Part shown: one piece after another, positions 1 to 4,530 of the stretch
Position numbering within the stretch: the stretch's first letter is position 1
How the letters are laid out: the number at the start of each line of letters is the position of its first letter
IMG/VR virus record: IMGVR_UViG_3300023488_000045
Location: 1 to 4,530 of that record
From: a virus
Taxonomy: Duplodnaviria > Heunggongvirae > Uroviricota > Caudoviricetes
Reading direction: 5' to 3' (one strand)
DNA length: 4,530 bases
The notes under the pieces: generated by a model
Databases searched by the model: none
Told to the model about the DNA's origin: nothing
Seen by the model: the letters and a program-made list of their open reading frames with translations, nothing else
Made by a program: the position numbers and the translations under genes

Positions 1-116
1 GCGTCCAGCGATGTCAGTGCAATCCGTGCAAGTTCCATTTGTTCGCCACGGGTAAGTCCGTTATCAAGCGGATTTTTAATGAATAATTCGATACGTTCTT
101 TGGTTATAGCGCTCAT
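1..116 (-). CDS. hypothetical protein, 5' portion only (gene runs off the window at position 1)
   Basis: ATG at 116..114 on the minus strand, preceded by AAGGAG (128..123) with a 6-nt spacer. Frame is open to position 1, giving MSAITKERIELFIKNPLDNGLTRGEQMELARIALTSLD... Start lies 2 nt past the TGA (120..118) of the upstream gene. Absent from the ORF track because it is truncated. No family recognised. Confidence 0.4.
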   Translation of the reverse strand, partial: MSAITKERIELFIKNPLDNGLTRGEQMELARIALTSLD

Positions 117-117
117 A

Positions 118-609
118 TCACTCTCCTTTGATGCGAATGCCAGTGGCGCGTGGCACATTAACTTCCACGATGCGCACTGTTGGTTTGTACATCTCAATCG
201 CTGTCAGCCAGTCAGCTCCTGTCATGCGCTTTTCCGCATCGCCATTAGTCCACTGAACCGGTACGCCAATAGCCTTCATCGCGATTTCTATTTCCCCGGC
301 AATGGCGCTTTTTCCGCAACCAGTAAAACCAGAAACAACGACAAGAACTTCACCTTTGGCTGGTTTTATTTCCCGTGCTTCCAGTTCTGCAATGCGCTTT
401 TTGTCTGCTTCCCGTTCATCCAGTAGTGCCAGCACGGTTTCTGGTCCGGTCAGAAATTTGAAGGCGTTGAGCGCATCAATATCCACACCGTAATCTTTAA
501 GTTCCTGTTCACTTAACAAATCATCATCAACTGGCAACATTAACAGGCGTTCCATTGCTGGAGTTGCACGTTCTGCCGCATCTCGCAGTGCCTGATAGTC
601 AATTGTCAT
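118..609 (-). CDS. phage accessory protein: N-terminal coiled-coil region (KKRIAELEAREIK) plus C-terminal Walker-A/P-loop kinase-like fragment
   Basis: ORF track 118..618 (-). Preferred start is ATG 609..607, which overlaps the upstream TGA (608..606) as ATGA and has an AAGGA Shine-Dalgarno (622..618) 8 nt upstream; ATG 618 is the alternative. Protein contains a beta-strand-like EVLVVVS followed by GFTGCGKS (GxxxxGKS) and a helix-like AIAGEIEIAMKAIG, then a WTNGD loop. Only about 75 residues follow the P-loop, too few for a complete NTPase. Confidence 0.6.
   Translation of the reverse strand: MTIDYQALRDAAERATPAMERLLMLPVDDDLLSEQELKDYGVDIDALNAFKFLTGPETVLALLDEREADKKRIAELEAREIKPAKGEVLVVVSGFTGCGKSAIAGEIEIAMKAIGVPVQWTNGDAEKRMTGADWLTAIEMYKPTVRIVEVNVPRATGIRIKGE
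380..398 (-). repeat. 19-nt exact dispersed repeat tccagttctgcaatgcgct; second copy at 1542..1560
   Basis: Identical 19-mer in gene 118..609 and in Ea22-like paralog 1. Both encode KRIAELE on the minus strand within coiled-coil segments; flanks diverge. Confidence 0.85.
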
Positions 610-1250
610 TCTCGCCATCCTTCACAGTTGTAATCACTACAGCCTTCAAAATCATATGGGCTGTACTGCCAGGTTATTTTTCCGCAATGCGGACAATTCC
701 AACGCACCTTCCCGCTTCGCGACTTCTTTCTTCTGTTCTGCTCTTTCAACCAGTCAGGCATGACCAAACCTGCGCCCTGAACCATTGTTCTGCGGTTAAA
801 GTTATTGATATTGAACGTCCGGCGCTTTGCTGCATCAGCAATGGAAAATGACAACCAAACTATTCCTGGTTCGTTTTTGTTGACGACGCTAAAGATGGTC
901 GCTTTACTGAAGTCATCTGTTGGCAATCCACCGCGTTGAAGCCAGTAAACATCGTTGCCGTTCCAGCTACCTTTTTTGTAGGCCACATACTCAGTGCAAT
1001 CTGACTCAATCAGGCTTTCTGTAGGGATGTACTGGCAATCAACGTGCCACACAGCCATTGCATCCACACTATCGGCACAAACAGGCTGATCGATATCTCG
1101 CCCACAATTCCAGGCTTTTTGGGCTTCTTCCAGCGTGTAAATATGAGCGCGATCGATATCAGAACTGTAACCATTGCCGTTATGGCAATGGAATGAGGCG
1201 TTATTACCCACAGTTTCACGCAAGCACATCATGTAAAAGCGGTTATTCAC
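606..1250 (-). CDS. hypothetical Cys/Trp/His-rich protein with C-terminal zinc-ribbon-like motif (CPHC-x14-C-x4-C)
   Basis: ORF track 606..1250 (-), 214 aa. GTG start at 1250..1248 overlaps the TGA (1249..1247) of the upstream Ea22-like gene as GTGA. Strong AAGGAGG Shine-Dalgarno (1263..1257) with a 6-nt spacer. C-terminus NCPHCGKITWQYSPYDFEGCSDYNCEGW. Its stop overlaps the downstream start as ATGA. No family recognised from memory. Confidence 0.6.
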   Translation of the reverse strand: MNNRFYMMCLRETVGNNASFHCHNGNGYSSDIDRAHIYTLEEAQKAWNCGRDIDQPVCADSVDAMAVWHVDCQYIPTESLIESDCTEYVAYKKGSWNGNDVYWLQRGGLPTDDFSKATIFSVVNKNEPGIVWLSFSIADAAKRRTFNINNFNRRTMVQGAGLVMPDWLKEQNRRKKSRSGKVRWNCPHCGKITWQYSPYDFEGCSDYNCEGWRE

Positions 1251-1909
1251 TGGTTGCCTCCTTTGCGAAGCTGTTCAGCAATACTTACGCATATCTCTGC
1301 GCCTCTAATCAGCCCCGGAACGTTCTTGTTTGGCCCAACTTCACCATCAACAAAATCAATCATCGCGTTACGAGCCATATCCACCCCCTGCGCACGTACT
1401 TCAGCCAGGAGAGCGTCGGTAGCTGGGGTTTCCGTGAAGTTGTCCTCCCAACCGTAGTACTCCTGACGACAGAAGTTATTAAATTCCTTCTCCGACTGTT
1501 TAAGCGCCGCATTCTCCGCTGCCAGCGCCGTGCGTTCGCTCTCCAGTTCTGCAATGCGCTGTTTTGCGGCATCAAGTTCAATCGATAATTTTTCCAACTG
1601 CTCTTTATGCTTCTTGTATTCCTGATATGCGTGCCAGGACTGACCTTTGCGCACACTATCAGTAATATCAGTAATCTGTTCTGGTGTTAGCGTGGTCAGT
1701 GGCTGTGCTGGGAAAATCAGCACTTTCCCGGAATCCCAATCAAAACCAGCGTGAATTGACTGAACCTCAACTGAGGGTGTTGAACCAATGCTGCCAGGCG
1801 AATGAACAACGATCGTTACATCCATATCGCGACGATGGCTGTGGTTGTTGGACAAAATACGATTCAACAAAATACGATTCACCAACTCAGAAAATTTGGA
1901 GAATTTCAT
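1247..1909 (-). CDS. Ead/Ea22-like family protein (paralog 1)
   Basis: ORF track 1247..1921 (-); the track start is a TTG, and the first ATG is at 1909..1907 with a GAGG Shine-Dalgarno 6 nt upstream. Central coiled coil AKQRIAELESERTALAAENAALKQ and the motif ETPATDALLAEVRAQGV, which I recognise as typical of lambdoid Ead/Ea22-like proteins. C-terminus AEQLRKGGNQ is homologous to paralog 2. Confidence 0.7.
   Translation of the reverse strand: MKFSKFSELVNRILLNRILSNNHSHRRDMDVTIVVHSPGSIGSTPSVEVQSIHAGFDWDSGKVLIFPAQPLTTLTPEQITDITDSVRKGQSWHAYQEYKKHKEQLEKLSIELDAAKQRIAELESERTALAAENAALKQSEKEFNNFCRQEYYGWEDNFTETPATDALLAEVRAQGVDMARNAMIDFVDGEVGPNKNVPGLIRGAEICVSIAEQLRKGGNQ
1257..1263 (-). promoter_or_regulatory. 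Shine-Dalgarno AAGGAGG for the GTG-initiated gene 606..1250, embedded in the last codons of the upstream Ea22-like gene
   Basis: AAGGAGG on the minus strand, 6-nt spacer to GTG 1250. Confidence 0.6.
1259..1280 (-). repeat. conserved junction motif at the 3' end of both Ea22-like genes (second copy 2336..2357, 20/22 identical)
   Basis: ctcctttgcgaagctgttcagc versus ctcctttgcgaatctgttccgc. On the minus strand this encodes AEQ(L/I)RKG and contains the AAAGGAG Shine-Dalgarno serving the GTG start of the downstream gene in both cases (GTGA overlap at 1250 and 2328). Confidence 0.8.
1853..1882 (-). repeat. 15-bp tandem direct repeat x2 (caaaatacgattcaa / caaaatacgattcac) inside the Ea22-like paralog 1 N-terminus
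   Basis: Read directly: 1853..1867 and 1868..1882 are identical except for the last base. In frame (5 codons each), giving NRILL-NRILS in the protein. Confidence 0.8.
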
Positions 1910-1917
1910 GCGGAGCC

Positions 1918-2328
1918 TCAATATGCAAAATAGACCGTTGCCACGCCGTTATAGTGATCAAACGATACGGCGTTTACTTCATAACTGGCCGGGAGCTTCG
2001 AGCCAAGAACGTATCCGGGCCACGTTTTCCATGGAATTTCTCTATTCTCACTACCCCCATATACCGTACATCCAAGTGAACCTACAGCTTCATTAGAACG
2101 CGTGCCGCACGTTATGAATCCCAGATTTTGCTTACTGCTCTTAATGGTGATTGAGTGAACGCTGGCTGATGCATTAGCAGCACGCTGTGCCTGTTGGTTT
2201 GCGATATTCGCAGAGTTCGCAGCAGCTACAGCAGCCGTAGTCGCGGCGGTAGAGGCTACAATAGCTGCTGAAGCATGCACTTGTTGGATATTCACCAACA
2301 ATGCCGCGACAAAAATCATCTTCTTCAC
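1918..2328 (-). CDS. predicted secreted/periplasmic protein with Sec-type signal peptide, Ala/Thr-rich linker and two-Cys C-terminal domain; function unknown
   Basis: ORF track 1918..2328 (-), 136 aa. GTG start 2328..2326 overlaps the upstream TGA (2327..2325) as GTGA; AGGAG Shine-Dalgarno 7 nt upstream; alternative ATG at 2319. N-terminus [22 protein letters not shown] has a basic n-region, hydrophobic core and AXA-like cleavage site (VHA). Mature part is a low-complexity Ala/Thr/Asn stretch followed by a roughly 80-aa domain with two Cys, ending YFAY. Confidence 0.6.
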   Translation of the reverse strand: MKKMIFVAALLVNIQQVHASAAIVASTAATTAAVAAANSANIANQQAQRAANASASVHSITIKSSKQNLGFITCGTRSNEAVGSLGCTVYGGSENREIPWKTWPGYVLGSKLPASYEVNAVSFDHYNGVATVYFAY

Positions 2329-2855
2329 TTGTCAGCTCCTTTGCGAATCTGTTCCGCCCATTCTTCAAGGGATTTCTCCGCATATTCACCGGACAGGCCA
2401 TCAATCGGGTGCGGTTCATTAGCTAACTCTTCTTTCGCTGACAGAATCATGCGTGTAACGTCGAAAACTTCACGTAAAGACTTATTGATAAATCCGTGAT
2501 TGAACGCAGCAGCAAGACGGCTGGCGGTATAGTTAATCCCCTCGTTGCGTGCTTCCGCACGAATTTCAGCAAGGAAAGCATCGGTGGCGGGAGTTTCGCT
2601 GTGGTGCAGGGCATCGTTGATAATCATTGCAGCAACACCAGCCTGCCCTGCATCCGTGACCGACACATGCTCAAGAGTTACGACCATTGCGTGTTTCAGC
2701 CCAGCATTCTCCGCCGCCAGCGCCGCGCACTTGGCCTCCGCTTCAGCAAATTTACGCACCAGATATTCAGCGTTTGTTTCGTTAACCTTTAAATCTCGTG
2801 GGATGCATTTACCTTTCAGAAATCCATCCATCTCAATTAGTGACATTTGTTTCAT
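2325..2855 (-). CDS. Ead/Ea22-like family protein (paralog 2)
   Basis: ORF track 2325..2873 (-), which begins at a GTG. Preferred start is ATG 2855..2853, overlapping the TGA (2854..2852) of the upstream small ORF as ATGA. Contains [11 protein letters not shown] and [16 protein letters not shown], and a C-terminal [10 protein letters not shown]; homologous to paralog 1 at protein and nucleotide level. Confidence 0.7.
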
Positions 2856-3016
2856 TTCTTCCCACTCCGCCACATCGCATTCAGATATTTGTTGTCATTA
2901 ACAGAACCGAAACTCTTTCTCTTAAGCAATTCCTCTCTCGATGGCATTGGCTTTACGCGTTGGCGAATAATCATTTCTGCCGGAAGAATGCCGGGATTGT
3001 ATGCAAGTCCTCTCAT
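2852..3016 (-). CDS. small basic hypothetical protein (54 aa)
   Basis: In-frame part of track ORF 2852..3166 (which begins at a TTG at 3166 and overlaps the 97-aa gene out of frame). ATG 3016..3014 is preceded by TGAGGAA with a 6-nt spacer, and that Shine-Dalgarno overlaps the TGA of the 97-aa gene. Its own stop overlaps the ATG of Ea22-like paralog 2 as ATGA. Product [54 protein letters not shown]. Alternative ATGs at 3049 and 3034 lack a Shine-Dalgarno. Confidence 0.35.
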
Positions 3017-3026
3017 GGTAAATTCC

Positions 3027-3320
3027 TCAGTCATTACTGATAGCGCCATAGCGTGAGCGGTAATTACGCAGGCGCGGGTCAATTTCAGGGAAGTGGGTAT
3101 ATGCGGCTTTGCGGAATGGTCGGATTGATGTCTGGTAAATTCGCTCGCGTTCTTCTTTCTCTGCAAGCCATATACAGTGGCGAAATTCCTTTTCCTCTTT
3201 CGTTTCCTGCGGTAGAGACATTATTCGATCGTAGTTTTTTTTGAATTTATCCAGCACCTCCGATACGGAATTGCCGGAACAGCGGCGCGCGTCATCCGCA
3301 CCATACAGAGGCGCTGGCAT
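3027..3320 (-). CDS. small phage protein (97 aa); tentatively Abc2-like anti-RecBCD protein on position and size only
   Basis: ORF track 3027..3320 (-). ATG 3320..3318 with a TAAGGA Shine-Dalgarno 7 nt upstream. Sits downstream of erf/ssb where P22-like phages carry abc1/abc2, and P22 Abc2 is about 97 aa as I remember it. I cannot verify sequence identity, so the product call is low confidence. Confidence 0.45.
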
Positions 3321-3343
3321 AATTAAATCCTTATTTTTCTAAA

Positions 3344-3727
3344 TCAGAATGGGATGGAATCGTCGTATACAGGAGTGTTCTGCTGGTTACTACTTTGCTG
3401 CTGCGGGCCATTTCCTGAAGCTGCAAATCCAATCTTTGCATTCAGTAATTCAAGAGTGATTGATTGACCATTTTGCCCCTGATAAACATCAACCCTGATG
3501 TTTTCTCCGGTAATTTCCACAATGCCACCTTCAACAAGAACACTACGGTAGTAATCCGCTTGCGCTCCCGGCTTGGCAAATACAACGGCGCTGTAGTTTG
3601 TCCATTCTTTCTTTTTTGTCTGGCGATCGTAATACTGAACGCCAGCACGGATGTTGAATCCGATATTTTCCACGGCCTGAAACTCTCTTGCGGGCTTGTT
3701 TAGTCTTACAGTAATCGAATGTGCCAT
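3344..3727 (-). CDS. ssb: single-stranded DNA-binding protein (phage SSB-like, short form)
   Basis: ORF track 3344..3727 (-), 127 aa. ATG 3727..3725 overlaps the erf TAA (3729..3727) as TAATG; AAGGAG Shine-Dalgarno lies inside the erf 3' end. OB-fold-like core (YSAVVFAKPGAQADYYRSVLVEGGIVEITGENIRVDVYQGQNGQSITLEL), Gly/Gln-rich linker, and acidic-aromatic tip YDDSIPF resembling the canonical SSB DDDIPF tail. Confidence 0.75.
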   Translation of the reverse strand: MAHSITVRLNKPAREFQAVENIGFNIRAGVQYYDRQTKKKEWTNYSAVVFAKPGAQADYYRSVLVEGGIVEITGENIRVDVYQGQNGQSITLELLNAKIGFAASGNGPQQQSSNQQNTPVYDDSIPF

Positions 3728-4332
3728 TAAGCAGCAGCTCCTTCTAATTCGTCTCGTCTGATGTTGTAAACGTCCTGCGCTTTGTGCTGCTCAGGTGTGC
3801 CTTCGAGCATCTTCCACGCTTTGGCGAACGCCTGTTTAAGCTCTTCTACGGTGTTTTTCTGCATTGCTGCGTCAGTGAATGCTTTTAGAACCTGTTCAGG
3901 TGTAGGTGATGGTTTTGATTGCTTTGCTGCTGCGTTCTGCTGATGTTTATGCTCGTCTGTATCTGCATCTTTCGCATCATCAATGCCGAACAAACCATTG
4001 AGGCAATACTTGCGTGCATAAGAGCTTGTAGCTCCCGTAACTTGTGCAGAATCCATTCCTTTCTTGCTTTCTTCCTCTCGTGCAAGAGCGGTTGCCGTAT
4101 GGCTGTTTTCGCCATCGGTAATAGTTGCCGTGGCTTTCACGTAATACCGATCACCAATCAACACAACTTCATCGCTGATTGATAAAAACAGACCATTCAG
4201 TAACGGCTTAACGCCTTCAAGAATATCTTCGCAGCTTCTGTATTTATATTTACCGAATGAGTTGTACTGATTCTTTGGCGCGTTCAGATTCTCCTGAATA
4301 GCTGCCAGTCTTGCGTAAAATTCTTTGCTCAT
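3727..4332 (-). CDS. erf: Erf-family single-strand annealing protein (essential recombination function)
   Basis: ORF track 3727..4362 (-), whose first codon is a TTG. Preferred start is ATG 4332..4330 (MSKEFYARLAAIQENLNAPKNQYNSFGKYKYRSCEDILEGVKPLL...), which I recognise as closely resembling the phage P22 Erf N-terminal domain. About 201 aa. Followed by a translationally coupled ssb. Confidence 0.85.
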   Translation of the reverse strand: MSKEFYARLAAIQENLNAPKNQYNSFGKYKYRSCEDILEGVKPLLNGLFLSISDEVVLIGDRYYVKATATITDGENSHTATALAREEESKKGMDSAQVTGATSSYARKYCLNGLFGIDDAKDADTDEHKHQQNAAAKQSKPSPTPEQVLKAFTDAAMQKNTVEELKQAFAKAWKMLEGTPEQHKAQDVYNIRRDELEGAAA

Positions 4333-4342
4333 ATGATTGTTC

Positions 4343-4513
4343 TCAGAATGGACATGGACCAAGGAAATAACGCTGATTTAATACTTCGGTCTTTGCCGCA
4401 TTTAAAAAGACGCGAACACCTTCACGATCGCCCTTCTGGCGATACATTAACGCCTGCTGCGTGTACATGCGCCTCTGTAACTTGCTCTCCTTCACTGTGG
4501 TTGCAAGTGACAT
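4343..4513 (-). CDS. small protein (56 aa) immediately upstream of erf, at the Arf/Kil position of P22-like phages
   Basis: Not in the ORF track (under 60 aa). ATG 4513..4511 preceded by a perfect AAGGAG (4525..4520) with a 6-nt spacer. Hand translation: MSLATTVKESKLQRRMYTQQALMYRQKGDREGVRVFLNAAKTEVLNQRYFLGPCPF, stop TGA at 4345..4343, 10 nt before the erf ATG. Identity with Arf or Kil not verified. Confidence 0.45.
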   Translation of the reverse strand: MSLATTVKESKLQRRMYTQQALMYRQKGDREGVRVFLNAAKTEVLNQRYFLGPCPF

Positions 4514-4519
4514 GAATAT

Positions 4520-4525
4520 CTCCTT
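4520..4525 (-). promoter_or_regulatory. Shine-Dalgarno AAGGAG for the small ORF 4343..4513
   Basis: Perfect AAGGAG on the minus strand, 6 nt upstream of ATG 4513. Confidence 0.6.
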
Positions 4526-4530
4526 CGTTA

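What the first reader, a model, noticed from the sequence alone, without database searches (positions are those of the whole stretch)
118..609. Coiled-coil protein ending in a truncated P-loop kinase-like fragment
The C-terminal third has a textbook Walker-A context: hydrophobic strand EVLVVVS, then GFTGCGKS, then an amphipathic helix and a WTNGD loop, as at the N-terminus of small P-loop kinases. The protein stops about 75 residues after the P-loop, so there is no room for a Walker-B/lid region. The N-terminal half is a coiled coil sharing an exact 19-nt block (KRIAELE) with Ea22-like paralog 1. It is either a domain-shuffled fusion of an Ea22-type oligomerisation module to a nucleotide-binding remnant, or a minimal NTP-binding module. 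Either is atypical and could act as a decoy or sensor.
Basis: partly seen in the sequence, partly recalled or inferred. Interest (0 to 1): 0.6.

Follow-up and report, generated by a model that had tools for sequence, protein, structure and literature searches.

The report
Mini P-loop domain on Ea22-like protein
An early prophage gene joins an Ea22-type front end to a conserved, self-contained ~68-residue module that looks like the first half of a small nucleotide kinase; this uncharacterised module also occurs alone as 71-90-residue phage proteins, far shorter than the 173-270-residue E. coli P-loop proteins it was compared with here.

Summary
Window 118-609 (minus strand) encodes a 163-aa protein annotated only as "ead/Ea22-like". 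Its last third reads VLVVVS-GFTGCGKS-helix-WTNGD.

The motif alone is weak evidence: 1.2% of shuffles contain one. Conservation is the real evidence. K and S of the motif are kept in all 387 complete-domain homologs, and only three change a motif glycine. Core dN/dS is about 0.02-0.06.

"Truncated remnant" is wrong. The C-terminal ~68 residues (G89-P156 counted from the upstream ATG; 151-354) form an autonomous, shuffled domain:
- 445 representative clusters contain it.
- The homologous stretch is always about 70-84 residues, at either end of unrelated proteins.
- In alpha- and betaproteobacterial phages it is often a stand-alone 71-90-aa protein.
- It occurs in 365 of 5,426 complete E. coli genomes.
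- It has no Pfam family, and I found no literature on it.

Profile comparison places it nearest the N-terminal strand-loop-helix-strand of APS kinase (hhalign 95%, against 2% for CysN and below 1.5% for non-P-loop controls).

Most likely it is an oligomeric phosphate/nucleotide-binding head, not a kinase. Ligand and function remain untested.

The parts
118..609 (-). CDS of the 163-aa Ea22-like/mini-P-loop protein (stop codon at 118-120). An alternative in-frame ATG at 616-618 would give 166 aa.
   Evidence: It is identical to P0001. In four prophage contigs genes were called with the same 4-nt overlap to the upstream gene.
606..609 (-). ATGA overlap: the stop of the upstream Cys-rich gene (606-1250) overlaps the start of the target, suggesting translational coupling.
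   Evidence: Read from the sequence. The same overlap, 7001/7004, is seen in L100-L103.
373..606 (-). Ead/Ea22-like N-terminal region (residues 5-82 in the 166-aa numbering), ending in a short helical linker.
   Evidence: Pfam PF13935, E 1.8e-18, 67.9 bits against a cut-off of 27. BLASTP to lambda Ea22 gives 35% identity over residues 3-73.
380..398 (.). 19-nt exact block (encoding KRIAELE) shared with paralog ORF 1247-1921 at 1542-1560. It sits at the module joint just upstream of the C-terminal domain.
   Evidence: DNA similarity to Stx, HK and CUS-3 phages starts at 409. The linker (A/D)(E/K)KRIAELEAREIKPAKGEV is invariant in variants with different middle parts.
151..354 (-). Conserved core of the mini P-loop domain, G89-P156 (G86-P153 in the 163-aa numbering). 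Inferred layout from sequence pattern: strand 1, Walker A, helix 1, strand 2, loop, helix 2, strand 3.
   Evidence: Domain limits come from 130 unique homolog segments. 445 representative clusters contain it. Stand-alone 71-90-aa forms exist. dN/dS is 0.02-0.06. AF2 predicts helices at 103-116 and 135-144.
307..330 (-). Walker A motif GFTGCGKS (G97-S104; K103 and S104 correspond to K100 and S101 in the 163-aa form), preceded by the hydrophobic strand VLVVVS (331-348).
   Evidence: Present in 384 of 388 homologs; K and S are never replaced in complete domains.
238..246 (-). N125-G126-D127 after strand 2, resembling the DGD of APS kinase. The first position is N or D family-wide; the GD is specific to the enterobacterial/Xanthomonas-type clade.
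   Evidence: and the hhalign alignment to CysC ...YLLDGD.
208..234 (-). Family-specific motif E129-K130-x-M-T133-x-A135-D136-W137 at the start of helix 2.
   Evidence: Nearly invariant. It aligns, at low confidence, with CysC F-S-D-A-D-R. It is lost in the most divergent members (Erwinia phage gp23).
163..177 (-). V148-R-I-V-E152: the last strand, ending in an invariant Glu. This hhhhE pattern is a Walker-B-like candidate.
   Evidence: E152 is invariant in alignments A2, A4 and A5. It is retained even in the divergent StM171 and Erwinia jumbo-phage proteins.

Best explanation
Context (shown). The gene is a real, expressed-looking member of the mosaic Ea22-like family of early-left (pL operon) accessory genes of a P22/lambdoid prophage. 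It lies between the erf/ssb/abc2 recombination block and the DUF551/xis/int end.

Architecture (shown). The protein has an Ead/Ea22 N-terminal region, a short helical linker (KRIAELEAREIK), and a portable C-terminal head.

The head (shown in part). It is an autonomous ~68-residue domain. Its first half is homologous to the strand1 - Walker A - helix1 - strand2 segment of APS-kinase/gluconate-kinase-type P-loop kinases. Its second half (EKxMTxADW helix, then a PxVxIVE strand) is family-specific. It may correspond co-linearly to CysC residues about 77-110.

Likely ligand site (inferred). All three predicted strands end in conserved polar residues: GKS after strand 1, N/D(-G-D) after strand 2, and an invariant Glu after strand 3. 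This is the arrangement of a phosphate/Mg2+ site at the C-terminal edge of a parallel sheet.

Proposed mechanism (inferred, untested). The module binds a phosphate-bearing ligand, most likely a nucleotide. With only three strands and free sheet edges it probably does so as an oligomer. In this protein the Ea22 front end would bring the modules together. In stand-alone 71-90-aa versions the module would self-associate.

What it is not. It lacks the lid, strands 4-5 and the substrate and base-binding parts of a kinase. It is therefore not expected to be an APS or sugar kinase. More likely it is a ligand-binding or switch head of an early regulatory or host-takeover protein. Which ligand it binds, and which process it affects, remain unknown.
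For: Gene and context
- Searches give the gene content of the window.
- One search gives the operon order in four prophages: cIII, kil, erf, 127-aa ssb-like, abc2, DUF2737, 214-aa Cys-rich, target, DUF551 ... xis, int.

Mosaicism
- Close homologs differ by 28-90-residue insertions in the middle, while the C-terminal 84 residues stay almost invariant.
- The module at 94-99% identity is joined to this Ea22 N-terminus in only 32 of 97 loci.
- Ead_Ea22 is present in only 26 of 130 representative fusion proteins.
- Published work describes Ea22 proteins as a common N-terminus plus coiled coil with unrelated, portable C-terminal domains (PMC10834534).

Autonomy of the domain
- 445 representative clusters contain it, and the homologous stretch is always about 70-84 residues (query positions within 1-84).
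- 126 of 148 listed proteins carry it at the C-terminus and 12 at the N-terminus.
- 239 IMG/VR contigs encode it.
- 686 proteins were found with the distant profile. 87 of the 120 listed are at most 92 aa, and many start directly at strand 1.

Selection
- dN/dS is 0.02-0.06.
- Walker A is present in 384 of 388 homologs.
- Walker A and the terminal Glu persist in the most divergent members, where other motifs have drifted.

P-loop kinship
- Pfam scan of 38 members: AAA_16 38/38, APS_kinase 37/38 (best E 4.7e-05), AAA_18 31/38. All are P-loop clan and all fall below the curated cut-offs.
- Profile searches against the PDB list mostly P-loop proteins (with a few unrelated chains such as HasAp and OspA), all at non-significant E-values (0.006-3). 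Among them are the designed 'phosphate-loop protein' 6c2u and the designed ATPase 9jix.
- hhalign: CysC 95.2%, GntK 79.9%, AroK 57%. MinD 5%, CysN 2.2%, and 17 non-P-loop proteins at most 1.3%.
- A greedy hhalign extends co-linearly to CysC 23-125.
Against: - No structural confirmation. The best AF2 models reach pLDDT about 82 and pTM about 0.7, but the other four models of each run score 52-70. DSSP finds only two or three helices and no strands.
- Foldseek against the PDB gives nothing (best E 2, TM at most 0.3).
- All Pfam, NCBIfam and PDB sequence matches are below curated or significance thresholds and cover only about 35-40 residues.
- The hhalign E-value is pairwise, not database-corrected. 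The alignment of the second half has low posterior confidence.
- The family-wide invariance of helix 1 (GKSAxxGEIEI) is unusual for P-loop NTPases. It could reflect a protein-protein interface rather than catalysis.
- No conserved neighbour or partner gene was found that would hint at a pathway.
- There is no hit in PADLOC.
- Oligomerisation and ligand binding are pure inference.
Confidence: 0.6

Rival explanations
1. The module is a P-loop-derived scaffold that no longer binds nucleotides. It would act as a protein-protein interaction head or a mimic. Examples would be copying the N-terminal face of a host kinase such as CysC, or adding a strand to a host P-loop protein. That would titrate or poison a host or defence partner, in line with the reader's 'decoy' idea.
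For: - Helix 1 (GKSA-x-x-GEIEI), EKxMTxADW and Y-x-P are as invariant as the Walker A itself. This fits a conserved interaction surface.
- Published work suggests that the variable Ea22 C-terminal domains contact unknown host proteins (PMC10834534).
- The module has only about half of a P-loop fold, and its free sheet edges are suited to strand pairing.
- The AF2 monomer does not close into a sheet.
Against: - The residues that persist in the most divergent members are the Walker A Gly/Lys/Ser and the terminal Glu, not the putative surface motifs.
- The Lys and Ser are never substituted in 387 complete domains, which is typical of ligand chemistry.
- The host range spans alpha-, beta- and gammaproteobacteria, so a single conserved host target would be required.
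Confidence: 0.2
2. The module is a true enzyme: an ATPase/GTPase or phosphotransferase. Its active site would be completed across subunits in a dimer or tetramer. The invariant Glu after strand 3 would act as the Walker-B or catalytic base, and N/D-G-D as Mg2+ ligands.
For: - Conserved polar residues sit at the C-terminal ends of all three predicted strands.
- An hhhhE pattern is present.
- Papers listed report that designed beta-alpha P-loop polypeptides can have helicase-like and phosphoryl-transfer activities (bioRxiv 10.1101/2020.07.30.228619; PMC10119929). I read only their abstracts.
- Full-length lambda Ea22 is tetrameric (PMC10834534 abstract).
Against: - There is no lid, no arginine-finger candidate that is conserved family-wide, and no base-recognition element.
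- The GD of NGD is not conserved in the stand-alone subgroup.
- The coiled-coil region is nearly deleted in this particular protein.
- No structural model of an oligomer could be made.
Confidence: 0.12
3. The gene is a recently truncated or decaying remnant of a full-length P-loop kinase gene fused by accident to an Ea22 fragment, with no function of its own.
For: - The protein ends 62 residues after GKS.
- Similarity to APS kinase covers only its N-terminal part.
- Prophage early regions do contain pseudogenes, for example the DUF551 fragments in L001.
Against: - The extent of the homologous stretch is the same in 445 representative clusters and in 686 further proteins.
- Stand-alone 71-90-aa genes exist.
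- No longer version was found anywhere.
- dN/dS is 0.02-0.06.
- 365 E. coli genomes carry it intact.
Confidence: 0.03
4. The Walker A motif is a chance match in an unrelated small alpha/beta or helical domain.
For: - 1.2% of shuffles of this protein contain the pattern.
- Foldseek finds no P-loop fold.
- All database matches are below threshold.
Against: - Motif conservation is near-absolute across alpha-, beta- and gammaproteobacterial phages.
- Similarity to kinases extends beyond the motif, through strand 1, helix 1 and strand 2. It is much stronger for CysC than for CysN, which also carries a Walker A.
Confidence: 0.05

Closest known systems
Adenylyl-sulfate (APS) kinase, CysC / Pfam PF01583 (N-terminal part); next nearest gluconate kinase GntK and shikimate kinase AroK
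   Same: - Strand 1, GxxGxGKS, helix 1 and strand 2 align over 35 columns with E. coli CysC residues 29-63 at 34% identity (hhalign 95.2%).
- N-G-D follows strand 2 where CysC has D-G-D.
- A greedy alignment places T-G-A-D-W opposite S-D-A-D-R and VRIVEVNVP opposite VVLTAFISP.
- APS_kinase is hit by 37 of 38 family members.
   Different: - Only about 68 residues, against 201 in CysC.
- No strands 4-5, no lid, and no C-terminal half.
- Scores fall below the Pfam cut-off (16.1 against 21.1 bits).
- Its own invariant motifs (GEIEI, EKxMTxADW, the terminal Glu) are absent from CysC.
- The GD of NGD is not family-wide.
- From my own knowledge, the ISP serine is a phospho-site in CysC; here that position reads NVP.
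Phage lambda Ea22 and the Ead/Ea22-like family (Pfam PF13935; PMC10834534, PMC7093339, PMC8614690)
   Same: - The N-terminal region matches PF13935 (67.9 bits) and lambda Ea22 residues 4-51.
- It occupies the same genomic niche, between the recombination genes and xis/int in the pL operon.
- It has the same mosaic logic of a common front end plus a swappable C-terminal domain.
   Different: - The C-terminal domain is unrelated to the lambda Ea22 CTD (hhalign 0.6%). It is not among the V1-V3 Stx-phage variants as far as the paper describes them.
- Stx-phage genes match only the N-terminal part of the query: residues 6-76 or 6-90 at 62-89% identity, or 6-122 at 33%.
- The central coiled coil is reduced to about 20 residues here.
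- The pro-lysogenic function shown for lambda and Phi24B ea22 cannot be transferred.
Designed minimal 'P-loop prototypes' (phosphate-loop protein, PDB 6c2u/6c2v; de novo ATPase PL2x4_2, PDB 9jix; papers PMC10119929 and bioRxiv 10.1101/2020.07.30.228619)
   Same: - Very short beta-alpha polypeptides carrying a Walker A loop.
- They rank among the top PDB sequence hits of the family profile, though with non-significant scores (E 0.014-0.015).
- According to the abstracts, they bind or act on phosphate ligands and nucleic acids.
   Different: - Those proteins are laboratory constructs.
- The matches are weak.
- The present family is natural, phage-borne, and has additional invariant motifs.
- No binding data exist for it.
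SIMIBI-class P-loop NTPases (dethiobiotin synthetase 3fgn, GPN-loop GTPase 5hci, SRP54 5l3v)
   Different: - E. coli BioD and MinD give no meaningful hhalign signal (0.6% and 5%).
- The resemblance is therefore probably generic strand-loop-helix geometry.

Membership tests
P-loop NTPase superfamily | Walker A motif GxxxxGK[ST] between a buried hydrophobic strand and a helix | tested here: met
   The sequence reads VLVVVS-GFTGCGKS-AIAGEIEIAMKAIG. AF2 places a helix immediately after GKS. The motif is conserved in 384 of 388 homologs.
P-loop NTPase superfamily | Walker B: an acidic residue at the end of a hydrophobic strand adjacent to strand 1 | tested here: inconclusive
   The V-R-I-V-E152 Glu is invariant. 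Its spatial position next to the P-loop could not be verified, because the models contain no DSSP strands.
P-loop NTPase superfamily | Core three-layer alpha/beta/alpha sandwich with at least five parallel strands | tested here: not met
   The conserved unit is 68 residues, with room for three strands and two helices. Stand-alone proteins are 71-90 aa. No homolog extends the fold.
P-loop NTPase superfamily | Significant sequence or profile match to an established P-loop family | tested here: inconclusive
   All Pfam and NCBIfam hits are P-loop families but below their cut-offs. Pairwise hhalign to CysC gives 95.2%, with clean negative controls.
P-loop NTPase superfamily | Structural match of a model to P-loop folds | tested here: inconclusive
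   [not shown]
P-loop NTPase superfamily | Binding or hydrolysis of a nucleoside triphosphate | not testable with these tools
   Requires purified protein.
APS kinase (PF01583, CysC) | Whole-protein score above the Pfam gathering threshold over the 152-position model | tested here: not met
   The score is 14.4-16.1 bits against a cut-off of 21.1. Only model positions 3-40 are matched.
APS kinase (PF01583, CysC) | C-terminal half with strands 4-5 and a mobile lid | tested here: not met
   The protein ends 62 residues after GKS. In the co-linear alignment the conserved core (to P156) ends opposite CysC residue ~110 of 201; the greedy alignment trails on to ~125.
APS kinase (PF01583, CysC) | D-G-D Mg2+/substrate motif after strand 2 | tested here: inconclusive
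   This protein has N-G-D. The first position is N or D family-wide. The G-D is replaced by a longer loop in the stand-alone subgroup.
Ead/Ea22-like family (PF13935) | Match to the Ead_Ea22 model above its threshold | tested here: met
   67.9 bits against a cut-off of 27, over residues 5-82.
Ead/Ea22-like family (PF13935) | Location in the early-left accessory region between the recombination genes and xis/int | tested here: met
   Shown by the window gene order, the four prophage contigs and the lambda map.
Ead/Ea22-like family (PF13935) | Central tetramerising coiled coil, as in lambda Ea22 | tested here: inconclusive
   Only about 20 helical linker residues remain. Relatives carry 28-90 extra residues at this point. 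Oligomeric state cannot be tested here.
Ead/Ea22-like family (PF13935) | Lambda-type Ea22 C-terminal domain | tested here: not met
   BLASTP aligns only residues 3-73. The hhalign of the module profile against lambda Ea22 gives 0.6%.
Known anti-phage defence components (PADLOC) | Match to any PADLOC model | tested here: not met
   No hit at E up to 1 for the protein or for its C-terminal part.

The most novel reading that the evidence does not exclude
The family may be a natural minimal P-loop protein. It would be a ~70-residue, three-stranded half of a kinase fold that still binds nucleotides or other phosphate ligands by self-association. Phages would deploy it either alone or hung on Ea22-type and many other scaffolds. 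Its role could be an early-expressed nucleotide-dependent switch, or a sponge for a nucleotide signal or metabolite. It would be a natural counterpart of the laboratory 'P-loop prototypes', and much smaller than the 173-270-residue E. coli P-loop proteins it was compared with here.
Probability: 0.3. Interest if true: 0.85.

Novelty: new variant of a known kind. Interest (0 to 1): 0.6.

Why it matters
Protein evolution. If the module really binds nucleotides with only three strands, it would show that a half P-loop fold is viable in nature. It would also give the designed P-loop prototype work a natural comparator.

Phage biology. The finding defines a widespread early-gene domain with no Pfam family. 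It occurs in about 7% of complete E. coli genomes, in P1-like phage-plasmids, and in phages of alpha-, beta- and gammaproteobacteria. It supplies specific point mutants to test (K100A, S101A and E149A in the 163-aa form).

The Ea22 family. It supports the view that these proteins are scaffolds presenting interchangeable heads. Functions measured for lambda Ea22 should therefore not be transferred to genes annotated 'ead/Ea22-like'.

Tried and rejected
- Longer intact versions. I looked with an exhaustive phmmer of the C-terminal 84 residues, a GTDB genome scan, an IMG/VR scan and a profile search. None extends the homology. Proteins that carry the module at their N-terminus continue into unrelated sequence with no Pfam match.
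- Erwinia jumbo-phage hits. They match only the P-loop half and might have been a full kinase. The protein is a 142-aa hypothetical, and the part after the module is unrelated.
- Conserved partner gene. None is shared among 27 distant loci. The translationally coupled Cys-rich upstream gene accompanies the module in only 10 of 97 loci.
- Defence-system models (PADLOC): no hit.
- Foldseek against the PDB: no hit.
- Second structure prediction. It was redone with admissible sequences and gave no better strand definition.
- Not possible with the tools or caps: a multimer prediction, a full-length model, and inspection of model coordinates.
- Literature searches for Ea22 with P-loop, Walker or ATP found nothing on this domain.
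Full report
1. What is in the window

The 4,530-base window is the leftward early (pL-type) region of a P22/lambdoid prophage. All genes lie on the minus strand. In order of transcription they are:
- a small recombinase-associated gene (4343-4513, phrog_1723)
- erf (3727-4362, PF04404)
- an ssb-like gene (3344-3727, phrog_44)
- abc2 anti-RecBCD (3027-3320, PF11043)
- an Ea22-like paralog (2325-2873)
- a signal-peptide-like gene (1918-2328, phrog_8805)
- a second Ea22-like paralog (1247-1921)
- a Cys-rich gene (606-1250, phrog_2457)
- the target gene

Four prophage contigs that encode the identical protein show the order cIII, kil, erf, ssb-like, abc2, DUF2737, Cys-rich gene, target, DUF551 ... 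xis, int. This is the niche of the lambda exo-xis region, where ea22 lies.

2. Checking the observation

The target ORF runs from 618 to 118 on the minus strand.
- The annotated start is the ATG at 607-609. It overlaps the stop of the upstream gene as ATGA, giving a 163-aa protein identical to P0001, 'ead/Ea22-like family protein'.
- The 19-nt block at 380-398 recurs exactly at 1542-1560.

Two details are imprecise.
- The protein ends 62 residues after the GKS serine, not about 75.
- The N-terminal half is mostly the Ead/Ea22 N-terminal domain (PF13935, residues 5-82, 67.9 bits). The helical linker is only about 20 residues long. Relatives carry an extra 28-90 residues at that point.

A Walker A pattern alone is not remarkable: 1.2% of shuffles of this protein contain one.

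3. The C-terminal part is a self-contained domain, not a truncation

An exhaustive phmmer search with the last 84 residues found 445 representative clusters.
- The matched stretch is always 70-84 residues (within query positions 1-84), in proteins of 110-623 aa.
- Of the 148 listed proteins, 126 carry it at the C-terminus, 12 at the N-terminus, 8 have little flank on either side and 2 have long flanks on both.
- The conserved core is G89-P156 in the 166-aa numbering (window 151-354).

A genome scan found the module in Escherichia, Serratia, Chania and Mangrovibacter. It also found it in betaproteobacteria (Methyloversatilis, Pandoraea, Sulfuriferula) and alphaproteobacteria (Methylobacterium, Mesorhizobium, Acetobacteraceae). 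An IMG/VR scan found 239 viral contigs.

In the alpha- and betaproteobacterial phages the module is frequently the whole protein.
- A profile search returned 686 proteins.
- 87 of the 120 listed are at most 92 aa, and many begin M-x-E-h-x-h-x-h-S-G-P-V-G-C-G-K-S.
- None has a Pfam domain. JGI's automatic names for them are P-loop guesses, such as 'adenylylsulfate kinase-like enzyme', 'deoxyadenosine/deoxycytidine kinase', 'uridine kinase' and 'MoxR-like ATPase'.

Prevalence and annotation:
- In E. coli the module DNA occurs in 365 of 5,426 complete genomes, with 81 places on plasmids.
- Isolated phages carrying it include phiV10, the P1-like D6 and JL22, Burkholderia BcepC6B gp37, Stenotrophomonas StM171 and an Erwinia jumbo phage. 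All are annotated as hypothetical or Ea22.

4. Conservation

- Walker A is present in 384 of 388 homologs. The exceptions are three single substitutions of a motif Gly (the one before the Lys) and one partial domain. The Lys and Ser are never replaced.
- Also invariant or nearly so are A105, G108, E109, E111, G118, W123, E129, K130, T133, A135, D136, W137, Y144, P146, V148 and E152.
- The most divergent members (StM171 and Erwinia gp23) have lost GEIEI and EKxMTxADW. They keep GxxGxGKS and the Glu at the end of the last hydrophobic strand.
- Codon analysis of the 68-codon core gives dN/dS of 0.02-0.06 for pairs with dS between 0.2 and 2.2. Some pairs are synonymously saturated with pN of only 0.02-0.07.

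5. Relationship to P-loop kinases

Every library search gives weak hits that are almost exclusively P-loop families, always over strand 1, the loop, helix 1 and sometimes strand 2.
- Pfam hits are APS_kinase and AAA_16. NCBIfam hits are APS kinases, gluconokinase, MinD/Mrp and GvpN.
- Across 38 family members, AAA_16 is hit by 38, APS_kinase by 37 (best E 4.7e-05) and AAA_18 by 31.
- PDB profile hits are weak (E 0.006-3) and mostly P-loop proteins (a few are not, e.g. HasAp, OspA). They include UvrA, gluconate kinase, deoxyguanosine kinase and shikimate kinase. They also include the designed 'phosphate-loop protein' 6c2u and the designed ATPase 9jix.

All of these are below curated or significance thresholds. 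I therefore ran pairwise profile comparisons with controls.

| Target | hhalign probability | Aligned columns |
|---|---|---|
| E. coli CysC | 95.2% (E 2.8e-08, 34% identity) | 35 |
| GntK | 79.9% | 27 |
| AroK | 57% | 18 |
| MinD | 5% | 23 |
| CysN (a P-loop GTPase) | 2.2% | 21 |
| BioD | 0.6% | 11 |
| 17 non-P-loop proteins | 0.1-1.3% | - |

The similarity to APS-kinase-type kinases therefore goes well beyond the bare motif.

With a permissive alignment threshold hhalign extends co-linearly. T-G-A-D-W falls opposite CysC S-D-A-D-R. VRIVEVNVP falls opposite VVLTAFISP. A 9-residue gap falls in helix 2. That part has low confidence and is only suggestive. It would mean the module corresponds to CysC residues about 27-110, which are the first three strands of the kinase.

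6. Structure prediction

Two AlphaFold2 runs were made.

| Run | Length and alignment | Best-model pLDDT | pTM | Other four models |
|---|---|---|---|---|
| | 84 residues, 38 sequences | 81.7 | 0.68 | 52-70 |
| | 75 residues, 62 more diverse sequences | 82.5 | 0.70 | 52-70 |

- DSSP finds the helix after GKS and the helix at ADW...Y. It finds no strands.
- Foldseek against the PDB found nothing.

I regard the fold evidence as compatible with a P-loop-like strand-loop-helix, but inconclusive. A three-stranded unit with free sheet edges may well need a partner subunit, and that could not be modelled here.

7. Mosaic architecture

- Lambda Ea22 matches only residues 3-73 of the protein. It has nothing like the module.
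- Stx-phage Ea22 genes match only the N-terminal part of the query (residues 6-76 or 6-90 at 62-89% identity; 6-122 at 33%).
- DNA similarity of many phages to the window begins at 409, beside the KRIAELE block.
- The linker ...KRIAELEAREIKPAKGEV... is constant in variants with different middle sections.
- Only 32 of 97 loci with the module have this N-terminus upstream.
- Only 26 of 130 representative fusion proteins contain Ead_Ea22. A few contain Lar-type zinc ribbons or DUF4406, and most have no known domain.
- This matches the published picture of Ea22 proteins: a shared N-terminus and coiled coil carrying unrelated, portable C-terminal domains. In that work the full-length lambda protein is tetrameric and its CTD dimeric (PMC10834534; PMC8614690). 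Those papers do not mention a P-loop head.

8. Most likely mechanism

Shown:
- It is a real gene in the early operon.
- The protein is a mosaic.
- It carries an autonomous, strongly constrained 68-residue domain.
- The first half of that domain is related to APS- and gluconate-kinase N-termini.

Inferred:
- The three hydrophobic segments form a small parallel sheet.
- Their C-terminal ends carry GKS, N/D(-G-D) and the invariant Glu, which is the geometry of a phosphate/Mg2+ site.
- The module binds a phosphate-bearing ligand, probably a nucleotide, and probably as an oligomer.
- It is not a kinase, because the lid, strands 4-5 and the substrate and base sites are missing.

Unknown:
- the ligand
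- whether the module hydrolyses it
- which host or phage process it influences

No neighbour gene, defence-system model or publication gives a lead.

The rivals are a nucleotide-independent interaction or mimic domain, a true oligomeric enzyme, a decaying remnant and a chance motif. The last two are effectively excluded by sections 3-5.

9. Novelty and score

The Ea22 part is ordinary. The C-terminal module is an undescribed family: it has no Pfam model, its PHROGs (250, 11761, 31825) have unknown function, and I found no literature on it.

If it folds and binds as inferred, it would be an unusually small natural P-loop protein. I file it as a new variant of a known kind.

Interest is moderate to high (0.6). 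The family is clearly real and widespread. It is directly testable with three point mutants. The fold and the ligand binding remain unproven.

Noticed in passing
window 1852-1881: There is a perfect 15-nt tandem duplication (ACAAAATACGATTCA twice) inside the Ea22-like paralog ORF 1247-1921. It produces a repeated NRILL/NRIL near that protein's N-terminus.
   Followed up: no
window 1918-2328 (minus strand): This 136-aa ORF (phrog_8805, unknown function) starts with a signal-peptide-like [19 protein letters not shown] followed by an Ala/Thr-rich stretch. It is wedged between two Ea22-like paralogs and is absent from the otherwise similar prophages L100-L103. It may be a secreted or envelope moron.
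   Followed up: partly
window 606-1250 (minus strand): This 214-aa Cys-rich protein (phrog_2457, no Pfam) has a zinc-ribbon-like C-terminus (NCPHCGK...C..YNC). It is translationally coupled to the target by an ATGA overlap. It accompanies the P-loop module in only 10 of 97 loci, so it is not an obligate partner.
   Followed up: yes
window 1243-1279 and 2321-2357: A 37-nt repeat (81% identity) covers the 3' ends and downstream junctions of the two other Ea22-like paralogs. These two share a different C-terminal domain (ETPATDAxLAE...AEQ[LI]RKG; phrog_368/614/492). The window therefore holds three Ea22-family genes with two kinds of head.
   Followed up: partly
window ~400-409: DNA similarity of many Stx-converting, HK and CUS-3 phages to the window begins at 409, next to the 19-nt KRIAELE block. 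This looks like a recurrent recombination joint between the Ea22 front end and interchangeable heads.
   Followed up: partly
window 1-116 (minus strand): This is the start of the next gene (MSAITKERIELFIKNPLDNGLTRGEQMELARIALTSLD...), one base after the target's stop. In related prophages this position is occupied by a 287-295-aa gene with a DUF551 domain.
   Followed up: partly
L107 2489-3865; L105 1492-1920; L106 2420-3019: Divergent copies of the module sit at the N-terminus of a 458-aa Stenotrophomonas phage StM171 protein, in a 142-aa Erwinia jumbo-phage protein, and in Burkholderia BcepC6B gp37. The Stenotrophomonas and Erwinia copies keep only GxxGxGKS and the strand-3 Glu.
   Followed up: partly
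L001 5658-6938: In E. coli S1-ISR-02-A the homologous Ea22-like gene and neighbouring DUF551 genes are annotated as pseudogene fragments. Decayed copies therefore exist alongside the intact ones.
   Followed up: no

What the first reader, a model, noticed from the sequence alone, without database searches (positions are those of the whole stretch)
606..1250. Cys/Trp/His-rich 214-aa protein with C-terminal zinc ribbon, translationally coupled on both sides
Nine Cys, many Trp and His, and a C-terminal CPHC-x14-C-x4-C motif suggest metal binding, possibly nucleic-acid binding or a small enzyme. It is initiated by GTGA overlap from the Ea22-like gene and terminates in an ATGA overlap with the P-loop-fragment gene. 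That implies stoichiometric co-expression of a two-gene module, (Zn-ribbon protein) + (coiled-coil/P-loop protein), in a region where phages keep defence and counter-defence cargo. I do not recognise the family.
Basis: partly seen in the sequence, partly recalled or inferred. Interest (0 to 1): 0.55.

Follow-up and report, generated by a model that had tools for sequence, protein, structure and literature searches.

The report
Uncharacterised phage early zinc-ribbon protein
This is a real, widely spread phage early gene encoding a two-repeat globular module joined to a zinc ribbon; nobody knows its function, nothing solved resembles it, and it travels alone rather than as a two-gene module with its neighbour.

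Summary
The ORF at 606-1250 (minus strand) is real. It has a GTG start 6 nt after an AAGGAGG Shine-Dalgarno, a GTGA overlap with the upstream stop and an ATGA overlap with the downstream gene. It encodes 214 aa with 10 Cys (not 9) and a CPHC-x14-C-x4-C motif.

It belongs to a large catalogued but uncharacterised family: PHROG 2457, P7 Upf87.6, at least 1120 clusters at 50% identity. Only the four C-terminal cysteines are conserved; the six N-terminal ones are not.

The two-gene module is not supported. In near-identical E. coli copies the downstream gene always starts with the same Ead/Ea22 N-terminus, but its body is mosaic and the Walker-A part is a minority. In 34 diverse loci no neighbour is conserved.

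P7's "tyrosine phosphatase" note is a chance pattern match.

Best guess, low confidence: a repressor-controlled, lytic-phase accessory protein that binds nucleic acid, or a host protein bound to it, for host takeover or counter-defence.

The parts
606..1250 (-). Coding sequence of the 214-aa protein (GTG start at 1250-1248, TGA stop at 608-606); member of PHROG 2457 / P7 Upf87.6 family
   Evidence: ORF list and translation. Full-length hit to phrog_2457, E 2.2e-116. 97% identical to P7 Upf87.6. pN/pS 0.34 among 53 alleles.
1257..1263 (-). Shine-Dalgarno AAGGAGG, 6 nt upstream of the GTG start, inside the 3' end of the upstream gene
   Evidence: Sequence. The GGAGGC core is kept in nearly all of 78 close alleles although the upstream genes differ.
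1026..1241 (-). Repeat 1 (residues 4-75): beta-hairpin, GxGY loop, helix, strand-helix-strand. Carries near-invariant G15, G27, Y28, A43, P56 and invariant D71, Q73.
   Evidence: AF2 secondary structure. Conservation. hhalign of repeat 1 against repeat 2: probability 64%, E 6.5e-5.
810..995 (-). Repeat 2 (residues 86-147): same layout as repeat 1. Carries G98, invariant N99, D100, A117, R143.
702..800 (-). Basic linker/helix (residues 151-183), net charge +8 here and +6.3 on average in the family
   Evidence: Helix 166-178 in the AF2 model. Charge statistics over 96 relatives.
609..701 (-). C4 zinc ribbon (residues 184-214): C186-P-H-C189 ... C204-x4-C209
   Evidence: C186, C189, C204 invariant and C209 in 85 of 96. 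A CxxC-x(8-25)-C-x(1-6)-C pattern is present in 82 of 96 relatives. Strands 182-185 and 192-195 flank the first knuckle. Only weak generic ribbon similarity to eL43/L37a, eL37 and AlaRS (E 0.4-1.4).
1247..1921 (-). Upstream neighbour: Ea22-like coiled-coil protein (224 aa) whose TGA stop overlaps the target's GTG (GTGA). Not a conserved partner.
   Evidence: phrog_368/492/614 hits. Upstream neighbours differ among close alleles and among distant loci.
118..618 (-). Downstream neighbour: Ead/Ea22-like N-terminus (PF13935) fused to a short Walker-A-bearing tail (GFTGCGKS at 307-330). Start at ATG 609 (ATGA overlap) or ATG 618. Mosaic gene, not a specific partner.
   Evidence: Pfam PF13935, E 1.8e-18, residues 5-82. 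Walker A with only 62 residues after it. 58 distinct downstream proteins share only the MARMTIDYQ... start.

Best explanation
Shown: this is a genuine protein-coding gene of a lambdoid/P22-like early-left operon. It is one copy of a widespread, catalogued but functionally uncharacterised phage family (PHROG 2457; P7 Upf87.6). The protein is a compact unit made of four parts: two tandem, anciently duplicated ~70-residue alpha/beta repeats, a strongly basic helix, and a C-terminal C4 zinc ribbon. The family-wide invariant residues are D71, Q73, N99 and three ribbon cysteines; Y28, R143 and the fourth cysteine are nearly invariant. The gene moves between phages as a single-gene cassette made of its own Shine-Dalgarno, the ORF, and the first codons of whatever Ead/Ea22-type gene follows. 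It has no conserved partner gene.

Inferred: because it sits in repressor-controlled early operons, and also in a virulent phage, it acts during lytic development rather than in the lysogen. The most likely mode of action is as follows. The basic helix and zinc ribbon hold the protein on a nucleic acid, or on a host protein bound to nucleic acid. The invariant polar residues of the two-repeat module recognise or act on a ligand there. The outcome would be host takeover or counter-defence rather than an essential phage function.

The gene, family, architecture and lack of a partner are well supported. The mechanism is a low-confidence inference.
For: Gene reality:
- ORF, Shine-Dalgarno and overlaps.
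- GTG start in 77 of 78 alleles and pN/pS 0.34.

Family:
- phrog_2457, E 2.2e-116, and all 96 diverse relatives map to it.
- 117 relatives in the 5.8-billion-protein set and 1120 cluster representatives at E<=1e-3.
- Hosts include Enterobacterales, Yersinia, Vibrio, Acinetobacter, Alteromonas and Methyloprofundus.
- Present in 279 of 5426 complete E. coli genomes, with 181 of 289 places on plasmids, many about 92-102 kb in size (P1/P7-like; size-based inference).

Architecture:
- AF2 pLDDT 94.3, pTM 0.79.
- Internal repeat: hhalign E 6.5e-5.
- Linker charge +6.3, repeats mildly acidic.
- Conserved residues.

No conserved partner.

Lytic-phase control:
- Gene order erf, ssb-like, abc2, ea genes, with no promoter or terminator match on the coding strand near the gene.
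- In P7 the gene lies downstream of an annotated C1 operator, Op(hea).
- A 93% identical copy is in the Vequintavirinae phage Av-05.
- In Vibrio phages it sits beside an exonuclease, a Mu Gam-like protein and a DNA methyltransferase.
- Neighbours with any annotation are integrases, DNA methylases, replication and recombination genes.

Precedent only: a 52-aa zinc-ribbon phage protein, Enki, neutralises AbiH and a retron (bioRxiv 10.1101/2024.06.14.598830).
Against: - No experiment, homology or structural neighbour ties the protein to nucleic-acid binding or to any defence system.
- The ribbon's similarity to ribosomal and tRNA-synthetase ribbons is not significant (E 0.4-1.4).
- Zinc binding itself is inferred from the motif.
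- I could not inspect model coordinates, so whether Y28, D71, Q73, N99 and R143 cluster in space is unknown.
- The invariant D/Q/N/R set would fit an enzyme as well as a binding pocket.
- The AlphaFold database could not be searched, so a distant characterised structural relative may have been missed.
- The internal duplication is only moderately supported (probability 64%).
Confidence: 0.4

Rival explanations
1. One reading: the zinc-ribbon protein and the downstream Ead/coiled-coil/P-loop protein form a stoichiometric two-gene defence or counter-defence module.
For: ATGA (or 13-nt) overlap with the downstream gene. In 77 of 80 near-identical copies the downstream gene begins with the same Ead/Ea22 N-terminus, MARMTIDYQ. 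P7 has the same arrangement.
Against: Beyond its first ~15-70 residues, the downstream gene is mosaic: 58 distinct proteins of 63-416 aa. The full downstream protein, including its Walker-A part, aligns in about a dozen loci, mostly at 26-63% identity. All these copies are at least 93% identical, so they represent one recently spread allele. Homologues at 31-75% identity have 34 different +1 neighbours in 34 loci. Av-05 and the Vibrio phages have unrelated downstream genes. Only 62 residues follow the Walker A, too few for a P-loop NTPase domain. Overlaps are generic in these operons.
Confidence: 0.08
2. It is a small enzyme. The two-repeat module forms an active site from the invariant D71, Q73, N99, R143 and Y28, acting on a nucleic acid, nucleotide or signalling molecule, and the ribbon is only a targeting or structural element. 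P7's annotation as a tyrosine phosphatase is one version of this.
For: A handful of polar residues stay invariant at 20-30% overall identity. The window protein matches the classical PTP signature [LIVMF]HCxxGxxx[STC][STAGP]x[LIVMFY] (pattern recalled from memory) at residues 20-32, which explains the P7 note.
Confidence: 0.2
3. It is a prophage-encoded defence or superinfection-exclusion gene (a 'moron') that benefits the lysogen.
For: It lies in a hypervariable accessory region. It is non-essential by distribution, being present in about 5% of complete E. coli genomes. It spreads horizontally among unrelated phages and phage-plasmids.
Against: It is co-oriented and overlapping within early operons in about 90% of loci. 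There is no promoter-like or terminator-like site of its own. In P7 it sits behind a C1 operator. It is present in a Vequintavirinae (virulent-type) phage. There is no PADLOC hit.
Confidence: 0.1
4. It is a phage gene-expression or DNA-transaction regulator, for example an RNA- or DNA-binding zinc-ribbon factor like Mu Com. It would serve the phage's own early programme rather than act on host immunity.
For: Basic helix plus C4 ribbon. Two relatives give weak Pfam matches to Zn_ribbon_Com. Its neighbours are recombination, replication and methylase genes.
Against: The gene is scattered and dispensable across unrelated phage types with different regulatory circuits. No target site or partner co-varies with it. 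The ribbon similarity is not significant.
Confidence: 0.15

Closest known systems
Phage P7 Upf87.6 / PHROG 2457 (uncharacterised phage protein family)
   Same: Same family. It is 97% identical to Upf87.6 and gives a full-length profile match, E 2.2e-116. It has the same length, the same zinc ribbon, and the same position in front of an Ead-like gene in P7.
   Different: Nothing substantive. The family has no assigned function, and P7's 'putative tyrosine phosphatase' note does not survive family-wide conservation analysis.
Generic C4 zinc ribbons preceded by a basic segment (ribosomal eL43/L37a, eL37; N-terminal ribbon of archaeal AlaRS; Mu Com)
   Same: Two-knuckle C4 ribbon of about 30 residues following a Lys/Arg-rich stretch. 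These are the best sequence matches to solved structures, and a few relatives give weak Pfam ribbon matches.
   Different: The matches are not significant (E 0.4-1.4), cover only residues ~163-213, and say nothing about the 150-residue two-repeat module, which has no counterpart in those proteins.
Lambda Ea8.5 (zinc-binding protein of the exo-xis accessory region)
   Same: A small zinc-binding protein encoded in the same kind of early-left accessory region, next to an Ea22-type gene. Its zinc-binding nature is from my own knowledge.
   Different: There is no detectable relationship: hhalign probability 0.6%, with only the CPxC tetrapeptide aligned. The size and architecture differ.
Small zinc-ribbon phage anti-defence proteins such as Enki (52 aa; inhibits AbiH and a retron)
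   Same: A phage-encoded accessory protein with a predicted zinc ribbon, giving a functional precedent for counter-defence (bioRxiv 10.1101/2024.06.14.598830).
   Different: Enki is four times smaller and lacks the two-repeat module. This is a resemblance in kind only, not evidence of homology or shared function.

Membership tests
PHROG 2457 / P7 Upf87.6 family | Full-length match to the family profile | tested here: met
   phrog_2457, E 2.2e-116, residues 1-214 against profile positions 1-220 of 222. All 96 diverse relatives hit the same PHROG.
PHROG 2457 / P7 Upf87.6 family | Family-invariant residues (D71, Q73, N99, C186, C189, C204; near-invariant Y28, G98, R143, C209) | tested here: met
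   All are present in the window protein.
C4 zinc ribbon | Two Cys knuckles (CxxC ... Cx(1-6)C) flanked by beta-strands | tested here: met
   C186-P-H-C189-x14-C204-x4-C209. The pattern is present in 82 of 96 relatives. Strands 182-185 and 192-195 in the AF2 model.
C4 zinc ribbon | Actual zinc binding | not testable with these tools
   Needs metal analysis of purified protein.
Protein tyrosine phosphatase (as noted in the P7 record) | Catalytic C-x5-R P-loop with a conserved Cys nucleophile | tested here: not met
   No C-x5-R in any of 96 relatives. C22 is kept in 9 of 96, and the position of the would-be Arg is an invariant Tyr. The PROSITE-like signature occurs in 3 of 96.
Protein tyrosine phosphatase (as noted in the P7 record) | PTP/DSP fold or profile match | tested here: not met
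Two-gene module with the downstream Ead/P-loop gene | The two genes co-occur across genomes | tested here: not met
   58 distinct downstream proteins among 81 loci of near-identical copies. 34 different +1 neighbour clusters in 34 diverse loci.
Two-gene module with the downstream Ead/P-loop gene | Physical interaction of the two products | not testable with these tools
   No multimer prediction was available. Needs AlphaFold-Multimer or a pull-down.
Ead/Ea22-like family (PF13935) | Match to the Ead_Ea22 profile | tested here: not met
   The target has no PF13935 hit, whereas its downstream neighbour does (E 1.8e-18).
Known anti-phage defence systems (PADLOC-DB v2) | Match to any defence-system protein model | tested here: not met
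   0 families for the target.
Known anti-defence proteins | Homology to a characterised anti-defence protein | tested here: inconclusive
   No dedicated anti-defence library was available. No Pfam hit, including restriction-alleviation and anti-restriction families. No annotated structural neighbour in BFVD.
Lambda Ea8.5 | Sequence or profile similarity | tested here: not met
   hhalign probability 0.6%.

The most novel reading that the evidence does not exclude
The family is the founding example of a new protein fold: a pseudo-symmetric pair of ~70-residue alpha/beta repeats clamped to a zinc ribbon. Its invariant D71/Q73/N99/R143/Y28 site would bind or modify a nucleic-acid or nucleotide ligand, making it a previously unrecognised single-protein counter-defence or host-takeover effector. 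Its spread across temperate phages, phage-plasmids and virulent phages of many Gammaproteobacteria would fit that role.
Probability: 0.2. Interest if true: 0.65.

Novelty: new member of a known kind. Interest (0 to 1): 0.35.

Why it matters
If its function were found, it would annotate more than a thousand sequence clusters at one stroke. It would also explain a gene carried by about 5% of complete E. coli genomes, many of the copies on plasmids whose size is typical of P1/P7-like phage-plasmids, and by Stx-converting prophages. A confident model with no solved structural relative makes it a reasonable target for structural and anti-defence screening. As it stands, it is one of many dark-matter phage accessory families, and the specific two-gene hypothesis that made it look special does not hold.

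Tried and rejected
- Profile libraries: Pfam, NCBIfam, PADLOC and PDB-sequence searches with the single protein, the family profile and 96 individual relatives found only sub-threshold generic zinc-ribbon matches.
- Guilt by fusion: longer relatives and partial matches carry no known domain except DUF551, which replaces everything after repeat 1 in two E. coli recombinants.
- Guilt by association: no neighbour is conserved across 34 loci. The only recurrence seen was a phrog_874 protein, two genes upstream in P7 and immediately downstream in one Acinetobacter prophage.
- The 'hkaG' label in one phage IME10 record: HK620 HkaG is an Ead-like protein unrelated to the target (E 14). The literature on hkaG expression in APEC therefore does not apply.
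- Lambda Ea8.5: unrelated.
- P7's tyrosine-phosphatase note: rejected.
- Literature searches by gene name, PHROG number, accession numbers, peptide strings and topic found nothing on this family.
- DNA-mimic idea: rejected because the repeats are only mildly acidic, with family means of -2.8 and -1.7.

Full report
Context. All credible genes in the 4530-base window are on the minus strand. They form a piece of a lambdoid/P22-like early-left operon:
- an Erf-family recombinase (3727-4362);
- an SSB-like protein (3344-3727);
- the anti-RecBCD protein Abc2 (3027-3320);
- then accessory 'ea'-type genes: an Ea22-like protein (2325-2873), a 136-aa protein with a signal-peptide-like N-terminus (1918-2328), a second Ea22-like protein (1247-1921), the target (606-1250), and an Ead/Ea22-like gene (118-609/618).

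The window is mosaic. No phage or E. coli record covers 80% of it, although thousands share pieces. The simple scans find no promoter-like or terminator-like site on the coding strand near the target.

The observation. The ORF is as described: 214 codons and a GTG start at 1250-1248. An AAGGAGG precedes it, ending 6 nt upstream. The GTG overlaps the TGA of the upstream gene (GTGA). The target's own TGA (608-606) overlaps an in-frame ATG of the downstream gene (ATGA). A second in-frame ATG 9 nt further upstream (618) is an alternative start.
- The protein has 10 Cys (not 9), 9 Trp and 5 His, and the motif C186-P-H-C189-x14-C204-x4-C209.
- The start is corroborated by relatives that begin at the same position with conserved F5/Y6, and by 77 of 78 near-identical alleles that keep GTG and the GGAGGC core although their upstream genes differ.
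- Variation among 53 alleles is concentrated at third codon positions, with pN/pS about 0.34.
- It is therefore a real, selected coding sequence.

What family it is. The protein matches no Pfam, NCBIfam or PADLOC model and no PDB sequence. It matches PHROG 2457, 'unknown function', over its whole length (E 2.2e-116).
- It is 93-98% identical to hypothetical proteins of the phage-plasmids P7 (Upf87.6) and SJ46, of Stx2c-converting phages, of the podovirus IME10 and of the Vequintavirinae phage Av-05. It is 35-46% identical to proteins of many Vibrio phages.
- Relatives occur in prophages of Klebsiella, Yersinia, Providencia, Pantoea, Acinetobacter, Alteromonas, Rheinheimera and Methyloprofundus.
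- A profile search of 1.84 billion cluster representatives finds 1120 at E<=1e-3.
- 279 of 5426 complete E. coli genomes carry it, with 181 of 289 places on plasmids, many about 92-102 kb, the size of P1/P7-like phage-plasmids.
- Every source calls it hypothetical.
- I found no paper on it.

Anatomy. Over 96 relatives down to about 20% identity, the invariant residues are D71, Q73, N99, C186, C189 and C204. G15, G27, Y28, A43, P56, G98, A117, R143 and C209 are kept in about 90% or more (C209 in 85 of 96). The six N-terminal cysteines of the window protein are not conserved.

AlphaFold2 with a 52-sequence alignment gives a confident single-body model (mean pLDDT 94.3, pTM 0.79). It shows the following, in order:
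- two similar alpha/beta units (about residues 4-75 and 86-147), each a long beta-hairpin, a loop, and strand/helix elements;
- a helix within a strongly basic linker (residues 151-183; net +8 here, +6.3 family mean);
- a two-knuckle zinc ribbon.

Profile-profile alignment of the two halves supports an ancient internal duplication at moderate strength (probability 64%, E 6.5e-5, 58 columns). The repeat is plain by eye in distant relatives. Recombinants that keep only repeat 1 fused to a DUF551 domain mark the domain boundary near residue 68.

The two-gene module. Among 80 viral contigs with copies at least 95% identical, 77 are followed, with the same overlap, by a gene that begins MARMTIDYQ(A/V)LR, the Ead/Ea22 N-terminus.
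- Beyond that the gene is a patchwork: 58 distinct proteins of 63-416 aa. The window's full downstream protein, including its Walker-A-bearing tail, aligns in about a dozen of them, mostly at 26-63% identity.
- The upstream neighbour varies as well. It can be abc2 plus a small ORF, various Ea22-like genes, or others.
- The conserved unit is therefore about 12 nt of Shine-Dalgarno, the ORF, and the first codons of the next gene. That looks like a recombination cassette boundary rather than a functional pair.
- In 34 dereplicated loci with 31-75% identical homologues, the -1 neighbours fall into 31 clusters and the +1 neighbours into 34. About 90% are co-oriented, and about two-thirds overlap or abut the target.
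- Tight coupling is thus a property of these operons, not of a particular partnership.
- Among 150 neighbour proteins, the few with Pfam domains are integrases, Ead/Ea22 proteins, DNA methylases, and replication and recombination proteins. This is an early, DNA-transaction and accessory neighbourhood.
- The downstream gene's Walker A (GFTGCGKS, window 307-330) is followed by only 62 residues, too few for an NTPase domain.

Other leads closed.
- P7's note 'putative tyrosine protein phosphatase' arises because residues 20-32 (FHCHNGNGYSSDI) fit the classical PTP signature pattern, which I recalled from memory. Only 3 of 96 relatives fit it, the Cys is kept in 9 of 96, and there is no C-x5-R.
- The 'hkaG' label in one IME10 record is misleading. 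HK620 HkaG is an Ead-like protein unrelated to the target.
- Lambda Ea8.5 is unrelated.

How it most likely works. The gene lies in operons under prophage-repressor control. In the lambdoid case this is inferred from gene order and the absence of a promoter of its own. In P7 it is inferred from an annotated C1 operator upstream. A copy is also kept by a virulent-type phage. I infer from this that it acts during lytic growth and is not a lysogen-protecting cargo gene.

Its patchy, horizontally mobile, single-gene distribution marks it as an accessory function. The basic helix plus C4 ribbon is the kind of element that holds proteins on nucleic acids. The invariant polar residues in the two-repeat module suggest a specific ligand or catalytic site.

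My best guess is therefore a nucleic-acid-directed host-takeover or counter-defence factor that works alone. Only the architecture, conservation, context and lack of a partner are shown; the rest is inference. An enzymatic role, a phage-internal regulatory role and a defence role remain open, in that order.

Verdict. The zinc ribbon is real and conserved, and 'family not recognised' is correct. The interpretation as a two-gene module is not supported. The gene is an ordinary-looking member of the large pool of uncharacterised phage accessory families, made somewhat more interesting by its breadth and by a confident model with no solved structural relative.

Noticed in passing
window 1918-2328 (minus strand): A 136-aa protein (phrog_8805, unknown function) lies inside the early operon and has a signal-peptide-like N-terminus ([19 protein letters not shown]|SAA). 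A 72% identical copy lies two genes downstream of the target's homologue in the Vequintavirinae phage Av-05, flanked by Ea22-like genes, so a multi-gene block has moved between a temperate and a virulent-type phage.
   Followed up: partly
window 590-640 and loci L005-L084 (around 4633): The first ~10-15 codons of the gene after the target (MARMTIDYQxLR) are nearly invariant in 77 of 80 loci, while the rest of that Ead/Ea22-like gene is a patchwork (58 variants, 63-416 aa). The Ead N-terminus looks like a recombination junction for shuffling accessory modules.
   Followed up: partly
window 118-609, Walker A at 307-330: The downstream Ead/Ea22-like gene ends in a Walker-A motif (GFTGCGKS) with only 62 residues after it, and gives a sub-threshold match to the adenylyl-sulfate kinase N-terminus (E 0.0085). 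It is probably a truncated remnant of a longer P-loop protein (phrog_250 and phrog_31825 profiles are 367 and 439 positions).
   Followed up: partly
window 3344-3727 (minus strand): A 127-aa SSB-like protein (phrog_44) has no Pfam hit. It ends in DDSIPF, resembling the acidic C-terminal tail of bacterial SSBs. Its ATG start shares a base with the stop of erf (the two ORFs meet at base 3727).
   Followed up: no
window 2852-3016 (minus strand): A small ORF (54 aa, [15 protein letters not shown]...) lies between abc2 and the Ea22-like gene and overlaps both. RefSeq records annotate a DUF2737 family protein at this position in related prophages.
   Followed up: no
L001 (P7) 2674-3255 and L090 (Acinetobacter indicus prophage) 5644-6393: A phrog_874 protein (P7 Upf86.8) lies two genes upstream of the target's homologue in P7. 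A 34% identical relative lies immediately downstream of, and overlapping, the homologue in an Acinetobacter prophage. This was the only recurring neighbour seen, in 2 of about 40 contexts.
   Followed up: partly
proteins P0108 and P0116 (E. coli prophages): Natural chimeras keep only repeat 1 of the target (about residues 1-68) fused to a C-terminal DUF551 domain. This shows that recombination occurs inside the gene at the repeat boundary.
   Followed up: partly
L127 (HK620) 4045-4057: HK620 annotates a terminator (tL3) just after abc2 and before its ea-type genes. If the same holds here, expression of the target would depend on N antitermination. The simple scan found no terminator-like site at the equivalent place in the window.
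   Followed up: no

What the first reader, a model, noticed from the sequence alone, without database searches (positions are those of the whole stretch)
380..398. Exact 19-nt block shared between the P-loop-fragment gene and Ea22-like paralog 1 (second copy 1542..1560)
tccagttctgcaatgcgct occurs in both genes and encodes KRIAELE within coiled coils, while the flanks diverge. Exact nucleotide identity in otherwise different genes points to recent recombination or module shuffling of coiled-coil segments rather than convergent protein similarity. It supports reading gene 118..609 as a chimeric Ea22-related derivative.
Basis: seen in the sequence. Interest (0 to 1): 0.35.

Follow-up and report, generated by a model that had tools for sequence, protein, structure and literature searches.

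The report
Shared recombination joint in Ea22 genes
The 19-base repeat is real: it is the conserved joint at which a family of prophage genes (Ea22-like) exchange their front and back halves, which makes it an ordinary but unusually well-resolved example of phage gene shuffling.

Summary
Observation confirmed. TCCAGTTCTGCAATGCGCT occurs exactly at 380-398 and 1542-1560. It is the longest exact repeat in the window, and none of 200 shuffles reproduced it.

Both copies lie on the minus strand, in the same codon phase, in two Ea22-family genes. They encode (K)RIAELE in gene A (118..618) and (Q)RIAELE in gene B (1247..1909).

The block is not private to this pair. In IMG/VR the same 19-mer joins about 27 unrelated N-terminal-side sequences to about 20 unrelated C-terminal-side sequences, in 45 combinations. 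These include 17 cases where all four combinations of two N classes and two C classes exist. A control 19-mer 62 nt away has 2 x 1 flank classes.

Homology breakpoints in other phages and E. coli genomes pile up at 399 and 409. In lambda Ea22 the motif ends at residue 101, exactly where the published variable C-terminal domain begins.

Gene A is therefore a chimera: an Ead/Ea22 N-domain, the joint, and a swappable 75-aa domain cassette. The cassette's 3' end is a second conserved block (118-144), which also explains the puzzling "+GE" tail of Ea22 proteins as a ribosome-binding site for the next gene.

Module shuffling is supported. A recent exchange between these two particular genes is not shown.

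The parts
380..398 (-). Copy A of the 19-nt block (joint J2) in gene A. It covers codons K74 (positions 2-3), R, I, A, E, L and E80 (positions 1-2), numbered from the ATG at 618.
   Evidence: Homology of the C-terminal cassette to 50 of 80 independent loci starts exactly here. There are 68 megablast endpoints at 399.
1542..1560 (-). Copy B of the 19-nt block in gene B, encoding Q-RIAELE in the middle of a longer coiled coil.
   Evidence: Breakpoints of gene-B relatives in E. coli genomes fall at query positions 282-323, around the block at query 296-314. Relatives show a junction inside the block (L333) and a 1-nt variant (L335).
118..618 (-). Gene A (166 aa; the ATG at 609, which overlaps the upstream stop as ATGA, is the more likely start). 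It consists of an Ead/Ea22 N-domain, a short coil and a Walker-A-motif C-terminal domain.
   Evidence: PF13935, E=1.8e-18; phrog_250, phrog_368, phrog_11761.
409..423 (-). Joint J1, CTGGATGAACGGGAA (LDERE), at the end of the N-domain. It lies 10 nt from J2.
   Evidence: N-module homology ends at gene nt 210 (window 409) in 60 of 80 loci. There are 107 endpoints at 409. The 15-mer joins 9 upstream classes to 6 downstream classes.
145..379 (-). C-terminal domain cassette: a mini-domain of about 75 aa with GFTGCGKS, NGDxEK, HADW and YKPxVxIVE motifs.
   Evidence: E. coli hits span 110-399, 114-399 and 122-387.
118..144 (-). Joint J3: the conserved 3' block GGCATTCGCATCAAAGGAGAG-TGA, which encodes GIRIKGE* and contains the Shine-Dalgarno site for the next gene (ATG at 116).
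   Evidence: identity is at least 0.9 from -24 to +3 of the stop between genes with unrelated C-terminal domains and unrelated downstream genes. One search shows endpoints at 110-122 and 146-152.
1247..1909 (-). Gene B (220 aa from the ATG at 1909): a phrog_6026-type N-domain, a coiled coil and a phrog_368-type C-terminal domain.
1497..1554 (-). Second conserved coil block (ALAAENAALK) of gene B, 78% identical to 2692-2749 in the third paralog. It overlaps the 19-mer by 13 nt.
   Evidence: D3. Gene-B relatives break here at query 254-266.
2325..2873 (-). Third Ea22-family paralog (182 aa). Its diverged counterpart of the block is at 2737-2755 (RKFAEAE, 10/19 nt).
   Evidence: HK97-type homology starts at 2742/2743. 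HK97 gp37 has RKFGELE at this position followed by a 21-aa longer coil.
1..116 (-). Start of a fourth Ea22/Ead-type gene, cut by the window edge. Relatives continue into ...LEAAEKRIAELE.
3727..4332 (-). erf, a Rad52-like single-strand annealing recombinase encoded in the same operon. It is a candidate catalyst of the exchanges; this is inferred.
   Evidence: (PF04404, E=2.4e-44), and the literature read.

Best explanation
The 19-mer is the best-conserved core of the last coiled-coil heptad (R-I-A-E-L-E) of Ead/Ea22-family proteins. These proteins are encoded in the early-left (erf/exo to xis) region of lambdoid and P22-like prophages and of phage-plasmids in Enterobacteriaceae.

The block acts as an in-frame, intragenic recombination joint. 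A large pool of otherwise unrelated N-terminal modules and C-terminal domain cassettes all carry this short stretch of near-identical DNA at the domain boundary. Homologous or 'relaxed' homologous recombination through it re-assorts the halves, and it does so without breaking the reading frame or the fold. The same exchanges keep the block young and homogeneous relative to its flanks. The likely catalysts are phage Rad52-like annealases such as the Erf encoded 3.3 kb upstream, or RecA.

In gene A the C-terminal cassette (145-379) is bracketed by this joint (380-398) and by a second conserved block at the stop codon (118-144). The second block doubles as the ribosome-binding site of the next gene. 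A third joint (LDERE, 409-423) lies 10 nt upstream of the first.

The two copies in this window are two members of that pool sitting in tandem. They need not have exchanged with each other.

Shown here: the identity, the frame, family membership of gene A, the reticulate module combinations, the breakpoint clustering, and the coincidence with the published domain boundary. Inferred: that crossovers occur by homology within the block, and which enzyme performs them.
For: (1) Exact repeat, longest in the window, 0 of 200 shuffles.

(2) Both genes belong to the Ea22 pool. Gene A hits PF13935. Genes A, B and the third paralog all hit phrog_368. A (aa 61 onward) and B (aa 108 onward) align to the same profile position of phrog_11761, which puts the two motifs in register.

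(3) An IMG/VR scan for the 19-mer gave 116-118 usable copies. Proximal flanks fall into 19-20 x 24 classes, distal flanks into 27 x 20 classes, with 45 combinations and 17 module 'squares' in which all four combinations exist. A control 19-mer inside the cassette gave 2 x 1 classes in 100 loci.

(4) Samples drawn without reference to the block. In 80 loci found through the C-terminal domain, homology to the window starts at the block's 5' edge in 50. At least 15 unrelated upstream sequences are present, and 75 of 80 are joined through RIAELE. Of 79 genes found through the N-domain, 64 have the motif and it is joined to at least 19 C-terminal classes. At protein level there are at least 22 upstream contexts, 87 of 105 joined via KRIAELE.

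(5) Synonymous sites are nearly fixed. Only ATT/ATA, CGC/CGT and GCA/GCT variants occur at the Ile, Arg and Ala codons in these genes, and no ATC, GCG or GCC codons were seen there. Two independent encodings of RIAEL would coincide with P = 0.002-0.004. Unrelated RIAEL-coding genes in the same loci use other codons.

(6) Pairwise identity between copies with unrelated distal flanks is 1.0 across the block. It falls to background within about 10 nt on the C-terminal side and about 30 nt on the N-terminal side.

(7) Megablast endpoints peak at 399 and 409 and, for gene B, around its copy.

(8) Lambda Ea22 has KRIAKLE at residues 95-101. The published start of the dissimilar C-terminal domain is residue 102 (PMC7093339). 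Ea22 genes are described as mosaic with variable C-terminal domains (PMC10834534).

(9) Rad52-like recombinases, Erf included, recombine short and diverged phage sequences efficiently (PMC3945230). An erf gene lies in the window.
Against: Nineteen bases (about 50 nt with the degenerate shoulder) is short for homologous recombination. The cited experiments used substrates whose longest perfect stretch was 49 bp or more, so efficiency at this length is inferred.

IMG/VR contigs are redundant, so counts are contigs rather than independent events.

Fifteen of 79 N-domain-ascertained genes lack the motif and are joined elsewhere in the coil, so the block is a preferred joint, not the only one.

RIAEL[ED] is a common helical peptide. 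The exact 19-mer occurs, always in this frame, in 46 unrelated bacterial genes across 596 Gb, so protein constraint plus codon preference contributes to its conservation.

Illegitimate recombination followed by selection for joints at a domain boundary would give a similar breakpoint map.
Confidence: 0.7

Rival explanations
1. A recent, direct exchange (gene conversion or crossover) between gene A and gene B inside this prophage copied the block from one to the other.
For: The two copies are exactly identical and are direct repeats 1162 nt apart in one operon. Gene B's closest N-side relative carries a 1-nt variant (GAG for GAA; L335). Genes with B-type ALAAENA coils usually have more diverged versions of the block (GAG CTT, class C15).
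Against: The identity stops at 19 nt, with only 82% over 39 nt. The exact 19-mer is the commonest allele family-wide: 26 of 64 motif-bearing genes in the N-domain set, 22 of 80 in the C-terminal-domain set, and present with about 20 C-terminal classes. Each gene could therefore have inherited it independently. A 1-nt difference from L335 is equally well explained by a point mutation.
Confidence: 0.1
2. Illegitimate (non-homologous) recombination creates joints everywhere, and selection keeps only those at the coil/C-terminal-domain boundary. Under this view the block is simply the conserved end of one module and has no role in the exchange itself.
For: Breakpoints coincide with a structural domain boundary. 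Some genes are joined at other coil positions without the motif. One class joins the cassette just after the block, with no RIAELE (SGQE|AREIKP).
Against: Both sides vary around the same block. The cassette has at least 15-22 N-side partners, and single N-modules have up to 6 C-side partners, with 17 four-way squares. Breakpoints from the two directions stop at opposite edges of the same conserved stretch, 399 versus 409. Experiments found illegitimate recombination much rarer than recombinase-dependent exchange between phages (PMC3945230).
Confidence: 0.13
3. Vertical descent from an old duplication, with the block preserved because the nucleotide sequence itself is a functional element (an RNA or DNA site). 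No recombination is involved.
For: Synonymous positions are far more conserved than codon usage predicts.
Against: Module combinations are reticulate. Synonymous variants (ATA, CGT, GCT) are common and are spread across module classes. There is no Rfam family, promoter-like or terminator-like site at either copy. The block is always in the same coding frame.
Confidence: 0.05
4. Chance or convergence: two coiled coils independently encode RIAELE with favoured codons.
For: The peptide is common, and the very same 19-mer has arisen in 46 unrelated bacterial genes, all in this frame.
Against: That background amounts to 7.7e-11 per bp, or 3.5e-7 per window. P(same codons | same peptide) is 0.002-0.004. 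The two motifs are in register in homologous family profiles. Similarity extends to 39 nt.
Confidence: 0.02

Closest known systems
Lambda Ea22 and the Ead/Ea22-like family (Pfam PF13935), the pro-lysogenic early-left gene of lambdoid and Stx phages
   Same: The genomic position is the same, between the recombination genes and xis/int. The architecture is the same: variable N-region, central coiled coil, variable C-terminal domain, and a +GE tail. Lambda has KRIAKLE at residues 95-101, immediately before its C-terminal domain. The literature already calls these genes mosaic at protein level.
   Different: Gene A has a much shorter coil: it lacks about 26 aa of the common RNQQ...LRVELE segment. 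Its C-terminal domain carries a Walker-A motif and is unrelated in sequence to the solved lambda C-terminal domain. Gene B does not reach the Pfam threshold. The nucleotide-level joints J1, J2 and J3 are not described in the papers read.
Short conserved boundary ('linker') sequences at mosaic junctions of lambdoid phages, and relaxed homologous recombination by Rad52-like recombinases. Sources: modular-evolution theory (Susskind and Botstein; HK97/HK022/HK620 comparisons), from my own knowledge; De Paepe et al. 2014, PMC3945230, read.
   Same: Short stretches of identity are flanked by unrelated DNA. Homology breakpoints coincide with them. A phage-encoded annealase (erf) is present in the same genome.
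   Different: The joint here lies inside a gene, in frame, at a protein domain boundary, and is only 19-24 nt long. Classic examples are mostly at gene boundaries. J3 is of that classic kind.
C-terminal cassette exchange in polymorphic toxins, such as CdiA-CT after the VENN motif and Rhs-CT after PxxxxDPxGL (from my own knowledge)
   Same: A short conserved peptide or DNA motif marks the point after which unrelated C-terminal domains are interchangeable on a constant scaffold.
   Different: There is no evidence of toxicity, secretion or a cognate immunity gene. The genes downstream of the cassette are variable and unrelated. Here the N-terminal part is exchangeable too.
Mosaic phage tail-fibre genes with conserved recombination segments (from my own knowledge)
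   Same: Intragenic domain swapping occurs through conserved stretches in elongated, oligomeric, repeat-like protein regions that tolerate in-frame joints.
   Different: These are non-structural early genes of unknown biochemical function, not host-range determinants.

Membership tests
Ead/Ea22-like family (PF13935) | Match to the family HMM above the gathering score | tested here: met
   Gene A scores 67.9 bits against a cut-off of 27, E=1.8e-18, aa 5-82. Proteins with its C-terminal domain are named ead/Ea22-like by NCBI.
Ead/Ea22-like family (PF13935) | The same HMM match for gene B (1247..1921) and the third paralog (2325..2873) | tested here: not met
   No PF13935 hit at E<=0.01. Both match phrog_368, which gene A's N-domain also matches. 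Close relatives are annotated ead/Ea22-like in RefSeq. They are therefore tied to the family through the coil and C-terminal modules only.
Ead/Ea22-like family (PF13935) | Variable N-region + central coiled coil + variable C-terminal domain, in the early-left operon of a lambdoid prophage | tested here: met
   The neighbours are erf, abc2 and an ssb-like gene. There is synteny with HK633, CUS-3 and HK97. The motif aligns with lambda Ea22 residues 95-101. The architecture matches the literature. Coiled-coil character is taken from the literature; the only helix prediction made here was of low confidence.
Ead/Ea22-like family (PF13935) | C-terminal K/R-G-E tail | tested here: met
   Gene A ends in IRIKGE. 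Gene B ends in LRKGGNQ and the third paralog in IRKGADK, which are variants. Of 132 distinct 3' ends of block-bearing genes, 78 end in KGE.
Ead/Ea22-like family (PF13935) | Pro-lysogenic activity and tetrameric assembly | not testable with these tools
   Known only from experiments on lambda, phi24B and P27 Ea22.
Mosaic recombination joint (conserved boundary sequence) of lambdoid phages | A short conserved sequence flanked on both sides by unrelated sequences in different genomes | tested here: met
   The control 19-mer shows the opposite pattern.
Mosaic recombination joint (conserved boundary sequence) of lambdoid phages | Pairwise homology breakpoints cluster at the sequence | tested here: met
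   (399 x68, 409 x107).
Mosaic recombination joint (conserved boundary sequence) of lambdoid phages | Reticulate module combinations (all four combinations present) | tested here: met
   17 module squares using distal flanks.
Mosaic recombination joint (conserved boundary sequence) of lambdoid phages | Crossovers demonstrably resolved within the sequence and dependent on a recombinase | not testable with these tools
   This needs phage crosses. It is supported only indirectly by PMC3945230.
P-loop NTPase (for the C-terminal domain of gene A) | Walker A motif GxxxxGK[ST] | tested here: met
   GFTGCGKS is present. G16, T18, G19, K22 and S23 are invariant in 95 homologues down to 54% identity.
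P-loop NTPase (for the C-terminal domain of gene A) | Match to a P-loop family profile, or a P-loop alpha/beta fold | tested here: not met
   There is no Pfam hit. NCBIfam gives only adenylyl-sulfate kinase at 15.8 bits against a cut-off of 163. The AF2 model has pLDDT 82.3, with no DSSP strands and no Foldseek match at E<=0.001 in PDB or BFVD. The domain is only about 75 aa.
Polymorphic-toxin-type C-terminal cassette system | A cognate immunity gene immediately downstream, and a delivery or secretion domain | tested here: inconclusive
   Downstream genes are translationally coupled but differ between loci that carry the same cassette. There are no PADLOC or Pfam hits. Toxicity was not testable.

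The most novel reading that the evidence does not exclude
Ea22-family genes may be a prophage 'polymorphic effector' system. Under this reading a constant oligomerising coiled-coil scaffold displays interchangeable C-terminal effector cassettes. The cassettes are bracketed by two dedicated DNA joints: the RIAELE block at the 5' end and the IRIKGE/Shine-Dalgarno block at the 3' end. The nucleotide sequence of the joints would be maintained by second-order selection for recombinability. Tandem paralogs, as in this window, would serve as an on-board cassette library that the phage's own Erf re-assorts.
Probability: 0.2. Interest if true: 0.6.

Novelty: new member of a known kind. Interest (0 to 1): 0.4.

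Why it matters
The result turns a vague statement in the literature ('ea22 genes are mosaic') into a base-pair-resolution map. There are three short conserved joints (409-423, 380-398, 118-144), and they define an exchangeable C-terminal domain cassette.

This gives a directly testable substrate for asking how short a homology phage annealases can use in nature.

It also offers a simple explanation for the conserved '+GE' tail of Ea22 proteins, whose significance was reported as unknown. The tail is the coding image of a conserved boundary block that carries the ribosome-binding site of the next, translationally coupled gene.

For annotation, 'ead/Ea22-like' proteins should be treated as combinations of independent modules, not as orthologues.

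The analysis also exposes an unannotated, widespread 75-aa domain with a Walker-A motif.

Tried and rejected
I used module-ascertained sets instead.
- The species-representative genome scan did not give the taxonomic range of the joint. Only 1 of its 47 hits was in an Ea22 context. It was useful as a convergence control.
- Single-sequence AF2 of gene A gave pLDDT 41.8 and was discarded.
- PDB sequence searches for genes A and B gave nothing significant.
- NCBIfam and PADLOC gave nothing above threshold.
- Rfam and the promoter/terminator scans found nothing at either copy, so a nucleotide-level regulatory element was set aside.
- Foldseek of the confident C-terminal-domain model found no relatives, so 'P-loop NTPase fragment' is not adopted.
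- I looked for the predicted in-frame deletion product between the two copies (B N-side + RIAELE + A cassette) among 80 cassette-bearing loci and did not find it.
- A literature search for earlier descriptions of intragenic joints in lambdoid phages returned nothing specific.

Full report
**1. The observation**

TCCAGTTCTGCAATGCGCT occurs exactly twice, at 380-398 and 1542-1560. There are no further hits at up to 2 mismatches, and none of 200 dinucleotide-preserving shuffles gave two copies. It is the longest exact repeat in the window and cannot be extended. About 3.7e-5 such pairs are expected under a uniform model. Ungapped similarity continues only on one side: 380-418 versus 1542-1580 is 39 nt at 82%.

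All genes in the window run on the minus strand. The two copies are in the same codon phase. Copy A reads AAG CGC ATT GCA GAA CTG GAA, which is K RIAELE. Copy B reads CAG CGC ATT GCA GAA CTG GAG, which is Q RIAELE. The shared peptide is therefore RIAELE, a small correction to the finding. BLASTP sees only 9/14 identities around it.

**2. The setting**

The window is the early-left region of a lambdoid/P22-like prophage. Reading in the direction of transcription it contains a small recombination-associated gene, erf (PF04404), an ssb-like gene and abc2 (PF11043), followed by three tandem Ea22-type genes interleaved with two unrelated ORFs, and then the first 116 nt of a fourth Ea22-type gene.

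No phage record covers 80% of the window. Matches to HK633, CUS-3, HK97 and the Stx phages are patchwork.

Gene A (118..618) matches Pfam Ead_Ea22 over aa 5-82 at 67.9 bits against a cut-off of 27. Gene B and the third paralog do not reach the Pfam threshold. However, all three hit phrog_368. Gene A from aa 61 and gene B from aa 108 align to the same position of phrog_11761, which places the two RIAELE motifs in register.

**3. The block is a family-wide joint, not a private match**

Clustering the 60 nt on either side at 80% identity gave 20 C-terminal-side classes and 24 N-terminal-side classes in 45 combinations. Using distal flanks only gave 27 x 20 classes, 45 combinations, and 17 'squares' in which all four combinations of two N classes and two C classes exist. 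That pattern cannot arise on a tree without recombination between the flanks.

As a control, a 19-mer 62 nt away inside the cassette (300-318) was found in 100 loci with 2 x 1 flank classes.

Between copies whose distal flanks are unrelated, identity is 1.0 over the block. It decays to background within about 10 nt on the C-terminal side. On the N-terminal side there is a shoulder of about 30 nt at 50-80% identity, corresponding to the LEAAEK heptad.

**4. Samples drawn without reference to the block**

Eighty loci were found through the C-terminal domain of gene A.
- Homology to gene A starts exactly at the 5' edge of the block in 50 of them; only 3 are colinear throughout.
- The domain is preceded by at least 15 unrelated sequences, and 75 of 80 are joined through RIAELE.
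- The exact 19-mer is present in 22, an ATA variant in 32, and other 1-2-nt synonymous variants in most of the rest.

Eighty loci were found through the N-domain.
- Homology ends at gene nt 210 (window 409) in 60.
- 64 of 79 complete genes carry the motif, 26 of them with the exact 19-mer. It is joined to at least 19 C-terminal classes.
- 15 lack the motif and are joined elsewhere in the coil.

At protein level, 296 clusters at 90% identity carry the same C-terminal domain at 93% identity or more. They come from E. coli, E. albertii, Shigella, Salmonella and Citrobacter. They show at least 22 upstream contexts, and 87 of 105 are joined via KRIAELE.

**5. Breakpoints**

Megablast endpoints of the window against all fetched loci peak at gene ends and, inside gene A, at 399 (68 endpoints) and 409 (107 endpoints). 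The same endpoints recur in E. coli genomes and in phages, with hits spanning 110-399, 114-399, 122-387 and 409-604.

For gene B, E. coli relatives break at query positions 282-323, around its copy at query 296-314. They also break at query 254-266, in the neighbouring ALAAENA block. Individual relatives illustrate this:
- L333 has a junction inside the block.
- L332 is joined in the ALAAENA block.
- L335 carries a 1-nt variant of the block.

The third paralog has a diverged counterpart of the block, RKFAEAE at 2737-2755. HK97-type homology starts there, at 2742/2743. HK97 gp37 reads RKFGELE followed by a coil 21 aa longer.

**6. Descent versus convergence**

Given local codon usage, two independent encodings of RIAEL would coincide with P = 0.002-0.004. 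In Ea22-type genes the Ile, Ala and Arg codons show only ATT/ATA, GCA/GCT and CGC/CGT. No ATC, GCG or GCC codons were seen there. Unrelated RIAEL-coding genes in the same loci use other codons.

Convergence is nevertheless possible in principle. The exact 19-mer occurs in 47 stretches of the 596-Gb species-representative collection. Forty-six of these are in unrelated taxa and proteins, and all are in this reading frame. That is a rate of 7.7e-11 per bp, far too low to explain two copies in one 4.5-kb window.

**7. Agreement with what is known**

Ea22 is described as a variable N-region, a central coiled coil and a variable C-terminal domain, and Stx-phage ea22 genes are called mosaic (PMC10834534; PMC8614690). 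The C-terminal part is reported as dissimilar from residue 102 of lambda Ea22 (PMC7093339). Lambda Ea22 has KRIAKLE at residues 95-101. The block therefore ends exactly at the published domain boundary.

**8. A three-joint cassette**

Gene A contains two further conserved blocks.
- J1 (CTGGATGAACGGGAA, LDERE, 409-423) joins 9 N-domain classes to 6 coil classes and accounts for the endpoint at 409.
- J3 (GGCATTCGCATCAAAGGAGAG-TGA, 118-144) is at least 90% identical from -24 to +3 of the stop, between genes with unrelated C-terminal domains and unrelated downstream genes.

Of 132 distinct 3' ends of block-bearing genes, 78 end in KGE. Of the 89 [KR]G[EGAD] tails, 86 are followed by a start codon 1 nt after the stop or overlapping it. 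The AAGGAG inside J3 is therefore the Shine-Dalgarno site of the next gene. This explains the '+GE' tail, whose significance was reported as unknown.

The C-terminal domain cassette of gene A is thus 145-379, bracketed by J2 and J3.

**9. The C-terminal domain itself**

An exhaustive HMMER search found 447 clusters at 50% identity carrying this domain of about 75 aa. It lies at the C- or N-terminus of proteins 110-623 aa long. These proteins have no Pfam family other than Ead_Ea22 on the enterobacterial members. GxTGxGKS is invariant across them.

An alignment-based AF2 model is confident (pLDDT 82.3). It has no Foldseek match at E<=0.001 in PDB or BFVD. I therefore describe the domain as an unannotated mini-domain with a Walker-A motif, and not as a P-loop NTPase fragment.

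**10. Mechanism**

Shown: a short block that is nearly identical at the nucleotide level, in frame, at a domain boundary, with reticulate combinations and breakpoints on both of its edges.

Inferred: exchanges occur by homologous or relaxed homologous recombination within this block and its shoulder. The likely catalysts are phage Rad52-like annealases, which recombine short and diverged phage sequences far better than RecA (PMC3945230). An erf gene lies 3.3 kb upstream in the same operon. Repeated exchange would also homogenise the block, which explains its low synonymous diversity.

The coiled coil tolerates in-register joints. Unequal exchange between similar heptads would explain the coil-length differences seen in gene A (lacking about 26 aa) and in the third paralog compared with HK97 gp37 (lacking 21 aa).

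The main rival is illegitimate recombination filtered by selection. It cannot be excluded without experiments, but it fits less well the fact that both sides vary around one and the same stretch.

**11. Verdict**

The module-shuffling and chimera readings are supported. 'Recent recombination between these two genes' is not shown and is not needed. This is a well-resolved new example of a known phenomenon, with a modest bonus in the cassette architecture and the explanation of the +GE tail.

Noticed in passing
118-144 (also 1247-1273 and 2325-2351), minus strand: The conserved K/R-G-E tail of Ea22 proteins, whose significance the literature calls unknown, is the coding image of a conserved block of about 27 nt. 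The block contains AAGGAG, the Shine-Dalgarno site of the next, translationally coupled gene. It is also a mosaic boundary.
   Followed up: yes
409-423, minus strand: A second intragenic joint, CTGGATGAACGGGAA (LDERE), lies 10 nt from the 19-mer. It links 9 N-domain classes to 6 coil classes and explains the dominant homology endpoint at 409.
   Followed up: yes
145-379, minus strand: The C-terminal domain of gene A is a mini-domain of about 75 aa (GxTGxGKS, NGDxEK, HADW, YKPxVxIVE). It is present in 447 protein clusters at 50% identity, at either end of proteins 110-623 aa long, many of them high-GC. It has no Pfam family and no structural match for a confident AF2 model.
   Followed up: partly
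1852-1881: An exact 15-nt tandem duplication (ACAAAATACGATTCA x2) near the 5' end of gene B gives NRILL-NRILS. Relatives L333 and L334 have one copy; L335 has two.
   Followed up: partly
1-116, minus strand: This is the start of a fourth Ea22/Ead-type gene (MSAITKERIELFIKNPLDNGLTRGEQMELARIALTSLD...). Relatives continue into LEAAEKRIAELE, so a third copy or variant of the block probably lies just beyond the window edge. The HK633 homologue is annotated as DUF551.
   Followed up: partly
Species-representative genomes, loci L284-L330: The exact 19-mer occurs in 46 unrelated bacterial genes (LysR-type regulators, alphaproteobacterial porin-like proteins, recombinase coiled coils and others). It is always in the same frame, encoding xRIAEL[ED]. 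This is about 10 times the random expectation for a 19-mer and illustrates convergent reuse of a common helical peptide.
   Followed up: partly
1247-1921 and relatives: Most E. coli matches to gene B lie on plasmids of 86-147 kb (328 of 551 places), presumably phage-plasmids. The Ea22 module pool is therefore shared between integrated prophages and plasmid prophages.
   Followed up: no
2680-2800 versus HK97 gp37 (L424 483-1013); gene A versus loci L203-L282: Coil length varies by whole segments lying between similar heptads. The third paralog lacks 21 aa present in HK97 gp37, and gene A lacks about 26 aa of the common form. This is consistent with unequal exchange between heptad-coding repeats.
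   Followed up: partly
606-1250 and 1918-2328, minus strand: Two unrelated ORFs are interleaved with the Ea22 paralogs. One is a 214-aa protein (phrog_2457) ending in a CxxC...C zinc-ribbon-like motif. The other is a 136-aa protein (phrog_8805) with a signal-peptide-like N-terminus. Neither has a Pfam, NCBIfam or PADLOC hit.
   Followed up: no

What the first reader, a model, noticed from the sequence alone, without database searches (positions are those of the whole stretch)
1247..2873. Two diverged Ea22-like paralogs bracket a secreted cargo gene and share a conserved 3' junction that supplies the SD and GTGA start for whatever lies downstream
Both Ea22-like genes end with near-identical sequence (1259..1280 and 2336..2357, 20/22 nt) encoding AEQ(L/I)RKG. 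In both cases that sequence contains AAAGGAG and is followed by a GTG start overlapping the Ea22 stop (GTGA), yet the downstream genes are unrelated: a Zn-ribbon protein at 606..1250 and a signal-peptide protein at 1918..2328. The paralogs also share internal nucleotide blocks (about 1511..1530 vs 2707..2726, and the ETPATDA-encoding regions near 1413..1440 and 2579..2606). This looks like a built-in docking architecture, where the Ea22 3' end acts as a portable expression adaptor and homology arm for exchanging accessory cargo. That would be a cassette-like hotspot rather than random mosaicism.
Basis: partly seen in the sequence, partly recalled or inferred. Interest (0 to 1): 0.6.

Follow-up and report, generated by a model that had tools for sequence, protein, structure and literature searches.

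The report
Shared gene joint for phage shuffling
A roughly 30-base stretch at the end of certain early phage genes, holding the ribosome-binding site and start codon of the next gene, recurs almost unchanged in hundreds of E. coli and Salmonella phages and marks the exact point where neighbouring genes are swapped, a clear example of an old and disputed idea about how phage genomes become mosaics.

Summary
The full joints, 1247-1279 and 2325-2357, match at 27/33. On the gene (minus) strand each reads ..GAACAG[C/A]TTCGCAAAGGAG + 7 nt + GTGA: the tail of one gene, a Shine-Dalgarno site, and an overlapping stop and start.

Comparative data support the main prediction. In evenly spaced samples of E. 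coli complete genomes, 30 of 32 alignments reaching joint B and 34 of 37 reaching joint A stop inside the joint. In about 166 phage records the joint is an isolated island of about 33 bases of homology. At least 14 unrelated upstream 3' ends and 10 or more unrelated downstream genes combine across it.

Four corrections:
- The core GGAGGCAACCAGTGA is not specific to Ea22. It also ends DUF2737 and other genes, and is read in two frames.
- A third, more promiscuous joint lies at 114-141 and is lambda Ea22's own 3' end (..GIRIKGE*).
- The two genes are EaE/Ea22 mosaics that share only short blocks.
- The signal-peptide gene keeps fairly constant neighbours.

Best explanation: a translationally coupled gene joint that also serves as a short homology arm. 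It is a new member of the known "boundary sequence" kind. The mechanism is inferred, not shown.

The parts
1247..1279 (-). Joint A (type 1). It holds the last 10 codons of gene b (AEQLRKGGNQ*), the SD AAGGAGG, the 7-nt spacer GCAACCA, and a GTG start of the Zn-ribbon gene overlapping the TGA stop (GTGA at 1250..1247).
   Evidence: Read from the sequence. In the E. coli sample, alignments end at 1261-1267 or start at 1244-1247 in 34 of 37 cases. It forms a 33-nt island of homology in about 166 phage records.
2325..2357 (-). Joint B (type 1 variant). It holds the last 10 codons of gene c ([10 protein letters not shown]), the SD AAGGAG, the spacer CTGACAA, and a GTG start of the signal-peptide gene overlapping the TGA stop.
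   Evidence: In the E. coli sample 29 alignments start at 2314-2337 and 1 ends at 2342; only 2 cross. Phage matches start at 2336 (H2 and H3).
114..141 (-). Joint C (type 2), GGCATTCGCATCAAAGGAGAGTGATATG. It holds the tail ..GIRIKGE* of the Ead_Ea22 gene, the SD, the stop, and the ATG of the next gene (starting at 116 and running off the window).
   Evidence: It is the top hit of an unbiased search for 14-mers with diverse flanks on both sides. In related loci it has 10 or more unrelated CTDs upstream and 15 or more unrelated genes downstream. Lambda Ea22 (PDB 8DSX) ends ..DAGIRIKGE. A 61-nt query around it hits 320 phage records, including lambda, HK620 hkaG/hkaF and P27.
2325..2855 (-). Gene c, an EaE/Ea22-type mosaic protein of 176 aa. 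Its ATG at 2855 overlaps the DUF2737 stop as ATGA. It runs: N-terminal module [12 protein letters not shown].., coiled-coil AAENAGLK block, [11 protein letters not shown] block, CTD, tail.
   Evidence: It matches phrog_614, 368 and 492 and has no Pfam hit. The same N-terminus, [10 protein letters not shown] block and tail occur in the annotated EaE protein of P22-like phage SE1. RefSeq calls homologous segments ead/Ea22-like, Eae or HNH endonuclease.
1918..2328 (-). Downstream gene 1, a 136-aa protein with a putative Sec signal peptide and two Cys residues (phrog_8805, function unknown).
   Evidence: Its neighbourhood is rather constant across 49 related loci.
1247..1909 (-). Gene b, a 220-aa mosaic counted from the ATG at 1909. 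It joins a phrog_6026-type N-terminal domain (MKFSKF..), a coiled coil, the ETPATDALLAE block, a short CTD and the tail.
   Evidence: In the E. coli sample, endpoints fall at 1507-1533 (coiled-coil block) and at 1432 (ETPATDA block).
606..1250 (-). Downstream gene 2, a 214-aa Zn-ribbon protein (phrog_2457, function unknown). Its stop overlaps the next gene's ATG as ATGA (609..606).
118..618 (-). Gene a, an Ead_Ea22 family protein. The likely start is the ATG at 609 (MTIDYQALRDAAE..). The CTD carries a P-loop-like GFTGCGKS motif, and the protein ends in the type-2 tail.
   Evidence: Pfam PF13935 scores 67.9 bits against a cutoff of 27. Weak kinase-type P-loop hits appear. It matches phrog_250.
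2692..2749 (-). Coiled-coil block (..[10 protein letters not shown]..) shared with 1497-1554. It is an internal mosaic breakpoint.
   Evidence: family D3, shows 78% over 58 nt. One search shows a 22-nt core at 95%. Phage and E. coli alignments start at 2692-2768. CTGGCGGCGGAGAATGC is among the most promiscuous k-mers.
2577..2597 (-). ETPATDA(F/L)LAE block shared with about 1412-1432. It is a second internal breakpoint.
   Evidence: One search gives BLASTP E=2e-6. E. coli alignments end at 2588-2598 and at 1432. CCGATGCTTTCCTGGCTGAA is a promiscuous k-mer.

Best explanation
The repeated 3' end is a conserved gene joint in the early-left accessory ("ea" / exo-xis) region of lambdoid, P22-like and P1-like phages. 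In about 15-33 nt it packs three things: the last codons of the upstream gene, which become a generic tail (..(A)xQ(L/I)RKG+3 aa here, ..GIRIKGE in the lambda ea22 type); a strong Shine-Dalgarno site (AAGGAGG); and the start codon of the next gene, overlapping the upstream stop (GTGA).

The joint is nearly identical in many otherwise unrelated contexts. It therefore provides a short patch of homology where phage recombinases can cross over (inferred; the window itself encodes an ERF-family annealing protein, an SSB-like protein and Abc2 just upstream). The second arm is another copy of the joint, the conserved first ~35 nt of an Ea22-type gene (..ATTGACTATCAGGCACTGCGTGAGGCGGCAGA), or an internal coiled-coil or ETPATDA block.

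Any gene recombined in behind the joint inherits a ready-made initiation region. It would then be translated by coupling within the long early transcript (inferred).

Shown: the sequence anatomy, the independent assortment of the two flanks, and the clustering of homology endpoints.
Inferred: that exchange is driven by homology at the joint, and that the joint drives translation.
For: Anatomy.

Independent assortment of flanks:
- 120 or more viral contigs carry the exact 19-mer. The downstream gene starts at stop-1 in nearly all, with 4 CTD families, 15 downstream clusters and 24 combinations.
- Across the core there are 155 unique contexts, 14 upstream and 10 downstream families, and 33 combinations. 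All four pairings of several upstream and downstream families are present.

Sampling not based on the motif:
- 80 loci found through the Zn-ribbon protein have 10 or more unrelated upstream sequences, yet all share (A)AGGAGGCA[N]CCAGTGA.
- In E. coli complete genomes, 34 of 37 alignments reaching joint A and 30 of 32 reaching joint B end inside the joint.
- In about 166 phage records the match is confined to about window 1247-1279.
- Of 347 distinct 16-nt initiation regions in the related loci, 329 serve a single gene family. Only these joints serve 3-6 families.
- The most promiscuous 14-mers in the region are joint C, the coiled-coil block and joint A.

Not a peptide effect: the core is read as ..EATSE* by a different upstream gene, and it also sits after short non-coding frames.

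Cassette geometry: single-gene inserts (Zn-ribbon, MSGKRMT, MTVCLID, a methyltransferase-like gene) sit between the joint and an Ea22 N-terminal block. The core recurs 2-3 times per locus, 0.6-3.4 kb apart.

Pool-specific homogeneity: Klebsiella relatives have their own shared joint, AAGCAGCTGCGCGAGGGGGCCGACAAATGA, behind two different genes. More distant genera lack the motif.

Plausibility of the enzymology: Rad52-like phage recombinases, including Erf, recombine short and diverged homologies far better than RecA (PMC3945230). ERF and Abc2 domains are encoded at 3727-4362 and 3027-3320.

No promoter-like or terminator-like site lies between the genes on the gene strand.
Against: - No experiment here shows crossing-over at the joint or initiation at the GTG.
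- Endpoint clustering at gene boundaries is also what selection on random joints would give.
- 15-33 nt is at the low end of what annealing proteins use efficiently.
- The signal-peptide gene keeps largely the same neighbours, so not every gene behind a joint is mobile.
- The tail peptide is partly conserved across genera while its nucleotides diverge: QLREGADK* in Klebsiella and FAASLRGEQ.. in Yersinia. Some protein-level constraint may therefore contribute.
- The motif-seeded sample is biased by design.
- The viral contig collection is dominated by E. coli prophages, so counts are not independent events.
Confidence: 0.7

Rival explanations
1. Illegitimate (homology-independent) recombination creates random joints, and selection keeps only those at gene boundaries. 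The similarity of the joints would then reflect convergent demands of a strong SD, optimal spacing and stop/start overlap, not a role in recombination.
For: Breakpoints at gene boundaries are expected under this model. Distant relatives of the Zn-ribbon gene use other initiation regions with the same overlap logic but a different sequence, for example VKGGEA* with ATGA in Atlantibacter and YRKDGAI* with TTGA in Acinetobacter. PMC3029335 notes that boundary sequences cannot be found at most mosaic joints.
Against: Convergence does not explain identity of the functionally neutral 7-nt spacer GCAACCA, nor of the codons upstream of the SD, across 10 or more unrelated gene pairs. It also does not explain why 329 of 347 other initiation regions in the same loci are private to one gene family. 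Partners on the left and on the right overlap by a shared 15-21 nt, which random joining would not produce.
Confidence: 0.15
2. The conserved element is mainly a functional C-terminal peptide (..QLRKGGNQ or ..GIRIKGE) needed by EaE/Ea22-type proteins, for example for oligomerisation, partner binding or turnover. Nucleotide conservation would be a by-product.
For: About 72% of 88 Ea22 genes sampled by N-terminus end in one of the two tails, and most of the rest end in variants. Tail-like peptides persist in Klebsiella and Yersinia with different codons. Synonymous variants exist: GAG for GAA, CGT for CGC, ATC for ATT.
Against: The core is equally conserved after DUF2737 and other unrelated genes. 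In L121 it is translated in another frame, and elsewhere it follows only 5-15 in-frame codons. Unrelated CTD folds all carry the same tail, which suggests an appended linker and not part of a fold. This rival could hold in addition to the best explanation but cannot replace it.
Confidence: 0.1
3. The downstream genes are self-mobile cassettes moved by a site-specific recombinase or a homing nuclease that recognises the joint, in the manner of an integron or of intronless homing.
For: The Zn-ribbon gene sits at exactly the same position relative to the Ea22 N-terminus in 79 of 80 loci, behind many different genes. Some relatives of gene c carry HNH endonuclease CTDs.
Confidence: 0.03
4. The joint is a structured RNA or a binding site for a regulator, such as a translational operator or an sRNA target.
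For: Nucleotide-level conservation extends beyond the SD.
Against: No Rfam family matches. None of the three joints folds better than shuffled sequence.
Confidence: 0.02

Closest known systems
Short conserved "boundary" or "linker" sequences of lambdoid phages. This is the modular theory of Susskind and Botstein (1978) and the seven boundary sequences reported for HK620 by Clark et al. (J Mol Biol 2001). I recall both from memory. They are cited in PMC3029335, but the 2001 paper is not held.
   Same: A short conserved sequence at module borders in the non-structural half of lambdoid genomes, flanked by independently assorting sequences, and proposed as a focus of homologous recombination. The HK620 hkaG/hkaF border carries the type-2 joint.
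   Different: Here the element is also the tail of one gene and the initiation region of the next. It recurs several times per genome, also lies inside genes as block borders, and is shared with P1/P7-like phage-plasmids. I could not check whether it is one of Clark's seven. The HK620 record annotates no such feature.
The lambda ea22 gene and its mosaic Stx-phage variants (PMC10834534; PDB 8DSX)
   Same: [quoted passage not shown] Lambda Ea22 ends ..DAGIRIKGE, which is the tail of joint C in the window.
   Different: In the passages I read (term searches, not the whole paper), that work does not describe the conserved 3' joint or its role as a breakpoint and initiation region. Genes b and c of the window do not reach the Pfam Ead_Ea22 model.
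The eaE/eaA gene border of P22-like phages (Salmonella phage SE1, MK972687)
   Same: SE1 EaE has the same N-terminal 36 aa as gene c, the [10 protein letters not shown] block and the tail AFAAELRKGGNQ*. It is followed by GTGAGCAAGATTGATTATCAA, the start of EaA, which has an Ea22-type N-terminus. It lies at the same place in the genome, directly after DUF2737.
   Different: The CTD core differs. In the window, a signal-peptide gene and a Zn-ribbon gene occupy the positions behind the joints.
PeSL regulatory cassettes of T4-type phages (PMC2839356, PMC4122927)
   Same: These are repeated short regulatory motifs in hyperplastic regions. Recombination between them shuffles, deletes and inserts accessory ORFs. 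The repeat also supplies expression signals to whatever follows it.
   Different: PeSLs are intergenic units of a promoter plus a terminator stem-loop and act on transcription. The present joints have no promoter, terminator or structure. They lie inside coding sequence and act, if at all, on translation.
Translational coupling through overlapping stop/start codons (ATGA or GTGA) in phage operons. This rests on general knowledge.
   Same: The SD lies inside the end of the upstream ORF, and the start overlaps the stop. The whole chain of genes in the window and its relatives is linked this way.
   Different: Ordinary coupled junctions are private to one gene pair (329 of 347). These are shared by many unrelated pairs.

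Membership tests
Ead/Ea22-like protein family (Pfam PF13935) | Match to the Pfam model above its gathering score | tested here: not met
   Genes b (1247-1909) and c (2325-2855) have no PF13935 hit at E<=0.01. Gene a (118-618) scores 67.9 bits against a cutoff of 27.
Ead/Ea22-like protein family (Pfam PF13935) | Central coiled coil followed by a variable C-terminal domain, as described for lambda Ea22 and its Stx variants | tested here: met
   Both genes carry the AAENAxLK coiled-coil block followed by unrelated CTDs. They share phrog_368, 492 and 614 with Ea22-type proteins. RefSeq names homologous segments ead/Ea22-like.
P22 EaE family | Sequence similarity to an annotated EaE protein over the N-terminus, the [10 protein letters not shown] block and the tail, at the position after DUF2737 | tested here: met
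   Met for gene c: SE1 EaE begins [36 protein letters not shown], carries [14 protein letters not shown] and ends AELRKGGNQ*. Gene b shares only the blocks and the tail.
Lambdoid boundary / linker sequences | Short conserved sequence at a module border, with unrelated sequence on both sides in different genomes | tested here: met
   Alignments are confined to about 33 nt in most of about 166 phage records. There are 14 upstream and 10 downstream families.
Lambdoid boundary / linker sequences | Homology endpoints (mosaic breakpoints) coincide with the sequence in samples not chosen by it | tested here: met
   34 of 37 alignments at joint A and 30 of 32 at joint B end inside the joint, in evenly spaced rows of E. 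coli complete genomes.
Lambdoid boundary / linker sequences | Recombination actually occurs at the sequence | not testable with these tools
   This needs phage crosses. Only the pattern left behind can be seen here.
Translationally coupled gene pair | SD within the upstream ORF at a suitable distance, and a start codon overlapping or abutting the stop | tested here: met
   AAGGAG(G) lies 7 nt before a GTG that overlaps TGA at both joints. The downstream ORF starts at stop-1 in about 120 related loci. That coupling functions was not testable.
Morons (autonomous promoter-gene-terminator inserts) | Own promoter and terminator flanking the inserted gene | tested here: not met
   No promoter-like or terminator-like site lies on the gene strand within 100-3300. 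The genes overlap their neighbours by 4 nt.
Integron-type gene cassettes | An attC-like imperfect inverted repeat at cassette borders | tested here: not met
   The joints fold no better than shuffled sequence, and no inverted repeat is visible in the 33 nt.
Homing-endonuclease-driven mobile genes | A nuclease domain in the mobile ORF | tested here: not met
Polymorphic-toxin style CT/immunity cassettes | The variable C-terminal domain co-varies with the gene immediately downstream | tested here: not met
   CTD families pair with many downstream families and vice versa (cross-tables).

The most novel reading that the evidence does not exclude
The joints are not merely tolerated leftovers. They are maintained as "recombineering arms". 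Together with the adjacent erf/ssb/abc2 module, they would make the ea/exo-xis region an integrase-free cassette array. In it, accessory genes and the effector-like C-terminal domains of EaE/Ea22 scaffold proteins are exchanged among lambdoid, P22-like and P1-like phages by short-homology annealing, and each newcomer is expressed at once through the shared initiation region.
Probability: 0.2. Interest if true: 0.7.

Novelty: new member of a known kind. Interest (0 to 1): 0.45.

Why it matters
How phage genomes become mosaic has been argued for decades. [quoted passage not shown] The other holds that joints form at random and selection sorts them. The usual objection to the first view is that linkers cannot be found at most borders (PMC3029335).

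These joints are a concrete and abundant case, present in lambda, HK620, P22-like, Stx-converting and P1/P7-like phages. The linker can be seen, its two flanks assort independently, and it has a second job as the initiation region of the next gene.

That makes the question testable with simple crosses and recoded joints. It also gives a practical handle for finding accessory-gene slots in prophages, including Shiga-toxin phages: look behind the joint. Finally, it explains why EaE/Ea22-type proteins with unrelated C-terminal domains share the same last few residues.

Tried and rejected
- Motif-seeded sampling of viral contigs gave striking numbers but is circular for conservation. I therefore re-sampled through the downstream proteins, through the Ea22 N-terminal motif, through k-mers without any prior, and through E. 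coli complete genomes.
- The one genome-contig scan, with the CTD of gene c, returned only 4 loci and was of no use for cross-species codon comparison. I used the look-up of encoding contigs on Zn-ribbon homologues instead.
- The exact products of gene b (220 aa and 224 aa versions) are not on record, so the source of the window was not identified. No E. coli complete genome or phage record covers more than 65% of the window.
- The Clark et al. 2001 paper is not held, and the HK620 record carries no boundary-sequence annotation. Searching the literature for the motif strings found nothing. PMC9836094, on co-transfer in lambdoid phages, does not mention this region.
- Structured RNA or a known RNA family: rejected.
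- Moron architecture: rejected.
- Defence-system membership: no convincing PADLOC hit.
- Homing nuclease idea for the Zn-ribbon protein: no support. The afdb50 fold library was unavailable.

Full report
**What is in the window.** All genes lie on the minus strand and form part of the early-left operon of a P22-like or lambdoid prophage. In transcription order they are:
- an ERF-family annealing protein (3727-4362)
- an SSB-like protein (3344-3727)
- Abc2 anti-RecBCD (3027-3320)
- a DUF2737 protein (stop at 2852)
- gene c (2325-2855)
- a 136-aa protein with an apparent signal peptide (1918-2328)
- gene b (1247-1909)
- a 214-aa Zn-ribbon protein (606-1250)
- an Ead_Ea22 protein, gene a (118-609/618)
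- the start of a further gene at 116

Most consecutive genes overlap by ATGA or GTGA. No promoter-like or terminator-like site lies on the gene strand in the finding's region. HK620 and the P22-like phage SE1 have the same layout: abc2, DUF2737, Ea-type genes, then xis and int.

**Checking the observation.**
- 1258-1279 and 2336-2357 match at 20/22.
- The 19-mer with one free position occurs twice, against none in 200 shuffles.
- The pair extends to 37 nt at 81% identity.
- The 33-nt joints read GCTGAACAGCTTCGCAAAGGAGGCAACCAGTGA and GCGGAACAGATTCGCAAAGGAGCTGACAAGTGA on the gene strand.
- Each is a tail (AEQLRKGGNQ* or [10 protein letters not shown]), the SD AAGGAG, 7 nt, and a GTG overlapping TGA.
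- The two downstream genes are unrelated.

The label "two diverged Ea22-like paralogs" needs softening. Neither gene reaches Pfam Ead_Ea22. They align only over the coiled-coil block, the ETPATDA block and the tail. Gene c is best described as an EaE-type mosaic: SE1 EaE shares its first 36 residues, the [10 protein letters not shown] block and the tail.

- In nearly all of them the next ORF starts at stop-1.
- The upstream genes fall into four unrelated C-terminal domain families.
- The downstream genes fall into 15 clusters, 13 of which are unrelated to one another. The commonest is another Ea22-type gene beginning MSKIDYQ...

That sample was chosen by the motif, so I re-sampled in four independent ways.

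1. *By the Zn-ribbon protein (80 loci).* The 45 nt upstream belong to at least ten unrelated genes, including DUF2737 ending ..MWRKGGSQ*. All share (A)AGGAGGCA[N]CCAGTGA.
2. *By k-mers, with no prior.* In 129 loci found through the two cargo proteins, I looked for 14-mers with diverse flanks on both sides. The top hit was GGCATTCGCATCAAAGGAGAGTG. The coiled-coil block came next, then TTCGCAAAGGAGGCAACCAGTGA.
3. *By the Ea22 N-terminal motif.* This gave 88 distinct genes. Of these, 38 end ..RIKGx*, 25 end ..RKGxxx*, and most others end in variants. Among 83 gene/neighbour pairs there were 26 downstream families and 17 CTD families.
4. *By E. coli complete genomes, 60 evenly spaced rows per query.*
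   - At joint A, 20 alignments end at window 1261-1267, 14 begin at 1244-1247, and 3 cross.
   - At joint B, 29 begin at 2314-2337, 1 ends at 2342, and 2 cross.
   - The remaining endpoints pile up at the coiled-coil and ETPATDA blocks.

A 61-nt query centred on joint A finds 166 phage records, most with the alignment confined to window 1247-1279. As a control, 329 of 347 distinct 16-nt initiation regions in the same loci serve a single gene family. Only these joints serve three to six.

**A third joint.** The k-mer winner is in the window at 114-141. It is the 3' end of gene a (..GIRIKGE*), with the next ATG 4 nt after the stop.
- In related loci it has at least ten unrelated CTDs upstream and at least fifteen unrelated genes downstream.
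- Lambda Ea22 itself ends ..DAGIRIKGE (PDB 8DSX).
- A 61-nt query around it hits 320 phage records, including lambda, HK620 (hkaG/hkaF) and P27.

The finding is therefore one instance of a family trait. EaE/Ea22-type genes with unrelated C-terminal domains end in one of two related joints, which share ATTCGC..AAAGGAG.

**Is it only a shared peptide?** No, at least for the core.
- In locus L121 the same GGAGGCAACCAGTGA is read as ..EATSE* by a different upstream gene.
- The previous border in that locus has GGGGGCAACCAGTGAGTGA, read as ..GATSE*.
- In other contexts only 5-15 in-frame codons precede it.

The part upstream of the SD behaves more like a peptide under some constraint. It shows synonymous variants. 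Klebsiella relatives carry ..KQLREGADK*, encoded by AAGCAGCTGCGCGAGGGGGCCGACAAATGA, behind two different genes. Yersinia has ..FAASLRGEQNAK*.

More distant relatives (Acinetobacter, Pantoea, Moellerella, Atlantibacter) use other initiation regions. The exact sequence is thus not required for expression of the Zn-ribbon gene. Its uniformity is specific to one gene pool, as expected if it spreads and is homogenised by recombination.

**Cassette geometry.**
- The Zn-ribbon gene is followed in 79 of 80 loci by ATGACAATTGACTATCAGG.., the conserved start of an Ea22-type gene. After that the sequences diverge into at least eight types.
- When no cargo is present, the joint runs straight into GTGAGCAAGATTGACTATCAGG.
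- Several other single-gene cargos are bracketed in the same way.
- The core recurs two or three times per locus.

This fits two short homology arms. The signal-peptide gene is different. It mostly keeps the same upstream allele and its own spacer, and it is usually followed by the MKFSKF gene. It looks like part of a larger, more stable block.

**Mechanism.** What is shown is the anatomy, the independent assortment of flanks and the endpoint clustering.

What is inferred is that phage annealing proteins cross over in the joint, and that the joint provides translational coupling. The first inference is plausible: Rad52-like recombinases, including an Erf, recombine short and diverged homologies much better than RecA (PMC3945230), and the window encodes ERF, SSB-like and Abc2 functions.

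The main rival is random joining plus selection. It does not explain the identical neutral spacer, or the 15-21 nt shared by left-hand and right-hand partners. Other rivals fared as follows:
- A functional tail peptide may contribute but cannot explain the core.
- Structured RNA, moron, integron and homing-nuclease readings were tested and found no support.
- The Zn-ribbon protein models confidently (pLDDT 93.3) but matches no solved fold.

**Comparison with what is known.**
- The idea of short conserved boundary sequences in lambdoid phages is old (Susskind and Botstein; Clark et al. 2001 for HK620; cited in PMC3029335).
- The mosaic nature of ea22 genes is published (PMC10834534).
- T4-type phages have an analogous system of repeated regulatory cassettes (PMC2839356).

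I found no description of these particular joints in the held literature. I could not read Clark et al. 2001, so prior description cannot be excluded.

I rate it a new member of a known kind. It is of moderate interest because it is unusually clean, widespread and directly testable.

Noticed in passing
window 114-141: A third conserved joint, GGCATTCGCATCAAAGGAGAGTGATATG, lies at the end of the Ead_Ea22 gene. It is identical in type to the 3' end of lambda ea22 (tail ..GIRIKGE*). It is the most promiscuous 14-mer family in 129 related loci.
   Followed up: yes
window 1852-1881: An exact 15-nt tandem duplication (ACAAAATACGATTCA x2) lies inside gene b. It gives NRILLNRIL where most relatives have NRIL. 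It is in frame and is also seen in a few related loci (L203, L209).
   Followed up: partly
window 118-400 (gene a, C-terminal half): The C-terminal domain of the Ead_Ea22 protein carries a Walker-A-like GFTGCGKS motif. It gives weak hits to small P-loop kinases such as adenylyl-sulfate kinase (E about 0.01-0.1, far below the cutoffs).
   Followed up: no
   Followed up: partly
L269 (NZ_CP149562.1 plasmid); More than half of the E. coli matches to window 700-1900 (448 of 779 places) lie on plasmids. Many of the listed plasmid records are about 90-110 kb, and the one I inspected carries phd/doc and humD, like P1. P1 and P7 records also carry joint A. The same modules are therefore shared between lambdoid prophages and P1-like phage-plasmids.
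   Followed up: partly
window 2695-2860; one search hits H144, H155, H159, H163, H169: The N-terminal module of gene c is joined in other E. coli prophages to genes annotated as HNH endonuclease, YfdS family or DUF968. This suggests a common scaffold with swappable effector-like C-terminal domains.
   Followed up: no
related loci L121-L249: A palindromic 14-mer, TCCGGTAACTCCGG, is among the k-mers with many different left flanks (12) but few right flanks (4). Its nature is unknown.
   Followed up: no
window 2852-2855: The ATG of gene c overlaps the DUF2737 stop as ATGA.
   Followed up: yes
whole window: No E. coli complete genome and no phage record covers more than 65% of the 4.5-kb window, although every piece has matches at 95-99% identity. 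This particular combination of modules is rare or unsampled.
   Followed up: partly

What the first reader, a model, noticed from the sequence alone, without database searches (positions are those of the whole stretch)
1918..2328. Sec-signal-peptide protein embedded in the phage early-left operon: candidate periplasmic superinfection-exclusion or lysogenic-conversion factor
A secreted protein is unusual inside an operon otherwise devoted to cytoplasmic recombination and accessory proteins. It has a signal peptide ([19 protein letters not shown]), then an Ala/Thr/Asn-rich low-complexity linker, then a compact two-Cys domain consistent with a disulfide-stabilised periplasmic fold. Prophage-encoded periplasmic or envelope proteins commonly block DNA entry of competing phages or modify the cell surface. 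I do not recognise the C-terminal domain as a known family.
Basis: partly seen in the sequence, partly recalled or inferred. Interest (0 to 1): 0.6.

Follow-up and report, generated by a model that had tools for sequence, protein, structure and literature searches.

The report
Orphan exported early phage protein
This is a real gene for a small protein that the phage sends into the bacterial periplasm early in infection; it belongs to a small, uncharacterised family with no recognisable fold, shared by several unrelated groups of enterobacterial phages, and its function, possibly blocking rival phages at the cell envelope, is untested.

Summary
ORF 1918..2328 (minus strand, 136 aa, GTG start) is a real gene in a lambdoid pL early-left operon. 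Its start overlaps the stop of the upstream Ea22-like gene. It is under purifying selection (dN/dS 0.26 overall, 0.10 on the domain frame).

It encodes a Sec-type signal peptide, an Ala/Thr/Asn-rich linker of variable length, and a ~70-aa α/β domain with two invariant cysteines.

It matches phrog_8805 (unknown function) and nothing in Pfam, NCBIfam or PADLOC. An exhaustive profile search of 1.84 billion proteins found about ten real clusters. All are in Enterobacterales phages: lambdoid prophages, P1-like phage-plasmids, Mu-like phages, a virulent Vequintavirinae phage and ~45-kb lytic phages. All representatives examined carry signal peptides.

Export is well supported. The function is inferred only. 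Placement in early lytic operons and presence in virulent phages argue against lysogenic conversion. They favour a periplasmic role during lytic growth: envelope-level exclusion of rival phages, or modulation of a host envelope target. Interest is modest.

The parts
1918..2328 (-). Target gene, 136 codons plus TGA stop (1918-1920). Member of phrog_8805.
   Evidence: ORF list and translation. Full-length PHROG match, E=7.3e-86. dN/dS 0.26 over 29 alleles.
2336..2341 (-). Ribosome-binding site AAGGAG, 7 nt before the GTG start. It lies inside the last codons (K-G-A) of the upstream Ea22-like gene.
   Evidence: Upstream sequence read. The same junction is present in 35 of 45 IMG/VR loci.
2325..2328 (-). 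GTGA overlap of the target's start codon with the upstream gene's stop codon, indicating translational coupling.
2272..2328 (-). Signal peptide, residues 1-19 ([19 protein letters not shown]). Predicted signal peptidase I cut after VHA.
   Evidence: Rule-based n/h/c analysis. 32 of 32 family representatives pass against about 1% background. A depositor annotated a signal peptide on the KLB16 homolog. One UniRef name is 'Prophage exported protein'.
2134..2271 (-). Low-complexity Ala/Thr/Asn/Gln-rich linker, residues 20-65. Length and composition vary between subfamilies.
   Evidence: Composition. Alignments and length variants P0115-P0118. dN/dS 0.41. Low AF2 confidence.
1921..2133 (-). Conserved globular domain, residues 66-136. 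Predicted strands at 69-74, 80-82, 86-91 and 94-99, a helix at 103-111, then strands at 117-124 and 129-135.
   Evidence: AF2 domain model with pLDDT 87.7 and pTM 0.75. Conservation profile. dN/dS 0.14 for the domain and 0.10 for the frame.
2068..2109 (-). Cys74 (2107-2109, TGC) to Cys87 (2068-2070, TGT), the presumed disulfide-closed loop. The flanks TCG and SLGC are conserved and the tip (residues 76-83) is variable.
   Evidence: Codons read directly from the sequence. Both Cys invariant in 38 sequences, with column entropy 1.2-3.0 bits at 76-83 against about 0 at the flanks. The disulfide itself is inferred.
2325..2873 (-). Upstream Ea22-like gene (phrog_614). Its conserved C-terminus ...[10 protein letters not shown] supplies the junction and the RBS for the target.
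1247..1909 (-). Downstream gene. The probable ATG start at 1909 gives MKFSKFSELVN..., 8 nt after the target's stop. It has a phrog_6026 N-terminal domain plus an Ea22-like coiled-coil/C-terminal part. It travels with the target between lambdoid prophages and the lytic phage Av-05.
   Evidence: 58% identity of the N-terminal domain to Av05_00114.

Best explanation
The gene encodes a small exported phage accessory protein. It is transcribed as part of the pL early-left operon and translated by coupling to the upstream Ea22-like gene. A Sec-type signal peptide takes it across the inner membrane and is probably removed after VHA(19). This releases a mature protein of about 12 kDa into the periplasm. 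That protein consists of a flexible Ala/Thr/Asn-rich spacer and a ~70-residue α/β domain, presumably locked by a Cys74-Cys87 disulfide. The disulfide closes a loop with a variable tip.

Because the gene sits in early lytic operons and also occurs in strictly virulent phages, the protein most likely acts in the envelope of the infected or induced cell, not in the lysogen. My preferred mechanism is that the domain binds an envelope or incoming-phage component through its two variable loops, making the infected cell refractory to secondary attack. The logic is the same as for T4 Spackle or T5 Llp, but the family and fold are unrelated.

Shown: the gene is real, signal-peptide features are conserved, the domain is conserved, the fold is orphan, the context is early-operon, and the family spans several phage lineages. 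Inferred: cleavage, disulfide formation, periplasmic solubility, and the whole exclusion function. I put export at about 0.85 and the exclusion mechanism at about 0.3.
For: Gene reality: RBS plus GTGA overlap; purifying selection; full-length phrog_8805 match.

Export: n/h/c signal-peptide features are kept in 32 of 32 diverged representatives although the sequences themselves differ, against about 1% background. There are independent database annotations of a signal peptide or exported protein.

Periplasmic-type domain: two invariant Cys and a confident compact model.

Early lytic expression: the position lies between abc2/DUF2737 and Ea22-like genes of the pL operon. [quoted passage not shown] Homologs sit in the Mu-like early region between Gp11-like and GemA, in a rightward early region after the replication genes in the VR50 prophage, and in virulent phages.

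Accessory single-gene cassette: the neighbours differ between lineages, and a related prophage fills the slot with other genes.

Precedent: the early periplasmic exclusion proteins Spackle (PMC7677548) and Llp (PMC9586334), each small and with one disulfide.

Binding loops: the two variable segments evolve 2-3 times faster than the frame.
Against: There is no direct evidence for any function. PADLOC gives no match, and the only annotated PHROG hit is a weak low-complexity match to a tail fiber family.

The fold is unlike Spackle's helical bundle, and the protein is not a lipoprotein like Llp or Cor.

The family is shared by phages with unrelated virions and presumably unrelated receptors (lambdoid, P1-like, Mu-like, Vequintavirinae, ~45-kb phages). 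That is awkward for a receptor-specific or tail-specific exclusion factor and fits a conserved host target better.

The domain frame is strongly conserved (dN/dS 0.07-0.10) and the loops show no positive selection (dN/dS 0.16-0.31). That is not the signature expected of an arms race with other phages.

SignalP could not be run. Cleavage versus membrane anchoring is unresolved.
Confidence: 0.35

Rival explanations
1. Host-directed periplasmic effector. The exported domain binds and inhibits, or re-tunes, a conserved Enterobacterales envelope component such as a periplasmic protease, a peptidoglycan hydrolase, a nuclease or an envelope-stress sensor. This would improve phage yield or protect the infected cell, and would not act on other phages.
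For: The family occurs in at least five unrelated phage lineages that share only their host order. The exhaustive search found no real member outside Enterobacterales phage or prophage contexts. Strong purifying selection on the domain frame, and no positive selection in the loops, suit a slowly evolving host target. A disulfide-closed β-hairpin loop is how β-sheet periplasmic lysozyme inhibitors (Ivy, MliC/PliC, PliG, PliI) engage their targets, as summarised in PMC7677548.
Confidence: 0.3
2. One reading: a factor made by the lysogen, either lysogenic conversion of the surface or exclusion of superinfecting phages by the prophage-carrying cell.
For: Prophage-encoded envelope proteins often do this (general knowledge; Cor and Llp examples in PMC9586334). 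Most copies of this subfamily are in prophages and P1-like phage-plasmids. An internal promoter missed by a simple consensus scan cannot be excluded.
Against: The start codon overlaps the upstream gene's stop, and no promoter-like site was found on the coding strand in 4.5 kb. The gene lies in the pL operon, which the prophage repressor silences (established lambda biology; layout). In that related prophage the classical lysogen-expressed exclusion gene sieB sits elsewhere, next to N on the opposite strand. Homologs are present in virulent phages. In no context examined is it a late-region moron with its own promoter and terminator.
Confidence: 0.08
3. Lysis-timing regulator. The protein would be a periplasmic sensor or antiholin-like protein, analogous in logic to T4 RI, that modulates holin, endolysin or spanin action from the periplasmic side.
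For: It is an early-expressed small periplasmic protein. Its weakly hydrophobic Ala/Thr/Ser-rich segment after the signal peptide recalls signal-anchor-release sequences (a resemblance from my own knowledge, not tested). It is present in both temperate and virulent phages.
Against: It is not adjacent to lysis genes in any context examined. The Ala-rich segment is missing in the 45-kb phage and Mu-like subfamilies. The phages carrying it presumably have unrelated lysis cassettes (not examined here), so a shared regulator seems unlikely.
Confidence: 0.07
4. Topological variant: the N-terminal hydrophobic segment is not cleaved and instead anchors the protein in the inner membrane. The Ala-rich linker would then act as a stalk holding the domain in the periplasm. 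This is compatible with any of the functions above.
For: The residues just after the predicted cut are conserved and hydrophobic (VVI, AIVAS). The full-length AF2 model draws one long helix over residues 5-53, at low confidence. The KLB16 depositors noted both a transmembrane domain and a signal peptide.
Against: The window protein's h-region is only 9 residues and is followed by polar NIQQ. Family h-regions are 9-18 residues, and every representative has a small-residue -3/-1 site at position 18-24. This is typical of cleaved signal peptides, not anchors.
Confidence: 0.15

Closest known systems
T4 Spackle (Sp), periplasmic superinfection-exclusion protein
   Same: Small phage early-gene product. 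A cleaved periplasmic localisation signal gives a mature protein of about 75 residues. It has a single disulfide and acts alone in the periplasm (PMC7677548). The size, compartment, timing and single-gene logic match what is inferred here.
T5 Llp / T1-phi80 Cor exclusion lipoproteins
   Same: Small exported phage proteins with an intramolecular disulfide. Llp is made early and acts from the periplasmic side of the envelope by jamming FhuA (PMC9586334).
   Different: Llp and Cor are lipoproteins with a lipobox cysteine. The present family has an AxA-type signal peptidase I site and no lipobox cysteine: the window protein's only cysteines are C74 and C87. There is no sequence or PHROG relation. 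Llp and Cor track phages that use FhuA, whereas this family spans unrelated phage types.
phrog_8805 (PHROGs v4, unknown function)
   Same: Full-length match, 136 of 136 profile positions, E=7.3e-86. This is the family the gene belongs to.
   Different: The PHROG entry carries no annotation. The signal peptide, the domain model, the wider family (the 134-aa P1-like, Mu-like and 45-kb phage subfamilies) and its distribution were worked out here.
DUF1471 / YdgH-BhsA-McbA periplasmic domains (PF07338)
   Different: No member matches PF07338. The hhalign probability is 1%. The N-terminal Cys-hairpin half has no counterpart in DUF1471. I do not treat these as homologous.
β-sheet periplasmic lysozyme inhibitors (Ivy, MliC/PliC, PliG, PliI)
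   Same: Small, exported, mainly β proteins that insert a loop between antiparallel strands into the target's active site (as summarised in PMC7677548). The Cys74-Cys87 loop could in principle work this way.

Membership tests
Sec-type (signal peptidase I) secretory signal peptide | Positively charged n-region, uncharged hydrophobic h-region of about 7-15 residues, and a c-region with small residues at -3 and -1 | tested here: met
   Window protein: MKK (+2), MIFVAALLV (9 aa, KD 3.2), V-H-A then S. 32 of 32 family representatives pass the same explicit rule, against about 1% of control ORFs. This is a home-made rule, not SignalP.
Sec-type (signal peptidase I) secretory signal peptide | Actual translocation and cleavage in vivo | not testable with these tools
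   This needs a PhoA or β-lactamase fusion, fractionation, or N-terminal mass spectrometry.
Phage exclusion lipoproteins (Llp/Cor) | Lipobox with an invariant Cys at +1 of the mature protein | tested here: not met
   The window protein has no Cys in its first 73 residues. The family's cleavage motifs are AxA-type. One Mu-like member has VQSC, which is not conserved in the family.
Phage exclusion lipoproteins (Llp/Cor) | Sequence similarity to Llp/Cor families | tested here: not met
   The only significant PHROG hit is phrog_8805, of unknown function. No Pfam or NCBIfam hit.
T4 Spackle | Compact α-helical bundle fold that binds gp5 lysozyme | tested here: not met
T4 Spackle | Early expression, periplasmic location, one disulfide | tested here: inconclusive
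   The early-operon position, signal peptide and two invariant Cys are consistent with this, but all three are inferred and not measured.
DUF1471 / YdgH_BhsA-like (PF07338) | Match to the Pfam profile, or profile-profile homology | tested here: not met
Known anti-phage defence proteins (PADLOC-DB v2) | Match to any defence-system profile | tested here: not met
   0 families at E<=0.1.
OMP-like C-terminal β-signal / DegS-activating YxF-COOH tail | Aromatic residue, typically Phe, at the very C-terminus, so that the free carboxylate position is conserved | tested here: not met
   The family ends in YF-x-Y, but several members carry C-terminal extensions (YFTYTEKK, YFTYTERRQ, YFEYR, YFEYW). In the model this strand is part of the folded sheet.
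phrog_8805 | Full-length profile match | tested here: met
   E=7.3e-86, residues 1-136 on profile positions 1-136.

The most novel reading that the evidence does not exclude
The domain is a new periplasmic effector fold that very different enterobacterial phages (temperate lambdoid, P1-like and Mu-like; virulent Vequintavirinae and ~45-kb phages) have exchanged as a single-gene cassette. On this reading they share it because it hits one conserved host envelope target. Examples would be neutralising a periplasmic defence, protease or hydrolase, or blocking a generic step of DNA entry. It would then be a broadly useful, previously unrecognised envelope-level takeover or exclusion module.
Probability: 0.25. 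Interest if true: 0.6.

Novelty: new variant of a known kind. Interest (0 to 1): 0.35.

Why it matters
Phage proteins that work in the periplasm are few and mechanistically informative. Spackle, Llp/Cor, Sim and RI each revealed a vulnerable step of infection or lysis. This family is small, has no detectable relatives by sequence or fold, and crosses the temperate/virulent divide, so a single conserved activity is likely. Identifying its target would add one more envelope-level phage strategy and could explain some prophage- or phage-plasmid-dependent differences in phage susceptibility in E. coli and Salmonella. It matters only modestly until a phenotype is shown, because uncharacterised small exported phage proteins are common.

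Tried and rejected
1. Pfam, NCBIfam and PADLOC scans of the protein gave nothing. Neither did a lax Pfam scan (E<=10) of 27 family members.

2. A profile search of PDB sequences gave only chance hits with E>=0.34.

3. The full-length AF2 model was too poor to use (pLDDT 55.7). The domain-only model was good.

6. I considered the idea that the YF-x-Y C-terminus mimics an outer-membrane-protein β-signal or DegS ligand. I rejected it because of the C-terminal extensions in some members and because the strand is buried in the model.

7. Diversifying selection on the variable loops was not supported (dN/dS 0.16-0.31).

8. The long repeat proteins in the exhaustive search (P0077, P0078, P0081, P0084, P0085) were set aside as spurious; P0077, the one read, shares only a short 'NIGFIKCGSKESVG' motif.

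9. Literature searches for the PHROG id, for 'prophage exported protein' and for periplasmic exclusion factors found no paper on this family.

10. The species-representative genome scan gave a single locus on a short MAG contig. Two earlier attempts failed for lack of a conserved enough pattern.

11. Rfam found no RNA family in the window.

Full report
**Observation**

The window has an ORF at 1918..2328 on the minus strand encoding 136 residues. Its GTG start is preceded by AAGGAG at a 7-nt spacing. The GTG overlaps the TGA stop of the upstream Ea22-like ORF as GTGA, so the gene is translationally coupled to its neighbour. The product reads [19 protein letters not shown], then SAAIVASTAATTAAVAAANSANIANQQAQRAANASAS, then a C-terminal part containing the only two cysteines, C74 and C87.

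**Is it a real gene?**

The protein matches phrog_8805 over its full length (E=7.3e-86, function unknown). I compared 29 distinct 408-nt alleles recovered from IMG/VR contigs plus the window. Nei-Gojobori dN/dS is:

| Region | dN/dS |
|---|---|
| Whole gene | 0.26 |
| Signal peptide | 0.51 |
| Linker | 0.41 |
| Domain | 0.14 |
| Domain frame (outside the two variable segments) | 0.10 |

The reading frame is under purifying selection, strongest on the C-terminal domain. Some copies in databases are frameshifted or truncated (P0050, P0051, P0054, P0079, P0080, P0120), as expected for a dispensable prophage gene.

**Context**

All recognisable genes in the window run on the minus strand, in this order:

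- an Arf-like small protein (phrog_1723), 4343-4513
- Erf, 3727-4362
- an SSB-like protein, 3344-3727
- Abc2, 3027-3320
- DUF2737
- an Ea22-like protein, 2325-2873
- the target
- a second Ea22-like protein with a phrog_6026 N-terminal domain, 1247-1921
- phrog_2457, 606-1250
- an Ead/Ea22 protein, 118-618

A related E. coli prophage shows the full layout on one strand: cI, N, cIII, kil, erf, ssb-like, abc2, DUF2737, variable genes, Ea22, Eag, TorI/xis. There sieB sits by N on the opposite strand. This is the pL early-left operon. In that relative, the slot that holds the target here contains an HNH endonuclease and other ORFs. No complete E. coli genome has the window's exact arrangement (best coverage 65%). 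The consensus scan found no promoter-like site on the minus strand of the window and no terminator near the gene. Genes of the lambda exo-xis region are driven by pL and expressed within minutes of infection (PMC10834534). It is established lambda biology that the prophage repressor silences pL.

**The family and where it lives**

The word-indexed searches and one exhaustive HMMER profile search of 1.84 billion representatives show a small family. Only 18 representatives reach E<=0.001. About ten are real clusters. The rest are long repeat proteins or fragments. None of the precomputed annotations shows a Pfam domain. Members occur in:

- lambdoid prophages, in the pL operon (the window)
- the VR50 prophage, in the rightward early region after the replication genes, where the target gene and its immediate flanks (a 551-nt query) are 100% identical
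- non-mobilizable plasmids of about 90-100 kb carrying phd/doc, humD and hot, that is P1-like phage-plasmids; these carry both the 136-aa form and an abundant 134-aa subfamily
- Mu-like transposable phages, between a Gp11-like gene and GemA in the early region
- the virulent Vequintavirinae phage Av-05, at 71% identity
- unclassified lytic phages of about 45 kb infecting E. coli and Klebsiella, where the gene follows a C5-cytosine methylase in a block of small ORFs upstream of the terminase

About 1% of complete E. coli genomes carry the 136-aa form (55 of 5426 at 80% coverage or more). A scan of species-representative genomes found a single short MAG contig. Neighbouring genes differ between lineages, so the gene behaves as a single-gene accessory cassette. 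The one exception is that the target and the N-terminal domain of the downstream gene occur together in both lambdoid prophages and Av-05 (71% and 58% identity).

**Architecture**

Three parts can be distinguished.

1. Signal peptide. The N-terminal sequences have diverged almost completely between subfamilies, for example [57 protein letters not shown] and MAKFQRNIIFLAMLSACHLSHA. Even so, every one of 32 representatives keeps a net positive n-region, an uncharged h-region of 9-18 residues, and a small-residue -3/-1 site at positions 18-24. The same rule passes only about 1% of other ORFs in seven flanking loci. The KLB16 depositors annotated a signal peptide on their homolog, and one UniRef name is 'Prophage exported protein'. 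There is no lipobox.

2. Linker. It is Ala/Thr/Asn/Gln-rich in the lambdoid, P1-like and some other subfamilies. Its length varies through Ala/Thr expansions, giving 141-152-aa variants. In the 45-kb phage and Mu-like subfamilies it is short and not Ala-rich. It evolves under relaxed constraint and is modelled with low confidence.

3. Domain, residues 66-136. The conserved frame is G70-F-[IV]-T-C74-G75, S84-L-G-C87, I98-P-[WY], P104-G-Y-x-L-G, L-P-A-S-Y116, D124, and T131-[VI]-Y-F-x-Y136. It encloses two variable segments, 76-83 (inside the Cys-Cys loop) and 88-97. These segments evolve 2-3 times faster than the frame, but dN/dS stays at 0.16-0.31, so there is no sign of positive selection.

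**Structure**

The full-length AF2 model was poor (pLDDT 55.7). The domain-only run on a 38-sequence alignment was confident (pLDDT 87.7, pTM 0.75). It gives strands at 69-74, 80-82, 86-91 and 94-99, a helix at 103-111, and strands at 117-124 and 129-135. C74 ends the first strand and C87 begins the third, which is the geometry expected for a disulfide at the base of a hairpin-like loop.

- Foldseek against the PDB gave a best E of 0.19.
- BFVD returned only the family's own KW1E-type member.
- The AlphaFold database library was not available.
- A profile search of PDB sequences also found nothing.

Within these limits the domain is an orphan fold.

**Known families tested**

- Llp/Cor: no lipobox and no sequence relation.
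- Spackle: a helical bundle (PMC7677548), whereas this domain is mostly β.
- β-sheet lysozyme inhibitors: no fold or Pfam match.
- PADLOC: no match.
- OMP β-signal or DegS-ligand mimicry by the YF-x-Y terminus is unlikely, because some members carry C-terminal extensions.

**How it most likely works**

What is shown. The gene is real and selected. It carries conserved signal-peptide features. It has a conserved compact two-Cys domain. It sits in early lytic operons or early accessory regions in every context I could interpret. It is shared by temperate and strictly virulent phages.

What is inferred. The protein is exported by Sec, cleaved around residue 19, oxidised by the Dsb system, and acts in the periplasm of the infected or induced cell.

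This argues against lysogenic conversion or lysogen-expressed exclusion (about 0.08). Two functional readings remain close.

- Exclusion or protection at the envelope during lytic growth, in the manner of Spackle or Llp (about 0.3). This fits the timing, compartment, size and single-gene logic. It is hard to square with the spread across phages that have unrelated virions, and with the absence of arms-race signatures.
- Binding of a conserved host envelope component (about 0.3). This explains the cross-lineage sharing and the strong conservation, but there is no candidate target.

A lysis-timing role (about 0.07) and an uncleaved membrane-anchored topology (about 0.15, compatible with any function) cannot be excluded.

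**Novelty and verdict**

The family is catalogued only as hypothetical (phrog_8805). No paper in the searchable library mentions it. It is best described as a new variant of a known kind: a phage-encoded exported accessory protein with an unrelated sequence and fold. Export and the orphan domain hold up, exclusion is possible, and lysogenic conversion is unlikely. Interest is modest (0.35). It would rise if a phenotype or target were found, because one conserved activity shared by five phage lineages would be informative.

Noticed in passing
window 2325-2345 and 1247-1270; loci L012-L058: The conserved C-termini of ead/Ea22-like proteins (...[10 protein letters not shown]...AEQLRKGGNQ*) contain the RBS for the next gene, and the stop overlaps that gene's GTG start as GTGA. 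In 35 of 45 IMG/VR loci the target has this upstream junction (exact or a one-residue variant), although the body of the upstream Ea22-like gene varies from 123 to 254 aa. The downstream gene usually starts MKFSKFSELVNRI. These fixed junctions look like homologous-recombination linkers for cassette swapping. A second arrangement has a small upstream ORF ending ...NRWKNHGM* and a 12-nt spacer.
   Followed up: partly
window 1247-1909 (-) and L002:5420-5950: The N-terminal ~115 residues of the downstream gene (phrog_6026 domain) are 58% identical to Av05_00114 of the virulent phage Av-05. There it also directly follows the target's homolog, so a two-gene block is shared between lambdoid prophages and a Vequintavirinae phage. 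The pairing is absent in the P1-like 134-aa, Mu-like and 45-kb phage subfamilies.
   Followed up: partly
window 3344-3727 (-): The SSB-like protein (phrog_44) ends in ...PVYDDSIPF. This resembles the acidic DDDIPF tail by which E. coli SSB recruits partner proteins (the tail sequence is from my own knowledge). It has no Pfam hit at E<=0.01.
   Followed up: no
window 606-1250 (-): phrog_2457 protein, 214 aa and Cys-rich, with a C-terminal CPHCG...C..YNC motif. It gives only weak zinc-ribbon-type NCBIfam hits (E about 0.03). Function unknown.
   Followed up: no
window 2852-3166 (-): The mechanical ORF of 104 aa overlaps abc2, but the DUF2737 match covers only residues 51-102. The real start is probably the ATG at 3016 (MRGLAYNPG...), giving the 54-aa protein annotated in related prophages.
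   Followed up: partly
window 1-4530: No complete E. coli genome (5426 searched) and no phage record carries this exact gene order. The best coverage is 65% in genomes and 63% in phages, showing extreme mosaicism of the region between abc2 and xis.
   Followed up: partly
window 79-426 (+): An antisense ORF (115 aa, MNNSIRSLVIALISLSFDANASG...) also passes the simple signal-peptide rule. It lies opposite the Ead/Ea22 gene and is most likely spurious, which is a reminder of the rule's roughly 1% false-positive rate.
   Followed up: no
P0080; L059 and L060 (3001-3084); Cronobacter plasmids H79, H80: Truncated relatives exist. One is a 92-aa form that lacks the Cys hairpin but keeps the signal peptide, linker and last two strands. 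The others are matches to only the last 28 residues on contigs of 49-103 kb and plasmids of about 100 kb. They may be decayed copies or a shorter variant.
   Followed up: no
L061 (1746-2153): The only hit in the species-representative genome set is a 3.2-kb contig of a MAG labelled 'Actinomycetes bacterium', with 88% identity to this E. coli phage gene. This is probably a mis-binned or contaminating phage contig.
   Followed up: no
family alignment A2/A4 (residues 20-24 and 49-54 of the window protein): Most members keep a short hydrophobic stretch right after the predicted cleavage site (VVIT, AVIV, AIVAS, VVVA, NVII). They also keep a small A-x-N-A-[SQP] motif just before the globular domain. 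Neither is explained.
   Followed up: no

What the first reader, a model, noticed from the sequence alone, without database searches (positions are those of the whole stretch)
2852..3320. Two small coupled ORFs directly downstream of erf-ssb: candidate anti-RecBCD / anti-defence position
In P22 the slot immediately after erf holds abc1/abc2, which are RecBCD modulators. Here, after erf and ssb, there is a 97-aa ORF with a strong SD and a 54-aa highly basic ORF whose SD overlaps the 97-aa stop and whose own stop overlaps the next gene's ATG. The size and position of the 97-aa ORF fit Abc2 but I cannot confirm sequence identity. The 54-aa ORF is absent from the track as a separate gene and may be an unannotated small protein.
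Basis: partly seen in the sequence, partly recalled or inferred. Interest (0 to 1): 0.45.

Follow-up and report, generated by a model that had tools for sequence, protein, structure and literature searches.

The report
Phage abc2 gene plus DUF2737 gene
The two small genes are the well-known phage anti-RecBCD gene abc2 and its usual neighbour, a routinely annotated 54-residue protein of unknown function (DUF2737, P22 orf56), so the region is an ordinary P22/HK97-type recombination module.

Summary
Two minus-strand ORFs lie at 3027-3320 (97 aa) and 2852-3016 (54 aa, net charge +8). They are joined by a 10-nt spacer whose Shine-Dalgarno sequence overlaps the first stop codon. The second ORF ends in an ATGA overlap with the next gene.

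The 97-aa protein is Abc2: full-length Pfam PF11043 at 206 bits, 91% identical to P22 Abc2, matching PDB 8B1T, with Pro68 conserved. The 54-aa protein is not new. It belongs to Pfam DUF2737 (100 bits) and is 72% identical to P22 orf56 and 98% to HK446 gp28. RefSeq annotates it in HK97, HK446 and E. coli prophages.

It is a real gene: dN/dS against P22 is 0.19 in its frame and above 1 in the other two frames. All 80 Abc2-centred loci sampled carry DUF2737 downstream. The reverse does not hold, because DUF2737 also follows RecT modules and occurs in virulent Guernseyvirinae. Its variants assort independently of Abc2 variants.

No function, fold match or literature exists for DUF2737. The next gene is an EaE-family relative of Oad2, a recently described anti-OLD protein, so calling this an anti-defence neighbourhood is reasonable. 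Verdict: already known, low interest.

The parts
4343..4513 (-). 56-aa small protein in the arf/gp33 slot just upstream of erf (context, not part of the finding)
   Evidence: phrog_1723 at 117 bits. 58% identical to the HK97p33 small 'recombinase'. No similarity to HK446 gp33.
3727..4332 (-). erf, a single-strand annealing protein. The probable start is the ATG at 4332; the ORF list extends it to the TTG at 4362.
   Evidence: PF04404 ERF at 151 bits. At 606 nt it has the same length as HK97 erf.
3344..3727 (-). SSB-like protein of the HK97 gp40 type (127 aa). It occupies the slot that abc1 holds in P22.
   Evidence: phrog_44 'single strand DNA binding protein' at 96 bits. 94% identical to HK97 gp40, with a C-terminal YDDSIPF tail. 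gp40 is called SSB-1b in PMC12315714. No similarity to P22 Abc1.
3027..3320 (-). abc2, anti-RecBCD protein 2 (97 aa). SD TAAGGA lies at 3333-3328.
   Evidence: PF11043 over 1-97 of 97 positions at 206 bits. phrog_656. 91% identical to P22 Abc2. Matches PDB 8B1T/8B1U at E 4e-56. Pro68 is conserved.
3017..3029 (-). Coupling junction: the abc2 TGA (3029-3027), the SD GAGGA (3028-3024), and the 10-nt intergenic spacer (3026-3017) before the ATG at 3016
   Evidence: Sequence read. The string TGAGGAATTTACCATG is identical in 72 of 83 readable junctions, with one or two substitutions in the rest. This includes Abc2 variants only 52-72% identical.
2852..3016 (-). DUF2737 family protein (54 aa, net charge +8), equivalent to P22 orf56, HK97 gp38 and HK446 gp28
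   Evidence: PF10930 over 1-52 of 53 positions at 100 bits. phrog_1117. 72% to P22 orf56 and 98% to HK446 gp28. dN/dS 0.19. Carries the family-invariant R33, S35, F36 and N42.
2325..2855 (-). EaE/Ea22-like protein (176 aa from the ATG at 2855), overlapping the DUF2737 stop as ATGA. It is a relative of the HK446 anti-OLD protein Oad2.
   Evidence: 38% identical to P22 EaE. phrog_614. 49% identical over 139 aa to HK446 gp27, which is named Oad2 in bioRxiv 10.64898/2026.07.10.737580.

Best explanation
This is the distal end of a P22/HK97-type recombination module in the early-left (PL) operon of a lambdoid enterobacterial phage or prophage. The gene order is small protein - erf - ssb-like - abc2 - DUF2737 - EaE-like.

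The 97-aa protein is Abc2. By homology to P22 Abc2, it binds the Chi-recognition (inactivated helicase) domains of the RecC subunit of host RecBCD. It docks the host prolyl isomerase PpiB through Pro68. It re-programmes RecBCD rather than blocking it, so that DNA ends are processed for the phage's own Erf/SSB annealing pathway instead of Chi-dependent RecA loading or phage DNA degradation.

The 54-aa protein is a real, conserved, basic micro-protein of the DUF2737 family. It is probably translated by coupling to abc2, because its SD lies over the abc2 stop codon.

Its function is unknown. My inference is that it is an independent host-directed accessory protein, not a subunit of Abc2. I propose that it acts through its conserved C-terminal motif [11 protein letters not shown](N/K)SFxSVNxNK(Y/H)L, most likely by binding a conserved Enterobacterales protein or nucleic acid during early infection. 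The identities are shown by the data. The Abc2 mechanism is transferred from P22 by 91% identity. The DUF2737 mechanism is inference only.
For: Identity of Abc2:
- Pfam, PHROG, P22 and PDB matches.
- Only 4 substitutions fall within residues 1-66, the part modelled on RecC, and Pro68 is kept (mechanism from PMC9836394).

Identity of DUF2737:
-.
- The same gene order is annotated in P22 (abc2-orf56-eaE), HK97, HK446 and an E. coli prophage.

DUF2737 is a real gene:
- dN/dS is 0.19 in frame against 1.25 and 1.13 out of frame.
- The family has 662 clusters at 90% identity and 107 representatives at 50% identity.

Translational coupling:
- The junction is nearly invariant.
- No internal promoter or terminator was found.

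Independence from Abc2:
- In 161 DUF2737 loci the immediate upstream gene is abc2 in 89, another gene in 52 and none in 20.
- It follows RecT+Gp157 modules and a RecT+exonuclease module.
- It occurs in virulent Guernseyvirinae among small early genes.
- A DUF5405 gene is inserted exactly between abc2 and DUF2737 in HK446 and other phages.
- Divergence of Abc2 and DUF2737 is uncorrelated in 60 unique pairs (r = -0.03).
- Abc2 expressed without DUF2737 forms a stable RecBCD-Abc2-PpiB complex (PMC9836394).
Against: No experiment or structure bears on DUF2737. The AlphaFold2 models are only moderately confident (pLDDT 62.7 and 71.2, pTM 0.22 and 0.33). There are no sequence or fold matches to solved or predicted structures. 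In the Abc2-centred sample every locus (80 of 80) has DUF2737 downstream. In the phage collection the counts are almost equal: 224 records with Abc2 against 223 with a near-full-length DUF2737. A functional dependence of Abc2 on DUF2737 in vivo is therefore not excluded. Translation from the ATG at 3016 and the coupling itself are inferred from sequence only.
Confidence: 0.9

Rival explanations
1. The two ORFs form a two-component anti-RecBCD unit. DUF2737 would be an obligate cofactor of Abc2, taking the place of Abc1 in phages that carry an SSB gene in the abc1 slot.
For: All 80 Abc2-centred loci have DUF2737 downstream. Record counts in the phage collection are nearly equal. The coupling junction is conserved.
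Against: P22 has both abc1 and orf56, so one does not replace the other. There is no similarity to Abc1. DUF2737 occurs without abc2 behind RecT modules and in virulent phages. A gene can be inserted between the two. Variants assort independently. Abc2 alone binds RecBCD (PMC9836394). Constant adjacency can be kept simply by homologous exchange at the conserved junction.
Confidence: 0.12
2. DUF2737 works with the downstream EaE/Oad2-like gene, for example as a partner or regulator of an anti-defence protein, rather than with the recombination module.
For: An EaE-like gene follows DUF2737 in 115 of 158 loci. In the window they overlap as ATGA. HK446 gp27, an EaE relative directly downstream of its DUF2737 gene, inhibits P2 OLD.
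Against: According to the authors, Oad2 alone was sufficient to inhibit OLD. In other loci DUF2737 is followed by unrelated genes, which by my reading of their sequences look like PAPS-reductase-like, methyltransferase-like, HNH and ASCH-like proteins. The virulent phages with DUF2737 have no EaE gene next to it.
Confidence: 0.08
3. The 54-aa ORF is a chance ORF. Alternatively, the real gene is the longer 104-aa ORF from the TTG at 3166 (or from the in-frame ATGs at 3049 or 3034), overlapping abc2.
For: the ORF listing reports the 104-aa form. Some automated gene calls in the databases start upstream, giving 59-73-aa forms.
Against: The Pfam profile starts exactly at the Met encoded at 3016, which is residue 51 of the long form. 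P22 orf56 and distant family members start at the equivalent Met. The SD is placed for 3016. The extension is merely the abc2 3' end read in another frame. Purifying selection acts in the 54-aa frame.
Confidence: 0.02

Closest known systems
Salmonella phage P22 Abc2 (anti-RecBCD protein 2; Pfam PF11043; PDB 8B1T/8B1U)
   Same: Same length (97 aa) and 91% identity, with Pro68 present. It holds the same operon position, downstream of erf and directly upstream of the orf56 homologue.
   Different: Nine substitutions, mostly in the C-terminal third. The gene between erf and abc2 is an SSB-like gene (HK97 gp40 type) instead of abc1.
P22 orf56 / HK97 gp38 / HK446 gp28 (Pfam DUF2737, PF10930; phrog_1117)
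   Same: 72%, about 96% and 98% identity respectively (locus L040, which is the HK97 genome). Same size, same 10-nt junction after abc2, and an EaE-like gene downstream.
   Different: The window protein has K34 where most members have N (RKSF instead of RNSF). No member has a known function.
HK97 / HK022 / HK446-type recombination module (erf - gp40 SSB-1b - abc2)
   Same: Gene order and more than 94% protein identity for the ssb-like gene and abc2.
   Different: The genes to the left (several EaE/Ea22-like paralogues and others) are a different mosaic. No complete E. coli genome covers 80% of the window.
HK446 Oad2 (gp27), an anti-OLD protein of the EaE family
   Same: The window gene at 2325-2855 sits in the same position, overlapping the DUF2737 stop. 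It shares the N-terminal ~38 residues and the [11 protein letters not shown] motif.
   Different: Only 49% identity over 139 aa, with a different C-terminal part. The authors report that a 54%-identical HK75 homologue does not inhibit OLD, so activity cannot be assumed.
Lambda Gam / T7 gp5.9 (RecBCD inhibitors)
   Same: They serve the same biological purpose, protecting phage DNA ends from RecBCD, and lie in the same early-operon neighbourhood.
   Different: They are unrelated in sequence and mechanism. They block the DNA-binding site, whereas Abc2 binds RecC and leaves helicase activity largely intact (PMC9836394).

Membership tests
Abc2 (Pfam PF11043, Anti-RecBCD_p2) | Full-length match to the family profile above the curated cut-off | tested here: met
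   206 bits against a cut-off of 25, covering residues 1-97 of 97 profile positions. phrog_656 at 181 bits.
Abc2 (Pfam PF11043, Anti-RecBCD_p2) | Close similarity to the experimentally characterised P22 protein with a solved RecBCD complex | tested here: met
   91% identity without gaps. Matches PDB 8B1T chain A at E 3.9e-56.
Abc2 (Pfam PF11043, Anti-RecBCD_p2) | Pro68, the PpiB docking residue | tested here: met
   IRPFRK at residues 66-71 is identical to P22. The role of P68 comes from PMC9836394.
Abc2 (Pfam PF11043, Anti-RecBCD_p2) | Position in the early-left operon, downstream of a single-strand annealing protein | tested here: met
   The order erf (PF04404) - ssb-like - abc2 on one strand matches HK97, HK446 and P22.
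Abc2 (Pfam PF11043, Anti-RecBCD_p2) | Binds RecC and modulates RecBCD activity | not testable with these tools
   Needs biochemistry or genetics. Inferred from 91% identity.
DUF2737 (Pfam PF10930) | Match to the family profile above the curated cut-off, starting at the proposed Met | tested here: met
   100.4 bits against a cut-off of 25, covering residues 1-52 of 53 profile positions. phrog_1117 at 130 bits.
DUF2737 (Pfam PF10930) | Conserved core motif with invariant R33, S35, F36 and N42 | tested here: met
   All four residues are present in the window protein. Alignments A2 and A4 of members down to about 32% identity.
DUF2737 (Pfam PF10930) | Protein-coding constraint in this reading frame | tested here: met
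   dN/dS 0.19 against P22 in frame, and 1.25 and 1.13 in the shifted frames.
P22 Abc1 (anti-RecBCD protein 1) | Sequence similarity to P22 Abc1, tested for both the 54-aa and the 127-aa protein | tested here: not met
   No BLASTP alignment at E <= 100 for either protein.
Oad2 / EaE family (for the adjacent gene 2325-2855) | Sequence similarity to HK446 gp27 and P22 EaE | tested here: met
   49% over 139 aa to gp27. 38% over 144 aa to P22 EaE.
Oad2 / EaE family (for the adjacent gene 2325-2855) | Inhibition of P2 OLD | not testable with these tools
   The authors report that a 54%-identical homologue is inactive, so activity cannot be inferred.

The most novel reading that the evidence does not exclude
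DUF2737 could be an uncharacterised host-targeting micro-protein that marks the distal end of recombination modules in Enterobacterales phages, whatever their type (Erf/Abc2, Sak4, RecT/Gp157 or RecT/Exo). It would act on a DNA-repair or defence factor, for example by countering a system that senses RecBCD manipulation. In that case the abc2-DUF2737-EaE stretch would be a trigger-plus-countermeasure cassette.
Probability: 0.2. Interest if true: 0.5.

Novelty: already known. Interest (0 to 1): 0.12.

Why it matters
As found, it matters little. It confirms that this window carries a standard Erf-SSB-Abc2 recombination module, and that the small ORF after abc2 is a gene family already in Pfam, PHROGs and RefSeq.

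The residual value is that DUF2737 has no known function despite being widespread. It is under purifying selection and always accompanies Abc2 in the samples examined. It sits between a RecBCD modulator and a gene family now known to include an anti-OLD protein. It is therefore a cheap and reasonable candidate for a knockout or pull-down experiment in P22 or HK97.

Tried and rejected
- **Structure of DUF2737.** Two AlphaFold2 runs gave only three short helices at pLDDT 62.7 and 71.2. Foldseek against the PDB and BFVD gave nothing below E = 0.3. Sequence and profile searches of PDB chains gave nothing at E <= 10.
- **Literature.** 'DUF2737' appears in one paper only, as an annotation label. Searches for orf56/P22/abc2 and for HK97 gp38 found no functional study.
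- **NCBIfam.** No model matches either protein.
- **Alignment-based locus search.** The full diverse alignment A2 had no stretch conserved enough to search with, so a subset (A3) was used.
- **Species-representative genome scan.** It returned only 6 loci: Escherichia, Shimwellia and one doubtful actinobacterial hit. It added little.
- **Abc1 identity.** Rejected for both the 127-aa and the 54-aa proteins.
- **The 104-aa alternative ORF.** Rejected.
- **HK446 gp33 (OLD trigger) identity.** Rejected for the 56-aa ORF upstream of erf.
- **Longer 'fusion' proteins.** The database entries containing DUF2737 (P0122-P0124) read as deletion or gene-calling artefacts. They join upstream genes to the out-of-frame abc2 3' end, and are not domain fusions.

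Full report
**Observation.** All long ORFs of the window are on the minus strand.
- The finding's coordinates, 2852-3320, hold exactly two of them.
- The 97-aa ORF runs 3320->3027. TAAGGA lies 7 nt before its ATG.
- The 54-aa ORF runs 3016->2852. Its GAGGA (3028-3024) lies over the TGA of the first ORF (3029-3027), and the intergenic spacer is 10 nt.
- The 54-aa ORF ends in ATGA, which overlaps the start of the next gene at 2855.
- The 54-aa protein has 12 Lys/Arg and 4 Asp/Glu.
- No promoter-like site and no minus-strand terminator-like site lies in 2200-3800.

**The 97-aa ORF is Abc2.**
- It matches Pfam PF11043 (Anti-RecBCD_p2) end to end at 206 bits, against a cut-off of 25.
- It matches phrog_656 'abc2 anti-RecBCD'.
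- It is 91% identical, without gaps, to P22 Abc2 taken from the P22 genome record.
- It matches the Abc2 chain of PDB 8B1T/8B1U at E 4e-56.
- Only four substitutions fall in residues 1-66, the part modelled on RecC. Pro68, which the structural paper places in the PpiB active site, is conserved (PMC9836394).
- That paper and PMC12315714 describe the mechanism I transfer by homology. [quoted passage not shown] It leaves unwinding largely intact and alters the late, Chi-dependent steps, so that the phage annealing protein can use the processed ends.

**Neighbouring genes.**
- The upstream genes are erf (PF04404) and a 127-aa SSB-like protein.
- The SSB-like protein matches phrog_44. It is 94% identical to HK97 gp40 and has an SSB-type YDDSIPF tail. 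PMC12315714 calls gp40 'SSB-1b'.
- This protein is not Abc1.

**The 54-aa ORF is a known gene family.**
- It matches Pfam DUF2737 (PF10930) at 100 bits from its first residue, and phrog_1117.
- It is 72% identical to P22 orf56 and 98% to HK446 gp28.
- In P22 (abc2-orf56-eaE), HK97, HK446 and an E. coli prophage annotated by PGAP, the homologue is annotated in exactly this position.
- Protein databases hold 662 clusters at 90% identity and 107 representatives at 50% identity. Every name given by a source is 'DUF2737 family protein'.
- It is a real coding sequence. Against P22, dN/dS is 0.19 in this frame and 1.25 and 1.13 in the two shifted frames.
- The longer 104-aa ORF listed by the ORF finder is not supported. 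The profile, P22 orf56 and distant members all begin at the Met encoded at 3016.

**Linkage between DUF2737 and abc2.**
- In 84 loci close to the window's DUF2737, abc2 lies 10 nt upstream in 71. It lies upstream beyond a ~290-nt insert in 7, and is absent in 6.
- The insert is a DUF5405 gene, the same as HK446 gp29.
- The abc2-less loci carry a RecT - Sipho_Gp157 - small helix-turn-helix-like protein module instead.
- With a wider sample of 161 loci, the immediate upstream gene is abc2 in 89, something else in 52 and nothing within 150 nt in 20.
- Cronobacter phage ENT47670 has DUF2737 after RecT and an exonuclease, and the record leaves it unannotated.
- The virulent Guernseyvirinae phages phiEap-2 and Otaku carry it among small early genes, with no recombination module next to it.
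- Conversely, all 80 loci found with the window's Abc2 have DUF2737 downstream.
- The phage collection holds 224 Abc2 records and 223 with a near-full-length DUF2737.
- The junction TGAGGAATTTACCATG is almost invariant, even where Abc2 is only 52-72% identical.
- The divergence of the two proteins is nevertheless uncorrelated (r = -0.03 over 60 unique pairs).
- My reading is that the two genes are exchanged independently by recombination at or near a conserved junction. That process preserves gene order without requiring a physical partnership.
- Abc2 expressed alone with RecBCD forms a stable complex, which argues in the same direction.
- A functional dependence in vivo is not excluded.

**What DUF2737 does.**
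- Nothing is known about its function.
- The conserved part is the C-terminal half, [11 protein letters not shown](N/K)SFxSVNxNK(Y/H)L, with R33, S35, F36 and N42 invariant. The N-terminal half varies.
- AlphaFold2 gives three short helices at modest confidence.
- Neither fold nor sequence searches find a relative with a structure.
- The literature library has no functional study.
- I therefore commit only to a weak inference. It is a small, basic, host-directed accessory protein that acts through its conserved motif, is made together with Abc2 by translational coupling, and is not a subunit of Abc2.

**The neighbourhood.**
- A 2026 preprint shows that HK446 gp27, the EaE-related gene directly downstream of that phage's DUF2737 gene, inhibits the P2 OLD defence protein. 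The authors name it Oad2 and call the region a hotspot of anti-defence genes.
- The window's gene at 2325-2855 is a 49%-identical relative with a different C-terminal part.
- Because a 54%-identical homologue was reported inactive, no activity can be assumed here.
- An EaE-like gene follows DUF2737 in 115 of 158 loci.
It is not evidence about the 54-aa protein itself.

**Verdict.**
- The Abc2 interpretation is confirmed.
- The suggestion of a new or unannotated small protein is not confirmed.
- The arrangement is the textbook P22/HK97/HK022 layout and is already known.
- The only open question is the function of DUF2737, which is a reasonable but modest experimental target.

Noticed in passing
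window 2325-2855 (-), 1247-1921 (-), 118-618 (-): There are three EaE/Ea22-like paralogues in a row. The first two share an (E)TPATDA(F/L)LAE(I/V)RA motif and the third matches Pfam Ead_Ea22. The first is 49% identical to HK446 Oad2, a recently described inhibitor of the P2 OLD defence protein. Whether any of the three has anti-defence activity is unknown.
   Followed up: partly
window 4343-4513 (-): A 56-aa ORF ends 10 nt before the erf ATG, in the slot held by arf in P22 and gp33 in HK446. It matches phrog_1723 (labelled 'recombinase') and is 58% identical to HK97p33. It is unrelated to HK446 gp33, the reported OLD trigger.
   Followed up: partly
window 3344-3727 (-): The SSB-like protein has no Pfam hit. 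[quoted passage not shown]
   Followed up: partly
window 1918-2328 (-): A 136-aa protein has an N-terminus that looks like a signal peptide ([21 protein letters not shown]...). It matches phrog_8805 of unknown function and has no Pfam hit. It may be a secreted or envelope moron product.
   Followed up: no
window 606-1250 (-): A 214-aa protein (phrog_2457, unknown function) has a C-terminal Cys-rich stretch, CPHCGKITWQYSPYDFEGCSDYNCEGW, suggestive of a zinc ribbon.
   Followed up: no
whole window: No complete E. coli genome and only two phage records cover most of the region. The best whole-window coverage in E. coli is 65%. The particular combination of left-arm accessory genes is an uncommon mosaic, although each block is common.
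   Followed up: no
L088 2272-2562 (HK446 gp29); L079, L080, L082 between abc2 and DUF2737: A 93-96-aa DUF5405 gene is inserted exactly at the abc2/DUF2737 junction in some phages. It reuses the same SD-over-stop junction and overlaps the DUF2737 start as ATGA. RefSeq labels it 'replication initiation protein' in HK446.
   Followed up: partly
L085 3001-3150 (Cronobacter phage ENT47670, HQ201308.1): The DUF2737 homologue downstream of RecT and the exonuclease has no CDS annotated in the GenBank record. Omission of this small gene does happen in some records.
   Followed up: no
phage record OR850339.1 (hit H102): A 1698-bp record labelled 'Staphylococcus phage SA 1298 Kay' encodes a 90%-identical Abc2. 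It is probably a mislabelled or contaminant enterobacterial fragment.
   Followed up: no
proteins P0122, P0123, P0124: These database 'fusion' proteins join Erf or exonuclease N-termini to DUF2737 through the out-of-frame 3' end of abc2 ([28 protein letters not shown]). This indicates deletion derivatives of the module in some prophages.
   Followed up: no

What the first reader, a model, noticed from the sequence alone, without database searches (positions are those of the whole stretch)
4343..4513. Strongly signalled 56-aa gene missed by the ORF track, and an over-extended erf start
A perfect AAGGAG with a 6-nt spacer to ATG gives a 56-aa ORF ending 10 nt before erf, the position held by arf/kil in P22-like phages. 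Kil-type proteins inhibit host cell division, so a small ORF here is biologically meaningful. The track's erf ORF begins at a TTG 30 nt upstream of the likely ATG 4332 and would overlap this small gene.
Basis: partly seen in the sequence, partly recalled or inferred. Interest (0 to 1): 0.35.

Follow-up and report, generated by a model that had tools for sequence, protein, structure and literature searches.

The report
Known small gene upstream of erf

Summary
A 56-aa ORF lies on the minus strand at 4513..4343, with AAGGAG, a 6-nt spacer and ATG, and its stop is 10 nt before the erf ATG at 4332. It is a genuine gene. Against Sf6 its frame gives dN/dS 0.20, while the other two frames give more than 1. 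Full-length homologues at 34-82% identity occur in phages with different flanking genes. It matches PHROG 1723 (E 4.5e-34), the family of HK022/HK97 gp42, Sf6 gp29 and HK620 HkaM. RefSeq already annotates it as hypothetical protein WP_000050554.1, and 863 of 5426 complete E. coli genomes carry the region.

It is not Arf or Kil by sequence. Kil is a separate gene further upstream, outside the window. The only Arf-like motif ((W/F)SDEEFI) belongs to a second ORF, "42.1". That ORF starts outside the window and overlaps the first 92 nt of this gene in another frame. Only the N-terminal ~22 codons of 42.1 are under selection.

The erf start at ATG 4332 is supported. Function is unknown. The protein is predicted as a basic two-helix hairpin with an invariant C-terminal FLGxxPF. 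It always sits directly upstream of a strand-annealing gene, whichever of three Pfam families that gene belongs to. Already known; low interest.

The parts
4343..4513 (-). 56-aa CDS (stop included) of the HK97 gp42 / HK022 gp42 / Sf6 gp29 / HK620 HkaM family, PHROG 1723
   Evidence: full-length PHROG match at E 4.5e-34; dN/dS 0.20 against Sf6 in this frame only; annotated in RefSeq as WP_000050554.1
4520..4525 (-). Shine-Dalgarno AAGGAG, 6 nt upstream of the ATG; it lies inside the coding sequence of the overlapping ORF 42.1
   Evidence: unchanged in all 83 loci with upstream sequence, and replaced by GAGGA in the diverged Pseudocitrobacter prophage
4422..4530 (-). 3' part (35 codons plus stop) of overlapping ORF '42.1' (PHROG 2123). 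It starts about 62 nt beyond the window end at the ATGA overlap with kil and overlaps the 56-aa gene by 92 nt in another frame. This tail is not under selection.
   Evidence: pN/pS 2.95 in the 42.1 frame across the overlap, against 0.31 for its unique N-terminal 22 codons, which lie outside the window
3727..4332 (-). erf CDS from its real start ATG 4332 (201 aa, PF04404 ERF)
   Evidence: every inspected record that annotates erf starts it here; the N-terminus MSKEFYARL is identical to P22 Erf; the same start follows four different upstream contexts
4333..4362 (-). spurious TTG-initiated 10-codon extension of erf (MVHVHSENNH), made of the last 20 nt of the small gene plus the 10-nt spacer
   Evidence: no record annotates it; window/HK022 differences here change the extension (V>G, N>K), and the one that lies inside the small gene is synonymous there
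3344..3727 (-). SSB-like protein of the same recombination module, ending ...DDSIPF
   Evidence: PHROG 44, E 5.7e-27; HK022 note: 'likely analog of P22 Abc1'
3027..3320 (-). Abc2 anti-RecBCD protein of the same module
   Evidence: PF11043, E 7.7e-62

Best explanation
SHOWN: The ORF is a genuine protein-coding gene of the early-left (PL) recombination module of an HK022/HK97/Sf6-type lambdoid prophage of E. coli. It belongs to the small enterobacterial-phage family PHROG 1723, which holds HK97 gp42, HK022 gp42, Sf6 gp29, mEp234 gp30 and HK620 HkaM. It has its own strong ribosome-binding site. Its protein sequence is under purifying selection. It always lies immediately upstream (a 6-12 nt gap or a short overlap) of the phage strand-annealing gene, whichever family that gene belongs to (ERF, Rad52_Rad22 or the Sak4-type AAA_24). 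An SSB usually follows, and often an Abc2-like gene. A second ORF, 42.1, starts at the stop codon of kil, carries an Arf-like acidic N-terminal peptide, and reads about 30 unconstrained codons into this gene. The real erf start is ATG 4332.

PREDICTED: The protein is a basic (net about +6) two-helix hairpin (AlphaFold2, pLDDT 88) followed by a short tail. The C-terminal sequence F-L-G-x-x-P-F-COOH is invariant or nearly so across the family.

INFERRED (about 30-35% confidence): It is a non-catalytic accessory or regulatory subunit of the recombination module. It would work by protein-protein contact through its C-terminal tail with a partner common to all these modules (SSB, the host recombination or replication machinery, or the acidic 42.1/Arf-like peptide) rather than with one particular annealing protein. 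Its stop codon 10 nt before the weakly signalled erf ATG probably also couples erf translation to its own. It is not a cell-division inhibitor.

The confidence given (0.7) is for the statement as a whole: about 0.95 for the identity of the gene and the erf start, about 0.3 for the inferred mode of action.
For: Coding status:
- Window vs Sf6: dN/dS 0.20 in this frame, 1.4 and 2.2 in the other two. Window vs Salmonella phage ABTNLsp11242: pS 0.90, pN 0.23. The other frames contain stops.
- HK022 vs a Pseudocitrobacter prophage: pN/pS 0.19 (overlap part) and 0.33 (remainder) in this frame.

Family:
- PHROG 1723 at E 4.5e-34, full length. HkaM hits the same PHROG at 3.6e-33 and the Erwinia phage 59 protein at 4e-16.
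- The alignment of 17 members keeps S10, A21, E43, F50, P55 and the terminal F56 invariant, and R25 and L51 nearly so.

Annotation:
- HK022_42, mEp234 gp30, Sf6 gene 29 and PGAP WP_000050554.1.
- The region is present in 863 of 5426 complete E. coli genomes.

Context: the gene is directly upstream of ERF (PF04404, two subtypes), Rad52_Rad22 (PF04098) and AAA_24/Sak4 (PF13479, two subtypes). The 100%-identical protein precedes either ERF or Rad52_Rad22.

Structure: pLDDT 87.8, helices 7-27 and 30-51.

erf start.

ORF 42.1.
Against: - No experiment addresses the function of this family. In HK620, sak4 plus ssb alone gave the full oligonucleotide-recombineering activity of the four-gene module, so HkaM is dispensable in that assay (PMC5928155).
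- Foldseek found nothing meaningful in the PDB or BFVD (best E 2.1 and 0.6). A helical hairpin is a generic fold.
- Adjacency to annealing genes could reflect mosaic gene order in the PL operon rather than a shared function.
- An AlphaFold2 model of a natural 42.1N-ORF42 fusion was of low confidence (pLDDT 55.6), so it gives no support for the two parts interacting.
- Translational coupling to erf is inferred only from the 10-nt spacing and the weak erf Shine-Dalgarno sequence.
Confidence: 0.7

Rival explanations
1. The ORF is the counterpart of P22 Arf, an Erf-specific recombination cofactor, or of Kil, a cell-division inhibitor.
For: It occupies the slot between kil and erf where P22 has arf. 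HK620 hkaM was originally labelled arf for the same positional reason.
Against: BLASTP against P22 Arf finds no alignment, and against P22 Kil only 6 residues at E 0.14. There is no hit to the Arf PHROG 2445 or to any Kil PHROG at E<=1. The protein is basic, whereas Arf is acidic. A separate kil gene lies upstream in relatives. The identical protein also precedes Rad52_Rad22-type annealing genes, and homologues precede Sak4-type genes, so it is not Erf-specific. Hutinet et al. state that HkaM has no homology to Arf.
Confidence: 0.03
2. The real gene here is the overlapping ORF 42.1, as annotated in phage HF4s, and the 56-aa ORF is a chance open frame inside it.
For: HF4s annotates only 42.1. 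ORF 42.1 starts at an ATGA overlap with the kil stop. Its N-terminal 22 codons are under selection (pN/pS 0.31) and it has its own PHROG, 2123.
Against: Across the 92-nt overlap the 42.1 frame shows pN/pS 2.95, against 0.19 for the 56-aa frame. The 42.1 tail differs in sequence and length in Sf6 (52 aa) and is truncated to 36 aa in one locus. The 42.1 frame is closed in the Salmonella and Erwinia phages, while the 56-aa protein is retained full-length there.
Confidence: 0.03
3. 42.1 and the 56-aa ORF are one gene. A +1 frameshift, programmed or lost in some strains, joins the acidic Arf-like N-terminal peptide to the hairpin and gives an ~82-aa protein, alongside the 56-aa product from the internal start.
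For: In-frame fusions exist in HK97 (Gp42.1, 83 aa) and in the metagenome proteins P0010, P0011, P0013, P0016 and P0025. An SD-like sequence lies just upstream of the junction, as it does in prfB.
Against: The fusions use six different junctions (the five metagenome proteins plus HK97), as expected from sporadic indels or sequencing errors. Truncating frameshift variants occur in the same data (P0018, P0021, P0024). There is no slippery or hungry-codon site: AUU CAU would need tRNA-Ile to re-pair on UUC. The Erwinia-type and L101-type loci have two separate genes joined by ATGA.
Confidence: 0.04
4. The gene's main role is in cis. It would be a short upstream cistron whose translation delivers ribosomes to the poorly signalled annealing-gene start, and the peptide itself would be unimportant.
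For: The stop lies 6-12 nt from, or overlaps, the annealing-gene start in every context. The erf SD in the window is weak (GAGAA; read).
Against: The amino-acid sequence is under clear purifying selection, with an invariant C-terminal motif down to 34% identity. The Rad52_Rad22-type partner has its own good SD (GAGGTGA) overlapping the stop.
Confidence: 0.1

Closest known systems
HK620 HkaM (NP_112046) and HK97 Gp42 / HK022 gp42 / Sf6 gp29 (PHROG 1723)
   Same: Same family. The HMM match is full-length at E 4.5e-34, and the protein is 100% identical to HK022_42 and mEp234 gp30. Members are 56-62 aa, share the C-terminal FLGxxPF motif, and sit directly upstream of the strand-annealing gene.
   Different: Nothing material. 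It is about 34% identical to HkaM, whose partner is Sak4 rather than Erf. The 'recombinase' product name carried by some records and by the PHROG rests on no evidence that I could find.
P22 Arf (accessory recombination function, PHROG 2445)
   Same: A small gene in the kil-erf interval of a P22-like recombination module, and a possible accessory role.
   Different: No sequence similarity. Arf is acidic and 47 aa; this protein is basic. Arf's start-proximal FSDEEFI motif is matched by the overlapping ORF 42.1 (WSDEEFI; BLASTP E 0.013, PHROG 2445 E 0.042), not by this ORF.
Kil (lambda, HK97 and P22 cell-division inhibitors; PHROGs 2055, 3924, 2461)
   Same: A small PL-operon protein in the same neighbourhood.
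   Different: No similarity. A bona fide kil (PHROG 2055, E 1.2e-35) is encoded separately about 76 nt upstream in relatives.
C-terminal tail of bacterial and phage SSB (…DDDIPF; HK620 SSB …NDYPPF)
   Same: The family ends invariably in P-F-COOH (…GPCPF, …GEPPF, …SELPF). This resembles the SSB tip that docks onto partner proteins, and the tail of HK620 SSB is what recruits Sak4.
   Different: This is a resemblance only. The acidic run preceding the SSB tip is absent, there is no OB fold, and no binding data exist.

Membership tests
PHROG 1723 (HK97 gp42 / HkaM family) | Full-length profile match | tested here: met
   E 4.5e-34, residues 1-56 on profile positions 3-58 of 58
PHROG 1723 (HK97 gp42 / HkaM family) | 56-62 aa with a conserved C-terminal F-L-G-x-x-P-F at the very end | tested here: met
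   Alignment A3 of 17 members: F50, P55 and F56 invariant, L51 at 90% or more
PHROG 1723 (HK97 gp42 / HkaM family) | Located immediately upstream of the phage strand-annealing gene in the early-left operon | tested here: met
   The stop is 10 nt before the erf ATG. The arrangement is the same in 12 diverse loci, except that an HNH endonuclease gene intervenes in the Salmonella phage locus (L007).
P22 Arf (PHROG 2445) | Sequence similarity to Arf | tested here: not met
   BLASTP found no alignment at E<=100; no PHROG 2445 hit at E<=1
P22 Arf (PHROG 2445) | Small acidic protein | tested here: not met
   Counted from the sequence: 10 K/R against 4 D/E, net about +6
P22 Arf (PHROG 2445) | Gene lies between kil and erf | tested here: met
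   (a positional analogy only)
P22 Arf (PHROG 2445) | Stimulates Erf-dependent recombination | not testable with these tools
   Needs genetics. HkaM was dispensable for Sak4 recombineering.
Kil (PHROGs 2055, 3924, 2461) | Sequence similarity to a Kil family | tested here: not met
   No Kil PHROG hit at E<=1; P22 Kil gives only a 6-residue match at E 0.14
Kil (PHROGs 2055, 3924, 2461) | Inhibits FtsZ and causes filamentation | not testable with these tools
   Needs an expression experiment. A separate kil gene already exists upstream in relatives.
ERF family (PF04404), for the erf start | N-terminus matches the start annotated for P22 Erf | tested here: met
   From ATG 4332 the protein begins MSKEFYARL, identical to P22 Erf. 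The ERF domain begins at residue 5 of that protein.

The most novel reading that the evidence does not exclude
The HkaM/gp42 family is a mimic or competitor of the SSB C-terminal tail. In this reading, a basic helical hairpin presents an invariant …xPF-COOH tip that docks into the pocket where annealing proteins or host genome-maintenance enzymes bind the SSB tail. It would act together with the acidic Arf-like 42.1 peptide encoded just upstream, which is occasionally fused to it. This would explain why the gene is kept next to annealing proteins of unrelated folds. It would also give Arf-type accessory genes a mechanism for the first time.
Probability: 0.08. Interest if true: 0.55.

Novelty: already known. 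Interest (0 to 1): 0.15.

Why it matters
For annotating this window, three things follow. The 56-aa gene should be called. erf should start at ATG 4332. The names 'Arf', 'Kil' and 'recombinase' should not be transferred to the small gene.

More broadly, this is one of several small, conserved genes in lambdoid recombination modules that nobody has studied, alongside Arf, Abc1 and HkaM. About 16% of complete E. coli genomes carry it. Its constant position in front of unrelated strand-annealing proteins makes it a reasonable, though modest, candidate for a recombination accessory factor.

Tried and rejected
- Pfam and NCBIfam scans of the 56-aa protein gave nothing significant.
- Foldseek with the confident AlphaFold2 model gave only generic helical-hairpin matches against the PDB and BFVD (best E 2.1 and 0.6).
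- An AlphaFold2 model of a natural 42.1N-ORF42 fusion (P0010) was meant to show whether the acidic peptide packs on the hairpin. It had pLDDT 55.6 and is uninformative.
- A beta-clamp-binding motif reading of NQRYFL was considered and rejected, because the Q is not conserved in the family (S, L, G, N, Y or E in other members).
- Programmed +1 frameshifting was considered and judged unlikely (six different fusion junctions, no slippery site).
- I tried to link the upstream ORFs of the Erwinia-type and L101-type loci to 42.1 and Arf. MAFFT lines up a D-x-x-F-I motif at a constant distance from the downstream start, but BLASTP finds nothing, so this stays a lead only.
- The 80 IMG/VR loci all encode the identical protein. 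Their 18 purely synonymous variants are biased by how the loci were selected, and I did not use them as evidence of selection.
- Genome-collection scans with the broad alignments failed for lack of a conserved stretch. The narrower alignment found only 8 loci.
- The literature search for gp42.1, HK97 gp42 and Sf6 gp29 found nothing relevant.

Full report
**1. Observation**

The window's right end, read on the minus strand, is TAACGAAGGAGATATTCATGTCACTT....
- AAGGAG is at 4525..4520, followed by the 6-nt spacer ATATTC and the ATG at 4513..4511.
- The ORF runs 56 codons to a TGA at 4345..4343.
- Ten nucleotides later comes ATG 4332..4330, which opens MSKEFYARL....
- The mechanical ORF list extends this reading frame to a TTG at 4362. 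That adds MVHVHSENNH and overlaps the small ORF by 20 nt.

AAGGAG-N6-ATG occurs twice in the window, both times on the coding strand, against 0.04 expected by chance.

**2. Is it a gene?**

Yes.

Selection on the reading frame:
- Against Sf6 (82% aa identity), Nei-Gojobori counts give dN/dS 0.20 in the ORF's frame and 1.4 and 2.2 in the other two frames.
- Against Salmonella phage vB_SalP_ABTNLsp11242, synonymous sites are nearly saturated (pS 0.90) while pN is 0.23.
- Against Erwinia phage 59 the frame is still open at the same 56-codon length, whereas the other frames carry stops.

Family membership:
- The protein is a full-length member of PHROG 1723 (E 4.5e-34).
- HK620 HkaM (E 3.6e-33) and the Erwinia phage protein (E 4e-16) fall in the same PHROG.

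Distribution:
- The family is small. An exhaustive profile search of 1.84 billion representative proteins found 20 hits, of which about 15 are genuine clusters.
- A scan of one genome from each of 185,579 species found 8 loci. All are in Enterobacteriaceae except one MAG contig that is probably contamination.
- Within E. coli it is common: 863 of 5426 complete genomes carry the region.

**3. It is already annotated**

The identical protein is HK022_42 and mEp234 gp30, and Sf6 gene 29 is 82% identical. In an E. coli prophage identical to the window over 4320-4530, NCBI's pipeline calls three genes in turn: kil, then 'hypothetical protein WP_000050554.1' (exactly this ORF), then 'ERF family protein' starting at the position equal to window 4332. 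The product name 'recombinase' attached to the PHROG and to some RefSeq phage records has no experimental basis that I could find.

**4. Not Arf, not Kil**

I fetched P22 and translated its arf, kil and erf genes.
- The 56-aa protein has no BLASTP alignment to Arf.
- Against P22 Kil it gives only a 6-residue chance match at E 0.14.
- It hits neither the Arf PHROG (2445) nor any Kil PHROG at E<=1.
- It is basic (10 K/R against 4 D/E), whereas Arf is acidic.

The literature agrees. Hutinet et al. 2018 (PMC5928155) note that HK620 hkaM had been labelled 'arf' by position only, has no homology to P22 Arf and is of unknown function. They also found that sak4 plus ssb alone reproduced the recombineering activity of the whole module that included hkaM. 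Arf itself remains mechanistically uncharacterised (PMC12315714 and PMC9836394).

**5.

HK022, HK97 and Sf6 annotate a second ORF, '42.1'. It starts at an ATGA overlap with the kil stop, about 62 nt beyond the window's end. It runs in another frame to a stop at window 4424..4422, overlapping the first 92 nt of the 56-aa gene. Phage HF4s annotates only this frame.

Its product begins MSFTDNWSDEEFIRQMKELIGNEGD. That is acidic and shares (W/F)SDEEFI with the N-terminus of P22 Arf, MQHEFSDEEFIA... (BLASTP E 0.013 for the pair; PHROG 2445 E 0.042). If anything in this region is related to Arf, it is 42.1, and the link is weak.

Comparing HK022 with a diverged Pseudocitrobacter prophage that also has both ORFs:

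| Stretch | Frame | pN/pS |
|---|---|---|
| Unique N-terminal 22 codons of 42.1 | 42.1 | 0.31 (pS 0.81) |
| 92-nt overlap | 56-aa gene | 0.19 |
| 92-nt overlap | 42.1 | 2.95 |

Further points on the 42.1 tail:
- It differs in sequence and length in Sf6, and is cut to 36 aa in one IMG/VR locus.
- In the Erwinia-type loci the upstream small gene simply stops at an ATGA overlap with the 56-aa gene's start.

So the 56-aa gene and the N-terminal peptide of 42.1 are both real coding sequence, and the overlapping 42.1 tail is an unconstrained read-on.

**6. Fusions**

HK97 carries a 1-nt frame change that fuses 42.1 to the C-terminal two-thirds of the 56-aa protein (Gp42.1, 83 aa). Five metagenome proteins fuse the two at other junctions (P0010, P0011, P0013, P0016, P0025). 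Truncating frameshift variants occur in the same data, so sporadic indels or sequencing errors are the simplest explanation. I found no slippery site for programmed frameshifting.

**7. The erf start**

- Every inspected record that annotates erf starts it at the ATG corresponding to window 4332.
- The N-terminus MSKEFYARL is identical to P22 Erf.
- The same start follows four different upstream contexts: the arf overlap in P22, a diverged family member in L098 (MMSKEFY), an HNH endonuclease gene in the Salmonella phage (MNKEFCERL), and this window.
- The TTG lies inside the conserved ...FLG... codons of the small gene. The window/HK022 difference there (T>G) is synonymous for the small gene but changes the would-be extension.

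**8. What the protein may do**

AlphaFold2 with a 12-sequence alignment gives a confident model (pLDDT 87.8). It has two antiparallel helices (residues 7-27 and 30-51) and a less ordered C-terminal tip, GPCPF. Foldseek finds only generic hairpins.

Across 17 members down to 34% identity, the invariant positions are S10, A21, E43, F50, P55 and the terminal F56, with R25 and L51 nearly so. Together these define a C-terminal F-L-G-x-x-P-F-COOH motif.

In every locus examined the gene lies 6-12 nt upstream of, or slightly overlapping, the strand-annealing gene; the one exception is the Salmonella phage, where an HNH endonuclease gene sits between them. That gene is ERF (PF04404, two subtypes), Rad52_Rad22 (PF04098, the Sf6 type) or AAA_24/Sak4 (PF13479, two subtypes). 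An SSB ending in ...(I/P)PF usually follows, and often an Abc2-like protein.

Among 84 loci encoding the identical 56-aa protein, 31 continue into the Rad52_Rad22-type gene and 53 into ERF. The protein therefore cannot be a cofactor tailored to one annealing protein.

My best inference, at roughly one-third confidence, is a non-catalytic accessory or regulatory protein of the recombination module. It would contact a shared partner through its C-terminal tail. A secondary cis role would be delivering ribosomes to the weakly signalled erf start.

The resemblance of its ...xPF end to SSB C-terminal tips is intriguing, because the HK620 SSB tail NDYPPF is what recruits Sak4. It is untested, and the acidic run of true SSB tails is missing.

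**9. Verdict**

- The feature is already known as an annotated hypothetical gene of a named family (HkaM/gp42) whose function is unknown.
- Interest is low.

Noticed in passing
window 4422..4530 (-), continuing about 62 nt beyond the window end: Overlapping ORF '42.1' (PHROG 2123). Its acidic N-terminal peptide carries the only Arf-like motif (WSDEEFI) and is under selection (pN/pS 0.31). Its 30-codon tail, which overlaps the 56-aa gene, is not (pN/pS 2.95).
   Followed up: yes
L006 (HK97) 1090..1341; proteins P0010, P0011, P0013, P0016, P0025: Natural in-frame fusions of the 42.1 N-terminus to the 56-aa protein at six different junctions, including HK97 Gp42.1 (83 aa). They are probably sporadic indels or sequencing errors, but they could hint that the two products work together.
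   Followed up: partly
window 2852..3016 (-): Another gene below 60 aa: a 54-aa DUF2737 protein (PF10930, E 5e-29) directly after abc2. An ORF track with a 60-aa cut-off would probably miss it too.
   Followed up: partly
window 114..128 (-): The only other perfect AAGGAG-N6-ATG in the window. It marks the start (ATG 116..114) of a gene that runs off the left end, 1 nt after the stop of the Ead/Ea22-like gene at 118..618.
   Followed up: no
window 4343 (stop of the 56-aa gene); loci L010-L089: A mosaic joint lies exactly at the stop codon. Among 84 loci encoding the identical 56-aa protein, 53 continue into an ERF-family gene (MSKEFY...) and 31 into a Rad52_Rad22-family gene (MDLNKFD..., Sf6 type) with its own GAGGTGA Shine-Dalgarno sequence overlapping the stop.
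   Followed up: partly
window 3344..3727 (-): The 127-aa protein after erf has no Pfam hit but matches the PHROG 44 SSB family (E 5.7e-27) and ends ...YDDSIPF, like an SSB C-terminal tip. HK022 annotates its counterpart as 'likely analog of P22 Abc1'.
   Followed up: no
RefSeq phage records (for example NC_019715 gp30, NC_002730 hkaM) and PHROGs 1723 and 2123: The product name 'recombinase' is attached to both small ORF families without any experimental basis that I could find. NCBI's prokaryotic pipeline calls the same protein 'hypothetical protein'. This is probably a name propagated from the neighbouring genes.
   Followed up: partly
L008, L101, L102 (small ORF directly upstream of the family member): A different 44-49 aa upstream ORF ends in ...KDF(T/D)FI(N/R)xM..., 13-14 codons before the start of the HkaM-family gene. 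This echoes the DEEFIRQM motif of 42.1 and Arf at the same distance. BLASTP finds nothing, so it is only a lead for a conserved pair of 'Arf-like peptide plus HkaM-like protein'.
   Followed up: partly
L092 (JAFADF010000066.1, 'Actinomycetes bacterium' MAG, 3.9-kb contig): An 82%-identical copy of this enterobacterial phage gene sits in a contig binned as an actinomycete. This is probably contamination or a binning error.
   Followed up: no
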